Shown one piece after another: positions 1 to 64,000 of a stretch of 64,000 nt of DNA. The notes under the pieces are model-generated. The model did no database searches, was not told where the DNA came from, and saw only the letters and a program-made list of their open reading frames with translations. How positions within the stretch are numbered: position 1 is the stretch's first letter; each line of letters opens with the position of its first letter. The position numbers and the translations under genes were made by a program. This DNA comes from an uncultured SAR86 cluster bacterium (lineage in GTDB: Bacteria; Pseudomonadota; Gammaproteobacteria; Magnimaribacterales; AG-339-G14): contig CACPDB010000001.1 in NCBI GenBank assembly GCA_902632605.1, positions 246,693 through 310,692 on the forward strand, read 5' to 3'.

Positions 1-1
1 A

Positions 2-484
2 AAATCTAAACTTCTCAATGAATTAGCTGTTTTTAGCGAGCTTTTAGAAGATGATTTATTTCATGTTGCCAAACAATTTCCAAGACCCAGTGAAATCGAT
101 CAGTTTCCAAGTTTTTTTAAGTTAAATAACAATTTTAGAGATGGCGAACCACTATTAGAACTGGTAAGAAATTCATCCTCCGATGGGTTGGATGATCTTG
201 GGGCTATCAATAAAGTCATATATAAAATAGAAGATAAAGTTCTTTACAGGAATTTTTCAAATTTTTTAAATTCTTCTTATGAGGCCAAGGCTTTTGCTTT
301 GATTTCAGAGATTGAAGATTTAGAGATTAAGGTTTTGTATGAGAAAAATGAATATCTCACTTGGCCACCATTCAATGAAGCTGATTTAAATATTTATCCT
401 ACTTTGATGGAGGTCAACATTAAATTTTCTGAGGGTAATTTTAATAAAATACTATTCATAAGCGGAGATGACATTGTTGGATAA
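2..484 (+). CDS. gspJ: Type II secretion minor pseudopilin GspJ (5'-partial)
   Basis: Frame is open from position 2 (KSKLLNELAVFSELLEDDLFH...) to the stop at 484, so the track start at 188 is internal. It lies directly upstream of gspK, and the segment 'KVIYKIEDKVLYR' resembles GspJ. Confidence 0.7.
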   Translation, partial: KSKLLNELAVFSELLEDDLFHVAKQFPRPSEIDQFPSFFKLNNNFRDGEPLLELVRNSSSDGLDDLGAINKVIYKIEDKVLYRNFSNFLNSSYEAKAFALISEIEDLEIKVLYEKNEYLTWPPFNEADLNIYPTLMEVNIKFSEGNFNKILFISGDDIVG

Positions 485-1454
485 AAAACTCAAAGGCGCC
501 GCTTTGATTATGGCGCTTTTTGTAACTGCAATTATCGCTTCAGTAAGTGCAGGTTTATTTTCAATGGTATCTACGAACCTTGAAAATGAAAAAAATATGA
601 TTAGCGAGCAGCAGGCAGTCCTTACGACATTGAGTTTAGAATCCTTCACAAAAAAATATCTCAACAACAAAGAAAATAGAAATAATATTGTTCTTGCCGC
701 AAATAATTTTTCTCAGAAAAGCCCAATAAATCTTCCTTTGGAAAGGGGAAATCTCGAAGCAAATATTGTTGATATGGGCCAATGCTTTAATTTGAATTCC
801 TTGATCTCTATATCGGCAACAGGCGAAGAAACTGCAAATCAAGAAAATTTAGAATTTTTTAAAAATCTCATGAAGAGCTTATTTATTCAAGATCAAAAAA
901 TTGAAGAAATTTCTCCTGCTGTTGTTGATTGGCTTGATAAAGATTTTTTTCCAGATTCTTACCTCGGTGTTGAGGATGACTTTTATAGAAATGAAAAACC
1001 TTCAAGATTGACTTCAAATCAGTTCTTTTTTGATATTACAGAACTTAGAGATGTAAAAGGTATGACCGAAGAGATTTTCCAAAAATTAAAACCTTATATA
1101 TGTGCCTTCAATTCCGTTGAAACAAAAATTAACATCAACTCATTAAATCCCTTTTATCCGAATATCTTGGTGGCTTTAAGTTCAAATACTTTGAGTGAAC
1201 TTGAAGCAAGAAATATTTTGAATAACAAACCTTTGGGTGGTTACTCATCAATTTCAGATTTCTTAAATCAACAAGAAATAAAAACAGCTTTTGCCAGTAA
1301 ATTTTCTAAATCAAATCTTACCCTAGAGACAAAATATTTTATTTTAAATACAAACATAAAAATTGATGAAAAAGATTATCATCTTAAAAGTCACATTTTC
1401 ATTTTGAACGAATCTCCAAAAGTGATTCGTCGAAAATTCGGAGAGTATTTGTGA
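468..1454 (+). CDS. gspK: Type II secretion minor pseudopilin GspK
   Basis: Class III signal 'KLKGAALIMALFVTAII', 'CFNLNSL', 'VDWLDKD..GVEDDFY', 'KININS'. Confidence 0.92.
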   Translation: MTLLDKKLKGAALIMALFVTAIIASVSAGLFSMVSTNLENEKNMISEQQAVLTTLSLESFTKKYLNNKENRNNIVLAANNFSQKSPINLPLERGNLEANIVDMGQCFNLNSLISISATGEETANQENLEFFKNLMKSLFIQDQKIEEISPAVVDWLDKDFFPDSYLGVEDDFYRNEKPSRLTSNQFFFDITELRDVKGMTEEIFQKLKPYICAFNSVETKININSLNPFYPNILVALSSNTLSELEARNILNNKPLGGYSSISDFLNQQEIKTAFASKFSKSNLTLETKYFILNTNIKIDEKDYHLKSHIFILNESPKVIRRKFGEYL

Positions 1455-2584
1455 GCGGTCAAAAAATATTTTTTTACGACGAATCATTTAATATTTTGTT
1501 TTCTTCAGAAACATCAAGTGATGAAGAAAAATCAATTCTCAAGGTAAATTCCAATGAGGAAAATATTGCAATCATTGCTTCTAATGACTTTTCTTTTTAT
1601 AAATTTGATTTGCCCACCACCTCGCAAAGGAATTTAAAAAAAGTAATTCCTTTCATGTTGAGTGAAGAAATACTTGGCGAAGTTGAAGATTATTTTTGGA
1701 TCCAAGACGGTAAATCGGAAATAGTTGGCATCGTTGAACATCAAAAAATTCAGGAAATAAAAGATAAATTAGATCCTAAAGTTAACAAATTAATTCCTAT
1801 TCAAGCTTTATCTTCTTCTATAGAAAATCTCCTGGTTATTCTTGGGGACAAAGCATTTATTTCTCTTCAAGATAACTGGTATTGGTTTGCTGATAAAAAA
1901 TCAATTTTAAATACTTTGGCACTCACCATAAGAAAATATGAGATAAAGAAGCTTAATGTTTGGGCTACCGAAAAAAAATTAGAACTTCCAAATCTAGATA
2001 TCGATACCGAAGAAAAATATTTCCCATCCACGAAAGATTTGCTGAACGAATTTTCTCAAATATTGGATATAAAAAATTCTCTTAATTTTTTCAGTAAAGA
2101 ATACGAGCAGAAAATAGATTGGCGATCAATTTTTCTTCGTTATAAATTTTATGGATATTCGTCACTTGCTTTTTTTGGCATTTTTCTTCTTTCAGCAATC
2201 GTTCAGTTTTCTTATTTAAACGTCTCTAATAATCTATTGAAAAATAAAATCATTGATACCTTTAAAGAAAAATTTCCTTCTGAGAACCTCGAATCTGATC
2301 TCATCAGCCAAGTTAATGGTTTAATCAATCAGGGGCAAATAGATTATTCTGCTCTTAATGCAGTGAGTATTGTTTCTGATGCGGTGAGCAATAGTGAAAA
2401 CATTGTCTTGGTTTCTATTTCTTATGAGCGCACTAGATTCATTATCGAAGTTCAAACCAATTCTTATGACCAGCTGCAAGAATACGTTGATTTGGTTAAT
2501 TCCATGGGATTGAGTGTCAATCTAGGAGCCTCAAGAAGAGTTAACAATTTTATTCAAGGAGAAATAAGCATCAATGCGTTTTAA
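1451..2584 (+). CDS. gspL: Type II secretion protein GspL
   Basis: Position between gspK and gspM; 'KVIPFMLSEEILGEVED' motif; single TM near aa 235-255 followed by a periplasmic domain. Confidence 0.85.
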   Translation: MSGQKIFFYDESFNILFSSETSSDEEKSILKVNSNEENIAIIASNDFSFYKFDLPTTSQRNLKKVIPFMLSEEILGEVEDYFWIQDGKSEIVGIVEHQKIQEIKDKLDPKVNKLIPIQALSSSIENLLVILGDKAFISLQDNWYWFADKKSILNTLALTIRKYEIKKLNVWATEKKLELPNLDIDTEEKYFPSTKDLLNEFSQILDIKNSLNFFSKEYEQKIDWRSIFLRYKFYGYSSLAFFGIFLLSAIVQFSYLNVSNNLLKNKIIDTFKEKFPSENLESDLISQVNGLINQGQIDYSALNAVSIVSDAVSNSENIVLVSISYERTRFIIEVQTNSYDQLQEYVDLVNSMGLSVNLGASRRVNNFIQGEISINAF

Positions 2585-3026
2585 CTTTAGTAAATTCTCT
2601 AATCGAGAACAGATACTTATTTTAGGTTTCATCATTTTGATATTTATTTCTGCTTTGATTTCTGTTATTTCTTGGCTCAATACCAAAAACCAATCTTTAG
2701 AAAAGGAAAATCAAAATATCATAAGTCGACTTAACTATATTGAGTCCATACCCAGTTCTGTTTCATCAAATAGAAATCTTTATTCAGACAACATATCTAT
2801 TTTGGTAAATTCAACTTCCAAAGAAAAAAATATTCAAATCGATAGAACACAACCATTTAATGACAATGCAATGATGGTGTGGGTTAATGAGGTAAATTTT
2901 ATAGATCTTTATAATTGGATGATTTTAATGGGCGAACAAGGGGGAGAGATTGTAAAAATGAATGTCCGTAAATCAAAAAAAGACAAAGTTAACGCTCAAA
3001 TATCGATACTACTGAAAACAAATTGA
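2574..3026 (+). CDS. gspM: Type II secretion protein GspM
   Basis: 'FSNREQILILG' N-terminus, one TM, 'VWVNEVNFIDLYNWM'. Confidence 0.88.
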   Translation: MRFNFSKFSNREQILILGFIILIFISALISVISWLNTKNQSLEKENQNIISRLNYIESIPSSVSSNRNLYSDNISILVNSTSKEKNIQIDRTQPFNDNAMMVWVNEVNFIDLYNWMILMGEQGGEIVKMNVRKSKKDKVNAQISILLKTN

Positions 3027-3742
3027 AAAAATTTTTTTTAGCAACTTTTATTCTAATATTTTTAATTGCGGGAATTAGTTTGCTTAGGTTGCCTTTAAGT
3101 TTGGTTTCTCCAACAGTTAAAGAATTATTTCCACAAGTTAGTTATACCAGTATTGAGGGGACCATCTGGTCAGGAAGAATTAATAATCTATCCTTTGCAG
3201 AGGAATATCTAGGTAGTTTAAACACCAGTTTCAATTTGAGAAATTTATCTTTTTTGGTTGATGAAAGAGGTCTTTTCTTGGAAGGAAACATAAATCTAAT
3301 ATCAACCATTTTAAACAACCAAGTTTCTTTGGAAGATATAAATTTGAATCTAAATTCAAAGCGATTCTTAAGAAAAGTACCGGTGATTTCATCTGTATCC
3401 GGGGAGAACATTTCAATTATTTTCGATGTAAATGGCTGTTATTTTTCAGAGGGAAGTATATATGCCTCTTTGAGACAAACAAATAAGTTAGATCAACTCT
3501 CCAATGCTAAGCTATCTGGAACAATTTCTTGTAAGGATAATAAAATGCTTGGCTCATTTTTTTCTACTCCTAAAGACGATGTTTTGAAAGGAACCTTTGA
3601 ATTGGATAAAGAATTAAATTATTTAGTGATTGCTAATTCCAAGAGACTCTTTGCAAAAATAACATCATTCTTTGAGAGTGGTTTTACCTCTAGTCCAGAT
3701 GTTAAACTAACAGGAAATTTATTCGATTTTTTTCAAGATTAA
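3023..3742 (+). CDS. gspN: Type II secretion protein GspN
   Basis: N-terminal TM, 'IEGTIWSGRI' motif, last gene of the gsp run. Confidence 0.82.
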   Translation: MKKFFLATFILIFLIAGISLLRLPLSLVSPTVKELFPQVSYTSIEGTIWSGRINNLSFAEEYLGSLNTSFNLRNLSFLVDERGLFLEGNINLISTILNNQVSLEDINLNLNSKRFLRKVPVISSVSGENISIIFDVNGCYFSEGSIYASLRQTNKLDQLSNAKLSGTISCKDNKMLGSFFSTPKDDVLKGTFELDKELNYLVIANSKRLFAKITSFFESGFTSSPDVKLTGNLFDFFQD

Positions 3743-4621
3743 ATGCTAATAGGTAAAAATCCTCTCAACGAGGCACCAGAATGGTTTGTAAAAAATATTT
3801 CTGAGCGTCCAGAAAAATGTTCAGTCACTGTGAATGGTGCTGAGATAAAGTATTTTATATGGGGAGATAAGACTAAAAAACCTCTACTTTTGCTTCATGG
3901 TTACAATGCTCACTCATTTTGGTGGGATCATATTGCACCTTCTTTAACAGAAAATCATTGCGTGGTAGGTCTTGATTTTTCTGGGATGGGTGAGAGCGAT
4001 AGAAGAGAAGGGTATTCTCAAGAAATTTTTGTTGATGATGTTAAGGGTGTGATTGATGATTTATCTTGGAAGTCTTGTACTTGTATTGCACATAGTATGG
4101 GAGGTTCAATAGCGACTTTAGCAACATCAATTTATCAAAATATTTTTGAACATCTTATTTTATTAGACTCGATGATTGTTATACCTCCAAACGTGGCTGA
4201 AAGAATGGCTTCCAATAGACCTTCAGCACGTATGGTTGTTGCAAGTCCTGATTTAGAAACTGCAATGGCAAGATTTAGACTAACTCCCTCTCAACCTTGT
4301 AAAGATTATGTTTTGAGACATATTGCAGAAACATCTTATGTAGAGGAGTCAGACGGATGGTATCTAAAATCCGATCCATTGATTCCTAATACCTACAAAT
4401 ATAACGATCTACACGATGCTTTTACTCAGTTAGATTGCAAACTTGATTATGTCTACGGTCAAGCAAGCCAATTAGTGACTCAAGAAGTCTTGGAGTATAT
4501 GACTTACGTAGGCAACTTGGATGAAACATATATTCATTCTTTACCCGGAGCAATGCATCATCTTTTCTTAGATATGCCTGAAGAATTCATATTCTTAATA
4601 AAAAGGTTACTGTCCAAATGA
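3743..4621 (+). CDS. Alpha/beta fold hydrolase
   Basis: 'LLHGYNAH', 'LDFSGMGES', nucleophile elbow 'AHSMGG', C-terminal His 'GAMHH'. Confidence 0.9.
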   Translation: MLIGKNPLNEAPEWFVKNISERPEKCSVTVNGAEIKYFIWGDKTKKPLLLLHGYNAHSFWWDHIAPSLTENHCVVGLDFSGMGESDRREGYSQEIFVDDVKGVIDDLSWKSCTCIAHSMGGSIATLATSIYQNIFEHLILLDSMIVIPPNVAERMASNRPSARMVVASPDLETAMARFRLTPSQPCKDYVLRHIAETSYVEESDGWYLKSDPLIPNTYKYNDLHDAFTQLDCKLDYVYGQASQLVTQEVLEYMTYVGNLDETYIHSLPGAMHHLFLDMPEEFIFLIKRLLSK

Positions 4622-5838
4622 CCAAACCCTTAGTGGAAGGATTCTGTGATCCTGAATTTTCCAATCTCGAAGAAATCTTCGCTAAAGCTATCAAATCTGG
4701 ATTTGATGATGGAGCTGGTTTTGCTTTAGAAATTGAAGGTAAAGAAGTTTTAAATCTTTGGGGAGGATTTTCTGATAAAGAGCATCAAAAAAACTGGCAA
4801 AAAGATACCTTGGTAAATGTTTTTTCAGTAACCAAGGCAATGACTTCAACTTGTGCTTTACAACTAATTGAATCAGGAAACTTAAATCCTAATGCTCTAG
4901 TATCCGATTATTGGCCTGAATATGCATGTGCGGGAAAAGAGAACACCAAAGTATTTGATTTTCTTACTCACAGAGCAGGGATGTTTGGTTTTCAAAGTCC
5001 TTTGCCACAAGATTCTTGGGGAGATTGGGATATGATTGTAGATAGACTTGCAAAGCAAAATCCAATTAGAGAACCTGGAACAACTCAAGGTTATCATGCA
5101 GTTACATTTGGCTATCTAGTGGGTGAATTGGTCCGAAGAATTGACGGTAGATCTTTGGGTAAATATTTCAAAGAAGAAATTGCTGATAAATTTGATATTG
5201 ATTTTATCATTGGCCTAAACGATGAAGAAATAAACAGATGTGCAGATTTATTATTACTTTCTGGCAAACCTAATCCATTAATACAATTGATTTTATCTTT
5301 ACCCAGCTGGCTTCTTCCTGCGCAAGTAAAAATAGTCAAAGAAACACTAAAAAGTAAAGAGTATGCAAAGGCTTTTTTAGAAATTATGGAAGTAGAAGAA
5401 AATGAATCTGCACCTTCAGACTATCCCAATTCAAATACTTGGCGAAAGGCAGAAATTCCGGCGGCCAATGGCCATGGCACTGCATCTGGGATAGCAAAAT
5501 TTTTTGGTATTTTAGCTTCTGGCGGCTCAAGGGATGGTCAAAGAATGCTTAAACCAGAAACTATTAAAGAAGCAACAATTCCGAAAACAACTGGGCCTGA
5601 TGTTGTTCTTTTTCAAGCACCTTACAAATTTGGCTTAGGCTATCAAATTGACGCACCTTTTTCTCCAATTGGTATGAAAGAAGGGATGTTTGGTCATACT
5701 GGTATTGCAGGTGCGACGGGTTTTGCTGATTTAAATCATAAAGTGGGTTTTGGCTTTACGAACAATAGACAACATTCTCTAGGTAAGCTTTATCGAACCT
5801 CGAACAGTCTAGCTAAAAAACTTTATGAGATTCTTTAA
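4618..5838 (+). CDS. Serine hydrolase, beta-lactamase fold (EstB-like esterase)
   Basis: SxxK 'FSVTK', 'GYHAVTFG', 'AEIPAANG', 'FGHTG'. Confidence 0.9.
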   Translation: MTKPLVEGFCDPEFSNLEEIFAKAIKSGFDDGAGFALEIEGKEVLNLWGGFSDKEHQKNWQKDTLVNVFSVTKAMTSTCALQLIESGNLNPNALVSDYWPEYACAGKENTKVFDFLTHRAGMFGFQSPLPQDSWGDWDMIVDRLAKQNPIREPGTTQGYHAVTFGYLVGELVRRIDGRSLGKYFKEEIADKFDIDFIIGLNDEEINRCADLLLLSGKPNPLIQLILSLPSWLLPAQVKIVKETLKSKEYAKAFLEIMEVEENESAPSDYPNSNTWRKAEIPAANGHGTASGIAKFFGILASGGSRDGQRMLKPETIKEATIPKTTGPDVVLFQAPYKFGLGYQIDAPFSPIGMKEGMFGHTGIAGATGFADLNHKVGFGFTNNRQHSLGKLYRTSNSLAKKLYEIL

Positions 5839-5848
5839 TCATATTTAA

Positions 5849-6610
5849 ATGATTTTAGAACCATACTTTTATTTAATCGCAGTAGTTTCGGTATTCCTCC
5901 ACGGAATGGGTAAGGGTGGCTTTATTGGAGCTGGTTCGTTTGGTTCTTTGCTTGCCATTCCAATGCTTTCTATCTTTATTCCTCCTTTTCAAGCAGTAGC
6001 AATTTTATTACTTCCATTGATTTTCATGGATCTTGTAACGGTTTGGAGATATCGCAGAATGTGGGATATGGAAATTTTAAAATTCATTGTACCACTGGCA
6101 TTTCTCGGCATTATGATTGGTACCTTCTCGTTTAGTTATCTTTCTGAAGATAGTATCAGAGTCATCATTGGCCTAATGGCAGTTATTTTCTGCTTAGATT
6201 ATTATTTGCGAAAAAATTCAACTCAACCAAGAAAACCCTCTTTATGGGGTTCATATTTTTGGCCCTCCTTATCAGGATTTACAAGTTTTTCTATTCACGC
6301 AGGCGGTCTTCCTTTGAGTTTTTATCTTTTGCCAATGAGGCTAGACAGGAGAATATATGTCGCTACAGCAGGACTATTTTATTTATTGATAAATTTATTC
6401 AAAATCTTTCCCTACGCTTATCTAGGTCAAATGAATTTTCAAAATATTTATACTTCTTTGATGCTTCTGCCTCTTGCTCCTCTCGGAGTTTATGCAGGAG
6501 CATATTTAGTAGATAAAATAAACCAAGATTGGTTTTATCGCATTGGTTACTTTTGTACGCTTATCGCAGGATTAAAGTTAGTTTATGATGGCTTACAAAA
6601 CTTTATGTAA
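5849..6610 (+). CDS. TSUP (TauE/SafE) family membrane transporter
   Basis: Multi-TM protein; 'GMGKGGF', 'SGFTSFSIHAGG'. Confidence 0.88.
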   Translation: MILEPYFYLIAVVSVFLHGMGKGGFIGAGSFGSLLAIPMLSIFIPPFQAVAILLLPLIFMDLVTVWRYRRMWDMEILKFIVPLAFLGIMIGTFSFSYLSEDSIRVIIGLMAVIFCLDYYLRKNSTQPRKPSLWGSYFWPSLSGFTSFSIHAGGLPLSFYLLPMRLDRRIYVATAGLFYLLINLFKIFPYAYLGQMNFQNIYTSLMLLPLAPLGVYAGAYLVDKINQDWFYRIGYFCTLIAGLKLVYDGLQNFM

Positions 6611-7350
6611 TGACAAAATTAAGCGTCAACATTAATAAAATTGCTTTAATTAGAAATTCCAGAAAAGGTAATAATCCATCACTGGAATTCTTTTCAAAGA
6701 AAATAATAGAAGCTGGAGCTGCTGGAATTACTGTCCATCCTAGACCTGATGCGAGACACATTAAACCCGATGATTTATCGGACTTATCATTATTAACAAA
6801 AGAGTTAAATGTAGAATTTAATATAGAAGGGAATCCCTACGAAGAACGATCAGGAGATTACCCGGGATTTTTGAATCTTATCGATGCAATAATTCCATCC
6901 CAATGCACTCTTGTTCCTGACGACCGTAACCAATTAACTTCTGATCATGGCTGGAATATTCATTCTGAACATAATAAGTTAAAAGAAGTCCTAAATTATC
7001 TTAAAGACAATAATATCCGAAGTAGCATCTTTATTGATCCTGATAAATCTCAATTAGATGCAGCAAAAGATATCGAGGTTGACCGAGTAGAGATATATAC
7101 CGGTCCTTTTGCTGAAGCTTTTGAAAAGAAAGATGGAGCTGTCCTCAACTTATACAAAGAAGCTATTGAATATGCAAATGAAATTGATCTTGAGGTTAAT
7201 GCAGGTCATGACTTGAATTTAGATAATTTACCTACGTTATTGTCTTATGGAGAGATTAAGGAAGTATCTATTGGACATGCACTAATATCAGAGTCTTTAG
7301 TCTACGGAATAGAGAATACAGTTAAGAAATATATTAAAATAACTCAATGA
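6610..7350 (+). CDS. pdxJ: Pyridoxine 5'-phosphate synthase
   Basis: 'LSVNINKIALIRNSR', 'GITVHPRPDARHI', 'VNAGHDLN', 'EVSIGHALI'. Confidence 0.97.
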   Translation: MTKLSVNINKIALIRNSRKGNNPSLEFFSKKIIEAGAAGITVHPRPDARHIKPDDLSDLSLLTKELNVEFNIEGNPYEERSGDYPGFLNLIDAIIPSQCTLVPDDRNQLTSDHGWNIHSEHNKLKEVLNYLKDNNIRSSIFIDPDKSQLDAAKDIEVDRVEIYTGPFAEAFEKKDGAVLNLYKEAIEYANEIDLEVNAGHDLNLDNLPTLLSYGEIKEVSIGHALISESLVYGIENTVKKYIKITQ

Positions 7351-7661
7351 CTACCGAAGAAAAAATAAAGTCTCAAATAGCAGATAATCAAATTCTCTTG
7401 TATATGAAAGGTTCACCTGAGCAACCTCAGTGTGGTTTTTCACAAAGAGCTACTCAAATATTAATGGCGTGCGGGAAGGAATTCTCTTTTGTAGATATCC
7501 TTTCAAATCCTGAGATAAGAGAAACACTTCCAACTGTTTCAAATTGGCCAACTTTCCCTCAATTATATGTAGATGGTGAACTAATTGGAGGCAGTGATAT
7601 CATGTTTGAAATGTATCAGTCTGGGGAATTGCAAGAATTGATTGATTCTATAGAAAGTTAA
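7347..7661 (+). CDS. grxD: Monothiol glutaredoxin Grx4
   Basis: 'MKGSPEQPQCGFS', 'WPTFPQLY'. Confidence 0.97.
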   Translation: MTTEEKIKSQIADNQILLYMKGSPEQPQCGFSQRATQILMACGKEFSFVDILSNPEIRETLPTVSNWPTFPQLYVDGELIGGSDIMFEMYQSGELQELIDSIES

Positions 7662-7703
7662 ATCATTCTAAACTCAAATATTTTTTAGCTGTCTAATTTT
7701 GTT

Positions 7704-8882
7704 ATGAAAAAAGTAATTTTAGCCTATTCAGGAGGTCTAGATACTTCGGTGATTCTTAAGTGGTTGCAAGAAGAAAAAAATCTAGATGTTGTAACTTATA
7801 CAGCCGATCTAGGTCAGGGTGATATTTCAGATGACTTAGAAGAAAAAGCAAAAAATCTTGGAGCCAGCAAAGTAATTGTTGAAGATCTCACTGAAGAATT
7901 TATTTCTGAATACGTTTATCCAATGTTTAGGTGTAATACCATTTTTGAAGGGGAATATCTTTTAGGTACTGCAATCGCACGACCCTTAATTGCAAAAAAA
8001 CTAGTTGATATAGGTAGGCAAGAAGATACAAATATTATTTGCCATGGGGCTACTGGCAAAGGAAATGATCAAATAAGATTTGAAATAGGGGCTCATGCTC
8101 TAAATCCATCTATAGAGGTGATAGCACCATGGCGAGACTGGGATATGGTATCGAGAACAGACTTAATGAATTATTGTATAAATCATCAGATACCCATGCC
8201 TGCTTCGAAAGCAGAAGAGCCGCCATTCTCAATGGATGAAAATTTATTGCATATTTCTTATGAGGGTGGCGTTTTGGAGGATTTAAATAATGCTCCTCCC
8301 GAAGACATGTGGTTGAATACTAAATCATTGGAAGATGCTTCAGAAAAACCTGAAGAAATAACTCTCGAATTTTTAAAAGGAGATCCTGTAGCTTTAAATG
8401 ACAAGAAATTATCACCTGCACAATTGTTTAAAAAATTAAACCTTCTTGGTGGTAAACATGGCATAGGAAGAATTGATATTGTTGAGTCAAGAGTAACAGG
8501 TATGAAATCAAGAGGTTGTTATGAAACTCCGGGTGGTACCATTTTATTGAAAGTTAGAAGAGCTATGGAGTCTTTATGTTTAACCGGCGAAGAGATAAAA
8601 AACAAAGATAAATTAATCCCTGACTATGCTGCTTTAATTTATGAGGGCTTATGGTGGAGTAACAAAAGAGTTAATCTCCAAGGCGAGATTGATTCTATAT
8701 CAAATAAAGTTAACGGTAAGGTCTCAGTAAAACTTTATAAAGGTAACATCATTTCAATTTCTAAAGAAAGTTCTAATTCTTTATACAACGAAAACAAAGT
8801 AAGCTTTGAAGAAGAAGGTGGTTTTTCTAATGAAGACATGAAATCTCATATCAAGAAAAATATTTTAGATTATGATATTTGA
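7704..8882 (+). CDS. argG: Argininosuccinate synthase
   Basis: 'LAYSGGLDTS', 'HGATGKGNDQIRFE', 'KSRGCYETPGGT'. Confidence 0.97.
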   Translation: MKKVILAYSGGLDTSVILKWLQEEKNLDVVTYTADLGQGDISDDLEEKAKNLGASKVIVEDLTEEFISEYVYPMFRCNTIFEGEYLLGTAIARPLIAKKLVDIGRQEDTNIICHGATGKGNDQIRFEIGAHALNPSIEVIAPWRDWDMVSRTDLMNYCINHQIPMPASKAEEPPFSMDENLLHISYEGGVLEDLNNAPPEDMWLNTKSLEDASEKPEEITLEFLKGDPVALNDKKLSPAQLFKKLNLLGGKHGIGRIDIVESRVTGMKSRGCYETPGGTILLKVRRAMESLCLTGEEIKNKDKLIPDYAALIYEGLWWSNKRVNLQGEIDSISNKVNGKVSVKLYKGNIISISKESSNSLYNENKVSFEEEGGFSNEDMKSHIKKNILDYDI

Positions 8883-9775
8883 TCTACCTCCAAAGAGATT
8901 TTTTCAATTTCTTTAATCTTTCTTGCCATATTGATTATTGTTTTGCCCGGACCAGAATCAATCAAAGAGGAAAGATTATTATCTAAAAGATAATCTAAAG
9001 TTTCTCTCCATCTCACGGTCTTGGTCAATTGATTTATAAGTGAATCTTGTATTATTTCAACATCAGAGGTTGGTTCAGCAAGAACATTTGGAATTACTGG
9101 AATAGAAGGGACCTTAAACTCTACTTCATTGAGTAATTTTGCTAGCCTTTCTTGAGCTTCATCCAGTAAATAGCAATGAGAAGGAACAGACATTTGAACC
9201 ATTTGAGTTTTAACTCTTCTAAATTCGCCATTAGCGATGTAGTTTTTGCAAGCTTCTATTGCAGAGTTCTTTCCGGCCAATACTGAAACACCATCTGCAT
9301 TATCAGTTGAAAAATTTATAGTTTCATCCGATTCGTTAATGTAATCTATCATTTTATAAACATCGTTAATTGGCATATTCAAAACAACCAGCATTCCAGC
9401 TGTTCCTTCTGGAACTGCTTCTTGCATTAATCTTCCTCGGTAATTTACTAACTTAACCGCATCCGACAATTCCAAACAATTTGAATAAACCAAAGCTGAA
9501 TATTCTCCAAGAGATAGACCCGCTGTTATATCAATATTTGAAAGTTTATTAGAGTATTTGGCTAATAAGACACTGGTAATTAAGATTGTTGGTTGTGAGA
9601 ATTCCGTAAGATTTATTTTTTCATCTGGTCCATTTCGAAGTAAATCTTCTAAATCAAAATCTAGGGATTTGGATACGTCATCAACGATAGATTTTACTTC
9701 GGAGACTTCTTCAAAAAGTGAATCCAGCATGCCAACTTTTTGGACGCCTTGACCAGGAAATAATAATGCTTTCAT
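8870..9775 (-). CDS. fabD: Malonyl-CoA:ACP transacylase
   Basis: 'LFPGQGVQKVGM', 'GLSLGEYSAL', 'SVPSHC'. Confidence 0.96.
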   Translation of the reverse strand: MKALLFPGQGVQKVGMLDSLFEEVSEVKSIVDDVSKSLDFDLEDLLRNGPDEKINLTEFSQPTILITSVLLAKYSNKLSNIDITAGLSLGEYSALVYSNCLELSDAVKLVNYRGRLMQEAVPEGTAGMLVVLNMPINDVYKMIDYINESDETINFSTDNADGVSVLAGKNSAIEACKNYIANGEFRRVKTQMVQMSVPSHCYLLDEAQERLAKLLNEVEFKVPSIPVIPNVLAEPTSDVEIIQDSLINQLTKTVRWRETLDYLLDNNLSSLIDSGPGKTIINMARKIKEIEKISLEVDQIS

Positions 9776-11268
9776 GTTTTAAGAGAAAATTCTTTTTCCA
9801 AAGATTCAATCATTTTTGAAAGGGAAGAAATATCTTCTACTCCACCATAGGTATATTTATCTGGTCTAACTAAGACTGCTTTGTATTTTTCAAACACAGT
9901 TTTTAATCTTTCTTCAGAGTCTTCTCTAGGATCAACTGTTATTAATTTAATATCAAGCAAATCAACAATAGCTTTTGCTTTGTCAGTTAAATCTAAATTC
10001 GATTGTTGAGTTAAAACTGCAAAAGTTTCATCAATTATCCTATCTAACATTTCTTTTTTGTTATTTTTTGTGAGGACGGGTTGCGGTATAGGAACCCCAG
10101 TTATCATATCAGTGGGATCACTATAAATACCAGATGGAATATGGGGAAAATTTACGTCGTAACTTGGACCTTTTGGTTCGTACTCCTTACCTTCTGCAGC
10201 AGCACAAAATCCTTCGATAACCTGACCTATAGTGACTGTTTGTGCGATAGTCCATTTCGCATGCGAATGTCTTTCTTTTTGATAGGTATCAAGTATTTCC
10301 TTACTTGCTTTGTTTTTTAGAAGAAGATCCAGTTTCCATGAAATATTTGTAATATCTCTGATTCCAGTTCCCATCCCGGCTCCCATAAATGGGGGCATTT
10401 GGTGAGCTGCATCACCAGCAATTAAGACATTCCCTTTGCGCCAAGTCTCAGCTATACAAGCATGAAAAGAATAAACTTGAGCTCTTTCTAGCTTGGCATT
10501 ATTTTCATTTATCCAAGGTTTTAAAAGTTTCCAGACGTTTTCGTCTTCTTCCAGTTCTTTTGAATCTTCACCGGGCATTTTTTTAAATTCAAATCTAAGA
10601 TGTCCGCGCCTACCTGGTACATAAGTACCGGGTCTTTTTGGATCGCACACTTGCATAGCTTCTTTTTCTGGAATATTTATTTTTTCAGTTAAATGAGCGT
10701 CACAAACTAACCATTCTTGATTATATTCAAAATCTTCCAAGTCAACATCTAACTCTCTTCTAACGAAGCTGCTAGCTCCATCGCACCCAATAAGATATTT
10801 TGAAAAAAATGTTAAATCTCTACCAGAGTTTTTGCAGTTTAGATAAACTCCTTCAGATGTATCTTCAAAACTTAACAATTCTGTTCCTTCTTTAATCAAA
10901 ATATTATTTTCTGATTCTACTGACGTTCTTATAAATCCTTCTAATTCAGGCTGATAAAACAAAACTTGATTTGGCCAACCCATAGCAGAGACTCCAACTG
11001 GCTGCTCGATAGTCTGGATAGGTTTTAAATTCGCATCGCCAAAATGTACACGCTGAATTTCAGCTGAATTTTCAACTACTTTTTCTGCAATACCCAACCT
11101 ATCAAATGTTCTGAGTTGTTCCCCATCTGTATTTATCGCTCTAGCCGTTGGTGAGGGCCCAATATTTTTTTCAACAACTAAAACCTTGTGGCCTAACTTA
11201 CCCATTAATCCTGCTAAAGTAGAACCAACAGGTCCATAACCACAAATTGCTATATCAAAATGTTCCAT
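9772..11268 (-). CDS. FAD-dependent aromatic hydroxylase, MhpA-like
   Basis: GxGxxG 'GYGPVG', 'LIGCDGASSFVR', 'GDAAHQMPPFMGAG', C-terminal 'LVRPDKY'. Confidence 0.85.
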   Translation of the reverse strand: MEHFDIAICGYGPVGSTLAGLMGKLGHKVLVVEKNIGPSPTARAINTDGEQLRTFDRLGIAEKVVENSAEIQRVHFGDANLKPIQTIEQPVGVSAMGWPNQVLFYQPELEGFIRTSVESENNILIKEGTELLSFEDTSEGVYLNCKNSGRDLTFFSKYLIGCDGASSFVRRELDVDLEDFEYNQEWLVCDAHLTEKINIPEKEAMQVCDPKRPGTYVPGRRGHLRFEFKKMPGEDSKELEEDENVWKLLKPWINENNAKLERAQVYSFHACIAETWRKGNVLIAGDAAHQMPPFMGAGMGTGIRDITNISWKLDLLLKNKASKEILDTYQKERHSHAKWTIAQTVTIGQVIEGFCAAAEGKEYEPKGPSYDVNFPHIPSGIYSDPTDMITGVPIPQPVLTKNNKKEMLDRIIDETFAVLTQQSNLDLTDKAKAIVDLLDIKLITVDPREDSEERLKTVFEKYKAVLVRPDKYTYGGVEDISSLSKMIESLEKEFSLKT

Positions 11269-11298
11269 TAATGAGCATCGAGAAATTTAAAAATTTAT

Positions 11299-11304
11299 TA
11301 TAAT
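11299..11304 (+). promoter_or_regulatory. Probable -10 element of the VOC-SDR operon
   Basis: Perfect TATAAT 28 nt upstream of the ATG at 11332; GGAG RBS; no clear -35. Confidence 0.35.
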
Positions 11305-11331
11305 GTTTTTTATAAAGTTGCGGAGAAAACT

Positions 11332-12354
11332 ATGAAACCAATTATCAAAGCAGTTGATGTGCAATATTGTACTTTGCAATGTCCAGATTTAGATATTCAG
11401 GAACAATTCCTTATCCACTTTGGTATGCATACAGTTGAAAAAAATGAAGACATTTTGATTATGCGTGGAGAAGGACCGAAACCTTTTATTGAAATTTGTA
11501 AAAAAGGGGAAAAAAAATTTCTAGGAGCAGCTTTTTTGGCATCATCGATGGAAGATTTAGAAAAAATAAGCAAGACCGAACCTTTTTCAGATATAGAAAC
11601 ACTTTCTACTCCTGGAGGTGGATTTATTTCTAAAGGAATAGACCCTGATGGAATAAATGTTGAAGTAGTCTTTGGTATAGAAGATAGACAAGATTTTACG
11701 GAGATAAATCCTTATCCTAATAATGAAGGAACAAATTCTAATAGAGTAAATGAACTCAAAAGGTACCAAAAAGGGCAATATCCTAGAATTTTAAGATTTG
11801 CTCACTATGGCATAAACGTTAAGGATGTTGCTGCATCTTTGGATTGGTACAATAAATATCTAGGAATTATTCCAAGCGATAAGCTTTGGGTTGGTGAGCC
11901 CAATAATCCTGAAACTCCTTTGAATGGAATTTTTGCTAGATTAGATAAAGGTAAGATACCGGCAGATCACCATTCAATATTTTTCTTGAATGCACATATG
12001 ATCTCCCAAGGTAAATCAGGTCTTAACCATGTGTCTTTTGAAATGCTAAGTATTGATGATGTTTTCAGTGGGCACGAAATACTCCAAAAAACAAAAGAGG
12101 AGTTTGATTACGAACTAGAGTGGGGCGTCGGAAGACATTATCAGGGAAGTCAAGTATTTGATTATTGGAGAAATCCATTTAAACAAACTCATGAGCATCA
12201 GACTGATGGTGACGTCTTGGATAATTCCGTTCCACATAATGATTTGGATCTTACAAAAGGCGAAGGCGGAGGGTTACCAGAAGATGGGCCAGGAGCTTCT
12301 CAATGGGGACCTTCTATAAATTTTGCTACTTTTGGAGATGAAAGAGGTCTTTAA
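11332..12354 (+). CDS. VOC-superfamily extradiol-type dioxygenase (trihydroxytoluene oxygenase DntD-like)
   Basis: Two VOC domains; 'HYGINV', 'HHSIFF', 'LNHVSFE', 'WGVGRHYQGSQVFDYWRNP..EHQTDGD'. Confidence 0.75.
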   Translation: MKPIIKAVDVQYCTLQCPDLDIQEQFLIHFGMHTVEKNEDILIMRGEGPKPFIEICKKGEKKFLGAAFLASSMEDLEKISKTEPFSDIETLSTPGGGFISKGIDPDGINVEVVFGIEDRQDFTEINPYPNNEGTNSNRVNELKRYQKGQYPRILRFAHYGINVKDVAASLDWYNKYLGIIPSDKLWVGEPNNPETPLNGIFARLDKGKIPADHHSIFFLNAHMISQGKSGLNHVSFEMLSIDDVFSGHEILQKTKEEFDYELEWGVGRHYQGSQVFDYWRNPFKQTHEHQTDGDVLDNSVPHNDLDLTKGEGGGLPEDGPGASQWGPSINFATFGDERGL

Positions 12355-13131
12355 TTGGATCTAAAAATAAAAGGAAAGAAAGCAATTATCTGTGCTTCTA
12401 GCAGAGGTTTAGGAAAAGGATGTGCAAATTCCCTTGGTCAAGAGGGAGCAGAATTATTTATAAATGGAATTAATGAAAAAAATTTAAAAAAAACTGAGGA
12501 GGAGTTTTTAGACAAAGGGTTTAAAGTGACCTCTGTTTTAGGAGCAATGGAAGATTCTTCGACAAGGTCTGCTTTGCTTGAAGCTTGTCCTGATCCAGAT
12601 ATTTTGATTAATAACAGTGGAGGACCGCCTCCCGGAAATTTTTTTGATTGGACTGAAGAAGATTTTCTTTCAGCAATAAAATCTAATTTCACTCAATCTG
12701 CCTTACTTATGCAAGCCGTAATACCAAAAATGAAAGAAAAAAATTTTGGACGTATAGTAAATATAACTTCGGCAATGGTTAAAAACCCTCATCTAATAAT
12801 GGGACTTTCAACCTCGGCTCGTTCCGGTCTGCATGGTTTATCAAAAGCTCTATCTAGAGAAGTTGCGCAATACAATATAACCATCAATAACGTTCTGCCT
12901 GAAAGAATCGATACTGATAGACAAACTCAAATTTTAAACTTCCAAGCAAAGTTAGCAGATTCATCATATGAAGAGGCAAAAAAAGAACTTGAGGAGACTT
13001 TAACTGCAAAAAGAATGGGAACAGTGGAAGAGTTTTCTGGAGTATGTACTTTTCTTTGCTCTGAACAAGCAGCTTATATATCAGGACAGAATATATCTGT
13101 AGATGGTGGAAATTCCACTAACCTTATTTAA
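12355..13131 (+). CDS. Short-chain dehydrogenase/reductase (atypical: SxxxR in place of YxxxK)
   Basis: TTG start; 'CASSRGLG', 'NNSGGP', 'LSTSARSG'. Confidence 0.88.
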   Translation: MDLKIKGKKAIICASSRGLGKGCANSLGQEGAELFINGINEKNLKKTEEEFLDKGFKVTSVLGAMEDSSTRSALLEACPDPDILINNSGGPPPGNFFDWTEEDFLSAIKSNFTQSALLMQAVIPKMKEKNFGRIVNITSAMVKNPHLIMGLSTSARSGLHGLSKALSREVAQYNITINNVLPERIDTDRQTQILNFQAKLADSSYEEAKKELEETLTAKRMGTVEEFSGVCTFLCSEQAAYISGQNISVDGGNSTNLI

Positions 13132-14155
13132 CTCCTAATTTTTCTTGCAAACCTTTATTTGAGGTGGTGTAACCAAAAGGTACACGTTTTCCAGGATTGA
13201 TTCTTTTGTAAGCTTCTTGAACGGCTATAGTAGTTTCATGAAAGCCACATAAGATTAAATCAAGTTTTCCAGGATAGGTATTTATATCTCCAACAGCGAA
13301 GATACCATTTTTATTTGTTTGATAATTTTCAGTATCAACCGCTATCTTTTTTCCATCCAAATCTATTGCCCAATCCAAGATAGGACCAAGTTGTTTATTC
13401 AAACCAAAGAAAAACAATGCTTCATCACATTCCAAGAGTTCTTCTTCTTTAGTTTCAAACTGCATAAGCTCTACACCCTCAAAAGATGAGTCACCTTTTA
13501 TTGATTTAATCACAAAAGGTATTTTTAACTCAATTTTGCCATCTTTAACCAACTCTCTCATTTGATTTTCAGTATGTTCAGCTCCTCTAAAGTCATCTCT
13601 TCTATGCACCAAGAAGATTTTTTTAGCTATTTTTGATAACTCAACTGACCAATCTAAAGCACTATCTCCGCCTCCAAAAATGACAATTTCTTTATCTTTG
13701 TATTTATCTTTTTCCTTAATCGCATAGTCGACTCCTTTAGAAAGGAATTTATCAGGATCTTCGACTGGCGGTTTCCTTGGTTCAAAGGCGCCAGCTCCAG
13801 CTGCAATAAAAACGTTCTTTGTTTTAAATTCAGTATTTTCATTTGTAACAACTTTCCAGAAATTATCTGGCAGCTCTTCTAAAACATCCACTCTCTGGTT
13901 GAGATGTGTCTCATAAGAAAATGGCTTAATTTGTTCTACTAAGGCATCAATGTGTTCTTTTCCAGTTTGATTAGCCACACCTGGAATATCGTAAATCGGC
14001 TTTTCTGGATAGAGCTCTATACACTGTCCACCGACCTTATCTAGGTTATCAATTAAATGACAATTCAAACCCAAAAGACCAGCTTCAAAAACTGTAAACA
14101 GTCCAACAGGACCTGCACCAATTACTACTATATCTGTTTCAATTATTTTCGACAT
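13124..14155 (-). CDS. Ferredoxin/flavodoxin-NADP+ reductase, TrxB-like (YumC type)
   Basis: 'IGAGPVGLF', 'GGQCIELYPEKPIYDIPG', 'GGGDSALDW', 'VGDINTYPGKLDLILCGFHE'; no CxxC. Confidence 0.88.
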   Translation of the reverse strand: MSKIIETDIVVIGAGPVGLFTVFEAGLLGLNCHLIDNLDKVGGQCIELYPEKPIYDIPGVANQTGKEHIDALVEQIKPFSYETHLNQRVDVLEELPDNFWKVVTNENTEFKTKNVFIAAGAGAFEPRKPPVEDPDKFLSKGVDYAIKEKDKYKDKEIVIFGGGDSALDWSVELSKIAKKIFLVHRRDDFRGAEHTENQMRELVKDGKIELKIPFVIKSIKGDSSFEGVELMQFETKEEELLECDEALFFFGLNKQLGPILDWAIDLDGKKIAVDTENYQTNKNGIFAVGDINTYPGKLDLILCGFHETTIAVQEAYKRINPGKRVPFGYTTSNKGLQEKLGVK

Positions 14156-14487
14156 TAACTAACCTTCATCCCTGGCAGCGCATCAGAATCAGGACCAACC
14201 AAATAAACACCACTGTCATCATTGCTAGCAGCTAAAATCATCCCTTCTGAAATACCAAATCTCATTTCTCGCGCTTTTAGATTATTGACACAAACTACCA
14301 TTCTATTTAATAAATTTTTGGGCTCATAATATTTTTTGATTCCTGCAAAAACTGTTTTCTCACCTAGTTCACCAAGATCTAATTTTAGTTGAACCAATTT
14401 ATCAGCTTCCTCGATTTCACTGACTTCTATTACTTTTGCAATTCGCAAATCAACTTTAAAAAAGTCATCAATAGTAATTTCATCCAC
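14155..14487 (-). CDS. MetRS C-terminal tRNA-binding (OB-fold) domain as a separate ORF
   Basis: 'ITIDDFFKVDLRIAKV', 'NNLKAREMRFGISEGMILAA'; GTG start; overlaps the metG end by 8 nt. Confidence 0.88.
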   Translation of the reverse strand: MDEITIDDFFKVDLRIAKVIEVSEIEEADKLVQLKLDLGELGEKTVFAGIKKYYEPKNLLNRMVVCVNNLKAREMRFGISEGMILAASNDDSGVYLVGPDSDALPGMKVS

Positions 14488-16129
14488 TTTTACTTGCCTC
14501 TATAAGATTCTCAATTTTTTCATCTTCAACCCTTTGAATTAAAGGTTTGAAAGATTGAATTTCATGATTTTTAATTGAAGTCTTAACATTATTAAAGTTA
14601 TCTTCAGCTAAATTCATGTAGTTCTTAATTTTAAATGCAGTTTTAGGGATTATAGGTTCTAAGCAAATATTTAATATCCTAAATAGATTCATACCAGTAC
14701 TAGATATTTTTATAACTTCTTTTTCGTTTATCTTTTCTTTTGCTAATACCCAGGGTTGATTTTGGTCAATATATTGATTTGCTGAATCTGCTAGTTTCAT
14801 AATTCGTTTACAGGCATTTGAATAATCTAGATTTAAATAGTCTTCAAATATCAATTTCGCTTCTTCTTTAAATTCATCAATGAGATTTTCTTCTAAATCT
14901 GAACCTAACTTATTATCATTTTTTTTCAAAAATTTTTGTACTCTGCTGGCAATATTAATGAACTTACCCACTAAATCAGTATTAACTTTTTTTTGAAAGT
15001 CTTTTAGATCAAAATCAATATCATCAATTTTATTAGTGAGTTTCGTAGCTAAATAATATCTCAAGTAATCAGAATCTAATTCTGCAGAATATTGGTCTGC
15101 GAGTAGAAAGTTACCTTTGGATTTGGACATTTTATTTCCATTCAGAGTTAAAAATCCATGAACAAAAACATTAGATGGTTTTTTGAATTTTGCTGCATGC
15201 AATAAAGCTGGCCAAAACAAAGCATGAAAATTAAGAATATCTTTTCCTATAAAGTGATAAATTTCATATCTTGAATCTTCACTCCAAAGATCTTTAGCAG
15301 TAGCTTTATTTTTTGAATCCTTTAGGAATTTTTCTAAAGTACCAATATAGCCAATAGGCGCATCAAGCCAAACATAAAAAAATTTATCTTCAAATCCTGG
15401 AATTTTAAATCCAAAGTAGGGTGCATCTCTGGATATATCCCAATCCATCAAGCCATCTTTAAACCATTCTTGAAGTTTGTTGATAACACTTTCTTGTAGA
15501 GAAGACTTATCTATCCAAGTTTTTATTTCGGCTTCTAATTTTGTTAAAGAGAAAAATAAATGTTCACTATCCTTTATTACTGGAGGTCTTTTAGAAAAAA
15601 CTGATAAGGGGTTTAATAATTCAGTAGCTTCGTACTTTGCTCCGCAATCGTCGCAGTTATCGCCGTATTGATTAGGAGCATTACATTTCGGACAATTACC
15701 TTGGACGTAACGATCGGCAAGAAACAATTTTTTATCTTCGTCGAAGAGTTGTTTTATATTTCGTTTGGCAACGTAACCATTTTCTAGAGCCGTATTGTAA
15801 ATAAGCTCACTATATTTTTTATTTTCTTCACTATGCGTTTGATAATAACAATCATGACTAACCTGAAAAGCTTCTAAGGTTTTTTTATGAGCTTTCATGT
15901 ATTTATCAACTAACTTTTCAGGAGAAATATTTTCTTCTTCAGCTTTCATCATTATCGGAGTTCCGTGGGCATCAGAAGCGCAAAGGTAAATACAATGATT
16001 TCCTATAATACGCTGAGACCTAACCCAAATATCAGTTTGAATATGTTCTAGTAAATGTCCGAAATGAAGAGGACCATTAGCATAGGGAAGGGCACTAGTA
16101 ACAATTAGTTCTTTTTTTTTCGTTGTCAT
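14480..16129 (-). CDS. metG: Methionyl-tRNA synthetase (catalytic and anticodon-binding part)
   Basis: 'TSALPYANGPLHFGH', Zn knuckle 'CPKC..CDDC', 'YVWLDAPIGY', 'KMSKS'. Confidence 0.97.
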   Translation of the reverse strand: MTTKKKELIVTSALPYANGPLHFGHLLEHIQTDIWVRSQRIIGNHCIYLCASDAHGTPIMMKAEEENISPEKLVDKYMKAHKKTLEAFQVSHDCYYQTHSEENKKYSELIYNTALENGYVAKRNIKQLFDEDKKLFLADRYVQGNCPKCNAPNQYGDNCDDCGAKYEATELLNPLSVFSKRPPVIKDSEHLFFSLTKLEAEIKTWIDKSSLQESVINKLQEWFKDGLMDWDISRDAPYFGFKIPGFEDKFFYVWLDAPIGYIGTLEKFLKDSKNKATAKDLWSEDSRYEIYHFIGKDILNFHALFWPALLHAAKFKKPSNVFVHGFLTLNGNKMSKSKGNFLLADQYSAELDSDYLRYYLATKLTNKIDDIDFDLKDFQKKVNTDLVGKFINIASRVQKFLKKNDNKLGSDLEENLIDEFKEEAKLIFEDYLNLDYSNACKRIMKLADSANQYIDQNQPWVLAKEKINEKEVIKISSTGMNLFRILNICLEPIIPKTAFKIKNYMNLAEDNFNNVKTSIKNHEIQSFKPLIQRVEDEKIENLIEASKSG

Positions 16130-16134
16130 AGGAA

Positions 16135-16141
16135 TAAGCTA
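16135..16141. promoter_or_regulatory. Overlapping divergent -10 elements (metG / mlaA)
   Basis: TAAGCT (+, 16135-16140) and TAGCTT (-, 16141-16136), each at -12..-7 relative to the A of its start codon. Confidence 0.5.
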
Positions 16142-16146
16142 TTACC

Positions 16147-16887
16147 ATGGGGAAAGAACATTTTATCTCAAATACTAGAAGTATTCTTTTGATTTTATTA
16201 TTGGTAACTACAGGTTGTGCAACAACTAGCAATCTATCAGGCGATTTTAATCCTGATGATCCTTATGAAGAAAGTAATAGAAAAGTCTTTGAGTTTAATA
16301 ACAAATTAGATAAATTATTCTTAAGACCGGTTACCGACTTTTATGACAAAGCAACTCCTGAATTTGCTCAAACATCAATTACGAATTTCTTTGCTAATTT
16401 GGATGATATAAGAATTTCAATTAATAACCTTTTGCAAGGAAATGTAGTTGAATCCATGAGCGATATAACTCGGTTTTTCATAAATTCTATATTTGGTCTT
16501 GGTGGTTTTTTTGATGTTGCCTCGGAAATGGGATTAGAAAAACACAGCGAGGATTTTGGACAAACATTGGGTAAATGGGGTGCAAAGCCCGGTCCCTATT
16601 TAATGCTGCCTTTTTTAGGACCAAGTACTACCAGAGATGCTTTCACCTTTGTGGGCGACACCGCTTTAGCACCAGCTTTATCCTTAGATGATAATGCTGC
16701 GAGATTAGGTCTTATTTCCCTTGATTTAATAAATACTTATTCAGCATTTACAGGCATTGCAGATATAGAAAGCAAAGATCAATATGCTTTTTTAAGAGAC
16801 GCTTTCTTAGAGAGAAGAAAATACGAAGTCAATGATGGATTGTCTGTGGAAGAATTGACTCAAGATCAAGATTTTGAAGATTTCTAG
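16147..16887 (+). CDS. mlaA: VacJ/MlaA lipoprotein
   Basis: Lipobox 'TTGC', 'DPYEESNRKVFEFN', 'EDFGQTLGKWG..GPYLMLPFLGPSTTRD'. Confidence 0.95.
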   Translation: MGKEHFISNTRSILLILLLVTTGCATTSNLSGDFNPDDPYEESNRKVFEFNNKLDKLFLRPVTDFYDKATPEFAQTSITNFFANLDDIRISINNLLQGNVVESMSDITRFFINSIFGLGGFFDVASEMGLEKHSEDFGQTLGKWGAKPGPYLMLPFLGPSTTRDAFTFVGDTALAPALSLDDNAARLGLISLDLINTYSAFTGIADIESKDQYAFLRDAFLERRKYEVNDGLSVEELTQDQDFEDF

Positions 16888-18138
16888 CTAGTCGGTAAAA
16901 GCGCTATAAACCATAGACTGCATTTGCATTCTTATTGGATAGTAACCTGAAGGCATTAATTGAGTCATTAAAATACATATTAATTCTTCTTGAGGATCTA
17001 TCCAAAAAAAAGTACTAGCAGCACCACCCCAGTTATAGCTACCTACTGAGCCAGAGTTTTGAGTATCAGCTAAATCAATATTAACGCCAAAACCTAAACC
17101 AAAGCCAACACCTTTATATCTTATTTCACTAAAACTTCCTTCAGAACCCATGGTTACCATGTCTTGATTGTCAGGCAGATGATTTGAGGTCATCAATTCA
17201 ATTGTTTTTCTTGATAAGAGCCTCTTTCCTTTAAAAGTTCCACCATTCAAAAGCATTTGACAAAAATTGTAATAATCTTCAGTTGTAGATACCAAACCCC
17301 CACCGCCAGATAGGTGTAAAGGAGAGCTTGAGTAACCGCTTTTAGTGTCGCCTGTGTCCTGCAGTCTTAGATATTCCTTTGGCGTTCTTTCATAACATGC
17401 GGCAAATCTTTTAATTTTATTTTTTGGAACATAAAAACCAGTATCTTTCATATTAAGAGGCTTAAAAATATGCTTTGTAAAATAATCGTCTAAAGTCATT
17501 CCACTCAAAACTTCAACCAATCTTCCACAAATATCAGTAGCCACACTATAGTTCCATTTATCTCCAGGACTAAATTCGAGAGGTAAGCTTGCTATGGACT
17601 GAGAAAAATTTTCTAGATCAAGAGGAGGAAAACTAAAGTCAGTATTATCTCCTCGCGGACCACTCCAGACTTTACGATAGGCATGATCGATATTCGTTCG
17701 ATAGTGGAATCCGTAAGTAAGACCAGCAGTATGTGTTAATAGATCTCTGATGGAGATTTCTCTGTCAGCAGGGCGAGTTATGAAATGCGGATAACTTCCA
17801 GAAACAAAGACTTTGGGATTTTTAAATTCTGGTAAAAATTTTCCAACAGGATCAGCTAATTGAAAAAGACCTTTTTCAAACAGTTGCATCAAGGCAACAC
17901 TAGTTATGGGTTTGGTCATTGAGTAAATTCTGAAAATAGTATCTTTTTCAATTTTTTTATTATTCTCAACATCTCTCAGTCCAGAAGATTCGAAATGTAT
18001 TACTTTTCCTTTTCTAGCAATTAAAGTTTGAATTCCAGCAAGTTTACCGTTTTGGATATATTTATCTTTAAAGAATTTTTCCATTGCCATTAATTTATCT
18101 TTTGCAAGACCTAATTTATCTGGATTGATAGTTTTCAT
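16888..18138 (-). CDS. Serine hydrolase, beta-lactamase fold
   Basis: 'FRIYSMTK', 'LLTHTAG', 'WNYS', 'WGGAASTFFW'. Confidence 0.9.
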   Translation of the reverse strand: MKTINPDKLGLAKDKLMAMEKFFKDKYIQNGKLAGIQTLIARKGKVIHFESSGLRDVENNKKIEKDTIFRIYSMTKPITSVALMQLFEKGLFQLADPVGKFLPEFKNPKVFVSGSYPHFITRPADREISIRDLLTHTAGLTYGFHYRTNIDHAYRKVWSGPRGDNTDFSFPPLDLENFSQSIASLPLEFSPGDKWNYSVATDICGRLVEVLSGMTLDDYFTKHIFKPLNMKDTGFYVPKNKIKRFAACYERTPKEYLRLQDTGDTKSGYSSSPLHLSGGGGLVSTTEDYYNFCQMLLNGGTFKGKRLLSRKTIELMTSNHLPDNQDMVTMGSEGSFSEIRYKGVGFGLGFGVNIDLADTQNSGSVGSYNWGGAASTFFWIDPQEELICILMTQLMPSGYYPIRMQMQSMVYSAFTD

Positions 18139-18578
18139 ATTTGTTCCTTTGCTGAAAGTTTCGCTTTAATAAAATCAGAATGAGCTACATAAATTAAATT
18201 CGATACTTTTCTGATTATATGTTCTTCATATTTATCTATATTCCCATCTGCGTATGCAATTTTCCACATTGATTCTATAAGCTTTACTCTTTCAACTGCA
18301 TCAAAATTGTCATTTATATCGCGGGTAAATTCGTATAGTGAAGTTGAATCTTCCACATTTTCTTTAACGAGATTTATTAACTCATCTATCTCATCTTCAT
18401 CTATCAGAAAATCCTTTAGTAAAGTATTCTTTAATGCCATCAGCTCGGATTCATCAAGAATTTCATCTGCCATACTTGTTTCTAGCAGAAGAGCAATACA
18501 AGCTTTAATTGAAGTTTTGTCGTCTATGGTTGGACTTTCGGAATTTTCAGTTTGAAAAATTTTTTTAAAGAAATTCAT
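18135..18578 (-). CDS. TerB family protein
   Basis: 'ALLLETSMAD', 'SLYEFTRDIN', 'MWKIAYADGNIDKYEEHIIRKVS'. Confidence 0.88.
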   Translation of the reverse strand: MNFFKKIFQTENSESPTIDDKTSIKACIALLLETSMADEILDESELMALKNTLLKDFLIDEDEIDELINLVKENVEDSTSLYEFTRDINDNFDAVERVKLIESMWKIAYADGNIDKYEEHIIRKVSNLIYVAHSDFIKAKLSAKEQI

Positions 18579-19537
18579 GCTGCTTGATTTTCACTTGCCA
18601 ATAAAATATTTTTTAATTCGCACTTAATTTTGTCATTTTTTTCACTGCTCAACAAAAGGAGTCTAGATTTTTTTGCATTATTAAGACCTTTGAATAAATT
18701 TAACATATGAAATTTAGTCTTTATTTCATCTTTAAAGTTCAATGAATCAATGTATTCAAACATTTCGTCAATGACTGATAACATAGTTTTGTTTCCTTCA
18801 GTAGAATTAAAAAAAATACGATCCACATCTAATAATTTAAAAGGTAAGTCATAGGCAGCTCTACCTACCATAATGCCATCCAATTTTTGAAATTCATCTT
18901 TCGCTATTTTGAAATCTTCAATGCCGCCATTAACAATTATATTTAGACGTTTAAAATCTTTTTTAATTTTAAAAACTCTTTCGTAATTTAAAGGAGGTAT
19001 TGTTCTATTTTCTTTAGGATCCAGTCCCTTTAAAAGAGCAATTCTTGCGTGAACATAAAAAGTATTTACACCAATTTGAGATAATTCTTCTATGAAATAA
19101 TCCAATCCCTCATTAATATTAGAATCATCAACCCCTAATCTAATTTTTACTGAAACTTCTTTAGAAGAAACTTTTATCATTTCAGACAAACAGTTCTTGA
19201 CCAAATTTACATCCTTCATCAAAACTGCACCAAAATTTCCAGATTGAACCTTAGAACTAGGACACCCAAGATTTAAATTAATCTCAGAATAATTATATGA
19301 ATTAGCTATCAAAGTAGCTTTTTTTAGCTCTTCTGGACAACTTCCTCCTACTTGCAAAACAGTAGCGTTTGAAATATTTGAATTGTTTAAAAACCTTTCA
19401 GGATCACATCTATTTATTGCATTGGCATGAATCATTTCGGTAAAAAGGATAGTTTCTTTGGATAATAAACCGCACAGATATCTGAAATGACGGTCTGTTC
19501 GTCTCATCATTGGAGCAATGCAGAAGGTTCTATCCAT
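18575..19537 (-). CDS. dusA: tRNA-dihydrouridine(20/20a) synthase
   Basis: 'APMM..TDRHFR', 'NLNLGCPS', 'VSVKIRLG', 'HARIALLKGLDPKENRTIPPL'. Confidence 0.93.
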   Translation of the reverse strand: MDRTFCIAPMMRRTDRHFRYLCGLLSKETILFTEMIHANAINRCDPERFLNNSNISNATVLQVGGSCPEELKKATLIANSYNYSEINLNLGCPSSKVQSGNFGAVLMKDVNLVKNCLSEMIKVSSKEVSVKIRLGVDDSNINEGLDYFIEELSQIGVNTFYVHARIALLKGLDPKENRTIPPLNYERVFKIKKDFKRLNIIVNGGIEDFKIAKDEFQKLDGIMVGRAAYDLPFKLLDVDRIFFNSTEGNKTMLSVIDEMFEYIDSLNFKDEIKTKFHMLNLFKGLNNAKKSRLLLLSSEKNDKIKCELKNILLASENQAA

Positions 19538-21009
19538 TAGAGAAAATAAATAACTGAGAGAACCCCAACTACAGATAAAACAATAGTGTAGGGTAATGCC
19601 ATCAAAACCATTCTTAAATAAGAAAGTCCTAAAAGAGGAGCTACAGAAGAGGTTAGAAGAAATAAGAATGCAGCTTGCCCATTAGGAGTAGCAACACTTG
19701 GTAAATTAGTTCCGCTATTAATTGCAATAGCTAACAAATCAAATTGCTCTCTTCCTATTGCTCCACTATCTAGAGCAGCTTTTACTTCGCTGATATAAAT
19801 GGTGGCAACAAAAACATTATCACTGATCATCGATAAGATACCATTTACCATGAAAAATACTGGTATTTGAATTTCTTGTCTAAGACTCAATACATAACTT
19901 ATTACAGGAGTAAACAAATGCTGGTCATGAATAACTGCAACAACCGCAAAAAATACAACCAACAAAGCGGTAAACGGTAGGGCTTCTTCAAAAGCTTTAC
20001 CTAGTTTTGGTTCTTCTATTACTCCGTTAAAAGCAGTTAGTAATACAATAATCATCAAGCCAATCAACCCCACTGCAGCAAGCCCAAAAGCTAAAGAGAA
20101 AACGAGCACCAAAGCAATAATGGCCTGGGTAACGATTTTCATATTTTGAGAATCAGTTCTTTCAAGAGACTCTTGTTTATCAAAATCATAAAGTATTTGT
20201 CTAATGTGACCAGGAAGTTGAACTCCAAATGAAAACAAAGAAAATCTTTCTACAAGATAACAGGTAATCAAACCTGCAATAAAGACAGGGAAAGAAATTG
20301 GTAACATTTTCAAAAAGAACTCGATAAATGACCAGTCTGCAACACTTGCAATTAATAAATTTTGAGGCTCTCCGACAGTCGTTGCAACTCCTCCCAAGGC
20401 AGTTCCAACAGCACCATGCATCAATAGATTTCTAAGAAAACCTTTGAAAGTTTGAAATTCTTCAGAGTTCTCAGAAAAAGCTTCTTCTTTTGAAGCAACA
20501 TTTTTGTAGACATGATAAAAACCTGCAGCGACAGCAATCAAAACAGCCATGACAGTTAAAGCATCTAAAAATGCAGAAAGAAATGCTGCAGCAAATACAA
20601 AGAGTAAACACAAAAGTCTTTTATTTTTGATGTTAATTAGAAGCTTGGTAAAGATATACAAAAGAAAATCTTTCATAAAATAAATACCGGCTACCATGAA
20701 TACTAAAAGAAGAATAACTTTTAAATTAGCCTCAACTTCATAATAAATTTGTCCGGTATTTGTAAGACCCATCAAAATAGACTCCAATGCAATTAATCCA
20801 CCAGGTTGAAGTGGATAACACTTGATAGCCATCGCTAAAGTAAAAATAAACTCACCTAAAATAACCCAGCCAAGAATAAATCCTGCAGGCAAGCTCATAG
20901 CGTCGAATAAAATGTATATAATCGGATTAACAATCAAAAAAGAGATGATTGTATTTTTATACCAATTAGGAGCAGCTCCTAAAAAATTATAATAAATCGA
21001 ATTTATCAT
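19537..21009 (-). CDS. nhaB: Na+/H+ antiporter NhaB
   Basis: '[11 protein letters not shown]', 'CYPLQPGGL', '[22 protein letters not shown]'. Confidence 0.96.
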
Positions 21010-21020
21010 GGAGATTAAAA

Positions 21021-21842
21021 TTGTTTAACTTTGAACCTTCAAATTATATAGAAAATGAAGCCAAAGATTCAGTTTTCTTTGTGATATTTGATCAAAGTAT
21101 TCTTTCATTTTCAAATGAAAATTTTATCAGGCCCATCACACATGATGAATTGACTTGGTCTTATATTGAAGAAAAAGAAAGACACTTTCTAGGATATTTA
21201 AATAAAAAACCGTGCTTTGTCATTCTTACTGAAAAAAATCAGTGTGAATTGGAACACTCAATTTTTATCGATATGCGTTCCGCTCTTGGTAGGATGCCTG
21301 ATCAGTTATTTGATGTTATTGCAAGGTCCATTCAAATCATAAATTGGTCAAAAGATCACCAATTTTGTGGATCTTGTGGAACTTCAATGCAAAGACACGA
21401 TAAGGAAAGAGCAATGGAATGTCCTAACTGCAAAGGACAATTAATTTACCCAAGGATTTCTCCGTGTGTTATCACTTTAATCTATAAAGAAAATGAGTTT
21501 TTGCTTGCACACAATAAGAATTTCCCTCCAAATTTCTATAGCACTCTTGCTGGTTTTATAGAACCAGGGGAATCCGTAGAAAGTGCGTTAAAAAGGGAAG
21601 TTAAGGAAGAAGTAAACATAGACATAAAAAATTTAGAGTATTTTTCAAGCCAAGCATGGCCATTTCCAAGTCAATTGATGTTGGGTTTTTATGCTGAGTA
21701 TGATTCTGGAGAATTAAAACCTGACGGAGAGGAAATTGACGATGCCCAATGGTTTACTGTTGAAAGCATGCCAACAAATATTCCTCCATCAAATATTTCA
21801 ATTTCTGGTAAATTGATAGAAAACTTTATCAAGAAAAAATAG
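21021..21842 (+). CDS. nudC: NADH pyrophosphatase / NAD-cap decapping enzyme
   Basis: 'CGSCG..CPNC', Nudix box '[21 protein letters not shown]', '[11 protein letters not shown]'. Confidence 0.95.
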
Positions 21843-21843
21843 T

Positions 21844-23859
21844 TTATTTGTTTCTTGGATCGTTAGCCGCTCTTTCAAAAGGTTTCTTTTCTTCAACAAT
21901 TTCTTTTTTTACTTCGATTTCTTTTTCTTTCTTAGGTCTACTTAATTTTCTTGGCGTTGCCTCTGTTTTAGGGATATTTTCTTTTTCTGAAGACTTTCTA
22001 CTATCTGATAGGTCTTTAGATTTTGATTTTTTTGTATTATCTAATTTTGGTTTTTTAGAAACTCTATTTTGATTTTCTTCTGATGAGTTTTGGGATTTTT
22101 TTTGTCTAGAATTAGTCTTTTTATTGTCCTTAAACTTATTAGAATTTGATTTATTTCTATTTTCCGATCTATTTCTATTTTTTTGATAAGACTTTTTCCC
22201 TTGATTTTTAGAATATCTAAGTTTCTTGTTGGGTTTTTGAGATTTCTTTTTTGGTTTGTTGATCTTAAAAATTTCTAAGATTTTTTTAAATAATGATTTT
22301 TTTGGTCTACGAGATCTTTTTATGTTTAAAAGAGGTTTTTCTTCAGAAGTTTTCCTTTTGCTCTTCTTTTCGAAATGATCAGCAACAGAAATACTCGAGC
22401 GATTTTTTTCAGGATCTATAACTTTTCCGTCTTTTATTCTGATGACTTCAAATCTTGAATCAGGTCTAGTTGCATCGGAAATTACGACCAGTTTTACATT
22501 ACTTCTAGCTTCGATATCATTTAAGCGAACTCTCCTTTCGTTCAGGAGTAAGGCTGACATATCGGGAGATACAACTGCCCTCACTTCACTGGTTTTTTCT
22601 TTACTAGACTCTTCTTCAAGCAATCTAAGAACTGCGGTAGAAAGGGTATTAATGTCTTGAGTCCATCTTTCTTTTAAAGACGATCTCAATCTTTGTCTGG
22701 ATAGTTCGAGTAATCCAAATCTAGAAATACGTCCAATTTGAACTCTTGCTCTATCTTCGGAAAGCGCTTCTCTCATAGCGTCTTCTACAGCACGCTTATT
22801 TTCAAGTTTCATCATATCGATGAAATCAATTACGACCAATCCACCGATATCTCTGAGTCTTAATTGCCTTCCTATTTCTTCACACGCTTCAATATTCGTT
22901 TTAACTGCAGTCTCTTCAATATCTTTACCGGAAGTAGCTTGTGAAGAGTTGATATCTATTGCTACCAGAGCCTCTGCATCATCTATTACGATTGATCCGC
23001 CAGAAGTAAGTTTTACTTCTCTTTGATAAGCAGTTTCAATTTGCGATTCAATTTGATATCTGGTGAATAGGGGAAGAGTATTTTCATACTTATTAAGAAT
23101 CATAGCTTGATCAGGCATAACACGCTCAACGAACTCGGATGCTTCTTCAAAAGCTTCTTCGGTATCTACCCAAATTTCCTCAATATCCTCTTTAAGATAA
23201 TCTCTCAAAGCTCTGATAATGATATCGCTCTCTTTAAAAATTAAGATTGGACTTTTCTTCAAAGTGTTTGCTTCGCTAATACCTTCCCAAACTCTTTGAA
23301 GATACTCTAAATCCCATTTTAGATCCTCAAGATCTTTTCCCTCTCCAGCGGTTCTTACTATTAATCCCATAGACTCGGGAACATTCAAAGATGAAATTCT
23401 TTCTTTAAGTTTATCTCTCTCTTTGCCTTCTAATCTTCTCGAAATTCCTGCTGCCTTTGGATTATTGGGCATTAAAACTAAGTATCTACCAGCAAGACTT
23501 ATATTGGTAGTAAGAGCCGCTCCTTTATTCCCTCTTTCGTCTTTTTCAACTTGAACAAGAATCTCTTGATCTTTCTTTAAACAATCTGCGACGGATAATC
23601 TTGAATTTCGGTTATTTTTTTCAGGATAAAATTGGGGAGAAATTTCTTTGAAAGGTAGAAACCCATGTCTTTCTGCTCCATAGTTTACAAAAGCTGCTCC
23701 TAAACTAGGTTCAATTCTACTAACTTTTCCTTTATAAATATTTCCTTTTCTACGGACCTCACTGATATTTTCAATATCCAAATCATACAAAAGGTTTCCT
23801 TCAGTAATTGCAACTCTCAGTTCCTCTGGTTGAGTAGCATTGATAAGCATTCTTTTCAT
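21844..23859 (-). CDS. rne: Ribonuclease E (short C-terminal domain, no Zn-link)
   Basis: 'MKRMLINATQPEELRVA', 'IDINS', 'GGLVVIDFIDM', amphipathic 'SLFKKILEIFK', C-terminal 'RAANDPRNK'. Confidence 0.97.
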   Translation of the reverse strand: MKRMLINATQPEELRVAITEGNLLYDLDIENISEVRRKGNIYKGKVSRIEPSLGAAFVNYGAERHGFLPFKEISPQFYPEKNNRNSRLSVADCLKKDQEILVQVEKDERGNKGAALTTNISLAGRYLVLMPNNPKAAGISRRLEGKERDKLKERISSLNVPESMGLIVRTAGEGKDLEDLKWDLEYLQRVWEGISEANTLKKSPILIFKESDIIIRALRDYLKEDIEEIWVDTEEAFEEASEFVERVMPDQAMILNKYENTLPLFTRYQIESQIETAYQREVKLTSGGSIVIDDAEALVAIDINSSQATSGKDIEETAVKTNIEACEEIGRQLRLRDIGGLVVIDFIDMMKLENKRAVEDAMREALSEDRARVQIGRISRFGLLELSRQRLRSSLKERWTQDINTLSTAVLRLLEEESSKEKTSEVRAVVSPDMSALLLNERRVRLNDIEARSNVKLVVISDATRPDSRFEVIRIKDGKVIDPEKNRSSISVADHFEKKSKRKTSEEKPLLNIKRSRRPKKSLFKKILEIFKINKPKKKSQKPNKKLRYSKNQGKKSYQKNRNRSENRNKSNSNKFKDNKKTNSRQKKSQNSSEENQNRVSKKPKLDNTKKSKSKDLSDSRKSSEKENIPKTEATPRKLSRPKKEKEIEVKKEIVEEKKPFERAANDPRNK

Positions 23860-23924
23860 AGTTTCACCTCATGAAAGTGCTTAAATATAAAATGTAATAA
23901 CCTCTACCTTGAGGCCTTGTTGAC

Positions 23925-23965
23925 AATAAATTTTAGGTTTTACGCCCTCGCTACCTAATTTTATT
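23925..23965 (-). promoter_or_regulatory. Stem-loop in the rne 5' leader
   Basis: AATAAATTTTAGGT (23925-23938) pairs imperfectly with ACCTAATTTTATT (23953-23965); small CCTC/GAGG hairpin at 23901-23914. Confidence 0.4.
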
Positions 23966-24070
23966 AAATTCTTATATTTAAACTAATTAAAATTCTTGCC
24001 CTAAAATATTTTTAATAAGGGTCTATGAAGCGTATTCTAGAGAAAAAATTCAAAGAAATCTAAATTATTT

Positions 24071-24985
24071 ATGTCCGAAGTAAAAAAAATAATTATTGAT
24101 GCAAACATTAAGGGTCAAAGGTTGGATAATTTCTTAATAAGTCACTTAAAAGGAGTCCCAAAATCGAAAATTTATTCAATTATCAGAAAAGGCGAAATCA
24201 GAATTAACAGCAAAAGAAAAAAACCATCATATAAATTAGTAGAAGGTGATGAGTTGAGAGTCCCGCCAATTATGACCTCTAAAAAAGAAAATCAATTTAT
24301 TCCTTCTAATGTCATTGCTTTACTAAAAGATGCGATCGTTGAAGAAAACGAGGATTATATTGCCATAAATAAACCCGAAGGTATTGCTTCGCATGGTGGT
24401 AGCGGGATATCTATTGGAGTCATAGAAGCTATTAGAAATTTCGGTAAAGCTTACAGAGATGCAAAATTGGTTCATAGATTAGATAAAGACACATCGGGTT
24501 GCCAATTAATTGCTAAAAATAATAATTTTTTAAGACGTTGTAATAAGTTAATTTCTGAAAGACAGGTTCAAAAAACTTATCAAGCTGTTGTCCATGGGAA
24601 CTGGATTCACAAGGATGGCTTGCATGAAATCAATATTAAAAAAAATAAGCTTATCGGCAAAGAAAGGATGGTAAAGATTTCAGAAGGAGGCAAAATTGCT
24701 AAAACTTTTTTTCAAGCCATTGAATCATCAGAACATTTTTCACTCGTTGAATGTGAACTAGTTACTGGACGAACACATCAATTGAGAGTTCATCTTTCTG
24801 AATTAGGTTTTCCAATCGTAGGAGACAAAAAGTATGGATTTAAAGAAAACCAGTTTACAAAAGTTTCAGGCCAAAAAAAAAGAATGTATCTTCACGCAAA
24901 CTCTTTTGTATCAGAAGATTTAAATATTTACCTAAAAGTAAAGTCTCCCAAAGAATTTAAAAAAATACTTAAAAATGATGAATAA
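24071..24985 (+). CDS. rluC: 23S rRNA pseudouridine synthase C
   Basis: S4 domain 'QRLDNFL..VPKSKIY', 'VHRLDKDTSG', 'TGRTHQLRVH'; divergent from rne. Confidence 0.94.
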   Translation: MSEVKKIIIDANIKGQRLDNFLISHLKGVPKSKIYSIIRKGEIRINSKRKKPSYKLVEGDELRVPPIMTSKKENQFIPSNVIALLKDAIVEENEDYIAINKPEGIASHGGSGISIGVIEAIRNFGKAYRDAKLVHRLDKDTSGCQLIAKNNNFLRRCNKLISERQVQKTYQAVVHGNWIHKDGLHEINIKKNKLIGKERMVKISEGGKIAKTFFQAIESSEHFSLVECELVTGRTHQLRVHLSELGFPIVGDKKYGFKENQFTKVSGQKKRMYLHANSFVSEDLNIYLKVKSPKEFKKILKNDE

Positions 24986-25020
24986 ATATTCAAATTGCCC
25001 TAGAATTGCGTCACTAATTT

Positions 25021-25227
25021 ATGGCAGTACAAAAAAGCAAAGTATCTAGAGCTAGAAGGGGCGCAAAACGCTCACATAACGCTTTAAAAAAAGAATCTTT
25101 ATCTATAGATCCGGTTACTGGTGAAAAGCATCTAAGACATCACATGACAAAAGACGGTTTTTTTAAAGGAAGAAAAATTTTGGATATCAAAACAAAGGAA
25201 GATTCAACAGAAGACTCTCCTAGTTAG
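25021..25227 (+). CDS. rpmF: 50S ribosomal protein bL32
   Basis: 'MAVQKSKVSRARRG', 'GEKHLRHH'. Confidence 0.97.
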   Translation: MAVQKSKVSRARRGAKRSHNALKKESLSIDPVTGEKHLRHHMTKDGFFKGRKILDIKTKEDSTEDSPS

Positions 25228-25230
25228 TCT

Positions 25231-25962
25231 GTGTCAAAAAAAACCGTTTTAATCACTGGAGCTTCAAGAGGAATAGGTAAAGCCATTCTTGAATCGTTTA
25301 ACAATGAGTATTTTATTGTTGGAACTGGAACTTCTGAATCCAGTGTTCAAAGCATCTTAGAAAATATCAATTCAATGAATATCGAAGGTGATTCCTTTGA
25401 ATTAGATCTTAATGATAGGGACTCAATTAAAGAATTAACTTCTTTACTTGATTCCAAAGAAATTCATCCTGATATTTTGATCAATAATGCCGGGATAACT
25501 AGAGATAACATCATGTTAAGAATGAAAGAAGATGAGTGGGATAACGTAATCGATGTGCACCTTAATGGACAATATTTACTTATCAAATCATTTATTAAAA
25601 AAATGGTAAAAAATAGATGGGGTAGAATAATAAATATATCTTCTACTTCAGCTGCTCTTGGAAACAGAGGACAGGCTAACTATGCAGCAGCAAAAGCAGG
25701 AATTGAAGCGATGTCTAGATCTTTGGCTAGAGAATTGGGTTCAAGGAACATAAATGTTAATTGTGTTGCTCCTGGTTTTATAGAAACAGATATGACTAAA
25801 GAAATTTCAGAAGGAAATGAAGATTTTTTAATCTCTCAAATTCCTCTTGGAAGGTTAGGTAAACCCAGTGAGATTGCTGAAGTTGTGCATTTTTTAGTTT
25901 CAGACCAAGCAAATTATATTACCGGGCAGACTTTACACGTTAATGGCGGCCTATATATGTAG
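25231..25962 (+). CDS. fabG: 3-oxoacyl-ACP reductase
   Basis: 'TGASRGIG', 'NNAGITRDN', 'YAAAKAG'; next to acpP. Confidence 0.95.
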   Translation: MSKKTVLITGASRGIGKAILESFNNEYFIVGTGTSESSVQSILENINSMNIEGDSFELDLNDRDSIKELTSLLDSKEIHPDILINNAGITRDNIMLRMKEDEWDNVIDVHLNGQYLLIKSFIKKMVKNRWGRIINISSTSAALGNRGQANYAAAKAGIEAMSRSLARELGSRNINVNCVAPGFIETDMTKEISEGNEDFLISQIPLGRLGKPSEIAEVVHFLVSDQANYITGQTLHVNGGLYM

Positions 25963-26003
25963 CTTGACTTGCACAAAATTGTTGCATGATTATTTAGATT
26001 ATT

Positions 26004-26033
26004 TTGAAAAATTTTTTTTTAAAGGTATATAAT
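26004..26033 (+). promoter_or_regulatory. Sigma70-type promoter of acpP
   Basis: TTGAAA (26004-09), 18 bp spacer, TATAAT (26028-33); AGAGG RBS downstream. Confidence 0.6.
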
Positions 26034-26060
26034 TCACACAGTTTTTAAATAGAGGTTCAT

Positions 26061-26294
26061 ATGAGCAGTACTGAAGATAGAGTTCGTAGGATAATATGCG
26101 AACAGTTAGGAGTCGGTGAAGAAGAAGTTACTCTTCCCGCTAGTCTTATTGATGATCTTGGAGCAGATTCATTAGATACTGTTGAATTGGTAATGGCTTT
26201 TGAGGAGGAATTTGAAATTGAAATTCCTGATGAAGAAGCAGAAAAGATTGCTACTGTAGAGGACTGCGTAAACTATATAAATTCTGCAGAATAA
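26061..26294 (+). CDS. acpP: Acyl carrier protein
   Basis: '[20 protein letters not shown]'. Confidence 0.98.
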
Positions 26295-26306
26295 ATTTTA
26301 TTAAAT

Positions 26307-27545
26307 ATGTCATTACAAAGACGGGTTGTCGTAACTGGTCTTGGCATTGTTTCCCCACTGGGAAATGACCTTGAATCTACATGGTCAAACATAGTAAATG
26401 GTAAAAGTGGCGCAGGTCATATAACAAAATTCGATCCAACAGAGTTTTCTACTACTTTTGCTGCAGAGTTAAAAGGATACGACGAAGTCTCAGGATTATC
26501 TCCTAAAGAAGTTAGAAGAATTGATCCTTTTATACAATATGCTCTCACCGCATCAGATCAAGCAATAAAAGATGCTGATTTGTCTCTAGAAAATGTAGAA
26601 AAAACAAGAATAGGAGTTTCTATTGGTTCTGGAATAGGCGGTTTGGGTAGTATTGAAGATAATGCCTTAATTCTCAAGGACAAGGGTCCAAGAAAAATTT
26701 CACCATTTTTTGTACCCGGAGCAATTATCAACATGGCATCTGGAAACGTTGCAATTAAATATAATTTACAAGGACCCAACATTTCAATTGTCTCTGCATG
26801 CTCTAGTGCTGGTCATAGCATAGGTTATTCTGCAAGGACAATTTCTTATGGAGATGCTGACATCATGATTACCGGCGGAGCAGAAGCTGGAATCACACCT
26901 TTAGGGTTAGCAGGATTTAGTGCTGCAAAAGCGCTTTCAACAAATAATGAAAATCCAGAGCAAGCGAGCTGTCCTTGGGATAAAAAAAGAGACGGATTTT
27001 TATTAGGAGAGGGTGCGGGTATCTTAATTTTAGAAGAATTAGAATCAGCAAAAAGTAGAAAAGCTAAAATCTATGGCGAAGTTGTAGGTTTTGGACAAAG
27101 TGATGATGCATACCATATCACTGCACCAGCTGAGGATGGAAGAGGTGCCTATAACGCAATGATCAATGCTTTGAATGATTTCAAAGAAGACTATGAAAAG
27201 ATTGATTATATAAATGCTCATGGAACTTCCACTCCACTTGGCGATGTAATAGAAGCTAAAGCAATAGCAAAAATCTTTAAAGGCAGAAAAAACCTATCTG
27301 TGAGTTCTACAAAATCAATGACTGGTCATCTATTAGGAGCGGCAGGAGCAATTGAAGCTATTTTTTGCCTCCTAGCAATGAGAGATTCTGTTATTCCTCC
27401 AACAATAAATCTGAATGATCCAGATAACGAGTTCAACCTCGACTTAACTCCTAACCAATCAAAAAATAAAGAAGTTAATTTTTCTATGAGCAATTCTTTT
27501 GGTTTTGGCGGGACAAATGTATCCCTAATCTTTAAAAAGCTCTAG
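26307..27545 (+). CDS. fabF: Beta-ketoacyl-ACP synthase II
   Basis: 'RRVVVTGLG', 'SACSSAGH', 'NAHGTST', 'NSFGFGGTN'. Confidence 0.97.
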   Translation: MSLQRRVVVTGLGIVSPLGNDLESTWSNIVNGKSGAGHITKFDPTEFSTTFAAELKGYDEVSGLSPKEVRRIDPFIQYALTASDQAIKDADLSLENVEKTRIGVSIGSGIGGLGSIEDNALILKDKGPRKISPFFVPGAIINMASGNVAIKYNLQGPNISIVSACSSAGHSIGYSARTISYGDADIMITGGAEAGITPLGLAGFSAAKALSTNNENPEQASCPWDKKRDGFLLGEGAGILILEELESAKSRKAKIYGEVVGFGQSDDAYHITAPAEDGRGAYNAMINALNDFKEDYEKIDYINAHGTSTPLGDVIEAKAIAKIFKGRKNLSVSSTKSMTGHLLGAAGAIEAIFCLLAMRDSVIPPTINLNDPDNEFNLDLTPNQSKNKEVNFSMSNSFGFGGTNVSLIFKKL

Positions 27546-28465
27546 TGAGATACTTATTTTCATCGATACTGTCTTTGAATATCGTTTTTTATATTCTTTT
27601 GATTTTTAAACCTTTAAATGTCGAATCAAATTTTTCGATAATACAAGGCAATAATTTAACTAAAATCTTTATTGATTTAGAAGAACAAAATATTTATTTT
27701 CCCAAAGCAATAAAACTAATTTTTAATTTTTCTGGTGCTGATAAAAAAATTTTTTTAGGAGAATACAAAATTGAAGGAAGTGATTCTCTGATTGATATTT
27801 TCAATAAGATTTATTTTGGAAAGATAATTTTAAAAAAGTTCATTATCTCTGAAGGATCAAAAATAACTGACTTATTTTCAGAAGAAATTTTGAATAAATT
27901 TTGTCAGACTTCAAATTTTCAAGATGGTTGTAAATTAGAAGGTTATATAAAACCAGATATTTACTTCTATGACAGAGAAAGTGAATTATTAACTATTTTA
28001 AAAAATTCTATAGAGAAGCAAACTATTGATTTAAATAAATCTTGGGAGGAAAGAGATAATAAATTAAAGAATTTTTCAAAAAAAGAAATATTAATAATTG
28101 CTTCGATTTTAGAAAAAGAATCATGTGCCAACGAGAGAAAAAAAATATCAGGAGTAATTTATAACAGACTAAAAGATAATATGCTTTTACAAATGGATTC
28201 AACAACAATATATGGTTTAAAAAATTTTAGCGGCGATTTAAAGAAGAAAGATTTGCGAGATTCTTCCTTATATAATACTTATATGCATAAAGGATTACCT
28301 CCAGGTCCAATTTCTAATCCATCAAAAAACTCAATATTTGCAGCTGCTCAACCAGAAGAACATAACTATCTGTATTTTGTAGCTAAAGATAAATGTAGTC
28401 ATGAGTTTTCAACCAATTATGATGACCATATGAAAGCAATTAAAAAATACCAATTAAATAAATAA
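27545..28465 (+). CDS. mltG: Endolytic transglycosylase MltG
   Basis: 'IASILEKES', 'RLKDNMLLQMDST', 'YNTYMHKGLPPGPISNPS'. Confidence 0.93.
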   Translation: MRYLFSSILSLNIVFYILLIFKPLNVESNFSIIQGNNLTKIFIDLEEQNIYFPKAIKLIFNFSGADKKIFLGEYKIEGSDSLIDIFNKIYFGKIILKKFIISEGSKITDLFSEEILNKFCQTSNFQDGCKLEGYIKPDIYFYDRESELLTILKNSIEKQTIDLNKSWEERDNKLKNFSKKEILIIASILEKESCANERKKISGVIYNRLKDNMLLQMDSTTIYGLKNFSGDLKKKDLRDSSLYNTYMHKGLPPGPISNPSKNSIFAAAQPEEHNYLYFVAKDKCSHEFSTNYDDHMKAIKKYQLNK

Positions 28466-29076
28466 TGTTCATAACTTTAGAAGGTAGTGAGGGAGCAGGA
28501 AAATCTACTTTAATAAAAAGCTTAAAAAAATATTTCTTAGAAACAAACTTAGATTTTGTTTTTACAAAAGAACCTGGCGGGACCAAAGAAGGTGAAGAAT
28601 TAAGAAAAATTCTTCTAGATAAAAACATAGAATTAGATCCTCTTTCGGAAACTTTTCTTCTCCTCGCAGACAGAATTGAGCATGTAAGAAAAATTATTAA
28701 TCCAGCTTTAGAATCAAATAAAAATGTTTTATCTGACAGATATTTAGATTCAACCTATGCTTACCAAGGAGCAGGGAGAAAAATTAAAAAAGATGAATTA
28801 GATAAATTAATAAAGCCTCTAAAGTTTCCTGAACCAGATTTAACTATTTATTTAGATTTGCCTGTTGAAGAAGGGCTAAAAAGAGCAAAAGGAAGGGACA
28901 GATTAGATAGATTTGAAACAGAAGAAATAGACTTCTTTGAAAGAATTCGAGATTCATATTTAAAGTTAGCTGAAGAAAATCCATATCGTATATTTACAAT
29001 AGATTCGGCAAATGGCGAAAGTGAAGTTTTTAAATTAGCAAAAGACTGCATAGAAAAAAAATTAAATGGAAGCTAA
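28465..29076 (+). CDS. tmk: Thymidylate kinase
   Basis: 'FITLEGSEGAGKST', 'DRYLDSTYAYQG'. Confidence 0.97.
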   Translation: MFITLEGSEGAGKSTLIKSLKKYFLETNLDFVFTKEPGGTKEGEELRKILLDKNIELDPLSETFLLLADRIEHVRKIINPALESNKNVLSDRYLDSTYAYQGAGRKIKKDELDKLIKPLKFPEPDLTIYLDLPVEEGLKRAKGRDRLDRFETEEIDFFERIRDSYLKLAEENPYRIFTIDSANGESEVFKLAKDCIEKKLNGS

Positions 29077-29977
29077 CTTTTTTAATAAAGAAACAAACTC
29101 ACATAACATTTCGCACGCATACCTTTTTGAATGCAAAGATTCAAATAAATCTCATAAATTGGTTGATAGCTTTATTAAAAAAATTTTATGTACTTCAAAG
29201 GCAAAAAAAAATTCTTTTTGCGATGAATGTAAATCTTGTAATTCTTTTAATGTAAATTCAAATCCAGATTTTTTACAGATTTCTCCAGATGATAAAGACA
29301 AGATAGGTATTGGTTCTCTTAGAGGTGATTTCGATAAAAATCGAGGAATTAATAGTGTTTTAAATGAGACTTCATTAATTTCAAAAGCAAAAGTAATTAA
29401 AATTAATTGTGCTGAAAAACTTAATGAAGAGGCTCAAAATTATTTGTTAAAAATATTAGAAGAACCGCCTAAAAATTCTCATATCATTATGCTATCTTCT
29501 AGACCCTATAGATTAGAAAAAACTATTTTAAGCAGACTAATAAGGATAAAAATTCAAAATTCAGAATCTCAGAAAGAATTCAAAGGAATAAAGATTGATC
29601 CAATATTTTCTGAAATTCTCAAGAGAGAATATGACCTAGATTCAATATCTGATAAAGAATTTAATTCTTTATCAAATCTTTTTAACGAAACTATTGAATC
29701 ACTTGATAACTTTAACTATTCCAAAAACGGGATATTAGATACTTGGAATGATGATAATCTAAACTTTAGACTTAACGTTCTAAAACAAGAAATTTTTAAA
29801 TCTTTATCAGGATCATATAAAAAAACTAATCATCAATATTCATTGATAACCTCTACTCTGAGTCAAGAAAGACTCTTTTTACTTTTAGAAGAAATTATTT
29901 CTTTCCAAGCTTTCCTGGCAAATAAGATTCCTATTAATAAGAAAGTTCAATTAGATTCTGTGTTTGATCTTATTTAA
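29066..29977 (+). CDS. holB: DNA polymerase III delta' subunit
   Basis: Zn module 'C..CDECKSC', 'AQNYLLKILEEPP', 'TILSR'; follows tmk. Confidence 0.88.
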   Translation: MEANFFNKETNSHNISHAYLFECKDSNKSHKLVDSFIKKILCTSKAKKNSFCDECKSCNSFNVNSNPDFLQISPDDKDKIGIGSLRGDFDKNRGINSVLNETSLISKAKVIKINCAEKLNEEAQNYLLKILEEPPKNSHIIMLSSRPYRLEKTILSRLIRIKIQNSESQKEFKGIKIDPIFSEILKREYDLDSISDKEFNSLSNLFNETIESLDNFNYSKNGILDTWNDDNLNFRLNVLKQEIFKSLSGSYKKTNHQYSLITSTLSQERLFLLLEEIISFQAFLANKIPINKKVQLDSVFDLI

Positions 29978-30646
29978 TTATTTATTTTTATAAAAAGCTA
30001 AGATGGGAAAAGAAATCAAACAAACCTGTACATATATTGCCAAGCTGCTAGATATGATTGTGTAAGTTTGTGAAATTTGATTTAAATCTTCATCTTGAAC
30101 CAACAATGAAGACAAAATAGTAATTATTAAAATTGTTATAAACCAAAAAAAGGCAGCCATAAGAACGCTTTGAAAGAGGTTTGATTTAGATCTTTCCCAA
30201 GAAAGATTGAGAGATTCTAAAATTGATTTATTTTCTAAAATTGCAAAATAATTTACAAATATTAGTAATCCTGAGATTAATATTCCGGGGATAATGAACA
30301 AAAGTAAGCCAACTCCAATACAGAATGTAGAAATTAAAGAAAGTATTAAAACTTTCATTAAAAACTGCCATGAGATAGCGTAATAAACCAGTACATCTCT
30401 ATTATTTTTTTCTATCATGTCATTGGCAATAAAAATTGAAATAATAGTTAAAAGAGGAGAAATCAAAAAATTATTTAGAAGTAAAAGTAAAATATCAAGA
30501 TTAGAGATTCCATCCGATAAGCTAGATGAAGACCCAATACTTGCGATAAAACCAAAAAGAAAAATTAAAGGAAAAATCTTAATGGTAAAGCTTAATCCAA
30601 ATTTTTTATAATATTCAAATCCTTTAGATATTGCTTGAAGTGTCAT
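29978..30646 (-). CDS. Hypothetical multi-pass membrane protein
   Basis: About 5 TM helices; 'LLLFIIPGILI', 'ESLNLSWE' (YciC/DUF975-like pattern). Confidence 0.7.
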   Translation of the reverse strand: MTLQAISKGFEYYKKFGLSFTIKIFPLIFLFGFIASIGSSSSLSDGISNLDILLLLLNNFLISPLLTIISIFIANDMIEKNNRDVLVYYAISWQFLMKVLILSLISTFCIGVGLLLFIIPGILISGLLIFVNYFAILENKSILESLNLSWERSKSNLFQSVLMAAFFWFITILIITILSSLLVQDEDLNQISQTYTIISSSLAIYVQVCLISFPILAFYKNK

Positions 30647-30667
30647 AAAATAAATTAGGAGTTCATT

Positions 30668-30895
30668 ATGATAGAAATTTGGTCAAAACCGCAATGTCCT
30701 TTTTGCGATAAAGCAGAAAACTTATGCAAACTTAAAAAATTCGAGTATAAGAAATATATGTTGGATGTAGACTTCACTAGAGAAGAAATGTTTGAAAAAT
30801 TCCCTTCTGCAAGAACATTTCCTCAGATTACTGTTAATGGCGAGCTAATCGGTGGCTATACTGAATTCGAAGCAAAAGTAAGATCCGAAGATTAA
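30668..30895 (+). CDS. Dithiol glutaredoxin
   Basis: 'CPFC', 'RTFPQI', 'IGGYTE'; AGGAG RBS. Confidence 0.93.
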   Translation: MIEIWSKPQCPFCDKAENLCKLKKFEYKKYMLDVDFTREEMFEKFPSARTFPQITVNGELIGGYTEFEAKVRSED

Positions 30896-32524
30896 TTGGA
30901 AACCTTAAACAGCTATATTCTTCTTATAGATAGCTACTTTGGAAGTGCCGCTTGGTTTCCTCTGTTTTTGCTTTCGATAGGTATTTTTTTTACAGTATAT
31001 TTGGGTGTTCCTCAATTCAAATATTTTTTAAGAGGGTGGAAAATATTATTTTCATCTGGAAAAGATAATGAAGGTCAGACAACTCCTTTTCAAGCACTAA
31101 GTACAGCCTTATCTGGAACAGTTGGTACAGGAAATATAGGTGGGGTTGCAATGGCTATATTTATTGGCGGACCAGCAGCCTTATTTTGGATGTGGATTAC
31201 AGCTTTTCTTGGAATGACAACTAAATTTGTTGAAGTTTCCTTGTCACATGCTTATCGAGAAAAAAATAAATCTGGAGAAATATCAGGCGGTCCAATGATA
31301 TACATGGAAAAAGGCTTGAATATGAAATGGCTGGGTGTGATATTTACCTTTTCTCTTTTAATCAGTACTTTTGGTTCAGGCAATATGCCTCAGATTGATA
31401 ATATATCAAGCACAATTGAATCAAGCTTTGGAATACAACCTTTGATAACTTCCATTTTCATGAGCTTTCTTGTAGCTCTTGTAATTATCGGGGGGATACA
31501 AAGAATTTCTTCTATAGCAGCAGCAATAGTTCCATTAATGGCTTTTATATATTTAATTGGAGGATTGAGTGTTTTGATATTTAATTATGAAAATATTATT
31601 CCCTCTTTTAAGGTAATCATTTTAGATGTGTTCAAAGGAACCTCTGTGGCGGGTGGTTTTCTTGGAGCTTCTTTTTCATTGGCTTTTACTTATGGTGTAG
31701 CAAGAGGTTTGTACTCTAACGAAGCAGGTCAAGGGTCAGCTCCAATTGCTCACGCGACTTCAAAAACGAAACATTCTGTTGAGGAAGGATTTGTGTCAAT
31801 TTTAGAGCCATTTATAGATACTATAATCATTTGTACTTTGACTGGTTTAGTAATCCTTTCTTCCGGTGTTTGGACAGAAAAATTCACAAATAGCTTCGAA
31901 AAAACTTCTATGTTTGTGGTAAATGGAAATCTAGATGAAAAAGATGGAAAAGAAATTCTGAATTTTTTGTCAGGAGAAGATTCTATTATTAAGAGTTTTT
32001 CAGGTGAACTCAATGTGGTTTCAGGTGAAATACGCGAAGCGGTTACTATTTTAAATAACAGATCAATCGCTGAAGATGTGACAGTGAATAAAAATAGTAT
32101 TCCATATACGGGAAAAATAATTATAAGAAATAATGAAATAGAGGGTAATTATGAGTTCACTGGTAAATCTTTAGTAAAATCTGCTGTTCTAACAAGTAAA
32201 GCTTTTAATAAAGGATTCTTTGGAAATTATGGCGAATATATTGTTTCAATTGGATTATTACTATTTGCCTTTTCAACAGTAATTACCTGGGCTTATTATG
32301 GGGATCGATGCACAGCATATTTATTTGGAGAATCTTCAATAATTTATTACAGGATTCTGTATATTCTTGCTTTTTTTATCGCTGGGACTGGCTTTATTGA
32401 TACAGAAATTATTTGGAATTTTGCTTTAATTACAGTTGCAGCAAGCACCTTACCTAATTTGATTTCAATTTTTCTTTTAAGAAAGCAAATGAGGGATTTA
32501 ATTTCTTCATACAATAATAAGTAA
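30896..32524 (+). CDS. Alanine/glycine:cation symporter (AGCS)
   Basis: 'GTVGTGNIGGVA', 'GGPAALFWMW', 'GLYSNEAGQGSAPIAHA', 'FAFSTVITWAYYG'. Confidence 0.95.
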   Translation: METLNSYILLIDSYFGSAAWFPLFLLSIGIFFTVYLGVPQFKYFLRGWKILFSSGKDNEGQTTPFQALSTALSGTVGTGNIGGVAMAIFIGGPAALFWMWITAFLGMTTKFVEVSLSHAYREKNKSGEISGGPMIYMEKGLNMKWLGVIFTFSLLISTFGSGNMPQIDNISSTIESSFGIQPLITSIFMSFLVALVIIGGIQRISSIAAAIVPLMAFIYLIGGLSVLIFNYENIIPSFKVIILDVFKGTSVAGGFLGASFSLAFTYGVARGLYSNEAGQGSAPIAHATSKTKHSVEEGFVSILEPFIDTIIICTLTGLVILSSGVWTEKFTNSFEKTSMFVVNGNLDEKDGKEILNFLSGEDSIIKSFSGELNVVSGEIREAVTILNNRSIAEDVTVNKNSIPYTGKIIIRNNEIEGNYEFTGKSLVKSAVLTSKAFNKGFFGNYGEYIVSIGLLLFAFSTVITWAYYGDRCTAYLFGESSIIYYRILYILAFFIAGTGFIDTEIIWNFALITVAASTLPNLISIFLLRKQMRDLISSYNNK

Positions 32525-32525
32525 C

Positions 32526-33623
32526 ATGACTGACGTTGTTATTATTGGAGGAGGAGTAATTGGTTTGGGTATAGCTAGAGAACTTTCTCTTTCTGGAAAA
32601 GAAACAATTGTATTAGAACAAAATGACAGAGCTGGAGATGTAACATCTTCTCGTAATTCTGGAGTTATTCATGCCGGAATTTATTTTCAAGAAGATTTTT
32701 TAAAAACAAAACTATGCGTTGAAGGAAATAATCTCATATACGAATATGCTAAAGAGAAAAAAATTAATCATAAAAAATATGGCAAATACATAATTGCAAC
32801 TAATAAATCAGAAATTCAAAACTTAGAAGCGCTTTTAATCCAAGGAAAAAAAAATAAAGTAAAAATAGAAAGGGTACAAAAAGAAAAGGTTTTGCATGAC
32901 AATCCTGGATTAGTATTCCAAGAAGCTTTGTATTCTCCTAACTCAGGAGTAATTGATGTTCCAGAATTCGTCACTGCTTTGGAAGGTGATATACAGCATT
33001 CTGGCGGCTTAATTTCTTTAAGAACTTCATTCTTATCCTCGAGTAGAGAAAAAGATTCTTTTGTCATTAACTGTAAAGCTGAAGAAAATTTTTCTATTGA
33101 GAGCAAATACTTAATTAATTGTAGTGGGTTGAGTAATGAGAGGACTTTAAAAAATATATCAAAATTTCCAAAAGAAAAAATTTTTAAAAATTATTTCGCG
33201 AAGGGACATTATTTCAAATATTCAGGCAAAACACCTTTTTCAAACTTAATTTACCCAATCTCGGGTCAACATAGTTTAGGTATTCATGTGGGTTTTGATT
33301 TAGCTGGTGGAATGAGATTTGGTCCTGATGTAGAGTTTGTTAATGAAATTGACTACAGTTTTAATGAATCATTGAAAAGTAAATTTGTTTCCTCAATTTC
33401 TCAGTACTGGCCTGATATTGACCCCAAAAAATTACATCCTGACTATACGGGTATAAGACCCAAGATAACAAAGCCAAACGAATCTACTAAAGACTTTAGT
33501 ATTCAAACTCAAAATGATCATGGAATAGAAAATTTTATAAATCTACAAGGTATAGAAAGTCCAGGACTTACCTCATCTTTGGCAATTGCAAAGTATGTTA
33601 GTCACCTTGTTCGGATAAATTAA
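32526..33623 (+). CDS. FAD-dependent oxidoreductase, L-2-hydroxyglutarate oxidase-like
   Basis: 'IGGGVIG', 'TSSRNSGVIHAGIY', 'GIRPK', 'GIESPGLTSSLAIA'. Confidence 0.88.
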   Translation: MTDVVIIGGGVIGLGIARELSLSGKETIVLEQNDRAGDVTSSRNSGVIHAGIYFQEDFLKTKLCVEGNNLIYEYAKEKKINHKKYGKYIIATNKSEIQNLEALLIQGKKNKVKIERVQKEKVLHDNPGLVFQEALYSPNSGVIDVPEFVTALEGDIQHSGGLISLRTSFLSSSREKDSFVINCKAEENFSIESKYLINCSGLSNERTLKNISKFPKEKIFKNYFAKGHYFKYSGKTPFSNLIYPISGQHSLGIHVGFDLAGGMRFGPDVEFVNEIDYSFNESLKSKFVSSISQYWPDIDPKKLHPDYTGIRPKITKPNESTKDFSIQTQNDHGIENFINLQGIESPGLTSSLAIAKYVSHLVRIN

Positions 33624-35637
33624 CAAGAAAACCTAATTCTTCTGAAGTTTCCTTCAAAGATTCCAAACGTCCGCTTTTACCTGCGTGTCCTCCTATCATG
33701 TTCATTTTTAGTAAAATAGGATTTCCTGAAGTTGAATATTCTCTTAATTTAGGGACATATTTTGCAGGTTCAAAATATTGCACTTGAGAGTCATACAAGC
33801 TTGAAGTGACCAATACTGATGGATATGGGTTCAAATCAATATTGTCATAAGGTGAATATTTCTTCATGTATAAATATTCTCTTTTTTTTGCAGGATTACC
33901 CCATTCTTTATATTCAAATGTTGTAAGTGGGATGGATTCATCTGACATAGTGGTTAAAACATCTACAAAGGGAACTGCTGAAACTACTCCTTTGTAAAGT
34001 TCTGGCTCCATATTTATTATTGCTCCCATAAGAAGACCTCCAGCACTTCCCCCCATAGCAAAAGTTTTTTTGTTATTACCAATTTCTTTTTTTATTAATC
34101 CTTTTGTGCAATCTATAAAATCTGTAAAAGTGTTCATCTTTTTTAACATCCTTCCTTGGTCATACCAATCTTGACCTAGATCTTGACCTCCTCGTATATG
34201 AGCGATAGCAAAAACAAATCCTTGATCAATCAAAGGCATGAAAGATAATTTAAAAGAGGGTTCGATTATTGAGCCATATGATCCATAACCGTATTGTAAT
34301 AGAGGGGCTTTCTTTAAATTTATTCCCTTTTTAAAAACCAACGAAATAGGAACTTTAGTACCATCTCTTGCCTTTACGAATAAACGTTTGATCTCATAAT
34401 CTTTTTCCTTATGATTAAGGATATTCTGCTGCCATATTTTTTTTCTTTTTTGCGAATATAAATTTTGAGAAAATATTGCAGCAGGAGTTCTTAAACTAGA
34501 ATAAGCAAAAGTAAAGGTTTTACTTTTGTAACCAACATTATTTACTAATTCAACTGAATAAGCAGGGTCATCGAATTTTATAATCGATTTATTTTTTGTA
34601 TTTTTGTGTACTTGAGTTAAGAGGGGCAGACCGTTTTTTCTTGTCTCTAAAATAACGTAATCTTCAAAACATATAAAATTTTCAATTAATTCTTTTTTAT
34701 TATGTTGTATGAAGATTTTCCAATTATTTTCATGTGTATTCTTTTTATCTGTCTTGTATAAGGCAAAATTCTTTTGATTTTTTTTGTTGCTAAGTATAAA
34801 AAATTCTTCAGGTGTGTCATCAATATAATAACGATGCTCTTTGGATCTCCTATGAAAACATTGTAAATCAAAGTTTTCAGCTTCTAGATCTAATATTCTG
34901 AATTCATTGGACTCAGTCTTTGAAATATCCAATAACAAGTATTTTTTTGTCCTACTTTTAAAAAAACCTAGGCTGTATTGGTTATCATTTTCTTTGTAAA
35001 TTAGCTTATCAGCTTTTGATGAGGTACCTAATTTGTGAAAGTAGAGAGAGTTTGTAATTAAGGTATCAGGATCTTTTTTAAGATAAAAATATCCATCAGA
35101 TGAGCTATTCCAAATAATTCCACCAGCAGCAGAGCAAGTATTTTTTTCTAATAATTTCCCAGTCTTTAAATCCTTTATAACAATTGAGTATTCTCTTCTA
35201 CCGGTCTCATCTTCGCCAAAAGCTAATAATGAGTGATTATCAGAAGGCTGAACTTTAGAAATATCATAGTATTTTTTATTTCTAGCTAACTTATTGATGT
35301 CTAGAATTAATTTTTTTCTTTTTTTATAAAGTTGGTAATACTTTGGATATTCATCTGAGATTGAGATGGATGAAAAATAGTCGTAACCATCTATATGCTT
35401 TTTGTAACTTTCTTCAACTTTTGGCAAAGATTTTTTATATTTTTCAAATATTTTATTAGAGCCAACTTTATTTTTTTTATACCAATAATGAGTGTATCTA
35501 TTTTCATCTCTAAGATATTTGAGAATTTCTTTATTTTTTCTTTTATCATCTCTTAGCCAATAATAGTAATCAATTCTCTCATCACCATGAGCTTTTAATA
35601 TTTTCTTTATTTTTTTTGGAATTGGTGGTTTTTTCAT
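33598..35637 (-). CDS. ptrB: Oligopeptidase B (S9 family)
   Basis: 'RIDYYYWLRDD', 'GGSAGG', 'DSQVQYFEPAK', 'GGHAG'. Confidence 0.92.
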   Translation of the reverse strand: MKKPPIPKKIKKILKAHGDERIDYYYWLRDDKRKNKEILKYLRDENRYTHYWYKKNKVGSNKIFEKYKKSLPKVEESYKKHIDGYDYFSSISISDEYPKYYQLYKKRKKLILDINKLARNKKYYDISKVQPSDNHSLLAFGEDETGRREYSIVIKDLKTGKLLEKNTCSAAGGIIWNSSSDGYFYLKKDPDTLITNSLYFHKLGTSSKADKLIYKENDNQYSLGFFKSRTKKYLLLDISKTESNEFRILDLEAENFDLQCFHRRSKEHRYYIDDTPEEFFILSNKKNQKNFALYKTDKKNTHENNWKIFIQHNKKELIENFICFEDYVILETRKNGLPLLTQVHKNTKNKSIIKFDDPAYSVELVNNVGYKSKTFTFAYSSLRTPAAIFSQNLYSQKRKKIWQQNILNHKEKDYEIKRLFVKARDGTKVPISLVFKKGINLKKAPLLQYGYGSYGSIIEPSFKLSFMPLIDQGFVFAIAHIRGGQDLGQDWYDQGRMLKKMNTFTDFIDCTKGLIKKEIGNNKKTFAMGGSAGGLLMGAIINMEPELYKGVVSAVPFVDVLTTMSDESIPLTTFEYKEWGNPAKKREYLYMKKYSPYDNIDLNPYPSVLVTSSLYDSQVQYFEPAKYVPKLREYSTSGNPILLKMNMIGGHAGKSGRLESLKETSEELGFLVNLSEQGD

Positions 35638-35706
35638 TATAATTTAACGCACTGCTTCAGAAACTATAGGTTTTTTATGGGTTTCTTTAATTTTTTCACA
35701 GGATAA

Positions 35707-37608
35707 ATGCAAGACGAAAATAAACTATTCAATGATGAAATTGATCTCATAACCTTATTTGCGGTCTTATTTGATAATTTTAATTTAATATTATCAATTT
35801 TTTTGGCTTCTTTTTTAGCGATAACAGTTTATTTCTACTCCTCCATAAATTTGTATCAATCTAATTCGCTTTTAGAAATTAAAAATGAAAAAACATCTTT
35901 CTTGCCTGAAAGTATTACAGGAGGTATTTATCCTGGATCTTCTTCGAAAAGTTCTTTACAAGCAGAAATGGAAATTTATAAATCTAATAATACAATTTTA
36001 GATGCCCTAGAGAAATTAAAAGATTTGCAGGAGTTTGAATCAGATGAAATACCTTCTCCAGGAACTGTGAGAGGAAATCTCTTTTTAGAAACAAATTCTC
36101 AGTCTTTGATCACTATAAATTACGTTTCTGATAATCAAAAACTTACAGAAGTTCTCCTAAATTTATTAAATGAAGAATTCATCGAAGACAGAAAAAACTT
36201 TGTAAAACAGTCTAGTTCAGCAGGGAAAAATTTTATAAAACAGGAAATACCTAGAATAAAATTACTCTTAAAAGAAGCAGAAGATAATTTAAATTCATTT
36301 AAAGTCTCAACCAATACTTCTGATGTGATATTTGATACAAATACTCGTAATTTAAAACTTGAAAGATTAAAAAATAGAGTTAATGAAATTGCTTTTAAGG
36401 AACTTGAATTAAAGGAATTTTATAAAGAAAATCATCCTATTTATCTTACTCTTTCTGAACAAAAAAAATTAGTACTATCACAAATTGATGAAATTGAAGC
36501 CGATCTTCCTAACATACCTTCTACTCAGAGAAGATTAGAAAATTTTAAAAGAGAAGTAGAGATTTATTCTAATGTGTTAGGAGAATTATCTTCGCAAGAA
36601 CTATCATTAAGCATGACTGAAGCATCCAGTCTAAGCAATGTCAGAATAATAAATGACGCTTCTTCTGCATCTCAAATTTCTCCGAGACGAATTTTATTCT
36701 CATTATCGATAGTCTTTACCATAATTGCTTATATAGTACTTTTAGTAAGACATTTCATAGGCGATAAAGTTACTAATTTAGATGCCTTAACAGATTTTAT
36801 AAGCAAGGATAGATTAATTGGTGAATTACCTTTCCTAAGCGAATCTTCAATTAACTCAGATCGATATTCAACATCGATTGCCGATGAACTTTTAAATAAA
36901 ACGATATATGAACTTACTCATAGTGAAGGTCATTCAAAGTCATTTGCAATCGTAAGCTCCAGGAAAGATGCTGGTAAAACTGAAATTTCTACAAGGTTAT
37001 TCAATAAGCTAAAAGAAAAATACAAGGTATGTCTGATAGATTTGGATTATAGAAAAAAAGGGTTAACTAAATCACTTGTACAAGATTCAACTTTTAAGAA
37101 CTTTGAAGAATTCAATGCGTCTAGGGAAGAATTTGTTGATTCAAAAGGAAGTCTATTCGTTCCATCTTTTGAAGTGACTTCTCCAAATGATTTCTTTTCC
37201 TCGGAAGAATTCGTCTCAGGGATAAATAACTTAAAAGAAGAATTTGACTATTTAATTTGTGATACACCTCCATGGGACTTATTTGTAGATGCAAAAATAA
37301 TTAGTAAATTATTCGATACTAAGATTTACATTGTTTGTAATCACTTAACTTCTTTCAAAGACATCAAATTATTTATGAAAGACGTAGAAAACCATGATTC
37401 TGTTAAGTTTTTCTACAATAAATTTTACTTATACTTCAATTTTCTTTGGTATAAGTATCAATATCCGGCATATTCAAGAAATTATTACTATGATTACATG
37501 TCATATTCTAATGAAAGAAATAATTTCACTTTTCGAAGCTTTTTAGTAGAATCACCGGTTAAATTATATAATTTCGTGATTAAATGGATAAATTCTTTAA
37601 GAAAGTAA
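35707..37608 (+). CDS. wzc: Wzc-type polysaccharide co-polymerase / BY tyrosine kinase
   Basis: 'DEIDLITL', two TMs flanking a coiled-coil; Walker A 'DAGKT', A' 'IDLDYRK', B 'LICDTPP'; Tyr-rich cluster. Confidence 0.85.
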   Translation: MQDENKLFNDEIDLITLFAVLFDNFNLILSIFLASFLAITVYFYSSINLYQSNSLLEIKNEKTSFLPESITGGIYPGSSSKSSLQAEMEIYKSNNTILDALEKLKDLQEFESDEIPSPGTVRGNLFLETNSQSLITINYVSDNQKLTEVLLNLLNEEFIEDRKNFVKQSSSAGKNFIKQEIPRIKLLLKEAEDNLNSFKVSTNTSDVIFDTNTRNLKLERLKNRVNEIAFKELELKEFYKENHPIYLTLSEQKKLVLSQIDEIEADLPNIPSTQRRLENFKREVEIYSNVLGELSSQELSLSMTEASSLSNVRIINDASSASQISPRRILFSLSIVFTIIAYIVLLVRHFIGDKVTNLDALTDFISKDRLIGELPFLSESSINSDRYSTSIADELLNKTIYELTHSEGHSKSFAIVSSRKDAGKTEISTRLFNKLKEKYKVCLIDLDYRKKGLTKSLVQDSTFKNFEEFNASREEFVDSKGSLFVPSFEVTSPNDFFSSEEFVSGINNLKEEFDYLICDTPPWDLFVDAKIISKLFDTKIYIVCNHLTSFKDIKLFMKDVENHDSVKFFYNKFYLYFNFLWYKYQYPAYSRNYYYDYMSYSNERNNFTFRSFLVESPVKLYNFVIKWINSLRK

Positions 37609-38711
37609 TTTTGTTAACAACAATTTCATTGTTGACTATTTCTTGTTCTATTGGAACTTCTTTTAGAGCAAATGAAATAAAATCCTTTAAAGGTACACTA
37701 ATTCCTGAATTGTCTGATGAGCCAATTTTAATTGAGAAAGTTTCTATTGATTTAATTGAGAAAGAAGAACGAAAAATCCCTCTTAATTTACCTCTCAGTC
37801 TGCTTAATTACTCTCCTGAATCTTACAAGGTGGGTTTTGGAGATGTTCTCTTTATTTACGTTTATGGTGAAACAGAAAGATTGTCAGCAGCACTTGCCAG
37901 AGGAGCAGCTATTAATCCAATTTTTGAGAAAATAGTAAGAGACGATGGTACGATTTTTTATCCTAACGCAGGAATTCTTGATGTAGGCGGAAAAACTATA
38001 GAAGAAATTAGATTAATGCTTACTGATGCACTTTCTAACGTCTTAAACAATCCTCAAGTAGATGTTTCTGTCTCTGAATTTAAATCTCAAAAAATTATTG
38101 TATCTGGAAGCTTTCAAAACGTCGGAACTGTTCCAGTAACTACTGTTCCACAAACATTGACTGAGGTGATTGCAAATGCAAATCCTTTTGGTGAGGGAGG
38201 TCAAAGACCCCTGGGAGATCTAACTTCAGTCAAATTTACTAGGGAAGGCTATACTTATGATATAGATTACGAATACCTAGCAAGAAATTCACAGATACAA
38301 AACTATATTTATCTTAAAGCAGGAGATGTTATACATTTACCTGATAACTCTCTAAATCAAGTTCATGTGATTGGGGAAGCGAGTAGCCCTGTTTCAATTA
38401 ATTTAACAAGGAAGAATATTCCCTTATCAGTTGCTTTAGCCAAAGCAAAAGGTCTGAATCAATCCACCTCTAAAGGAAAAGATGTTTACATATTAAGACC
38501 TAAAGATTTTGAAGGTAAGCCAAGAATTTTTAAATCCGATATGTCATCTCCATCTGGTTATCTAGTTGCAGGAGAATTTAATCTTCAGTCAGAAGATATA
38601 GTATTTGTCGGTACTGCTGGAGTCACTTCTTGGAGCAGATTCATCCAGCAAGTCTTACCTTTCACAGATTTTATAAACTCGTCTGAAAGTACCGATTTAA
38701 TAAAAAACTAA
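37584..38711 (+). CDS. wza: Wza-type outer-membrane polysaccharide export lipoprotein
   Basis: Lipobox 'TISC', 'YKVGFGDVLFIYVYG', PES motif 'DDGTIFYPNAG', C-terminal helix 'WSRFIQQVLP'. Confidence 0.9.
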   Translation: MDKFFKKVILLTTISLLTISCSIGTSFRANEIKSFKGTLIPELSDEPILIEKVSIDLIEKEERKIPLNLPLSLLNYSPESYKVGFGDVLFIYVYGETERLSAALARGAAINPIFEKIVRDDGTIFYPNAGILDVGGKTIEEIRLMLTDALSNVLNNPQVDVSVSEFKSQKIIVSGSFQNVGTVPVTTVPQTLTEVIANANPFGEGGQRPLGDLTSVKFTREGYTYDIDYEYLARNSQIQNYIYLKAGDVIHLPDNSLNQVHVIGEASSPVSINLTRKNIPLSVALAKAKGLNQSTSKGKDVYILRPKDFEGKPRIFKSDMSSPSGYLVAGEFNLQSEDIVFVGTAGVTSWSRFIQQVLPFTDFINSSESTDLIKN

Positions 38712-38744
38712 ACTCTTCTCTTTTTCTAAACTAAAATATTATGA

Positions 38745-39494
38745 GTGAGAGTCTATTCAATTATTTTATTTTTATGTACTTCATTACTACATGGAGACAT
38801 AACACTTGAGGAGCTTGATTATTTTAGATTTCTTTCTGATTCAGACTCTAAATCTATAATAGAAAGCGGAACAGACCAATGTAATAAATTCTTCGATAAG
38901 GATAACCTTTCTGTAGATTATCGCGGATATAAAAACTTTTTTTTATGTAAATTTTCAAAAAAAAGAAATAGATTTTATATATATATGCTGGCGGTAGAAA
39001 AAAAAGATAAGGTTAAATTAAAAGAATTTTGCAAAGATATAATTTTAAGTTGGCCGGAAATTGCCGATCACATGGATGCAAAATTTGTTTCACAAAGCAA
39101 ACGATTTTTAGGAGGATTTTTTATTGATTATCTATACAATGATAAATTCTTAGAATTCACAAATAATTACTCTCAAGATCAGAGCATTATTCATAATGAG
39201 GTCAGCAGTTTTATTTTAAAAAATCGTAAAATTTTTACAGAAGATAACTATAAAAATAATGAAATTATAAAAAAAGAAATAAGCAAAATTTCAAATATTT
39301 ATAAAAAAATCATCGATCAGGATATAACTGACTTAGAAAGAATTATAAAAATACAGTTAGATAAGATTGTCAGATATAAGATATTTGTTAATGATACAAA
39401 TATCTTTAAATCTTATAGTTGTAATTGGAAACCAGGTAAAGGAATAATACCTTATGTTAAATTAGAAAAATTTTCTGAATTTGAAAATTCATAG
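38745..39494 (+). CDS. Hypothetical exported protein
   Basis: 249-aa ORF, N-terminal hydrophobic signal-like segment, several Cys; no motif recognised. Confidence 0.6.
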   Translation: MRVYSIILFLCTSLLHGDITLEELDYFRFLSDSDSKSIIESGTDQCNKFFDKDNLSVDYRGYKNFFLCKFSKKRNRFYIYMLAVEKKDKVKLKEFCKDIILSWPEIADHMDAKFVSQSKRFLGGFFIDYLYNDKFLEFTNNYSQDQSIIHNEVSSFILKNRKIFTEDNYKNNEIIKKEISKISNIYKKIIDQDITDLERIIKIQLDKIVRYKIFVNDTNIFKSYSCNWKPGKGIIPYVKLEKFSEFENS

Positions 39495-39506
39495 AGGAGA
39501 AAATAA

Positions 39507-40460
39507 ATGGGAACTCTGGTAGAAGCAAATAATATAAATATTTGGTACGAAGAATTTGGAGACCAAGAAAAAGAAACAATTCTTCTGATTATGGGAGCAA
39601 ACGCAAACTGTATGCAGTGGGACCAGGAGTTTATTGATCAACTAGTTGCGAATGGCTATCACGTAGTGAGATTTGACAATAGAGATGTTGGTAAAACTAC
39701 TTGGTTTGGAAAAGAACCTGCATTTAATAAATTTTTAAAGATTCTTCCAGATATTTTATTGAAAATGATTGTAAATAGTATTTTTGGGTTAGCCGTAGAC
39801 AAAAATGGAAGATTTAAGTTTAGTGAATCTACTCCAATACAATATGATTTATCAGATATGGCAAAAGATGCTGTATCACTAATGGATGTTCTAAAAATTG
39901 ATAAAGCTCATATTATTGGAGCTTCAATGGGTGGAATGATTACACAAATCATAGCATTAGATTATCCAGAAAGAGTTTTGAGTATCACTCCTATCATGAC
40001 TTCTCCAGGTATACATAATGAATTTTTATCTGGCCCTACTAAAGAATTGCTTGAAGCTATAAAAAAATCTTTTGTATATAACCTCAAAGGCAGAGTAGAA
40101 GATGGAGTTGTTGAGATTTATCGACAACTTACCGGCTCACGTTTTCCTTTTAATGAACAACAGTTTAGAGAAAAGTTAAAGCCAGTTATTTCTCATGGAA
40201 ATAATCCTTTTGCTCTTCATGGAGCTGCAGTTGGAGCAAGTCCTGATAGAACAAGTCGACTTCATGAAATAAAAGTTCCTACTCTTGTTATTCATGGAAC
40301 AGAGGATGCTATCTTGCCACTAGATCATGGTATTGCCGTTGCAGATGGCATAACAGATTCTAAAAGAATGATTATGGAAGGAGTAGGGCATGAAATCCCT
40401 GAAGAGCTATTGCCCGAAATAATCAAAGAAATAATTGCAAATGTTAAAAGAGCTTCTTGA
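39507..40460 (+). CDS. Alpha/beta fold hydrolase (esterase-like)
   Basis: 'LLIMGA', 'RFDNRDVG', 'GASMGG', 'HGTEDAIL', 'GVGHE'. Confidence 0.9.
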   Translation: MGTLVEANNINIWYEEFGDQEKETILLIMGANANCMQWDQEFIDQLVANGYHVVRFDNRDVGKTTWFGKEPAFNKFLKILPDILLKMIVNSIFGLAVDKNGRFKFSESTPIQYDLSDMAKDAVSLMDVLKIDKAHIIGASMGGMITQIIALDYPERVLSITPIMTSPGIHNEFLSGPTKELLEAIKKSFVYNLKGRVEDGVVEIYRQLTGSRFPFNEQQFREKLKPVISHGNNPFALHGAAVGASPDRTSRLHEIKVPTLVIHGTEDAILPLDHGIAVADGITDSKRMIMEGVGHEIPEELLPEIIKEIIANVKRAS

Positions 40461-40462
40461 GA

Positions 40463-41038
40463 TTAATTTAAATACTTTGTTGTATTTAAGATAAAAATTT
40501 CTTTAATTTGTTTTTCATTTAAGCCTTGAACAACTTTAAGTCTTAAGAAAAACATGAAAGACATACACTCAAATATAATTTCTCTTTCTGATTTATTTTT
40601 TTCTTGTATCTCGGGAAGAATGGAGTAAACAAAATTTCTTAAAATTTGATTCCAAGAAAACATGTTTTTTCTTAAATTTTTATCTCTCCAGATATTACGA
40701 AGATTCCATCGAATAATATTTTGATTTTTTAAGTAGAGTTTAATCAAAGTAGAAGAAACATTTTCAATTCTACTTTCTAAATCATCTAATTTATTAATTG
40801 AAGAAAAGGAGATATTAAATTCTTCTCCAAGTTTATGATCTAAACTTTCTTGAAGCGATTCTTGATCTTTGAAATGACGAAAAATTGTCCTTGTTCCTAT
40901 GTTTGCCTCTCTTGCAATAGAATTGAAAGACATTTTATCGATATTGCCTTTACGGGCTATTTTTATAGCAGTATTTAAAATGTGATCTGCAGTTGATTCA
41001 CTTCTTAATTTTCTTCCGTCCTTTTTCAATTTATTCAC
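40463..41038 (-). CDS. TetR/AcrR family regulator
   Basis: HTH 'SFNSIAREANIGTRTIFRHF'. Confidence 0.93.
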   Translation of the reverse strand: MNKLKKDGRKLRSESTADHILNTAIKIARKGNIDKMSFNSIAREANIGTRTIFRHFKDQESLQESLDHKLGEEFNISFSSINKLDDLESRIENVSSTLIKLYLKNQNIIRWNLRNIWRDKNLRKNMFSWNQILRNFVYSILPEIQEKNKSEREIIFECMSFMFFLRLKVVQGLNEKQIKEIFILNTTKYLN

Positions 41039-41043
41039 AGCAA

Positions 41044-41087
41044 TATGGCAGTAATACTGTCATAAGTTATTGACACTCATACTGTCA
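41044..41087. promoter_or_regulatory. Two tandem TetR-type operators, consensus TGACAGT-N3-ACTGTCA
   Basis: TATGGCAGTAATACTGTCATA (41044-41064) and TGACACTCATACTGTCA (41071-41087), centres 25 bp apart. Confidence 0.75.
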
Positions 41088-41098
41088 TATTCTATATT
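41070..41098 (+). promoter_or_regulatory. Sigma70 promoter of the exported dehalogenase-like gene
   Basis: TTGACA (41070-75), 17 bp spacer, TATATT (41093-98); AGGAGG RBS at 41118-23. Confidence 0.8.
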
Positions 41099-41131
41099 CA
41101 TTTGATAATTCAAATCAAGGAGGGACGGTAA

Positions 41132-42232
41132 GTGCGTTTAGAAATTAGCTTCTTACTAGTATTAACAATAAATTTTTGTCTTTCTGCAAATATATATGGC
41201 ACTGAAATAAAAGAGGGTATTTTACGAACTCCTGATGAAAGATTTGAAAATCTGAAAGACTATCCATTCAAACCCAATTACATGATGATTGATGGATTAC
41301 GTATTCACTATCTTGATGAAGGTCCAAAGGACGCTAATCCAATATTTCTTCTACACGGTGAACCCGCGTGGAGTTATTTATTTAGAAAAATGATACCTGT
41401 TCTAACTGCACAAGGTCACAGGGTGATTGTTCCAGACTGCGTTGGCTTTGGTAAGTCGGATAAGTTTGTTTCAAAATTCGACTATTCTTACAAACATCAC
41501 GTAGAAATAATGAAGGAATTGGTTCAAAAGCTAGATCTTCAGAATGCAACTTTTTTCGGTCAAGACTGGGGAGGCTTGGTTGGTTTGAGAGTTGTAGCGG
41601 AACTGCCAGACCGTTTTAGTCATGTAGTTGTATCAAATACAGGCATGGTTGCTAGATCTGGTATAACAGCATGGCTTTTTGAAAAATTTGTTCAATTTAG
41701 GGTTTGGTGGATTGGGCCAATTACATTTGAAGAATTAATGGAGAAAACCAAAGATGCATTAACAGTTGAAAATCCTTCTCCTTCAACAGGTATTTCAATG
41801 TTCAGCAATTGGATAGCTCATTCTTATTATGCAGAAGATATGGATATTGCTGGGATCATTAAAAATTTTGGCAGAATAGATTTATCAGAAGAAGAAGCTT
41901 ATGCCTATGAAGCTCCATATCCCTCAGGTTCATATAAAGCAGGAGCTCATGTTTGGCCTTATCTTATTCCAACTCAATTAGCTGAAAATGAAAAACTATG
42001 GAAAGAAGTATATGAAAAATGGGACAAACCTTTCTTAGTAGCTTTTGGAGAAAATGAAAGAATTACACTTCCTATGAAGGCTGACTTCTTGGAACGCATT
42101 CCTGATCCAACTGTTATAACTTTAGGAGGAGCAAGTCACTTTGTACAAGAAGAGGTTGGTCCTGAGCTCGCACAAATTATAAGTGATTTTATTCAAGGAA
42201 AGCCAGTAGAGGATTTACCATCTAAAAATTGA
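41132..42232 (+). CDS. Haloalkane dehalogenase family (HLD-I-like) with N-terminal signal-like extension
   Basis: 'LRTPDERF..L.DYPF', 'HGEPAWSY', 'GQDWGG', 'AYEAPYP', 'GASHFVQEE'. Confidence 0.88.
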   Translation: MRLEISFLLVLTINFCLSANIYGTEIKEGILRTPDERFENLKDYPFKPNYMMIDGLRIHYLDEGPKDANPIFLLHGEPAWSYLFRKMIPVLTAQGHRVIVPDCVGFGKSDKFVSKFDYSYKHHVEIMKELVQKLDLQNATFFGQDWGGLVGLRVVAELPDRFSHVVVSNTGMVARSGITAWLFEKFVQFRVWWIGPITFEELMEKTKDALTVENPSPSTGISMFSNWIAHSYYAEDMDIAGIIKNFGRIDLSEEEAYAYEAPYPSGSYKAGAHVWPYLIPTQLAENEKLWKEVYEKWDKPFLVAFGENERITLPMKADFLERIPDPTVITLGGASHFVQEEVGPELAQIISDFIQGKPVEDLPSKN

Positions 42233-42336
42233 AGTTTGCCATCAAGAGTTGAAAGCCGAGTGTTTAAAACGTCTTTTCTTTTATAAAAATGATGTAAATT
42301 TGGTAAGATATTTTTTTTAAATTTAGGAGTATCTTC

Positions 42337-43362
42337 ATGACAGATCCAATAAAACTTATAGGAAATGTTGCATCACCTTATACCAGGAAGATGATTGCAT
42401 ATCTAAGATATAAAAGAATTCCTTATGAAGTAATTTGGGGTCAACCAGAGGATGTCCTTAATAAGATGAACATTGAACCTCCAAAACCTATTCTTTTACC
42501 AGTTTTTATATTGAACCGAGACGGACAAGCTACTGCAGTGACCGACTCAACTCCGCTTATAAGAGAGTTTGAAGAAAAATACCCTGTAAGATCGGTGCTT
42601 CCCAAAGACCCTGCTCTAAACTTTATAAATTTTATCTTAGAAGACTTTGGCGACGAATGGTGTACAAAATTTATGTTTCACTACAGGTGGCATTTTGATG
42701 AAGATGCAGATAATGCAGGAACCATTTTGCCTTTAGGTATAAATAGTGCTTTAAAAGACGATGAGCTAGCTTTTTTTAAAGAGCATTTCGCAAAAAGGCA
42801 AATAGATAGATTGTGGGTAGTAGGTTCTAATAATGATACTGCTGAATTTATAGATAAAAGCTACAAAAATGTACTTTCAATTTTTGAAGAACACTTTAAA
42901 AAGTACCCATTCCTTCTTGGAAACTTCCCATCTTCATGTGATTTTGCAGTATATGGGCAATTTACTCAATTAGTAGGTTTTGATCCTACTCCCAGAAGAA
43001 TAGCACATGAAATTTCACCTAGAACAGTGGCATATGTGAACACACTTGATGATAGGGGAGGTTTAGATTATGTTGAGGAAAATAACTCTTTAGATTCTCT
43101 AAGCGACTCAATTCATGATCTTTTTAAGGAACTGGCTATCTCGTATGTTCCAACTATGATAAAAAATCATAAAGCCATCAAGGAAGGTGAAAAAGAATGG
43201 TCTGTAGATCTAGCAGGTTATCCTTGGAAACAGAAATCATTTCCATATCAAGCAAAGTGTCTTGATTGGATAAGAGATGAATTCAAAGATCTTAATAATG
43301 AAAATCAGGAAAAAGTATTAGGTTTTTTAACGGCAACTAATTGTCAATCTTTAGTGGAGTAA
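42337..43362 (+). CDS. Glutathione S-transferase family protein
   Basis: 'ASPYTRKMIAYLRYK', 'DSTPLI', 'PFLLG..PSSCDFAVYGQ'. Confidence 0.82.
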   Translation: MTDPIKLIGNVASPYTRKMIAYLRYKRIPYEVIWGQPEDVLNKMNIEPPKPILLPVFILNRDGQATAVTDSTPLIREFEEKYPVRSVLPKDPALNFINFILEDFGDEWCTKFMFHYRWHFDEDADNAGTILPLGINSALKDDELAFFKEHFAKRQIDRLWVVGSNNDTAEFIDKSYKNVLSIFEEHFKKYPFLLGNFPSSCDFAVYGQFTQLVGFDPTPRRIAHEISPRTVAYVNTLDDRGGLDYVEENNSLDSLSDSIHDLFKELAISYVPTMIKNHKAIKEGEKEWSVDLAGYPWKQKSFPYQAKCLDWIRDEFKDLNNENQEKVLGFLTATNCQSLVE

Positions 43363-43364
43363 AT

Positions 43365-44294
43365 ATGAATAGAATAACTGAAATGTTGGGTTGCAAATAT
43401 CCAATCATTCAATCACCAATGGGATGGATTGCTAGGAGTCAACTTGCTTCAGCTGTATCAAATGCCGGAGGTTTTGGGATTATTGAAACTTCATCTGGAG
43501 AAGTAGATCAGTGTAAAGATGAAATAAGAAAAATGGCTTCTCTTACAAATAGCCCATTTGGAGTAAATCTCCCAATTTTATTTCTTTCGGATGAAAGTAT
43601 GTTGGAAGTTGTAATAGAAGAAAATGTTAAATTTGTTACAACTTCTGCAGGAGATCCAGCGAAATATATTCATAATCTCAAAGAAGCAGATATCAAAGTA
43701 TTTCATGCAGTTCCAAGCTTAGCAGGAGCTCTTAAGGCAGTAGATGCCGGAGTAGATGGTCTGGTTGTTGAAGGAACAGAAGGAGGAGGTTTTAAAAGTC
43801 CTGAAGAAGTAGGTCTTCATGTTCTTATTCAATCTATTCGTAAGCATACTGATTTACCTATTGTGGCTGCTGGAGGTATTGTAGATGGAATTGGAATGGC
43901 AGCGGCTTTTGCAGCCGGCGCTGAAGGTATTCAAATGGGAACAAGATTTGTTTCATCCTCAGAAAGCCCAGTTCATGAAAATTTTAAAGGCGCAATCGTA
44001 AATGGTTCTGAACAAGGTACTTACATACTTAATAAAAAAGCAAAACCATGTATTAGAGCTTTAAAAACAGACTTTACTGATAAGATATATGAAAAAGGGC
44101 TGATGGATATGTCTGCTCTTAGTGGAATAAAAGATTTATATTTTGGTGGTGATATGAATGCAGCACCTGCCTTAGCAGGTCAGTCTATTGGCCTCATAAA
44201 TGAAGTCTTGCCAGTAGAACAAATCATCAAACAAACTATGCAAGAATTTAATTCTGTATGCGAGTCTTTATCCAACTCTAAATTTGAATTATGA
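43365..44294 (+). CDS. Nitronate monooxygenase/FabK-like FMN oxidoreductase
   Basis: 'YPIIQSPM', 'AVSNAGGFG', 'VAAGGIVDG', 'GIQMGTRF'. Start moved to ATG 43365 (GGAG RBS; track start 43341 overlaps the GST). Confidence 0.88.
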   Translation: MNRITEMLGCKYPIIQSPMGWIARSQLASAVSNAGGFGIIETSSGEVDQCKDEIRKMASLTNSPFGVNLPILFLSDESMLEVVIEENVKFVTTSAGDPAKYIHNLKEADIKVFHAVPSLAGALKAVDAGVDGLVVEGTEGGGFKSPEEVGLHVLIQSIRKHTDLPIVAAGGIVDGIGMAAAFAAGAEGIQMGTRFVSSSESPVHENFKGAIVNGSEQGTYILNKKAKPCIRALKTDFTDKIYEKGLMDMSALSGIKDLYFGGDMNAAPALAGQSIGLINEVLPVEQIIKQTMQEFNSVCESLSNSKFEL

Positions 44295-45376
44295 AAATTT
44301 TAAGAACTCCTGATACTGCTTTTGAGAATGTAAAAAATTATCCTTTCGAGCCACATTACACAATAATAAAAACTCATGATGGTTCTGATTTAAGAATTCA
44401 TCATATTGATGAAGGACCAAAGGATGGTCCGATTCTATTAGCTATGCATGGTCAGCCAGTTTGGAGTTATCTCTATAGTAGAATGATTCCTTTTTTGGTA
44501 GATGCAGGAATAAGAGTCATTGCTCCAGATTTACCTGGCTACGGAAAGTCAGATAAGCCTGCATCAAGAGAAGACTATTCTTATCAAAGACAAGTTGATT
44601 GGATGACTGATTGGCTCAAAGCAAATGACTTTAGAGATTTAACTTTTTTTGGTCAAGATTGGGGTGGTTTAATAGGGCTAAGAGTAGTTGCAAATGAACC
44701 AGAAAGATTTCTTAGAGTTGCTATGGGTAATACAGGTTTGCCATATAATCCAGACGCACCTCAAGATGTAATCGATAAAGTAAAAGCTTTCAGAGAAAGT
44801 AGCATTAAGCTAACACCTTTTTCTATGATGAAAGAAGTAAAAAAAATGGATGGGGATAATTTAGCTGGAAATGAATCGGAAAGTAGTCCTGCTTTAAAAT
44901 TTATGTACTGGCAAAAATTTTGTTGGGATACTCAAGATTTACCGATTGGTTTTCTAATGTCTGGTCAGATGGATAACAATTCTTCTACTAAGATGATAAT
45001 TTATTATTTTTTTACGAGGTTAGGGCTAAGAAAATTTTTCCCATTTAGAACTGATCTCGATGAAGCATATGAAGCTCCTTTTCCGAATCCATCTTTTAAA
45101 ATGGGACCAAGAGCCATGCCCAGTCACGTTCCTATTATTCCTGATCAATCTTTAGAAGCGGTCAGAAAAGCACGTGAGGTTTTTAAAAATTGGAATAAAC
45201 CTTTTCTAAGTGTTTTTGCAGGAGATGATCCAGTTACTAACGGAGCTGAACGAGATGTGTTAAATATGTGTCCAAATGCAAAAAGTGCACCCAATATTGG
45301 AGGAGGGCATTTTTTTCAATGGACAAGACCTAAGGAATTATCTAATTTGTTATCTGATTTTATTAACAAACCCTAA
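44291..45376 (+). CDS. Haloalkane dehalogenase family (HLD-I-like)
   Basis: 'LRTPDTAF', 'HGQPVWSY', 'GQDWGG', 'AGDDPVT', 'GGGHFFQ'. Confidence 0.9.
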   Translation: MKILRTPDTAFENVKNYPFEPHYTIIKTHDGSDLRIHHIDEGPKDGPILLAMHGQPVWSYLYSRMIPFLVDAGIRVIAPDLPGYGKSDKPASREDYSYQRQVDWMTDWLKANDFRDLTFFGQDWGGLIGLRVVANEPERFLRVAMGNTGLPYNPDAPQDVIDKVKAFRESSIKLTPFSMMKEVKKMDGDNLAGNESESSPALKFMYWQKFCWDTQDLPIGFLMSGQMDNNSSTKMIIYYFFTRLGLRKFFPFRTDLDEAYEAPFPNPSFKMGPRAMPSHVPIIPDQSLEAVRKAREVFKNWNKPFLSVFAGDDPVTNGAERDVLNMCPNAKSAPNIGGGHFFQWTRPKELSNLLSDFINKP

Positions 45377-45381
45377 TAACA

Positions 45382-45837
45382 ATGTTTCAAATGCTTTTTC
45401 CAAATTTAGCAGACAATAATTATCAAGGTTATAAATTAGTATTATATGTATTCATTCCATTTTTATTATTAATGACTTGGCGTTCCATAATTCATATGTC
45501 TTTTGAGGAGTTTGGACTACATGATATTGCAAATGTAAAAGTATTAACCGGTGATCCAGACCCTATGCCTTTGATATACGCCTTTTTTTCCGCATGGGGT
45601 TTAATTCAACTTATATTTTGTGCTTTTGCATGGATAGTCGTCATAAGATATAAATCCTTAATACCTCTAATAATTCTAGCTTTTTTAGTTGAGTGGTCCG
45701 TTAGAGTATTTAATTCAAGTCCAATTGTTAATGATCCGATTTATTCTGATGGAATAACACCTGGAATGGTTTATGCTCCTTACATGACCTTATTTTTACT
45801 CTTTTTATTCATTTTTTCCTTAGTAAAAAAAAATTGA
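45382..45837 (+). CDS. Hypothetical 4-TM membrane protein
   Basis: Four hydrophobic segments; 'AWGLIQL'. Confidence 0.7.
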   Translation: MFQMLFPNLADNNYQGYKLVLYVFIPFLLLMTWRSIIHMSFEEFGLHDIANVKVLTGDPDPMPLIYAFFSAWGLIQLIFCAFAWIVVIRYKSLIPLIILAFLVEWSVRVFNSSPIVNDPIYSDGITPGMVYAPYMTLFLLFLFIFSLVKKN

Positions 45838-45902
45838 CCTAATTTGATACAAAAATGCTATTTTTTGTCTTGTAATATTTAAAAATATTTTAGGAGAAAA
45901 CA

Positions 45903-46595
45903 ATGAAAAATATAAAAGTATCTTTATTAATTCTTTTAAGTTCAATATTTTCGCTAAATCTTAGTGCTGTTCCAGAGGGTGGGTTCACTACTTTAATGGT
46001 ACAAGCTAAAGATATTGATAAATATGTTGATTACTTAAAGAATAATATAAATTTTGAAAACTTCGATTCTGAACAAGCAGGCTATTGTAAAACAAGAACC
46101 GGAGAAAGTTATCAAGGTCAGATGTTTATTTACAATGCCTTTTCTAGTCTAGAGAAAGCCATGACTTTGATAGAAAACTACGATCCAACAAGTGCTAATT
46201 TTGATTTAGCTCAATTAAGAACAGTAAAATATTCAACAGCTTTTAAATCTCTAAAAGATTTTGAACCAAGGGATGGATATCACCGTTTGTGGAGAATTAA
46301 ATTAAATAACTGGCAATCTTTTTCAGACATGATGACTAAATTGCAAAAAGAACTAGAAGCAGACGGACATAACATGATGATAGGTGTATTTGCTCCAATG
46401 GGTGGCGGTTTTGCTGAAACCGGAATGTTTCATTTAAGAACTATAACTTCAACTGCAGCTGAAACTGGAAAAATCATTGATGAATATTTTAGGGGCGCAA
46501 GTTGGGCAAAAACTTGGGACGATGCTCAGCAATATGTAGACGAAGAAGTTGAAGAAACTTTCGAATATTGTGAAACAATTTATACGAGAAACTAA
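45903..46595 (+). CDS. Hypothetical secreted protein (possible tandem dimeric alpha+beta barrel)
   Basis: Signal peptide ending 'NLSA'; AGGAG RBS; two Cys; 'PMGGG'. Confidence 0.75.
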   Translation: MKNIKVSLLILLSSIFSLNLSAVPEGGFTTLMVQAKDIDKYVDYLKNNINFENFDSEQAGYCKTRTGESYQGQMFIYNAFSSLEKAMTLIENYDPTSANFDLAQLRTVKYSTAFKSLKDFEPRDGYHRLWRIKLNNWQSFSDMMTKLQKELEADGHNMMIGVFAPMGGGFAETGMFHLRTITSTAAETGKIIDEYFRGASWAKTWDDAQQYVDEEVEETFEYCETIYTRN

Positions 46596-46604
46596 AGGTA
46601 AGTT

Positions 46605-47336
46605 ATGAAAAAAAATCTAATATATTTAATCATATCGGGATTACTATCTTTTAACTTATTTTCTAGTGATAGCTCTTTAAGACCCGGAAGCGGAGTGTAT
46701 GAGTTTCATTTCTTTAACGTTACTAATCCAGAAGGATTTGTCTCAGCTATAGAGGCTTTTGATTCTTCATCATGTGCAGCCAAGTGGAGAAATGAATCTG
46801 GAGCAAATGTAGGTCTTTATTCTCGTATGGGAGGAGGGCATTCACATATCATTCTGGTTGCATATAAAAATTATGACATGATGCAATTAGGACAAAATAT
46901 CTTCGCCTCATGTTCTGCATCATCAGAAATGAATGTAGCTTTTGCAAATACATCAGTAAGTGAAGACTACTACAATTATGTCACTGAGCTTGTTTTAGAA
47001 GCTGGAGATTGGAGGTTAAACACTGTCTTCTCTAATATAGAAGTTAAGGTAAAAACTGGAAGTCAGCCATCTTATTTAGAAGCTTACAAACAATTAACTA
47101 ATTCTACAGGTGACGCTTTTGGATCTTACGGGATTAATAGAGTGGTATATGGTAATAAATATGTATCTCATATGTTGTATAACGGTTCTAATTCCATTCA
47201 AGAACTTAATGATGGATTAGATCAAGTTTATGCATCGAATGAGTTTAAAACTTTTAATAGAAAGGTAGGAAATATTCGTAAATTAGTTAATTCAACTCTA
47301 GCTCAGTTAGTAAAAGCTTATCCTGCTGAAAGATAG
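46605..47336 (+). CDS. Hypothetical secreted protein (possible tandem dimeric alpha+beta barrel)
   Basis: Signal peptide ending 'NLFS'; two Cys; 'RMGGG'. Confidence 0.75.
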   Translation: MKKNLIYLIISGLLSFNLFSSDSSLRPGSGVYEFHFFNVTNPEGFVSAIEAFDSSSCAAKWRNESGANVGLYSRMGGGHSHIILVAYKNYDMMQLGQNIFASCSASSEMNVAFANTSVSEDYYNYVTELVLEAGDWRLNTVFSNIEVKVKTGSQPSYLEAYKQLTNSTGDAFGSYGINRVVYGNKYVSHMLYNGSNSIQELNDGLDQVYASNEFKTFNRKVGNIRKLVNSTLAQLVKAYPAER

Positions 47337-47351
47337 TCTTTTTCATAAATT

Positions 47352-47378
47352 GAAAAGCCGCTTTTATAGCGGCTTTTC
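47352..47378. terminator. Intrinsic (bidirectional) terminator
   Basis: GAAAAGCCGC-TTTTATA-GCGGCTTTTC perfect stem with T/A tracts on both sides. Confidence 0.88.
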
Positions 47379-47519
47379 TTTGGTTTTTTTAAATAGGGAA
47401 GTCCTTAAATCCACATATTCCAATACTTATATATTCGTATAATATATATTATGTTAAATAAAGGAAGTCTTAATATATCTTCCTTAAAGGAAACCCCTTA
47501 AAAGAAAAACATCTAGTAT

Positions 47520-48071
47520 TTAGATTAAAACTAGGATTAGTGAATAAGTGCTTAGGACAAATACCCCAGAAATAGCCTGAACATTTCTATCTATCTCTAT
47601 AGTCTTTCCAAAAAAAGTATTCCTTATAGGAGGAACACCATTAATATCATTCAATTCCCCATCATAGAGTGGCATTGAAACCATTGTTAGTACAAAAGCT
47701 ATAACCCATAAATAAATAATACAAAATACGAGTCCTAAACTATATGAATCTCCAACCAACCATATTAGATATAAAGAAAGAAAAGAACTTAAAATCATAG
47801 CATTAACCTGCCAAACTAAATGAAATCTTGCATGCCCCGTCCATAAGGGATTTGTTGCATGAGATTCATTAAAATCAATAAGTGGCGTTATAAATGCAAA
47901 TCCAAATGATATGAGGGTCAACAATACCTTAGAGATAAAAATATATTCAATATTTGAAAAGAAAACTGCCCATATAGACCAAAGAACAAATAGTCCCATT
48001 ATTAGACCAAAACTCTGTTGAGCTTTTAGAGCAAAATTGAAAGCCTTGCTTCTCTGATTAGGATCAAACAT
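47520..48071 (-). CDS. Hypothetical membrane protein (DUF6640-like)
   Basis: Multi-TM; 'DFNESHATNPLWTGHARFHLVWQ'. Confidence 0.7.
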   Translation of the reverse strand: MFDPNQRSKAFNFALKAQQSFGLIMGLFVLWSIWAVFFSNIEYIFISKVLLTLISFGFAFITPLIDFNESHATNPLWTGHARFHLVWQVNAMILSSFLSLYLIWLVGDSYSLGLVFCIIYLWVIAFVLTMVSMPLYDGELNDINGVPPIRNTFFGKTIEIDRNVQAISGVFVLSTYSLILVLI

Positions 48072-48135
48072 TTTATTTTCTCAAATTGTTATTTCATTAA
48101 TGATATATTAAAAAAATCTTATAAGGAGAAAAACA

Positions 48136-48993
48136 ATGACAAAGAAATATAAGGAAATTTTGGGAAAACAGATGGCTTATCTTGATGAAGGCTCGGGACA
48201 ATCAATAGTTTTCCTCCATGGTAATCCAGCTTCATCTTTTTTATGGAGACACATTACTCCTTATGTTGAAGGTTTAGGAAGGATAGTCGTTCCTGATTTA
48301 ATAGGTATGGGAGATTCAGAAAAACTTGAGGGAGTAGATAATCCTGACTATAAGTATCATGGTCAATATAAGTATTTATCAACCCTATTAGACTCTTTGG
48401 ATTTGGGAAATGAAATTAACTTGGTTATACATGATTGGGGTTCAGCTATGGGCTTCCAATTCGCTAGAGAAAACTCAGAAAGAATTAAATCCATTTCGTT
48501 TATGGAAGCAATTGTCATGCCGCTTGCTTGGAATCAGTGGCCAGAAAATGCTAGAAACATTTTTCAACTTATGCGCTCTGATGCAGGAGAAGAAATAGTT
48601 CTCGAAAAAAACGTATTTGTAGAAAGAATTCTTTTGAATGACTCTGCTGATGGATTTAGTGAAGATGAAAGGGCTGAATATATTCGCCCTTTTAAGAATT
48701 CGGGAGAAGATAGACGCCCTACTCTTACTTGGCCAAGACAAATTCCACTGGACGGAGAACCAAAAGAGGTTGTTGATGAAGTTACGAAAAATGGTGAATT
48801 TCATAAAGACTCAAACATACCTAAACTTTTCATTAATGCTGATCCCGGAAGTATTCTTGTTGGCGAACAAAGGGATTTTGTTAGAAGCTGGAAAAATATA
48901 GAAGAAATAACTGTCAAAGGAAATCATTTTATTCAGGAACATTCTCCCAATGAAATTGGAGAAGCGATATTTAATTTTATCTCTAATATCTAA
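48136..48993 (+). CDS. Haloalkane dehalogenase (HLD-II, LinB/DhaA-like)
   Basis: 'HGNPASS', 'DLIGMGDSEKL', 'IHDWGSA', 'FMEAIV', 'RRPTLTWPRQIP', 'GNHFIQE'; all catalytic pentad positions present. Confidence 0.94.
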   Translation: MTKKYKEILGKQMAYLDEGSGQSIVFLHGNPASSFLWRHITPYVEGLGRIVVPDLIGMGDSEKLEGVDNPDYKYHGQYKYLSTLLDSLDLGNEINLVIHDWGSAMGFQFARENSERIKSISFMEAIVMPLAWNQWPENARNIFQLMRSDAGEEIVLEKNVFVERILLNDSADGFSEDERAEYIRPFKNSGEDRRPTLTWPRQIPLDGEPKEVVDEVTKNGEFHKDSNIPKLFINADPGSILVGEQRDFVRSWKNIEEITVKGNHFIQEHSPNEIGEAIFNFISNI

Positions 48994-49008
48994 AAGTCAT
49001 TACTTAAG

Positions 49009-49036
49009 AAAAACCCCCTTTATTTAGGGGGTTTTT
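49009..49036. terminator. Intrinsic bidirectional terminator
   Basis: AAAAACCCCCT-TTATTT-AGGGGGTTTTT between convergent genes. Confidence 0.9.
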
Positions 49037-49046
49037 AATCAGTTTT

Positions 49047-52001
49047 TTAATTTGGCGGAGTATAAACTGTCTTCCCATGAATAACTGACGGATCTGTACT
49101 GTTTGCGCTTGGCAATGTAGTAGCAGGAACAGTCCCAATTGAATTTGCTCCAGAGAATAAATTTTGAATGTTACTTGCAGCCGGTAGATCGCTTGCTGAC
49201 TTTGAGTAACTTACGCCAGCAGGAATACTCCCTAGCTTAAGTAAATATTCATCTCCTTTTAAAGCTCTTATCTTCAAGTCTTCTCCACCGCTAGCGTTCG
49301 TAAGAACAGTGGCATCAGGAATTACGAATTCATGAATGTATCGATAACACTGATTCCATCCACCATTTACATACCTTCCTAAAATTGCTCCTGTACATGT
49401 ATTCACTACTCTTCCAGGAATATTATGAAGTTCTCCATAACCTTCAAATTTTAATTTGAATTTCTTTCCCGCAAGGTTTGTGTTTGGAAAATTATAGTTT
49501 ATTCCGCTCGAGGGAACAGTAAATACTACTGTCTGAGGAGGTGAGACATTAACATATTGACTAGAAGTGTCATTATATAATCGATAGTCAGGCATTTGCC
49601 TTACTCTGATGTCATACATTGTTGCAACAGCTCCTTCCCACATTTTATAGTCACAATAATATGATGTTGCTCCAGTAGCATGAACTGCTGCATCATTAGA
49701 TTTAGCTTTAAACTTGACGTCATAACCTCTCGCATTACCTCCGGAAACATCGCAATATAGGGCAGCCTTATTTGTATCTGAGTTGATTACGGCTCTCATA
49801 TGAAATGCCCAACCAAAATTATTGGTCCAATTATTACCATATGAAGCAGGCTTCATGTAATAACGATAATTTTGTAGAGAATCACCATGCTGTCTAGCAT
49901 CTACTTTTTGTCCATTTACAAGAGAATATTCTATGTAACTATTCCCTGCTGTACCGTCTCTGAGTTTATTGGTTCCGGCAACATTCACAATTGTATATTG
50001 AGGAGCATCTGCAACTTTTATTCCGCCAATATTATTATAGTTACCAGCCGCAATATCTGACTCTCCCCCATCTTGGTCGCCATTACCATTTTGGTCGTAA
50101 TAAACCGTAGCTGTCCACCAGTCTCCAACATCTTTGTAAGGAGTAACATTTAAAGCACCTGGATTATCCTCATTTTCAACTGCGGTAAATGCAGCAGCAA
50201 TAGCAGAATTCATATTGGAAGCATCAAGGCATTCTCTTATGCAAAGCAGACCTGTTGCATTGTCGCCAGTATTAGTTATTTCTGTTGCTAATTGATCGAT
50301 ATTTATTCTCTCTTCTGTTCTTGTTCTAACTTGAGCGGAAGGCGTTGTCGAGTCAGGGTCACCAAAAGCAGCATAAGGAACTGTATAACTTTGGTGTGAG
50401 TCAGGATCCCAAAAGTGCATCCTTCTATTCCAACCTGAATCAGTCATATGAGTTGACCAATTTGCTGCAGTGAAAGAGAATGAAGTATCCAGCTCAAAAG
50501 GCATGATTCCGGAACCCCAATCCATTCCATGAGTTATAGTAAAAGTAACTGTAGAGCCACTTACAGTGATTGTTCCAGAGTATTCAGGACAGTTACCCTG
50601 TGCTGCATTACAATTACCAGCATTCGGAAAATTAAGATTTCCTAGTTTAGCTAAAAATGTAGAGTCGTTTCTGAAATTTTGTGCATAAAATTGAAAGGAT
50701 ACTCCGCCAAGTTGGTCTAATGAAAGATACTGTCGCGTTCTTTTTACAATTTCATAGTAATTTTTTCTTAAATTGTAAGAATTATTATCACTGGAATTTC
50801 TTTTATTTTTAAATACAGTTGAGTCAGTTACATTTGCCCTATCAGCAGGATTAACATGTACTCCCCAATAACTAGCATGAGACCATATTGGAGCAGAAAG
50901 TGAACCATTATCTATAGTATTTGCTTCCAAAGACATGGAAGGCGTTGTTAAATCAGCCCTTGAACCGTCTGAATTTTTGTAGGTGCCATATTCATATACC
51001 ACTCTTTTTGCCGCAGATCTTCTAGTATCCCAACAATGTTCACCAGTAATTGTGGCTGCAGTTCCTCCATCGGTATCGACAAAACCTCCTCCATTTTGAG
51101 CATTGGTTATAGCCGTTGCAAGATTAGTTTCAGAGATTGCCGCACCTTCTGTCCAAAGACCATTACCTCCTTGGGTATATTCATTAGCACTTGAAAATTT
51201 TTGACAGTATCTATCTGCTCCTTCATTAACTTGTACCTGATGTCTGACAGCAATAGTCGTCATTCCACCACCATCAGCAATACGAAGAATTGTTTGCATA
51301 AACCCTTGAATATTGTTTGCATCAGCCAAGTCAGCAATTATTACTCTATCTGGGCCTTGCATACCAGTTTCTCGATATTGGATAGTTGTATTATTTACAT
51401 TCAAATAACCTTGATTTATAGATATTCCGGCTGATGTGAGTCCAATTGAAAGATTAGCTTGTTTATTTCTAAGGTCATAGCGCATAGTAAAAGTTCCAAA
51501 ACGATTAGTGCTACTTTTATCTGCAGTTACTGTCGTAGATAAGAAAGCGGTTGTTGGAACTTTTGTATCGTTTTGGCCCATTTCCAATTCAATATCTACC
51601 CAGCCTTTTCCTTGTACTTCATTTCCAGAAGTTACTCCGGTATAAATTCCAGTAGTATATTCAGTAGCATCAACTGTATTTGCTCCTGCTCCTGCTCCAC
51701 CACCACTTGCTGATGAACCTGTTGCAGAAGCTGCTTCAGAAGCTGCATCAGCTCCACTTGCAGATTCACATTTAGCTTCATCAGTTAAAGCTTTATAGAC
51801 TCCTTTATTAACAAAAGTAGAAAAATTAATACTTTCCATAAAACATAAGAGAAAATTAACTTGGCTCATTGCGTCATTGGCAAGTATGCCTGGTACGTAA
51901 TAATCTACTTCTGCAGCATCATCAGTGTAATCATCCGTAAAAGATAAGTTACTTACCAATATAAAAATTAGAGTAGTAAAAAAAAATTTCATTGATTTCA
52001 T
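49047..52001 (-). CDS. Large (984 aa) secreted hypothetical protein
   Basis: Sec signal 'MKSMKFFFTTLIFILVSNLSFT'; AAGGA RBS; G/S/T/N/A-rich; 12 Cys; 'DQNGNGDQDGGE' motif. Confidence 0.88.
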   Translation of the reverse strand: MKSMKFFFTTLIFILVSNLSFTDDYTDDAAEVDYYVPGILANDAMSQVNFLLCFMESINFSTFVNKGVYKALTDEAKCESASGADAASEAASATGSSASGGGAGAGANTVDATEYTTGIYTGVTSGNEVQGKGWVDIELEMGQNDTKVPTTAFLSTTVTADKSSTNRFGTFTMRYDLRNKQANLSIGLTSAGISINQGYLNVNNTTIQYRETGMQGPDRVIIADLADANNIQGFMQTILRIADGGGMTTIAVRHQVQVNEGADRYCQKFSSANEYTQGGNGLWTEGAAISETNLATAITNAQNGGGFVDTDGGTAATITGEHCWDTRRSAAKRVVYEYGTYKNSDGSRADLTTPSMSLEANTIDNGSLSAPIWSHASYWGVHVNPADRANVTDSTVFKNKRNSSDNNSYNLRKNYYEIVKRTRQYLSLDQLGGVSFQFYAQNFRNDSTFLAKLGNLNFPNAGNCNAAQGNCPEYSGTITVSGSTVTFTITHGMDWGSGIMPFELDTSFSFTAANWSTHMTDSGWNRRMHFWDPDSHQSYTVPYAAFGDPDSTTPSAQVRTRTEERINIDQLATEITNTGDNATGLLCIRECLDASNMNSAIAAAFTAVENEDNPGALNVTPYKDVGDWWTATVYYDQNGNGDQDGGESDIAAGNYNNIGGIKVADAPQYTIVNVAGTNKLRDGTAGNSYIEYSLVNGQKVDARQHGDSLQNYRYYMKPASYGNNWTNNFGWAFHMRAVINSDTNKAALYCDVSGGNARGYDVKFKAKSNDAAVHATGATSYYCDYKMWEGAVATMYDIRVRQMPDYRLYNDTSSQYVNVSPPQTVVFTVPSSGINYNFPNTNLAGKKFKLKFEGYGELHNIPGRVVNTCTGAILGRYVNGGWNQCYRYIHEFVIPDATVLTNASGGEDLKIRALKGDEYLLKLGSIPAGVSYSKSASDLPAASNIQNLFSGANSIGTVPATTLPSANSTDPSVIHGKTVYTPPN

Positions 52002-52021
52002 TTTTAAATTCCTTTATTAAA

Positions 52022-52198
52022 TTAGTCTGTTGCTTGTACAGGATCTACCTGTCCGGCAAAGTCTCCTGTTGGTGCGCTGCCTCCATAGGTATTATTCGAC
52101 CCAGAATTACCTCCACTTCCGCTGCTTCCATATCCACCGCCACCTCCACAACCTATTAACAAGATTGTGAATATAAAGATTGCAAATAATTTATTCAT
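52022..52198 (-). CDS. Small Gly/Ser-rich lipoprotein
   Basis: Likely start ATG 52198 (GAGG RBS); 'MNKLFAIFIFTILLIG|CGGGGG...GQVDPVQATD'. Confidence 0.8.
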   Translation of the reverse strand: MNKLFAIFIFTILLIGCGGGGGYGSSGSGGNSGSNNTYGGSAPTGDFAGQVDPVQATD

Positions 52199-52260
52199 AA
52201 AATTAGACCTCATAGATTAATTATTTATACTATTTTTTTTTGAGAATGGATATCATTTTC

Positions 52261-52368
52261 TTAAAAAAGATAATCAACTATTGCAGCGATAATTGCCAAA
52301 AATATATTGACAATTACTATCACCAATAACAGTCCTTTCAAATTAAACTTTTTATCTTTCTTCTCCAT
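52261..52368 (-). CDS. Putative 35-aa single-pass membrane peptide (not in ORF track)
   Basis: MEKKDKKFNLKGLLLVIVIVNIFLAIIAAIVDYLF; basic N-terminus plus about 20 hydrophobic residues; CATAAT just upstream. Confidence 0.55.
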   Translation of the reverse strand: MEKKDKKFNLKGLLLVIVIVNIFLAIIAAIVDYLF

Positions 52369-52392
52369 AAGGCATAATTATGACCAATATTT

Positions 52393-52611
52393 ATGGCAAA
52401 AGAAGATTTAATTGAAATGACAGGCGAAGTTATCGATACCATGCCTAACACTACCTTCAAAGTAAAACTGGAAAACGATCATGTCATCACTGCTCATATT
52501 TCCGGAAAAATGAGAAAAAATTACATAAGAATCTTAACCGGCGATAAAGTAAAAGTAGAAATGACTCCTTACGATCTTTCCAAAGGTCGTATAACTTTTA
52601 GAGAAAAATAA
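52393..52611 (+). CDS. infA: Translation initiation factor IF-1
   Basis: '[13 protein letters not shown]', '[15 protein letters not shown]'. Confidence 0.99.
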
Positions 52612-52613
52612 TG

Positions 52614-54866
52614 TTAGGAAGTAAGTTCTTTTGCATCGTGCGGAAGAAACTTAATATCTAACTTTTCTTTTTTGACTGAAACTTTAGCTATACCGCCCTC
52701 TTTAGCAAGCTCTCCAAATAAAATAGATTCTGCAAGTTTTTGTTTGATTTCATCTTGAATAAGTCTTTGCATTGGTCTTGCGCCCATCTTTTCATCGTAA
52801 CCATTACTTGCTAACCAAGCACGTGCTTTTCCATCAACTTCTAAAACTACTCTTTTCTCGTCTAACTGAGCTTGTAATTCTGTTAAAAACTTATCAACTA
52901 CTGTATGAATGACATCTTCACTGAGCGCACCAAACTGAACAATGGAAGTTAAACGATTTCTAAATTCAGGGCTGAAAGTTTTCTTAATGACTTCGGAACC
53001 ATCAGTAGAATTATCTTGTTTTTGAAATCCCATCGATTCCCTTGCCATTTCTAAAGCACCAGAATTTGTTGTCATGATTAAAACACAATTTCTAAAACTT
53101 GCTTGTCTACCGTTATTATCGGTGAGCATGCCATGATCCATAACTTGCAATAGGACATTGAAAACTTCGGGATGGGCTTTTTCAATTTCATCTAACAAAA
53201 TGACTGAATGTGGATTTTTAGATATTGCTTCTGTTAATAACCCTCCTTGGTCGAAGCCAACATAACCTGGAGGAGCTCCAATCAACCTTGAAACCGTATG
53301 TCTTTCCATATATTCAGACATATCAAATCTAATCAATTCAACCCCTAAGATATTAGCCAATTGTCTAGAAACTTCAGTTTTACCAACCCCAGTAGGTCCA
53401 GAAAATAAAAAAGAACCAATTGGCTTTTCATCTTCACCTAAACCAGCTCTAGACATCATTATAGAATTGGAGAGTTTTTGAATAGCTTCATCTTGACCAA
53501 AAATAACTCTTTTAAGATCTTCTTCTAATTTACCCAATGAAACTCTATCTTTTGTCGAAACACTTTTTTCTGGAATTTGTGCCATTAGAGAGATAACTCT
53601 TTCAATATCTTGTTCATTGACTGTTTTTCTTTTGGTATTCAAGTTTAATCTGAGTCTAGCACCTGCTTCATCAATAACATCAATAGCTTTATCAGGAAGA
53701 AATTTATCGTTTATATGTTTTGCTGAAAGTTCGGCTGCTGCTTTAAGAGATGCTTTTGAGTACTTCAATTCATGATGTTGCTCGAATTTCTTTTTAAGAC
53801 CTTCAAGAATTTTTATAGTTTCTTGGACGGATGGTTCGACTAGATCAACTTTTTGAAATCTTCGTGAAAGTGCTCTATCTTGCTCAAAAATAGTTCGATA
53901 TTCTTTAAAAGTAGTAGAGCCAATGAATTTTATACCTTCTTTACCTAAGACAGGCTTAAGTAAATTTGATGCATCCATAACTCCACCTGAAGTAGCACCT
54001 GCTCCGATAATAGTATGAATTTCATCTATGAATAAAATTGCGTTCGGAATGGCAGATAATTCTTTTAAGATTCCCTTAAGTCTCTTTTCAAAATCTCCAC
54101 GATATTTTGTACCTGCTAACAAAGAACCCATATCTAAAGAATAAATTGTGCTTTCTTGTAGTGAGGGTGATGCTGATTTTTCAACTATATTCTTAGCTAG
54201 TCCTTCAATTAGAGCTGTTTTTCCTACTCCTGACTCACCAACCAAAATAGGGTTATTTTTAGAGCGCCTCGCAAGTATTTGAGAAATTCTTTCAATTTCA
54301 TTATCTCTACCAACCAAAGGATCGATTAGGTTAGCCTCAGCATCTTGATTAAGATTAGTTGCATATTTACCAAGATAACCCGATTCATTTGACGAAGAAG
54401 ATTCTTGCGCAATGTCTTCAAAAGATTCATCTTCAGTAACTCCTTCTCCATGACTCATGTACGAGACCGCATCAAGTCTTGTCATTCCTTGTTTCTTAAG
54501 AAGGTAGACGCTATGACTTTCTTTTTCACTAAATAATGCTACCAAGATATTTGCTCCAGTCACTTCACCTGTACCAGAAGACTGAACATGAAAGACGGCC
54601 CTTTGAATTACTCTTTGAAAAGACAATGTTGGTTGAATTTCAACTGCATCGTCTTTTTTTTCTGGACAGTTTTTTGATATGAACTCTTTTAATTCAGCTT
54701 CTAGGATATCTATATTTATATCACAAGCCAGTAGGACATTAAGAGCGTCTTGGTTATTTAAAATACATAAAAGAAGGTGCTCAGTAGTAACGAATTCATG
54801 ATTATTTTCGTGAGCGAATTTAAAAGCATTATTCAAACATTCTTCAAGACCTTTTTCTAGCATCAA
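52614..54866 (-). CDS. clpA: ATP-dependent Clp protease ATPase ClpA
   Basis: Two AAA+ modules 'GESGVGKT' and 'GPTGVGKT'; '[13 protein letters not shown]'; adjacent to clpS. Confidence 0.97.
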
Positions 54867-55213
54867 TCTTCCTCATCAATTGGTTCAATATCGCTTACTA
54901 AGGGGTGTTCATTTTGCTTAGCAAAATTATTGATTTGATTTGATTTTGTTTCTGCTACTTCTTTCGTATAAATACCACAGACACCCTTTCCTTTTGTATG
55001 TACTGCTAACATTATTTGCGTAGCTTTTTCTTTATCGTAGTTAAAGAAAGTTTGTAAAACATAAATTACAAACTCCATTGGCGTAAAATCGTCATTCAAT
55101 AAAATGACTCTATACAAAGAAGGTTTTTTTAATTTTGGCTCTTCTAACTCTACTAGAGACGAAGAGTTTGATTCATAGTCTTCTGAATTATTTTTTATCT
55201 TAATTTCTATCAT
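54863..55213 (-). CDS. clpS: ClpS adaptor
   Basis: '[16 protein letters not shown]', '[10 protein letters not shown]'. Confidence 0.97.
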
Positions 55214-55229
55214 GCATTAAAAAGATTTA

Positions 55230-56489
55230 TTATGACATTCCATTACAAATTTGTTCTGCAAACTCAGAACATTTTAGTAATTTTGCTCCTGTCATCAATC
55301 TTTCTAAATCATAAGTTACTAACTTATTCTTAATTGCCCAACTTATTCCTTTTATTACATTATCCGACGCTTCATGCCAACCAATATGATTAAGCATCAT
55401 TTCAGCAGACAATATTAAAGAAGCCGGATTAACTTTATCTAGGCCAGCATACTTTGGTGCTGTGCCATGCGTAGCTTCAAACAAAGCAACTTTATCACCT
55501 AAGTTTGCACCTGGTGCGAGACCCAAACCTCCTACCTTTGCAGCTAAAGCATCAGAGATAAAATCACCATTTAAATTCATTGTAGCGATAACATCATAAT
55601 CACCGGGTCTTGTGAGAATCTGTTGAAGAAAGTTATCAGTAATAATATCTTTCATTATTATCAATTTTTTTGTAACTGGATTTCTAAAGCTCATCCACTC
55701 ACCTCCGTCAAGAGATGTAGCTCCAAATTCTCTTGCAGCTAAAGAATAGCTCCATTCTTTGAAAGAACCTTCGGTATATTTCATGATATTCCCTTTATGA
55801 ACAATAGTTACTGATGAGCGATCATTGTCTATTGCATATTGAATAGCTTTCCTTACATGTCTTTCGGTTCCTTCTTTTGAAATAGGTTTAATTCCAATAC
55901 CACATGCATCTTCGAATCTTATATTTTTTACATTCATTTCTTTGGTGAGAAAATTAATGAGTTTTTTTGCTTCATCAGAGCTTGCTTCAAATTCTATACC
56001 TGCATAAATGTCTTCGGAATTTTCTCTAAAAACAATCATGTCTGTTGTCTCAGGAATGACAACGGGACTAGGTACTCCTTCAAAGTATCTAATTGGTCTT
56101 TGGCAAACATATAAATCAAGCACTTGCCTTAAACGAACATTTAAAGAACGGATACCTCCTCCAATAGGAGTAGTTAAAGGTCCTTTTATACCAACTAAAT
56201 AGTTTTCTAAAGCATCAATAGTTTCATCCGGCAGCCATTCATTTTCACCATAGACATCTAAAGACTTTTCTCCACAAAATATTTCCATCCAAGCAATCTT
56301 TCTCTCTCCGTTATATGCAAGATTGACTGCATGATCGACTACTTTAATCATTGCAGCAGTGACATCTGTACCAATGCCATCTCCTTCGATAAATGGAATG
56401 ATTGGATTTGAGGGAACAGTTAGTTCTCCTGAATCATTAACTGTTATTTGTTCTCCATTTTCTGGAATTTCTATGTGTTTGTAAGCCAT
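55230..56489 (-). CDS. icd: NADP-dependent isocitrate dehydrogenase (dimeric)
   Basis: '[10 protein letters not shown]', '[12 protein letters not shown]', '[10 protein letters not shown]', 'HGTAPKYAG'. Confidence 0.97.
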
Positions 56490-56519
56490 AAGTAATATTA
56501 AAGTCCTTTGAAGCGCGGT

Positions 56520-56528
56520 ATCATAGCA
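56520..56528 (-). promoter_or_regulatory. Extended -10 promoter of icd
   Basis: Minus strand TGcTATGAT; AAGGA RBS downstream. Confidence 0.5.
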
Positions 56529-56551
56529 TTTTTTACTTATCTATAAAAATT

Positions 56552-57610
56552 GTGAAAGTTCTAGTAGGTTTATCAGGCGGAGTTGATTCTTCAGTTGCAG
56601 CATTTCTTTTAAAGCAAGAAGGTTTTGATGTTACAGCTGGATTTATGAGAAATTGGGAAGATGATGATGGGAGTCCTTATTGTACTGTTAAAGAAGATTT
56701 TTTAGATGCTGCACAAGTTGCTGACAAAATAGGCATAAATTTAGTGCAAATGAATTTTGCCAAACAATATAAAGACAAAGTATTCAGTTATTTTTTAAAT
56801 GAGTTAAATAATGGAAAAACTCCTAACCCAGATATTTACTGCAATAAATTTATTAAGTTTAAAGAGTTTACAGATTATGCCGCTGATAACGGCTTTGATG
56901 CTGTTGCAACAGGACATTATTCAAAGGTTCAGGTAATTGATAAAGAATATTTCTTATGCAAATCATATGATCAAAATAAAGATCAAACTTATTTTTTAAG
57001 TCAGGTGGAAAAAAAGGTTTTTGCGAATCTAAAGTTTCCTTTGGGAAATCTTTTAAAAGCTGATGTGAGAAAGATAGCTGAAGCAGAAAATTTAGTTACT
57101 CATAATAAAAAAGATAGCACCGGTATATGTTTTATTGGTGAAAGACCTTTTCCAGAATTTTTAAAAAATTATCTTCCTGAAGATTACGGAGAAATTGTTG
57201 ATGAAAATGATGAGGTAATTGGAGAACATAAAGGTTTGTACTTTTATACAATCGGTCAAAGACAAGGTCTTGGTATTGGAGGCCTGAAGAATAGAGCAGA
57301 AAAAGCTTGGTACGTTGCACAAAAAGATTATTCAAATAATAAATTAGTAGTTGTTCAAGAAAACGATCATCCTTTGCTTTTTAAACAAAAACTTACGGTT
57401 TCAAACATAAATTGGTTAAAGCAACCATCTTCAAATATGGTTTCGGCAAAAATTAGATATCGTCAAAAAGATCAAGACTGTGAAATTGATGTAAGAGGAA
57501 ATAAAGCAGAGGTTTTTTTTAAAAAACCACAAAGAGCAGTAACTCCAGGACAATTTATTGTACTTTATGAAGATGAAATTTGTTTAGGTGGAGGCGAGAT
57601 AGATATATAA
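56552..57610 (+). CDS. mnmA: tRNA 2-thiouridylase
   Basis: 'GLSGGVDSSV', 'TPNPDIYCN', 'KDQTYFL', 'KKDSTGICFIG'. Confidence 0.97.
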   Translation: MKVLVGLSGGVDSSVAAFLLKQEGFDVTAGFMRNWEDDDGSPYCTVKEDFLDAAQVADKIGINLVQMNFAKQYKDKVFSYFLNELNNGKTPNPDIYCNKFIKFKEFTDYAADNGFDAVATGHYSKVQVIDKEYFLCKSYDQNKDQTYFLSQVEKKVFANLKFPLGNLLKADVRKIAEAENLVTHNKKDSTGICFIGERPFPEFLKNYLPEDYGEIVDENDEVIGEHKGLYFYTIGQRQGLGIGGLKNRAEKAWYVAQKDYSNNKLVVVQENDHPLLFKQKLTVSNINWLKQPSSNMVSAKIRYRQKDQDCEIDVRGNKAEVFFKKPQRAVTPGQFIVLYEDEICLGGGEIDI

Positions 57611-57627
57611 TCCACTTTTGAAAATTA

Positions 57628-59001
57628 ATGCCCAACGATAACTTGCTTTCTATAACTCCTATTGATGGGAGGTATGAACCTCAAACAAAATTTCTTGCAA
57701 ATTATTTTAGTGAATTTGCTTTAATCAAAACGAGAGTAGAAGTTGAAATCAAATGGCTTCTTCTGATATCTAATAATAAGTCTCTTAAATTTATTCCTGA
57801 AGTTTCAAATATTCAGCAAAAAAAAATAATTAATATTTTCAAAGAATTTTCTATCCAAGATGCTAGGCAAGTTAAAAAAATTGAAAAGAAAACTAATCAT
57901 GATGTCAAAGCAGTTGAACTTTTTATTGTTGAAAAACTAAAAAAATTAAAACTAAAAAAACTTTGTGAATTTGTGCATTTTTGTTGTACCTCTGAGGATA
58001 TTAATAACCTTTCTTATTCTCTAATGATGCAAAGATTTTTAAACATTGAGTTTTTAACTGAAATTAATTTTTTGCAAAAAAACTTAAATTCTTTAGCAAA
58101 GAAATATTCAAAAGTATCAATGCTTGCCTTCACTCACGGTCAACCTGCATCCCCTACAACACTCGGAAAAGAATTCTCAAATTTTAGTTACCGAATAAAG
58201 TTTCATCTAGATTTGATTAAATCTATAAATCAAAAAGGAAAATTTAACGGAGCATCAGGAAATTACAATGCTCATGTAATTGCAGAAAAAAAATTAAATT
58301 GGGAAACCTTGTCAAAAAAATTCGTAAATTCTCTTGGTTTGGATTTTTCAAGTCATTCAACACAGATTGAGCTTAAAGATTCTATGGCACTTCAATTAAC
58401 TAATATACACAATTTTAATAATGTATTGATTGATTTAGCACAAGATATTTGGCTTTTGATATCAAAAAACTACTTAAAGCAAAACTTAAAAGCAGGAGAA
58501 GTTGGTTCCTCAACCATGCCGCATAAAGTAAATCCTATAGATTTTGAAAATGCAGAAGGAAATCTATCCATCGCAAATGGCTTAATTATTGCTCTTAAAA
58601 ATAAAATCCAAATATCAAGATTGCAAAGAGATTTATCGGATTCAACTGTTTTAAGAAATATTGGCTCGTTATTTGCTTATATTTTTATAAGTTTAAATTC
58701 GTTGAAAAAAGGCATCGCTAAAATTGAACCTAACAAAGAATTAATCCTCAAAGATCTAGATAATAGTTGGGAAATTTTAACTGAAGCTATTCAAACCATA
58801 CTAAGAAAAAATGGTATTGAGGATAGCTATGCAAAAATTAAATCCATTTCGCGTGGAAAAAAGCTTGATTATCACTCATACATAAAGATAATTGACGACT
58901 TAAAAATAAATAAAGCAGATAAAGAAATTCTTTTAGGCCTTACTCCAAAAAATTATATTGGGTTGGCAGAAAAATTGGCTAAATCTTCTTTTAAATCCTA
59001 A
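57628..59001 (+). CDS. purB: Adenylosuccinate lyase
   Basis: 'ITPIDGRY', 'TNHDVKAVE', 'GSSTMPHKVNPIDFENAEGN'. Confidence 0.97.
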   Translation: MPNDNLLSITPIDGRYEPQTKFLANYFSEFALIKTRVEVEIKWLLLISNNKSLKFIPEVSNIQQKKIINIFKEFSIQDARQVKKIEKKTNHDVKAVELFIVEKLKKLKLKKLCEFVHFCCTSEDINNLSYSLMMQRFLNIEFLTEINFLQKNLNSLAKKYSKVSMLAFTHGQPASPTTLGKEFSNFSYRIKFHLDLIKSINQKGKFNGASGNYNAHVIAEKKLNWETLSKKFVNSLGLDFSSHSTQIELKDSMALQLTNIHNFNNVLIDLAQDIWLLISKNYLKQNLKAGEVGSSTMPHKVNPIDFENAEGNLSIANGLIIALKNKIQISRLQRDLSDSTVLRNIGSLFAYIFISLNSLKKGIAKIEPNKELILKDLDNSWEILTEAIQTILRKNGIEDSYAKIKSISRGKKLDYHSYIKIIDDLKINKADKEILLGLTPKNYIGLAEKLAKSSFKS

Positions 59002-59011
59002 GGGGCACAAT

Positions 59012-60616
59012 ATGTTTAATTACAAAAAAACCGTTAAAGAATATGAGGATCTAAAGAATCAAAGTCCTAATATTTATAAAAATATCAACCCTGTATCTGC
59101 TGCAAGAATGAGATTGCAAAATAGATTTCATACTGGTTTAGATATAGCACAATACACAGCTGACATAATGCATGCAGACATGGCTGACTATGATAAAGAT
59201 TCCAGCGTTTACACCCAGTCTTTAGGATGTTGGCATGGCTTTACTGCCCAACAAATGATGATGGAAATTAAACGTTCTCATACAACAACCTCTAAGAGAT
59301 ATGTTTATTTAAGTGGGTGGATGATTGCTGCTTTAAGATCAGAGTTCGGCCCTCTTCCCGATCAAAGTATGCATGAAAAAACTGCAGTTCCTAATTTAAT
59401 TAAAGAGATTTATACCTTCTTAAAGAGAGCTGACTCTGTACAGCTACAACATCTGTTTAATGAACTAGATGAAGCTGAAGCTTCAGGAAATAAAACTGAT
59501 GAAATTATAAAAAGGATTGATAATTTTGAAACTCACGTTGTTCCTATCATTGCAGATATAGATGCTGGATTTGGTAACGAGGAAGCTACTTACCTACTCG
59601 CAAAAAAGATGATTCAAGCTGGTGCTTGTGCTATTCAAATTGAAAATCAAGTATCCGATGAGAAACAATGTGGTCACCAAGATGGAAAAGTAACTGTTCC
59701 GCATGAAGACTTTTTATCTAAAATAAATGCTGTTAGATATGCTTTCTTAGAATTAGGTATCAAAAATGGAATTATTGTTGCAAGAACTGATTCCCTAGGC
59801 GCGGGTTTAACTCAAAAGGTTCCAGTTTCAAAGGAACCTGGAGATCTTGCTGATCAATACAACAGTTTTCTAGAATCTAACGAAATTAACGACTTAAGTC
59901 AGTTAGAAGATAATGATGTAACTATTCATCAGGGAGGAAAACTAGTCCAACCGGTTAGATTGCCTAATGGTTTGTACCAGTTTAAAAAAGATACTGGCTT
60001 TGATCGAGTTGTACTTGATTGCATAACTAGTCTTGAAAATGGAGCTGATCTTTTATGGATTGAAACCGAAAAACCAAATGTACAACAGATTGCTGAAATG
60101 GTATCTGCTATCAGAGAAAAACAACCGCAAGCAAAACTTGTTTACAATAATTCACCTTCTTTTAATTGGACTTTATCCTTTAGAGAACAGGTTTACCAAG
60201 AATGGGTTGAGGCAGGAAAAGATGTTTCAAATTATCCAGATCCTATAAAGGATCCTAAAGGTTTGATGGATGAAAAATTTGATGATTCAGAACTTGCTCT
60301 TGAAGCAGATAAATATATTCAAAATTTTCAAAAAGATGCTTCAAGAGAAGCAGGTATCTTTCATCATTTAATCACTTTGCCTACTTATCATGAAACAGCT
60401 TTGGGTACGTCAGTGCTTTCCGAAGGATACTTTGGAGATAAAGGCATGTTGGCATACGTCAAAGAAATTCAAAGAGAAGAAATAAGACGTGATATGTCTT
60501 CAGTAAAGCATCAGGACTTAGCTGGCTCGACCGTTGGTGACACTCACAAAGAATATTTCTCTGGCGATAATGCTCTTAAAGCAGGCGGAGAAGATAATAC
60601 AATGAATCAATTTTAA
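59012..60616 (+). CDS. aceA: Isocitrate lyase (long, Pseudomonas-type)
   Basis: 'TQSLGCWHG', 'KQCGHQDGK', 'LVYNNSPSFNW'. Start reassigned to ATG 59012 (AAGGGG RBS). Confidence 0.96.
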   Translation: MFNYKKTVKEYEDLKNQSPNIYKNINPVSAARMRLQNRFHTGLDIAQYTADIMHADMADYDKDSSVYTQSLGCWHGFTAQQMMMEIKRSHTTTSKRYVYLSGWMIAALRSEFGPLPDQSMHEKTAVPNLIKEIYTFLKRADSVQLQHLFNELDEAEASGNKTDEIIKRIDNFETHVVPIIADIDAGFGNEEATYLLAKKMIQAGACAIQIENQVSDEKQCGHQDGKVTVPHEDFLSKINAVRYAFLELGIKNGIIVARTDSLGAGLTQKVPVSKEPGDLADQYNSFLESNEINDLSQLEDNDVTIHQGGKLVQPVRLPNGLYQFKKDTGFDRVVLDCITSLENGADLLWIETEKPNVQQIAEMVSAIREKQPQAKLVYNNSPSFNWTLSFREQVYQEWVEAGKDVSNYPDPIKDPKGLMDEKFDDSELALEADKYIQNFQKDASREAGIFHHLITLPTYHETALGTSVLSEGYFGDKGMLAYVKEIQREEIRRDMSSVKHQDLAGSTVGDTHKEYFSGDNALKAGGEDNTMNQF

Positions 60617-60771
60617 TCGACTGTTTTACCGCAAACTTTACAAGTATCACCCTTTTCTAAATAAATCCCTCCACAGCTTGGTTGGAGGGGTTTATTTTTA
60701 AGAATAAGACCTATCGACATTCCCGCTATCGAAAGAATGATAATAAAGATGGCTAATAAGGCAGTAATCAT
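60613..60771 (-). CDS. nqrM: Na+-NQR maturation factor NqrM (DUF539), missed by ORF track
   Basis: 52 aa: MITALLAIFIIILSIAGMSIGLILKNKPLQPSCGGIYLEKGDTCKVCGKTVD; TM plus 'SCGG..CxxC'; directly after apbE. Confidence 0.9.
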   Translation of the reverse strand: MITALLAIFIIILSIAGMSIGLILKNKPLQPSCGGIYLEKGDTCKVCGKTVD

Positions 60772-60775
60772 TTAA

Positions 60776-61624
60776 TTATTGTAACAATTCCTTCCATTGT
60801 TTTGACTCGAAAGATTGTATTTTTTCATTACCTTTGAAGATAAGTAATGCAGGAATATCTTTATCAACAATATTATTTTTAATTAAATTAACGTTTCCAA
60901 GGGCAAATAATCCTGTCGCAAGAGCATCGGCATAGGCAGTAGATTTTTTATCGATTACTGAAATAGAAAGCACATCTTGATCAATTTTATTTCCTCCAAT
61001 TCCAACAATGTGTCCAGGATTTCTATAATTCCCTGATGTAGCAATTGAAAGATTTTGTTTAAATTTAAATGGTTTAAATATATTTTGTTGATTGGTTAAG
61101 GGATTCTCAATTCCAATCTTCCAAAAATTTTTATTTTTCATTCCTTCTGCTCTTATCTCACCACCAATATTTATAAAAAAATTTTTAATATTTAATTCTT
61201 TTAATTTAGAAGAAATAATGTCAACCGCATAACCTTTTGCAACTGCATTAAAATAGTCATAATTTTTAAATAATATAAATCCCCTAGCGGTTTTATTTGC
61301 CTTAAGTGAAATTTTCTTAACCTCTTCGAAATGATTTTTAATTTCTTGTTCAAAAAAGTCAGTATTTTTTATATCTCTTTTCAATGACACTAAGGAATCT
61401 TTTTTGTATGTTGAACAACATTCATTAATAGAAATAAAAATATCATTTATTTCGTCATTAACTTTTTTAAGATTTTGATGAGATTTTTCAAACTTTATAT
61501 CGTAAAACGTGCCAAAAGCTTGACCAGATAATGAGATAAATTCAGTTTCACTAGAACAAGCTGCAAAAAAGAAAAGAAAAAATAATAAAGATCTTTTATA
61601 AATATTAGCTACCAAAATCATCAA
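60776..61624 (-). CDS. apbE: FAD:protein FMN transferase ApbE (internally shortened)
   Basis: Lipobox 'FAAC', 'SGQAFGTFY', 'AKGYAVD', 'NIGGEI', 'IATSGNYR', 'ADALAT'; in the nqr operon. Confidence 0.9.
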
Positions 61625-62831
61625 ACATTATATTTTCTGGCTCAACACCTAGACTATCAAGCATTTTAAATGCTGCTGACATCATCATAGGGGGACCACA
61701 AAGATAATATTCACAATCTTCTGGTGAGGGGTGGTGTTGAAGGTATTCGTCATATAAGACATGACTTATGAAACCCGTTAAACCATCCCAGTTATCTTCG
61801 GGCAATGGATCAGACAAAGCTGCATGCCAAGAAAAATTTTCAAAATCGTTTGATAATTTATCGAATTCTTCAACATAAAACATTTCTTTTAGACTTCTTG
61901 CTCCATACCAAAAACTTATTTTTCTTGAAGAGTTAATTCTTAAAAGTTGGTCAAAGATATGGGATCTCATTGGAGCCATACCAGCCCCTCCTCCAATAAA
62001 GACCATTTCAGCATCAGTTTTTTTTGCTTTAAATTCTCCAAAGGGGCCAAAAATAGTTAAATTATCTCCTGGCTTAAGATTGAATAAATAGGAAGAAGCT
62101 TCTCCGGGAGGAACTGACATACCTGGTGGCGGAGAGGCGATTCTAATATTAAATTTCATAATACCTTTTTCTTCAGGATAATTTGCCATTGAATAAGCTC
62201 TAATGACTTCTTCTTTTACTGTAGAGACATTGTTAAACACTTCAAATCTATCCCAATCGGATTTATATTCATCTTGAATATAAAAATCCTTGTAATCAGC
62301 TTGGTAAGGAGGAATTTCCATTTGTACATAACCACCAGCTTCAAATCCAACATCTTCACCTTTTGGAAGTTCGAGTACTAATTCTTTGATAAAGGTGGCA
62401 ACATTATCATTAGATTTAACCGTGGTTTCCCATTTTTTAACACCAAAAACCTCTTCCGGAATAGTTATTTTCATATCGCTTTTAACGGGTACCTGACAAG
62501 AAAGACGCCAGAAATCTTTTTTCTCCTTGTTGTTAAAATGGCTTTCTTCCGTAGATAAAATCGAACCACCTCCATCGAAAACTTGGCAACGACATTGAGA
62601 ACAAGTACCTCCCCCTCCACATGCTGAAGAGAGGAAAAGATTATTTTCTGCTAGCGTTTGTAGTAGTTTCCCACCGGCAGGCACAGTAATTTTTTGAGTG
62701 GGATCATCATTGATTTCAATAGTTACGTCACCGGTAGAGACCAATTGAGACCTTGCCAAAAGAATTATGGCAACCATGACATTTACAATAACCGTAAAAG
62801 ATAAAATACCTAAAACTATCTCAGTAATCAT
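61605..62831 (-). CDS. nqrF: Na+-translocating NADH:quinone reductase subunit F
   Basis: 2Fe-2S '[12 protein letters not shown]', 'RAYSMAN', '[13 protein letters not shown]', 'FDDFGS'. Confidence 0.98.
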
Positions 62832-63442
62832 TATAAAATGATGCCTCCAAATGACATAAATCCAAAGCTCATCAAACCAACAATTATAAAAGTAGAACCA
62901 AGTCCCTGTAGACCTTCTGGCATATCGCTATATTTTAATTTTTCTCTTATTCCTGCAAGTATTGTGATTGCTAAAGCCCAACCAACTCCTGCACCTAAAC
63001 CATAGGCAACGCTTTCTCCAAAATATAAATCTTTTTCTACCATAAACAGTGATGCTCCTAGGATTGCACAATTAACAGTGATAAGAGGTAGAAATATGCC
63101 TAAGGCGTTATAAAGAACAGGAACATATTTATCTAAAAACATTTCCAAGATTTGTACACAAGCAGCAATCACGCCGATGTAGCTGATTAACCCAACAAAG
63201 CTTAAATCAACATCAGAGAGGCCGGCCCAAGCAAGCGCTCCGTCTCTTAGAATGTAGTTATATATTAAGTTATTAATAGGCACAGTAATTGCCAATACAA
63301 CAATTACAGCAATTCCCAAGCCAATTGCAGCTTCAATTTTTTTAGAAATAGCAATGAAAGTACACATTCCTAAAAACACAGATAAAGCTAGGTTTTCGAT
63401 AAAAATGGCATTGATAAAAATATTTAAATAATTTTCTATCAT
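62831..63442 (-). CDS. nqrE: Na+-NQR subunit E
   Basis: '[14 protein letters not shown]', '[10 protein letters not shown]'. Confidence 0.97.
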
Positions 63443-63999
63443 GATGCTACCTTCGAAGAAGGTGTTGGCGGAGGGTTCGGTACGATTTCAGGAGAATTTT
63501 GAGACATTTTAAATTCTGGTTCTTCAATTTGATCCTTTTGCCATGCTCTCAGTGCCCAAATGATCAAACCAATTAATATGAAGGAAACTGGAGGTAGTAA
63601 AAAAAAGTTATTTGGCACATACCATCCACCGTTTTGTACAAGAGGAAAAATTTCATACTCTAAAATTGTTCCGGTACCAAATAACTCTCTAATTGTACCG
63701 AGGACTATCAAAATTACGCTATAACCTAATCCATTACCAAACCCATCAAGAAAGGAAACTCCTGGAGGATTTTGCATTGCAAAAGCTTCAGCTCTCCCCA
63801 TGACAATACAATTGGTAATTATCAAACCGACAAACACAGATAAAGTCTTGCTTGTTTCGTAGTCATAAGCCTTTAATGCTTGGTCAACCAAGATAACTAA
63901 AGAAGAAATAATTGTCATTTGTACAATAATTCTTATATTCGATGGAGTTATGTTCCTTATCATAGAAATAAAGAAATTAGATAAGCTGACAGTAACTGT
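63439..63999 (-). CDS. nqrD: Na+-NQR subunit D (5'-partial, runs off the window)
   Basis: Frame is open to the edge ([16 protein letters not shown]...); '[17 protein letters not shown]'. Confidence 0.96.
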
Positions 64000-64000
64000 T

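What the first reader, a model, noticed from the sequence alone, without database searches (positions are those of the whole stretch)
22636..22700. RNase E has cleanly lost the Zn-link
Seen: 'LSRQRLRSSLKERWTQDINTLSTAVLRLLEEE'. Established: E. coli has '[44 protein letters not shown]', where Cys404/Cys407 bind a shared Zn that holds the catalytic tetramer together. Here about 12 residues, including both Cys, are deleted in frame with intact flanks. Inference: a Zn-independent RNase E with a different oligomerisation solution, possibly an adaptation to trace-metal-poor seawater.
Basis: partly seen in the sequence, partly recalled or inferred. Interest (0 to 1): 0.68.

Follow-up and report, generated by a model that had tools for sequence, protein, structure and literature searches.

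The report
SAR86 RNase E lacks zinc link
The main RNA-degrading enzyme (RNase E) of the abundant ocean bacteria SAR86 has lost, by an old 12-residue in-frame deletion kept across the sampled lineages, the zinc-binding loop that joins the enzyme's subunits in E. coli and that was present in every relative checked, so it must assemble without that zinc.

Summary
The ORF at window 21844..23859 (minus strand, 671 aa) is an RNase E orthologue. Its S1, 5'-sensor, catalytic and small domains are intact. Exactly 12 residues are missing compared with E. coli, including the whole CPxCxGxG Zn-link with Cys404 and Cys407.

It is not an artefact. The same junction occurs in 120 of 120 close metagenomic homologues and in 77 species-level SAR86 genomes, including the closed genome of the first cultured strain, HIMB1674. 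Contigs from three marine metagenomes cross it without an indel.

Every non-SAR86 gammaproteobacterial RNase E examined keeps the motif: 111 aligned genomes, and 148 of the 150 nearest 50%-identity cluster representatives.

The new junction (ERWTQD..LST) is under strong purifying selection. No cysteine is conserved anywhere in the SAR86 catalytic domain. SAR86-specific fixed substitutions are concentrated in the linker and small domain (p = 5e-5).

My best reading is an ancestral excision of the Zn hairpin, offset by a remodelled, metal-free subunit interface.

The zinc-economy explanation is not supported. Neighbouring NudC and MetRS keep their Zn motifs, and Prochlorococcus and other marine oligotrophs keep the Zn-link.

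I found no published description. This is a new variant of a known enzyme, of moderate interest, and it can now be tested in culture.

The parts
21844..23859 (-). rne gene: RNase E orthologue, 671 aa
   Evidence: ORF. PDB RNase E hit at E = 7e-166. Pfam S1, RNase_E_G and RNase_E_G_Thio domains. NCBIfam TIGR00757 scores 500 bits against a cut-off of 326, and the best equivalog is RNase E PRK10811.
22609..22704 (-). Linker region, residues 386-417 (LSRQRLRSSLKERWTQDINTLSTAVLRLLEEE). It replaces the E. coli segment 388-431 and lacks the Zn-link.
   Evidence: Across 77 SAR86 species there are 76 distinct DNA sequences but only 17 peptides.
22663..22668 (-). Deletion junction, codons R398-W399. Twelve residues, including CPxCxGxG, are missing here relative to other gammaproteobacteria. 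Trp399 is invariant in SAR86.
   Evidence: Metagenome contigs cross the junction without an indel.
22423..22662 (-). Retained small domain (about residues 400-479). It carries SAR86-fixed substitutions at otherwise conserved positions (E. coli numbering: R414Q, S418T, L421T, P444S, A448S, K455R, T481D, H483R).
   Evidence: Pfam PF20833 matches residues 402-474, but only profile positions 13-85 of 86. AlphaFold pLDDT is 82-87 over residues 410-460. Substitution enrichment is 8 of 22 positions versus 11 of 222.
22669..23859 (-). Large catalytic domain (S1, 5' sensor, RNase H-like, DNase I-like). All key residues are invariant: F57, F67, K112, V128, R169, T170, D302, N304, D345 in window numbering. 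The last three correspond to E. coli D303, N305 and D346.
   Evidence: Invariant columns of alignments A2 and A3.
21844..22422 (-). Short Lys/Asn-rich non-catalytic C-terminal region. It has an amphipathic MTS-like segment (residues 518-531, RPKKSLFKKILEIF) and a C-terminal ERAANDPRNK (NDPR motif).
   Evidence: Hydrophobic-moment scan and motif census. The NDPR motif is described for Oceanospirillales and Pseudomonadales RNase E in PMC4435900.
24071..24985 (+). rluC-like pseudouridine synthase, transcribed divergently from rne. My recollection is that E. coli has the same arrangement, which supports orthology.
   Evidence: Pfam PseudoU_synth_2 and S4 domains. The comparison with the E. coli gene order rests on my own knowledge and was not checked here.
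21021..21842 (+). nudC (NADH pyrophosphatase), which keeps its Cys4 zinc ribbon. It is convergent with rne, and only 1 nt separates the two stop codons.
   Evidence: Pfam Zn_ribbon_NUD and NUDIX domains. Two CxxC motifs.

Best explanation
In an ancestor of the sampled SAR86 lineages (order Magnimaribacterales), a 36-nt in-frame deletion removed the whole Zn-link hairpin of RNase E (about E. coli residues 399-411, CPxCxGxG). The last helix of the DNase I-like domain now joins the small domain directly, through a short junction conserved as ..ERW(T/M)QD(I/V)xxLST...

Shown: the deletion is real and restricted to SAR86. It is present in both deep branches of the SAR86 RNase E tree. The junction is under strong purifying selection. 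The rest of the enzyme is intact: S1 domain, 5'-monophosphate sensor, Mg-binding catalytic Asp/Asn/Asp, small domain, an MTS-like amphipathic helix and the NDPR tail. No cysteine is conserved in the catalytic domain.

Inferred: the enzyme is the cell's working RNase E. It still forms the principal dimer, and probably the tetramer, because the cross-subunit 5' sensor and the small domain are kept. The protomer-protomer contact is metal-free. It is supplied by the large-domain interface plus a remodelled linker and small domain, possibly with invariant Trp399 packing where the Zn site used to be.

Why the loss was fixed is unknown. I favour deletion during genome streamlining, made tolerable by compensating substitutions. 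A possible side benefit is the removal of a Zn-thiolate site that is labile to oxidation and copper. I favour this over zinc economy.
For: Identity and integrity of the enzyme. The invariant columns include R169, T170, D302, N304 and D345.

The deletion.

Distribution:
- 120 of 120 close homologues carry it.
- 43 of 43 SAR86 loci carry it, as do the 64-65% identical relatives L082 and L083.
- 77 GTDB species carry it, including the closed HIMB1674 genome.
- SAR86 RNase E is monophyletic with two deep clades, both deleted.
- All 111 aligned non-SAR86 gammaproteobacterial sequences keep C..C.G.G.
- 148 of the 150 nearest 50%-cluster representatives among 1.84 billion keep it. One exception is the SAR86 representative and the other is a frameshifted sequence.

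Selection: the 32-codon linker shows 1052 synonymous versus 289 non-synonymous codon differences. W399 shows 0/0, D402 60/0 and T408 63/0 (synonymous/non-synonymous). Natural variants in metagenome contigs fall almost entirely on third codon positions. A metatranscriptome contig covers part of the gene.

No substitute metal site: no conserved Cys, and 13 of 61 SAR86 catalytic domains have zero Cys.

Co-evolution: SAR86-fixed changes occupy 8 of 22 conserved linker and small-domain positions, against 11 of 222 in the large domain (Fisher p = 4.8e-5).

Literature:
- Mutating or deleting the motif in E. coli prevents tetramer formation and lowers activity (PMC2631609).
- Rne peptides that lack the Zn-link and small domain still cleave correctly and support growth (PMC7849360). 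Loss is therefore survivable and can be compensated.
Against: There is no direct evidence on oligomeric state or metal content.

The AlphaFold monomer model has pLDDT below 50 over residues 380-401. It superposes on E. coli chains only at TM 0.5-0.68, so it neither supports nor contradicts the geometry.

The enrichment of substitutions in the small domain could reflect relaxed constraint after loss of oligomerisation rather than compensation.

I could not check whether SAR86 also encodes RNase G or a second Rne.

I could not assign all four SAR86 families. One of them, CHAB-I-7 / TMED112, was not positively identified among the loci. 'Ancestral to the whole order' is therefore an inference from two deep clades.
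Confidence: 0.6

Rival explanations
1. Zinc economy. The Zn-link was lost because dispensing with a structural Zn is advantageous in Zn-poor surface seawater.
For: SAR86 lives mainly in the oligotrophic surface ocean (PMC11582366). The loss removes one Zn per two protomers. No replacement Cys site exists.
Against: The genes next to rne keep their Zn sites. NudC keeps its Zn ribbon, and MetRS keeps two CxxC motifs.

Prochlorococcus MED4, an extreme oligotroph, keeps the Zn-link (PMC3113571). The other marine gammaproteobacteria sampled keep it too.

Two genera of Magnimaribacteraceae live below the photic zone, and all sampled members of the clade that contains HIMB1674 have the deletion.

The Zn saved per cell would, I estimate, be a tiny part of the cell's zinc quota. 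This is my own estimate and was not measured.
Confidence: 0.1
2. Loss of quaternary structure. SAR86 RNase E works as a monomer or a weak RNA-scaffolded 'pseudodimer' with lower specific activity. A slow-growing cell with a 1-1.6 Mb genome tolerates this, and the small-domain changes reflect relaxed or altered constraint.
For: In E. coli, deleting or mutating the motif prevents tetramer formation. Truncated Rne lacking the Zn-link and small domain still supports growth. Substitutions are concentrated in the small domain. The linker is poorly modelled.
Against: The small domain is retained, folds confidently in the model (pLDDT 82-87) and is conserved within SAR86. It would be expected to decay or be deleted in a streamlined genome if it were useless.

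The junction residues are under very strong purifying selection.

The 5'-sensor residues, which act across subunits in E. coli (PMC3997798), are invariant.
Confidence: 0.22
3. Artefact or decaying copy. The deletion is an assembly error, or the gene is a degenerating paralogue while a canonical rne lies elsewhere.
For: None was found. The only gap is that whole SAR86 genomes could not be scanned for a second Rne/Rng gene.
Against: The same junction is found in 77 species-level genomes (single-cell, short-read and long-read MAGs, and a closed isolate genome), in 120 metagenome proteins and in contigs of three runs.

Synonymous changes far outnumber non-synonymous ones, and all catalytic residues are invariant. 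The gene sits next to a divergent rluC; the comparison with E. coli gene order is from my own knowledge.

No SAR86-like Zn-link-bearing RNase E appears among the 150 nearest representatives of 1.84 billion proteins.
Confidence: 0.02

Closest known systems
E. coli RNase E catalytic half (PDB 2BX2, 2C0B, 2VMK, 2VRT, 5F6C, 6G63)
   Same: About 59% identity over residues 1-479 by my count from the alignment. The domain order is the same: S1, 5' sensor, RNase H-like, DNase I-like, small domain. The catalytic and 5'-sensor residues are identical.
   Different: The 12 residues that form the Zn-link (CPRCSGTG and flanks) are absent. The C-terminal scaffold is much shorter, about 190 aa against about 530 aa. 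The NCBIfam RNase E equivalog cut-off is not reached (656 versus 908 bits).
Engineered E. coli Zn-link mutants, deletions and Rne-395 (Callaghan 2005b and Caruthers 2006, as cited in PMC2631609 and PMC7849360)
   Same: They lack a functional Zn-link. They show that RNase E chemistry and cleavage-site specificity survive without it.
   Different: They are laboratory constructs with lost tetramerisation and sharply reduced activity. Rne-395 also lacks the small domain. The SAR86 protein is a natural form that has persisted across at least 77 species, keeps the small domain and carries lineage-specific substitutions around the junction.
Cyanobacterial RNase E (Synechocystis, Prochlorococcus)
   Same: A compact RNase E from abundant marine and aquatic bacteria, with a short, divergent C-terminal region.
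   Different: The arrangement is reciprocal. Cyanobacteria keep the Zn-link but lack the E. coli-type small domain (PMC10989914; PMC3113571). SAR86 keeps the small domain but lacks the Zn-link.
Plant chloroplast RNase E/G-like proteins
   Same: A natural departure from the canonical CPxCxGxG motif.
   Different: Plants keep a cysteine-rich variant, CxCCH(A/G)(I/T)G, which is presumed still to bind metal (PMC2486463). SAR86 has no cysteines there at all.
Archaeal FAU-1 / RNase W (RNase E/G-like domain fused to DUF402)
   Same: A member of the RNase E/G superfamily without a Zn-link. Weak fold matches to 8wo8 and 8rza.
   Different: The relationship is very distant (21-23% identity over about 210 residues). 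The DNase I subdomain is atrophied, the C-terminal domain is different and the protein is mainly trimeric (PMC4432964). It is not an RNase E orthologue.
Cys-minus (C-) paralogues of Zn-ribbon ribosomal proteins such as L31, L36 and S14 (my own knowledge, not tested here)
   Same: A structural Zn-Cys4 site has been lost from an otherwise conserved housekeeping protein.
   Different: As I recall, those are duplicated genes that are switched on under Zn starvation. Here a single orthologue has been permanently altered, and there is no evidence of Zn-responsive regulation.

Membership tests
RNase E (Rne) orthologue, RNase E/G family | S1 RNA-binding domain plus the RNase_E_G catalytic domain | tested here: met
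   Pfam PF00575 (E = 2e-8) and PF10150 (E = 2.5e-98). TIGR00757 scores 500.5 bits against a cut-off of 325.95.
RNase E (Rne) orthologue, RNase E/G family | Catalytic Mg-binding residues Asp303, Asn305 and Asp346 (E. coli numbering) | tested here: met
   D302, N304 and D345 (window numbering) are invariant columns in the 23- and 121-sequence alignments.
RNase E (Rne) orthologue, RNase E/G family | 5'-monophosphate sensor pocket (Arg169, Thr170, Val128) | tested here: met
   R169, T170 and V128 are invariant.
RNase E (Rne) orthologue, RNase E/G family | Zn-link motif CPxCxGxG between the large and small domains | tested here: not met
   A 12-residue gap covers the motif. The Pfam small-domain match starts at profile position 13. 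No Cys is conserved in the SAR86 catalytic domain.
RNase E (Rne) orthologue, RNase E/G family | Small (thioredoxin-like) domain after the linker | tested here: met
   PF20833 scores 48.3 bits against a cut-off of 26.8, over residues 402-474. The region is confidently folded in the AlphaFold model.
RNase E (Rne) orthologue, RNase E/G family | NCBIfam equivalog score for RNase E (PRK10811, cut-off 908 bits) | tested here: not met
   The score is 656 bits, matching model positions 1-512 of 1068. The shortfall comes from the short C-terminal region. It is still twice the RNase G score.
RNase E (Rne) orthologue, RNase E/G family | Gammaproteobacterial non-catalytic region with a membrane-targeting amphipathic helix and conserved microdomains | tested here: inconclusive
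   The highest hydrophobic moment is at residues 518-531, RPKKSLFKKILEIF. The C-terminal RA(A/S)NDPRNK is conserved in most complete SAR86 sequences and matches the 'NDPR' motif of PMC4435900. Membrane binding was not tested.
RNase E (Rne) orthologue, RNase E/G family | Homotetramer (dimer of dimers) | not testable with these tools
   Only a monomer model could be built, and its linker is of low confidence.
RNase G (Rng/CafA) | NCBIfam equivalog PRK11712 (cut-off 594 bits); about 490 aa with no long C-terminal region | tested here: not met
   The score is 327 bits, below 594. The protein has an RNase E-type C-terminal region and lies next to a divergent rluC.
Zinc-sparing C- paralogue systems | Paired C+ and C- gene copies with Zn-responsive (Zur) control | not tested
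   Whole SAR86 genomes could not be scanned. No second copy appeared among the nearest representatives.

The most novel reading that the evidence does not exclude
SAR86 RNase E assembles its principal dimer and tetramer through a new, metal-free interface. That interface is built from the shortened linker, with invariant Trp399 at or near the two-fold axis, and a co-evolved small domain. This makes the cell's central RNA-decay enzyme insensitive to Zn supply, thiol oxidation and copper. It would be the first natural alternative to the Zn-link in the RNase E/G family, and the reciprocal of the cyanobacterial design, which has a Zn-link but no small domain.
Probability: 0.35. Interest if true: 0.62.

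Novelty: new variant of a known kind. Interest (0 to 1): 0.5.

Why it matters
The papers read here treat the Zn-link as a conserved organiser of RNase E quaternary structure and of the active site. In E. coli, mutating or deleting it prevents tetramer formation and sharply reduces activity.

Here one of the most abundant bacterial orders in the surface ocean has removed it cleanly and kept the result under strong selection. This shows that the family has a second, metal-free way of joining the large and small domains.

It provides a natural set of candidate compensating substitutions: Trp399 and eight small-domain or linker positions. These could show what the Zn-link really contributes, whether geometry, allostery or redox and metal sensitivity.

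SAR86 now has a cultured representative with a closed genome (HIMB1674) that carries the same deletion, so the question can be tested directly. The finding also shows that annotation rules which scan for CPxCxGxG would miss or mis-score these orthologues.

Tried and rejected
1. Structure. The AlphaFold2 monomer model, built on a 121-sequence alignment, had mean pLDDT 74.7 and pTM 0.53. Residues 380-401 were below 50. Foldseek finds E. coli RNase E chains, but at TM 0.5-0.68 and rmsd 13-15 A because of domain orientation. This says nothing useful about linker geometry or oligomerisation.

2. Family assignment. I tried to place the loci in the four SAR86 families using the supplements of PMC11582366. 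Only one anchor was obtained: genus CACNYO01 belongs to family AG-339-G14. CHAB-I-7 / TMED112 was not positively identified.

3. RNase G or a second Rne in SAR86. The tools return only the best 80 loci by similarity to the query and cannot scan one named genome, so this was not tested. The paper's supplements do not mention rne, rng, K08300 or K08301.

4. The rne 5'-UTR autoregulatory element. There was no Rfam match in 23800-24120 at E <= 1.

5. The first homologue search returned only 98-100% identical sequences. A profile search and the exhaustive representative search were needed to gain diversity.

6. Zn-link-less RNase E/G outside gammaproteobacterial RNase E. Only the top 150 of 21,228 representatives are visible, so a family-wide census was not possible. 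The literature searches found no natural bacterial case.

7. Assembly artefact and pseudogene readings were considered and rejected (see the rival explanations).
Full report
**Observation**

The window carries a 671-aa ORF on the minus strand at 21844..23859.

A sequence search against solved structures aligns residues 1-479 with E. coli RNase E 1-493 at E = 7e-166. The only sizeable gap is 12 residues between ..SL.E and ..D..SLS..LRL.EEE. That gap removes the stretch containing CPRCSGTG, and so Cys404 and Cys407. MAFFT alignments with 22 and 120 other RNase E sequences show the same 12-column gap. The junction lies at codons R398-W399, nt 22663-22668.

**What the gene is**

Pfam finds the S1, RNase_E_G and small (thioredoxin-like) domains. 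The small-domain match begins at profile position 13 of 86, so the part of the model that covers the Zn-link is missing. NCBIfam places the protein with RNase E (656 bits) well above RNase G (327 bits). The general Rne/Rng model passes its cut-off. The RNase E equivalog cut-off (908 bits) is not reached, because the C-terminal scaffold is short.

The residues that define activity are invariant across all alignments:
- S1 residues F57, F67 and K112.
- 5'-sensor residues V128, R169 and T170.
- Catalytic residues D302, N304 and D345, which are E. coli D303, N305 and D346.

A pseudouridine synthase of the RluC type is transcribed divergently just upstream. From my own knowledge this is also the E. 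coli arrangement. This is the rne orthologue, not a stray paralogue.

**Source organism**

The window has 32.9% G+C. The closest genome records, at 95-98% protein identity, are SAR86 single-cell genomes and MAGs.

**Not an artefact, and how far it extends**

All 120 best hits in the 5.8-billion-protein collection carry the identical linker. These hits are 98-100% identical and come from many independent ENA, JGI, NCBI and Tara assemblies.

In species-representative genomes, 43 of 43 SAR86 loci at 76-98% identity have the deletion. Two deeper relatives at 64-65% identity have it too.

A degenerate DNA pattern for the junction found 78 places in 185,579 species genomes. Of these, 77 sit in an RNase E gene of a SAR86 or unclassified marine gammaproteobacterial genome, and one is a chance match.

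Among the 77 is the closed chromosome of Magnimaribacter mokuoloeensis HIMB1674, the first cultured SAR86 (CP151794; PMC11582366).

Logan contigs from three marine metagenomes cross the junction with no inserted or deleted letters. A metatranscriptome contig covers part of the gene.

In a neighbour-joining tree the SAR86 RNase E sequences are monophyletic and split into two deep clades, and both carry the deletion. One clade holds the window, AG-339-G14 and genus CACNYO01 (family RedeBAC7D11). The other holds HIMB1674 (family Magnimaribacteraceae). The deletion therefore most likely predates the diversification of the order. I could not positively identify a CHAB-I-7 / TMED112 member, so that family remains unchecked.

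**Specific to SAR86**

All 111 aligned non-SAR86 gammaproteobacterial sequences from these searches keep CPRCxGxG. They include marine groups such as Porticoccaceae, Spongiibacteraceae, Pseudohongiellaceae, Methylophagaceae and Alcanivoracaceae.

An exhaustive HMMER pass over 1.84 billion cluster representatives gave 21,228 family members. Of the 150 nearest, 148 keep C..C.G.G. One exception is the SAR86 cluster representative (65% identity). The other is a frameshifted high-GC sequence. None of the Zn-link-bearing representatives looks like a SAR86 protein.

The papers read here describe the CxxC as well conserved in alpha- and gammaproteobacteria (PMC12510024) and present in cyanobacteria including Prochlorococcus (PMC3113571, PMC10989914). 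Plants carry a Cys-rich variant (PMC2486463). No paper in the library combines SAR86 with RNase E. The HIMB1674 genome paper mentions neither ribonuclease nor zinc. As far as I can tell, the loss has not been described.

**Evidence that the altered protein is functional**

Across 77 species the 32-codon linker region has 76 distinct DNA sequences but only 17 peptides. There are 1052 synonymous and 289 non-synonymous codon differences from the window. W399 never changes. D402, L406, S407 and T408 show 42-63 synonymous and no non-synonymous differences.

No cysteine is conserved anywhere in the SAR86 catalytic domain, and 13 of 61 sequences have none at all. The only conserved histidine is shared with all RNase E. 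There is therefore no replacement Cys/His metal site.

I looked at positions that are at least 90% conserved in other gammaproteobacteria and where SAR86 has fixed a different residue. These make up 11 of 222 positions in the large domain, but 8 of 22 in the linker and small domain (Fisher p = 4.8e-5). In E. coli numbering the eight are R414Q, S418T, L421T, P444S, A448S, K455R, T481D and H483R.

**How it most likely works**

In E. coli one Zn is shared by the CPxCxGxG motifs of the two protomers of the principal dimer, and the small domains join two dimers. Mutating or deleting the motif prevents tetramer formation and lowers activity (PMC2631609, PMC3997798). However, Rne peptides lacking both the Zn-link and the small domain still cut at the right sites and support growth (PMC7849360). 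Loss of the Zn-link is therefore survivable and open to compensation.

SAR86 keeps the small domain, the cross-subunit 5' sensor and a strongly constrained junction with an invariant tryptophan. From this I infer that the enzyme still forms the dimer, and probably the tetramer, through a metal-free, remodelled interface (confidence about 0.6).

The main rival is that it has become a monomer or a weak dimer with lower activity, tolerated by a slow-growing streamlined cell (about 0.2).

The AlphaFold monomer model cannot decide between them. Its linker is of low confidence, and the domain orientation differs from the crystal chains.

**Why it was lost**

The zinc-economy idea is not supported by what could be tested:
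- The gene abutting rne, nudC, keeps its Cys4 Zn ribbon, and MetRS in the same window keeps two CxxC motifs.
- Prochlorococcus and the other marine gammaproteobacteria sampled keep the Zn-link.
- All sampled members of the clade that contains HIMB1674 carry the deletion, and the paper reports that two genera of that family live below the photic zone.

I favour a deletion fixed during genome reduction and then compensated. Removing a thiolate site that is labile to oxidation and copper may have been a side benefit, but that part is speculation.

**Verdict**

This is a new variant of a well-known enzyme. It is restricted to, and apparently general in, one very abundant marine order, and it can now be tested in a cultured strain.

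Noticed in passing
window 21842-21844: nudC (plus strand, ends at 21842) and rne (minus strand, stop codon ends at 21844) converge with a single nucleotide between their stop codons. This leaves no room for separate terminators. It illustrates how tightly packed this genome is.
   Followed up: no
window 21844-22422 (RNase E residues 480-671): The non-catalytic tail is only about 190 aa and is extremely rich in Lys and Asn (37% K+N). It has an amphipathic MTS-like segment, RPKKSLFKKILEIF, at residues 518-531. It ends in ERAANDPRNK, and most complete SAR86 sequences end in RA(A/S)NDPRNK. This matches the 'NDPR' motif that Ait-Bara and Carpousis found only in Oceanospirillales and Pseudomonadales, which fits a placement of SAR86 near those orders.
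   Followed up: partly
proteins P0022, P0029, P0030, P0031, P0072 (homologues on 50 kb to 1 Mb ENA contigs): Several near-identical RNase E calls from very long contigs are truncated at 544-561 aa, inside the Lys-rich tail (...GKKALPKK*). The usual form is 671-673 aa. This looks like homopolymer frameshift errors in long-read assemblies rather than real variants.
   Followed up: partly
window 23860-24070: The rne-rluC intergenic region is 211 nt and gives no match to any Rfam family, including the enterobacterial rne 5'-UTR autoregulatory element. If rne is autoregulated here, a different leader is used.
   Followed up: partly
L083 / L163 (NZVJ01000119.1, 'Rhodospirillaceae bacterium NAT66'): This MAG is labelled as an alphaproteobacterium, yet it carries a SAR86-type RNase E with the deletion (64% identity to the window; it groups with the HIMB1674 clade). 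The record label, or the binning of this contig, is probably wrong.
   Followed up: partly
P0253 (601 aa, representative library): A high-GC RNase E representative loses similarity exactly at the Zn-link (aligned 1-397) and continues as ...GGNQLRGLPALHRPGHHP.... This is a frameshifted gene call, not a second Zn-link-less lineage.
   Followed up: partly
window 14480-16129 and 21021-21842: MetRS keeps two CxxC motifs and NudC keeps its Zn-ribbon domain, so this genome has not purged structural Zn sites in general.
   Followed up: yes
SAR86 RNase E alignment, E. coli positions 54 and 356: Outside the linker and small domain, two positions are changed in every aligned SAR86 sequence and 100% conserved in the other gammaproteobacteria sampled: E54G in the S1 domain and Q356K in the DNase I-like domain. 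Their structural role was not examined.
   Followed up: no
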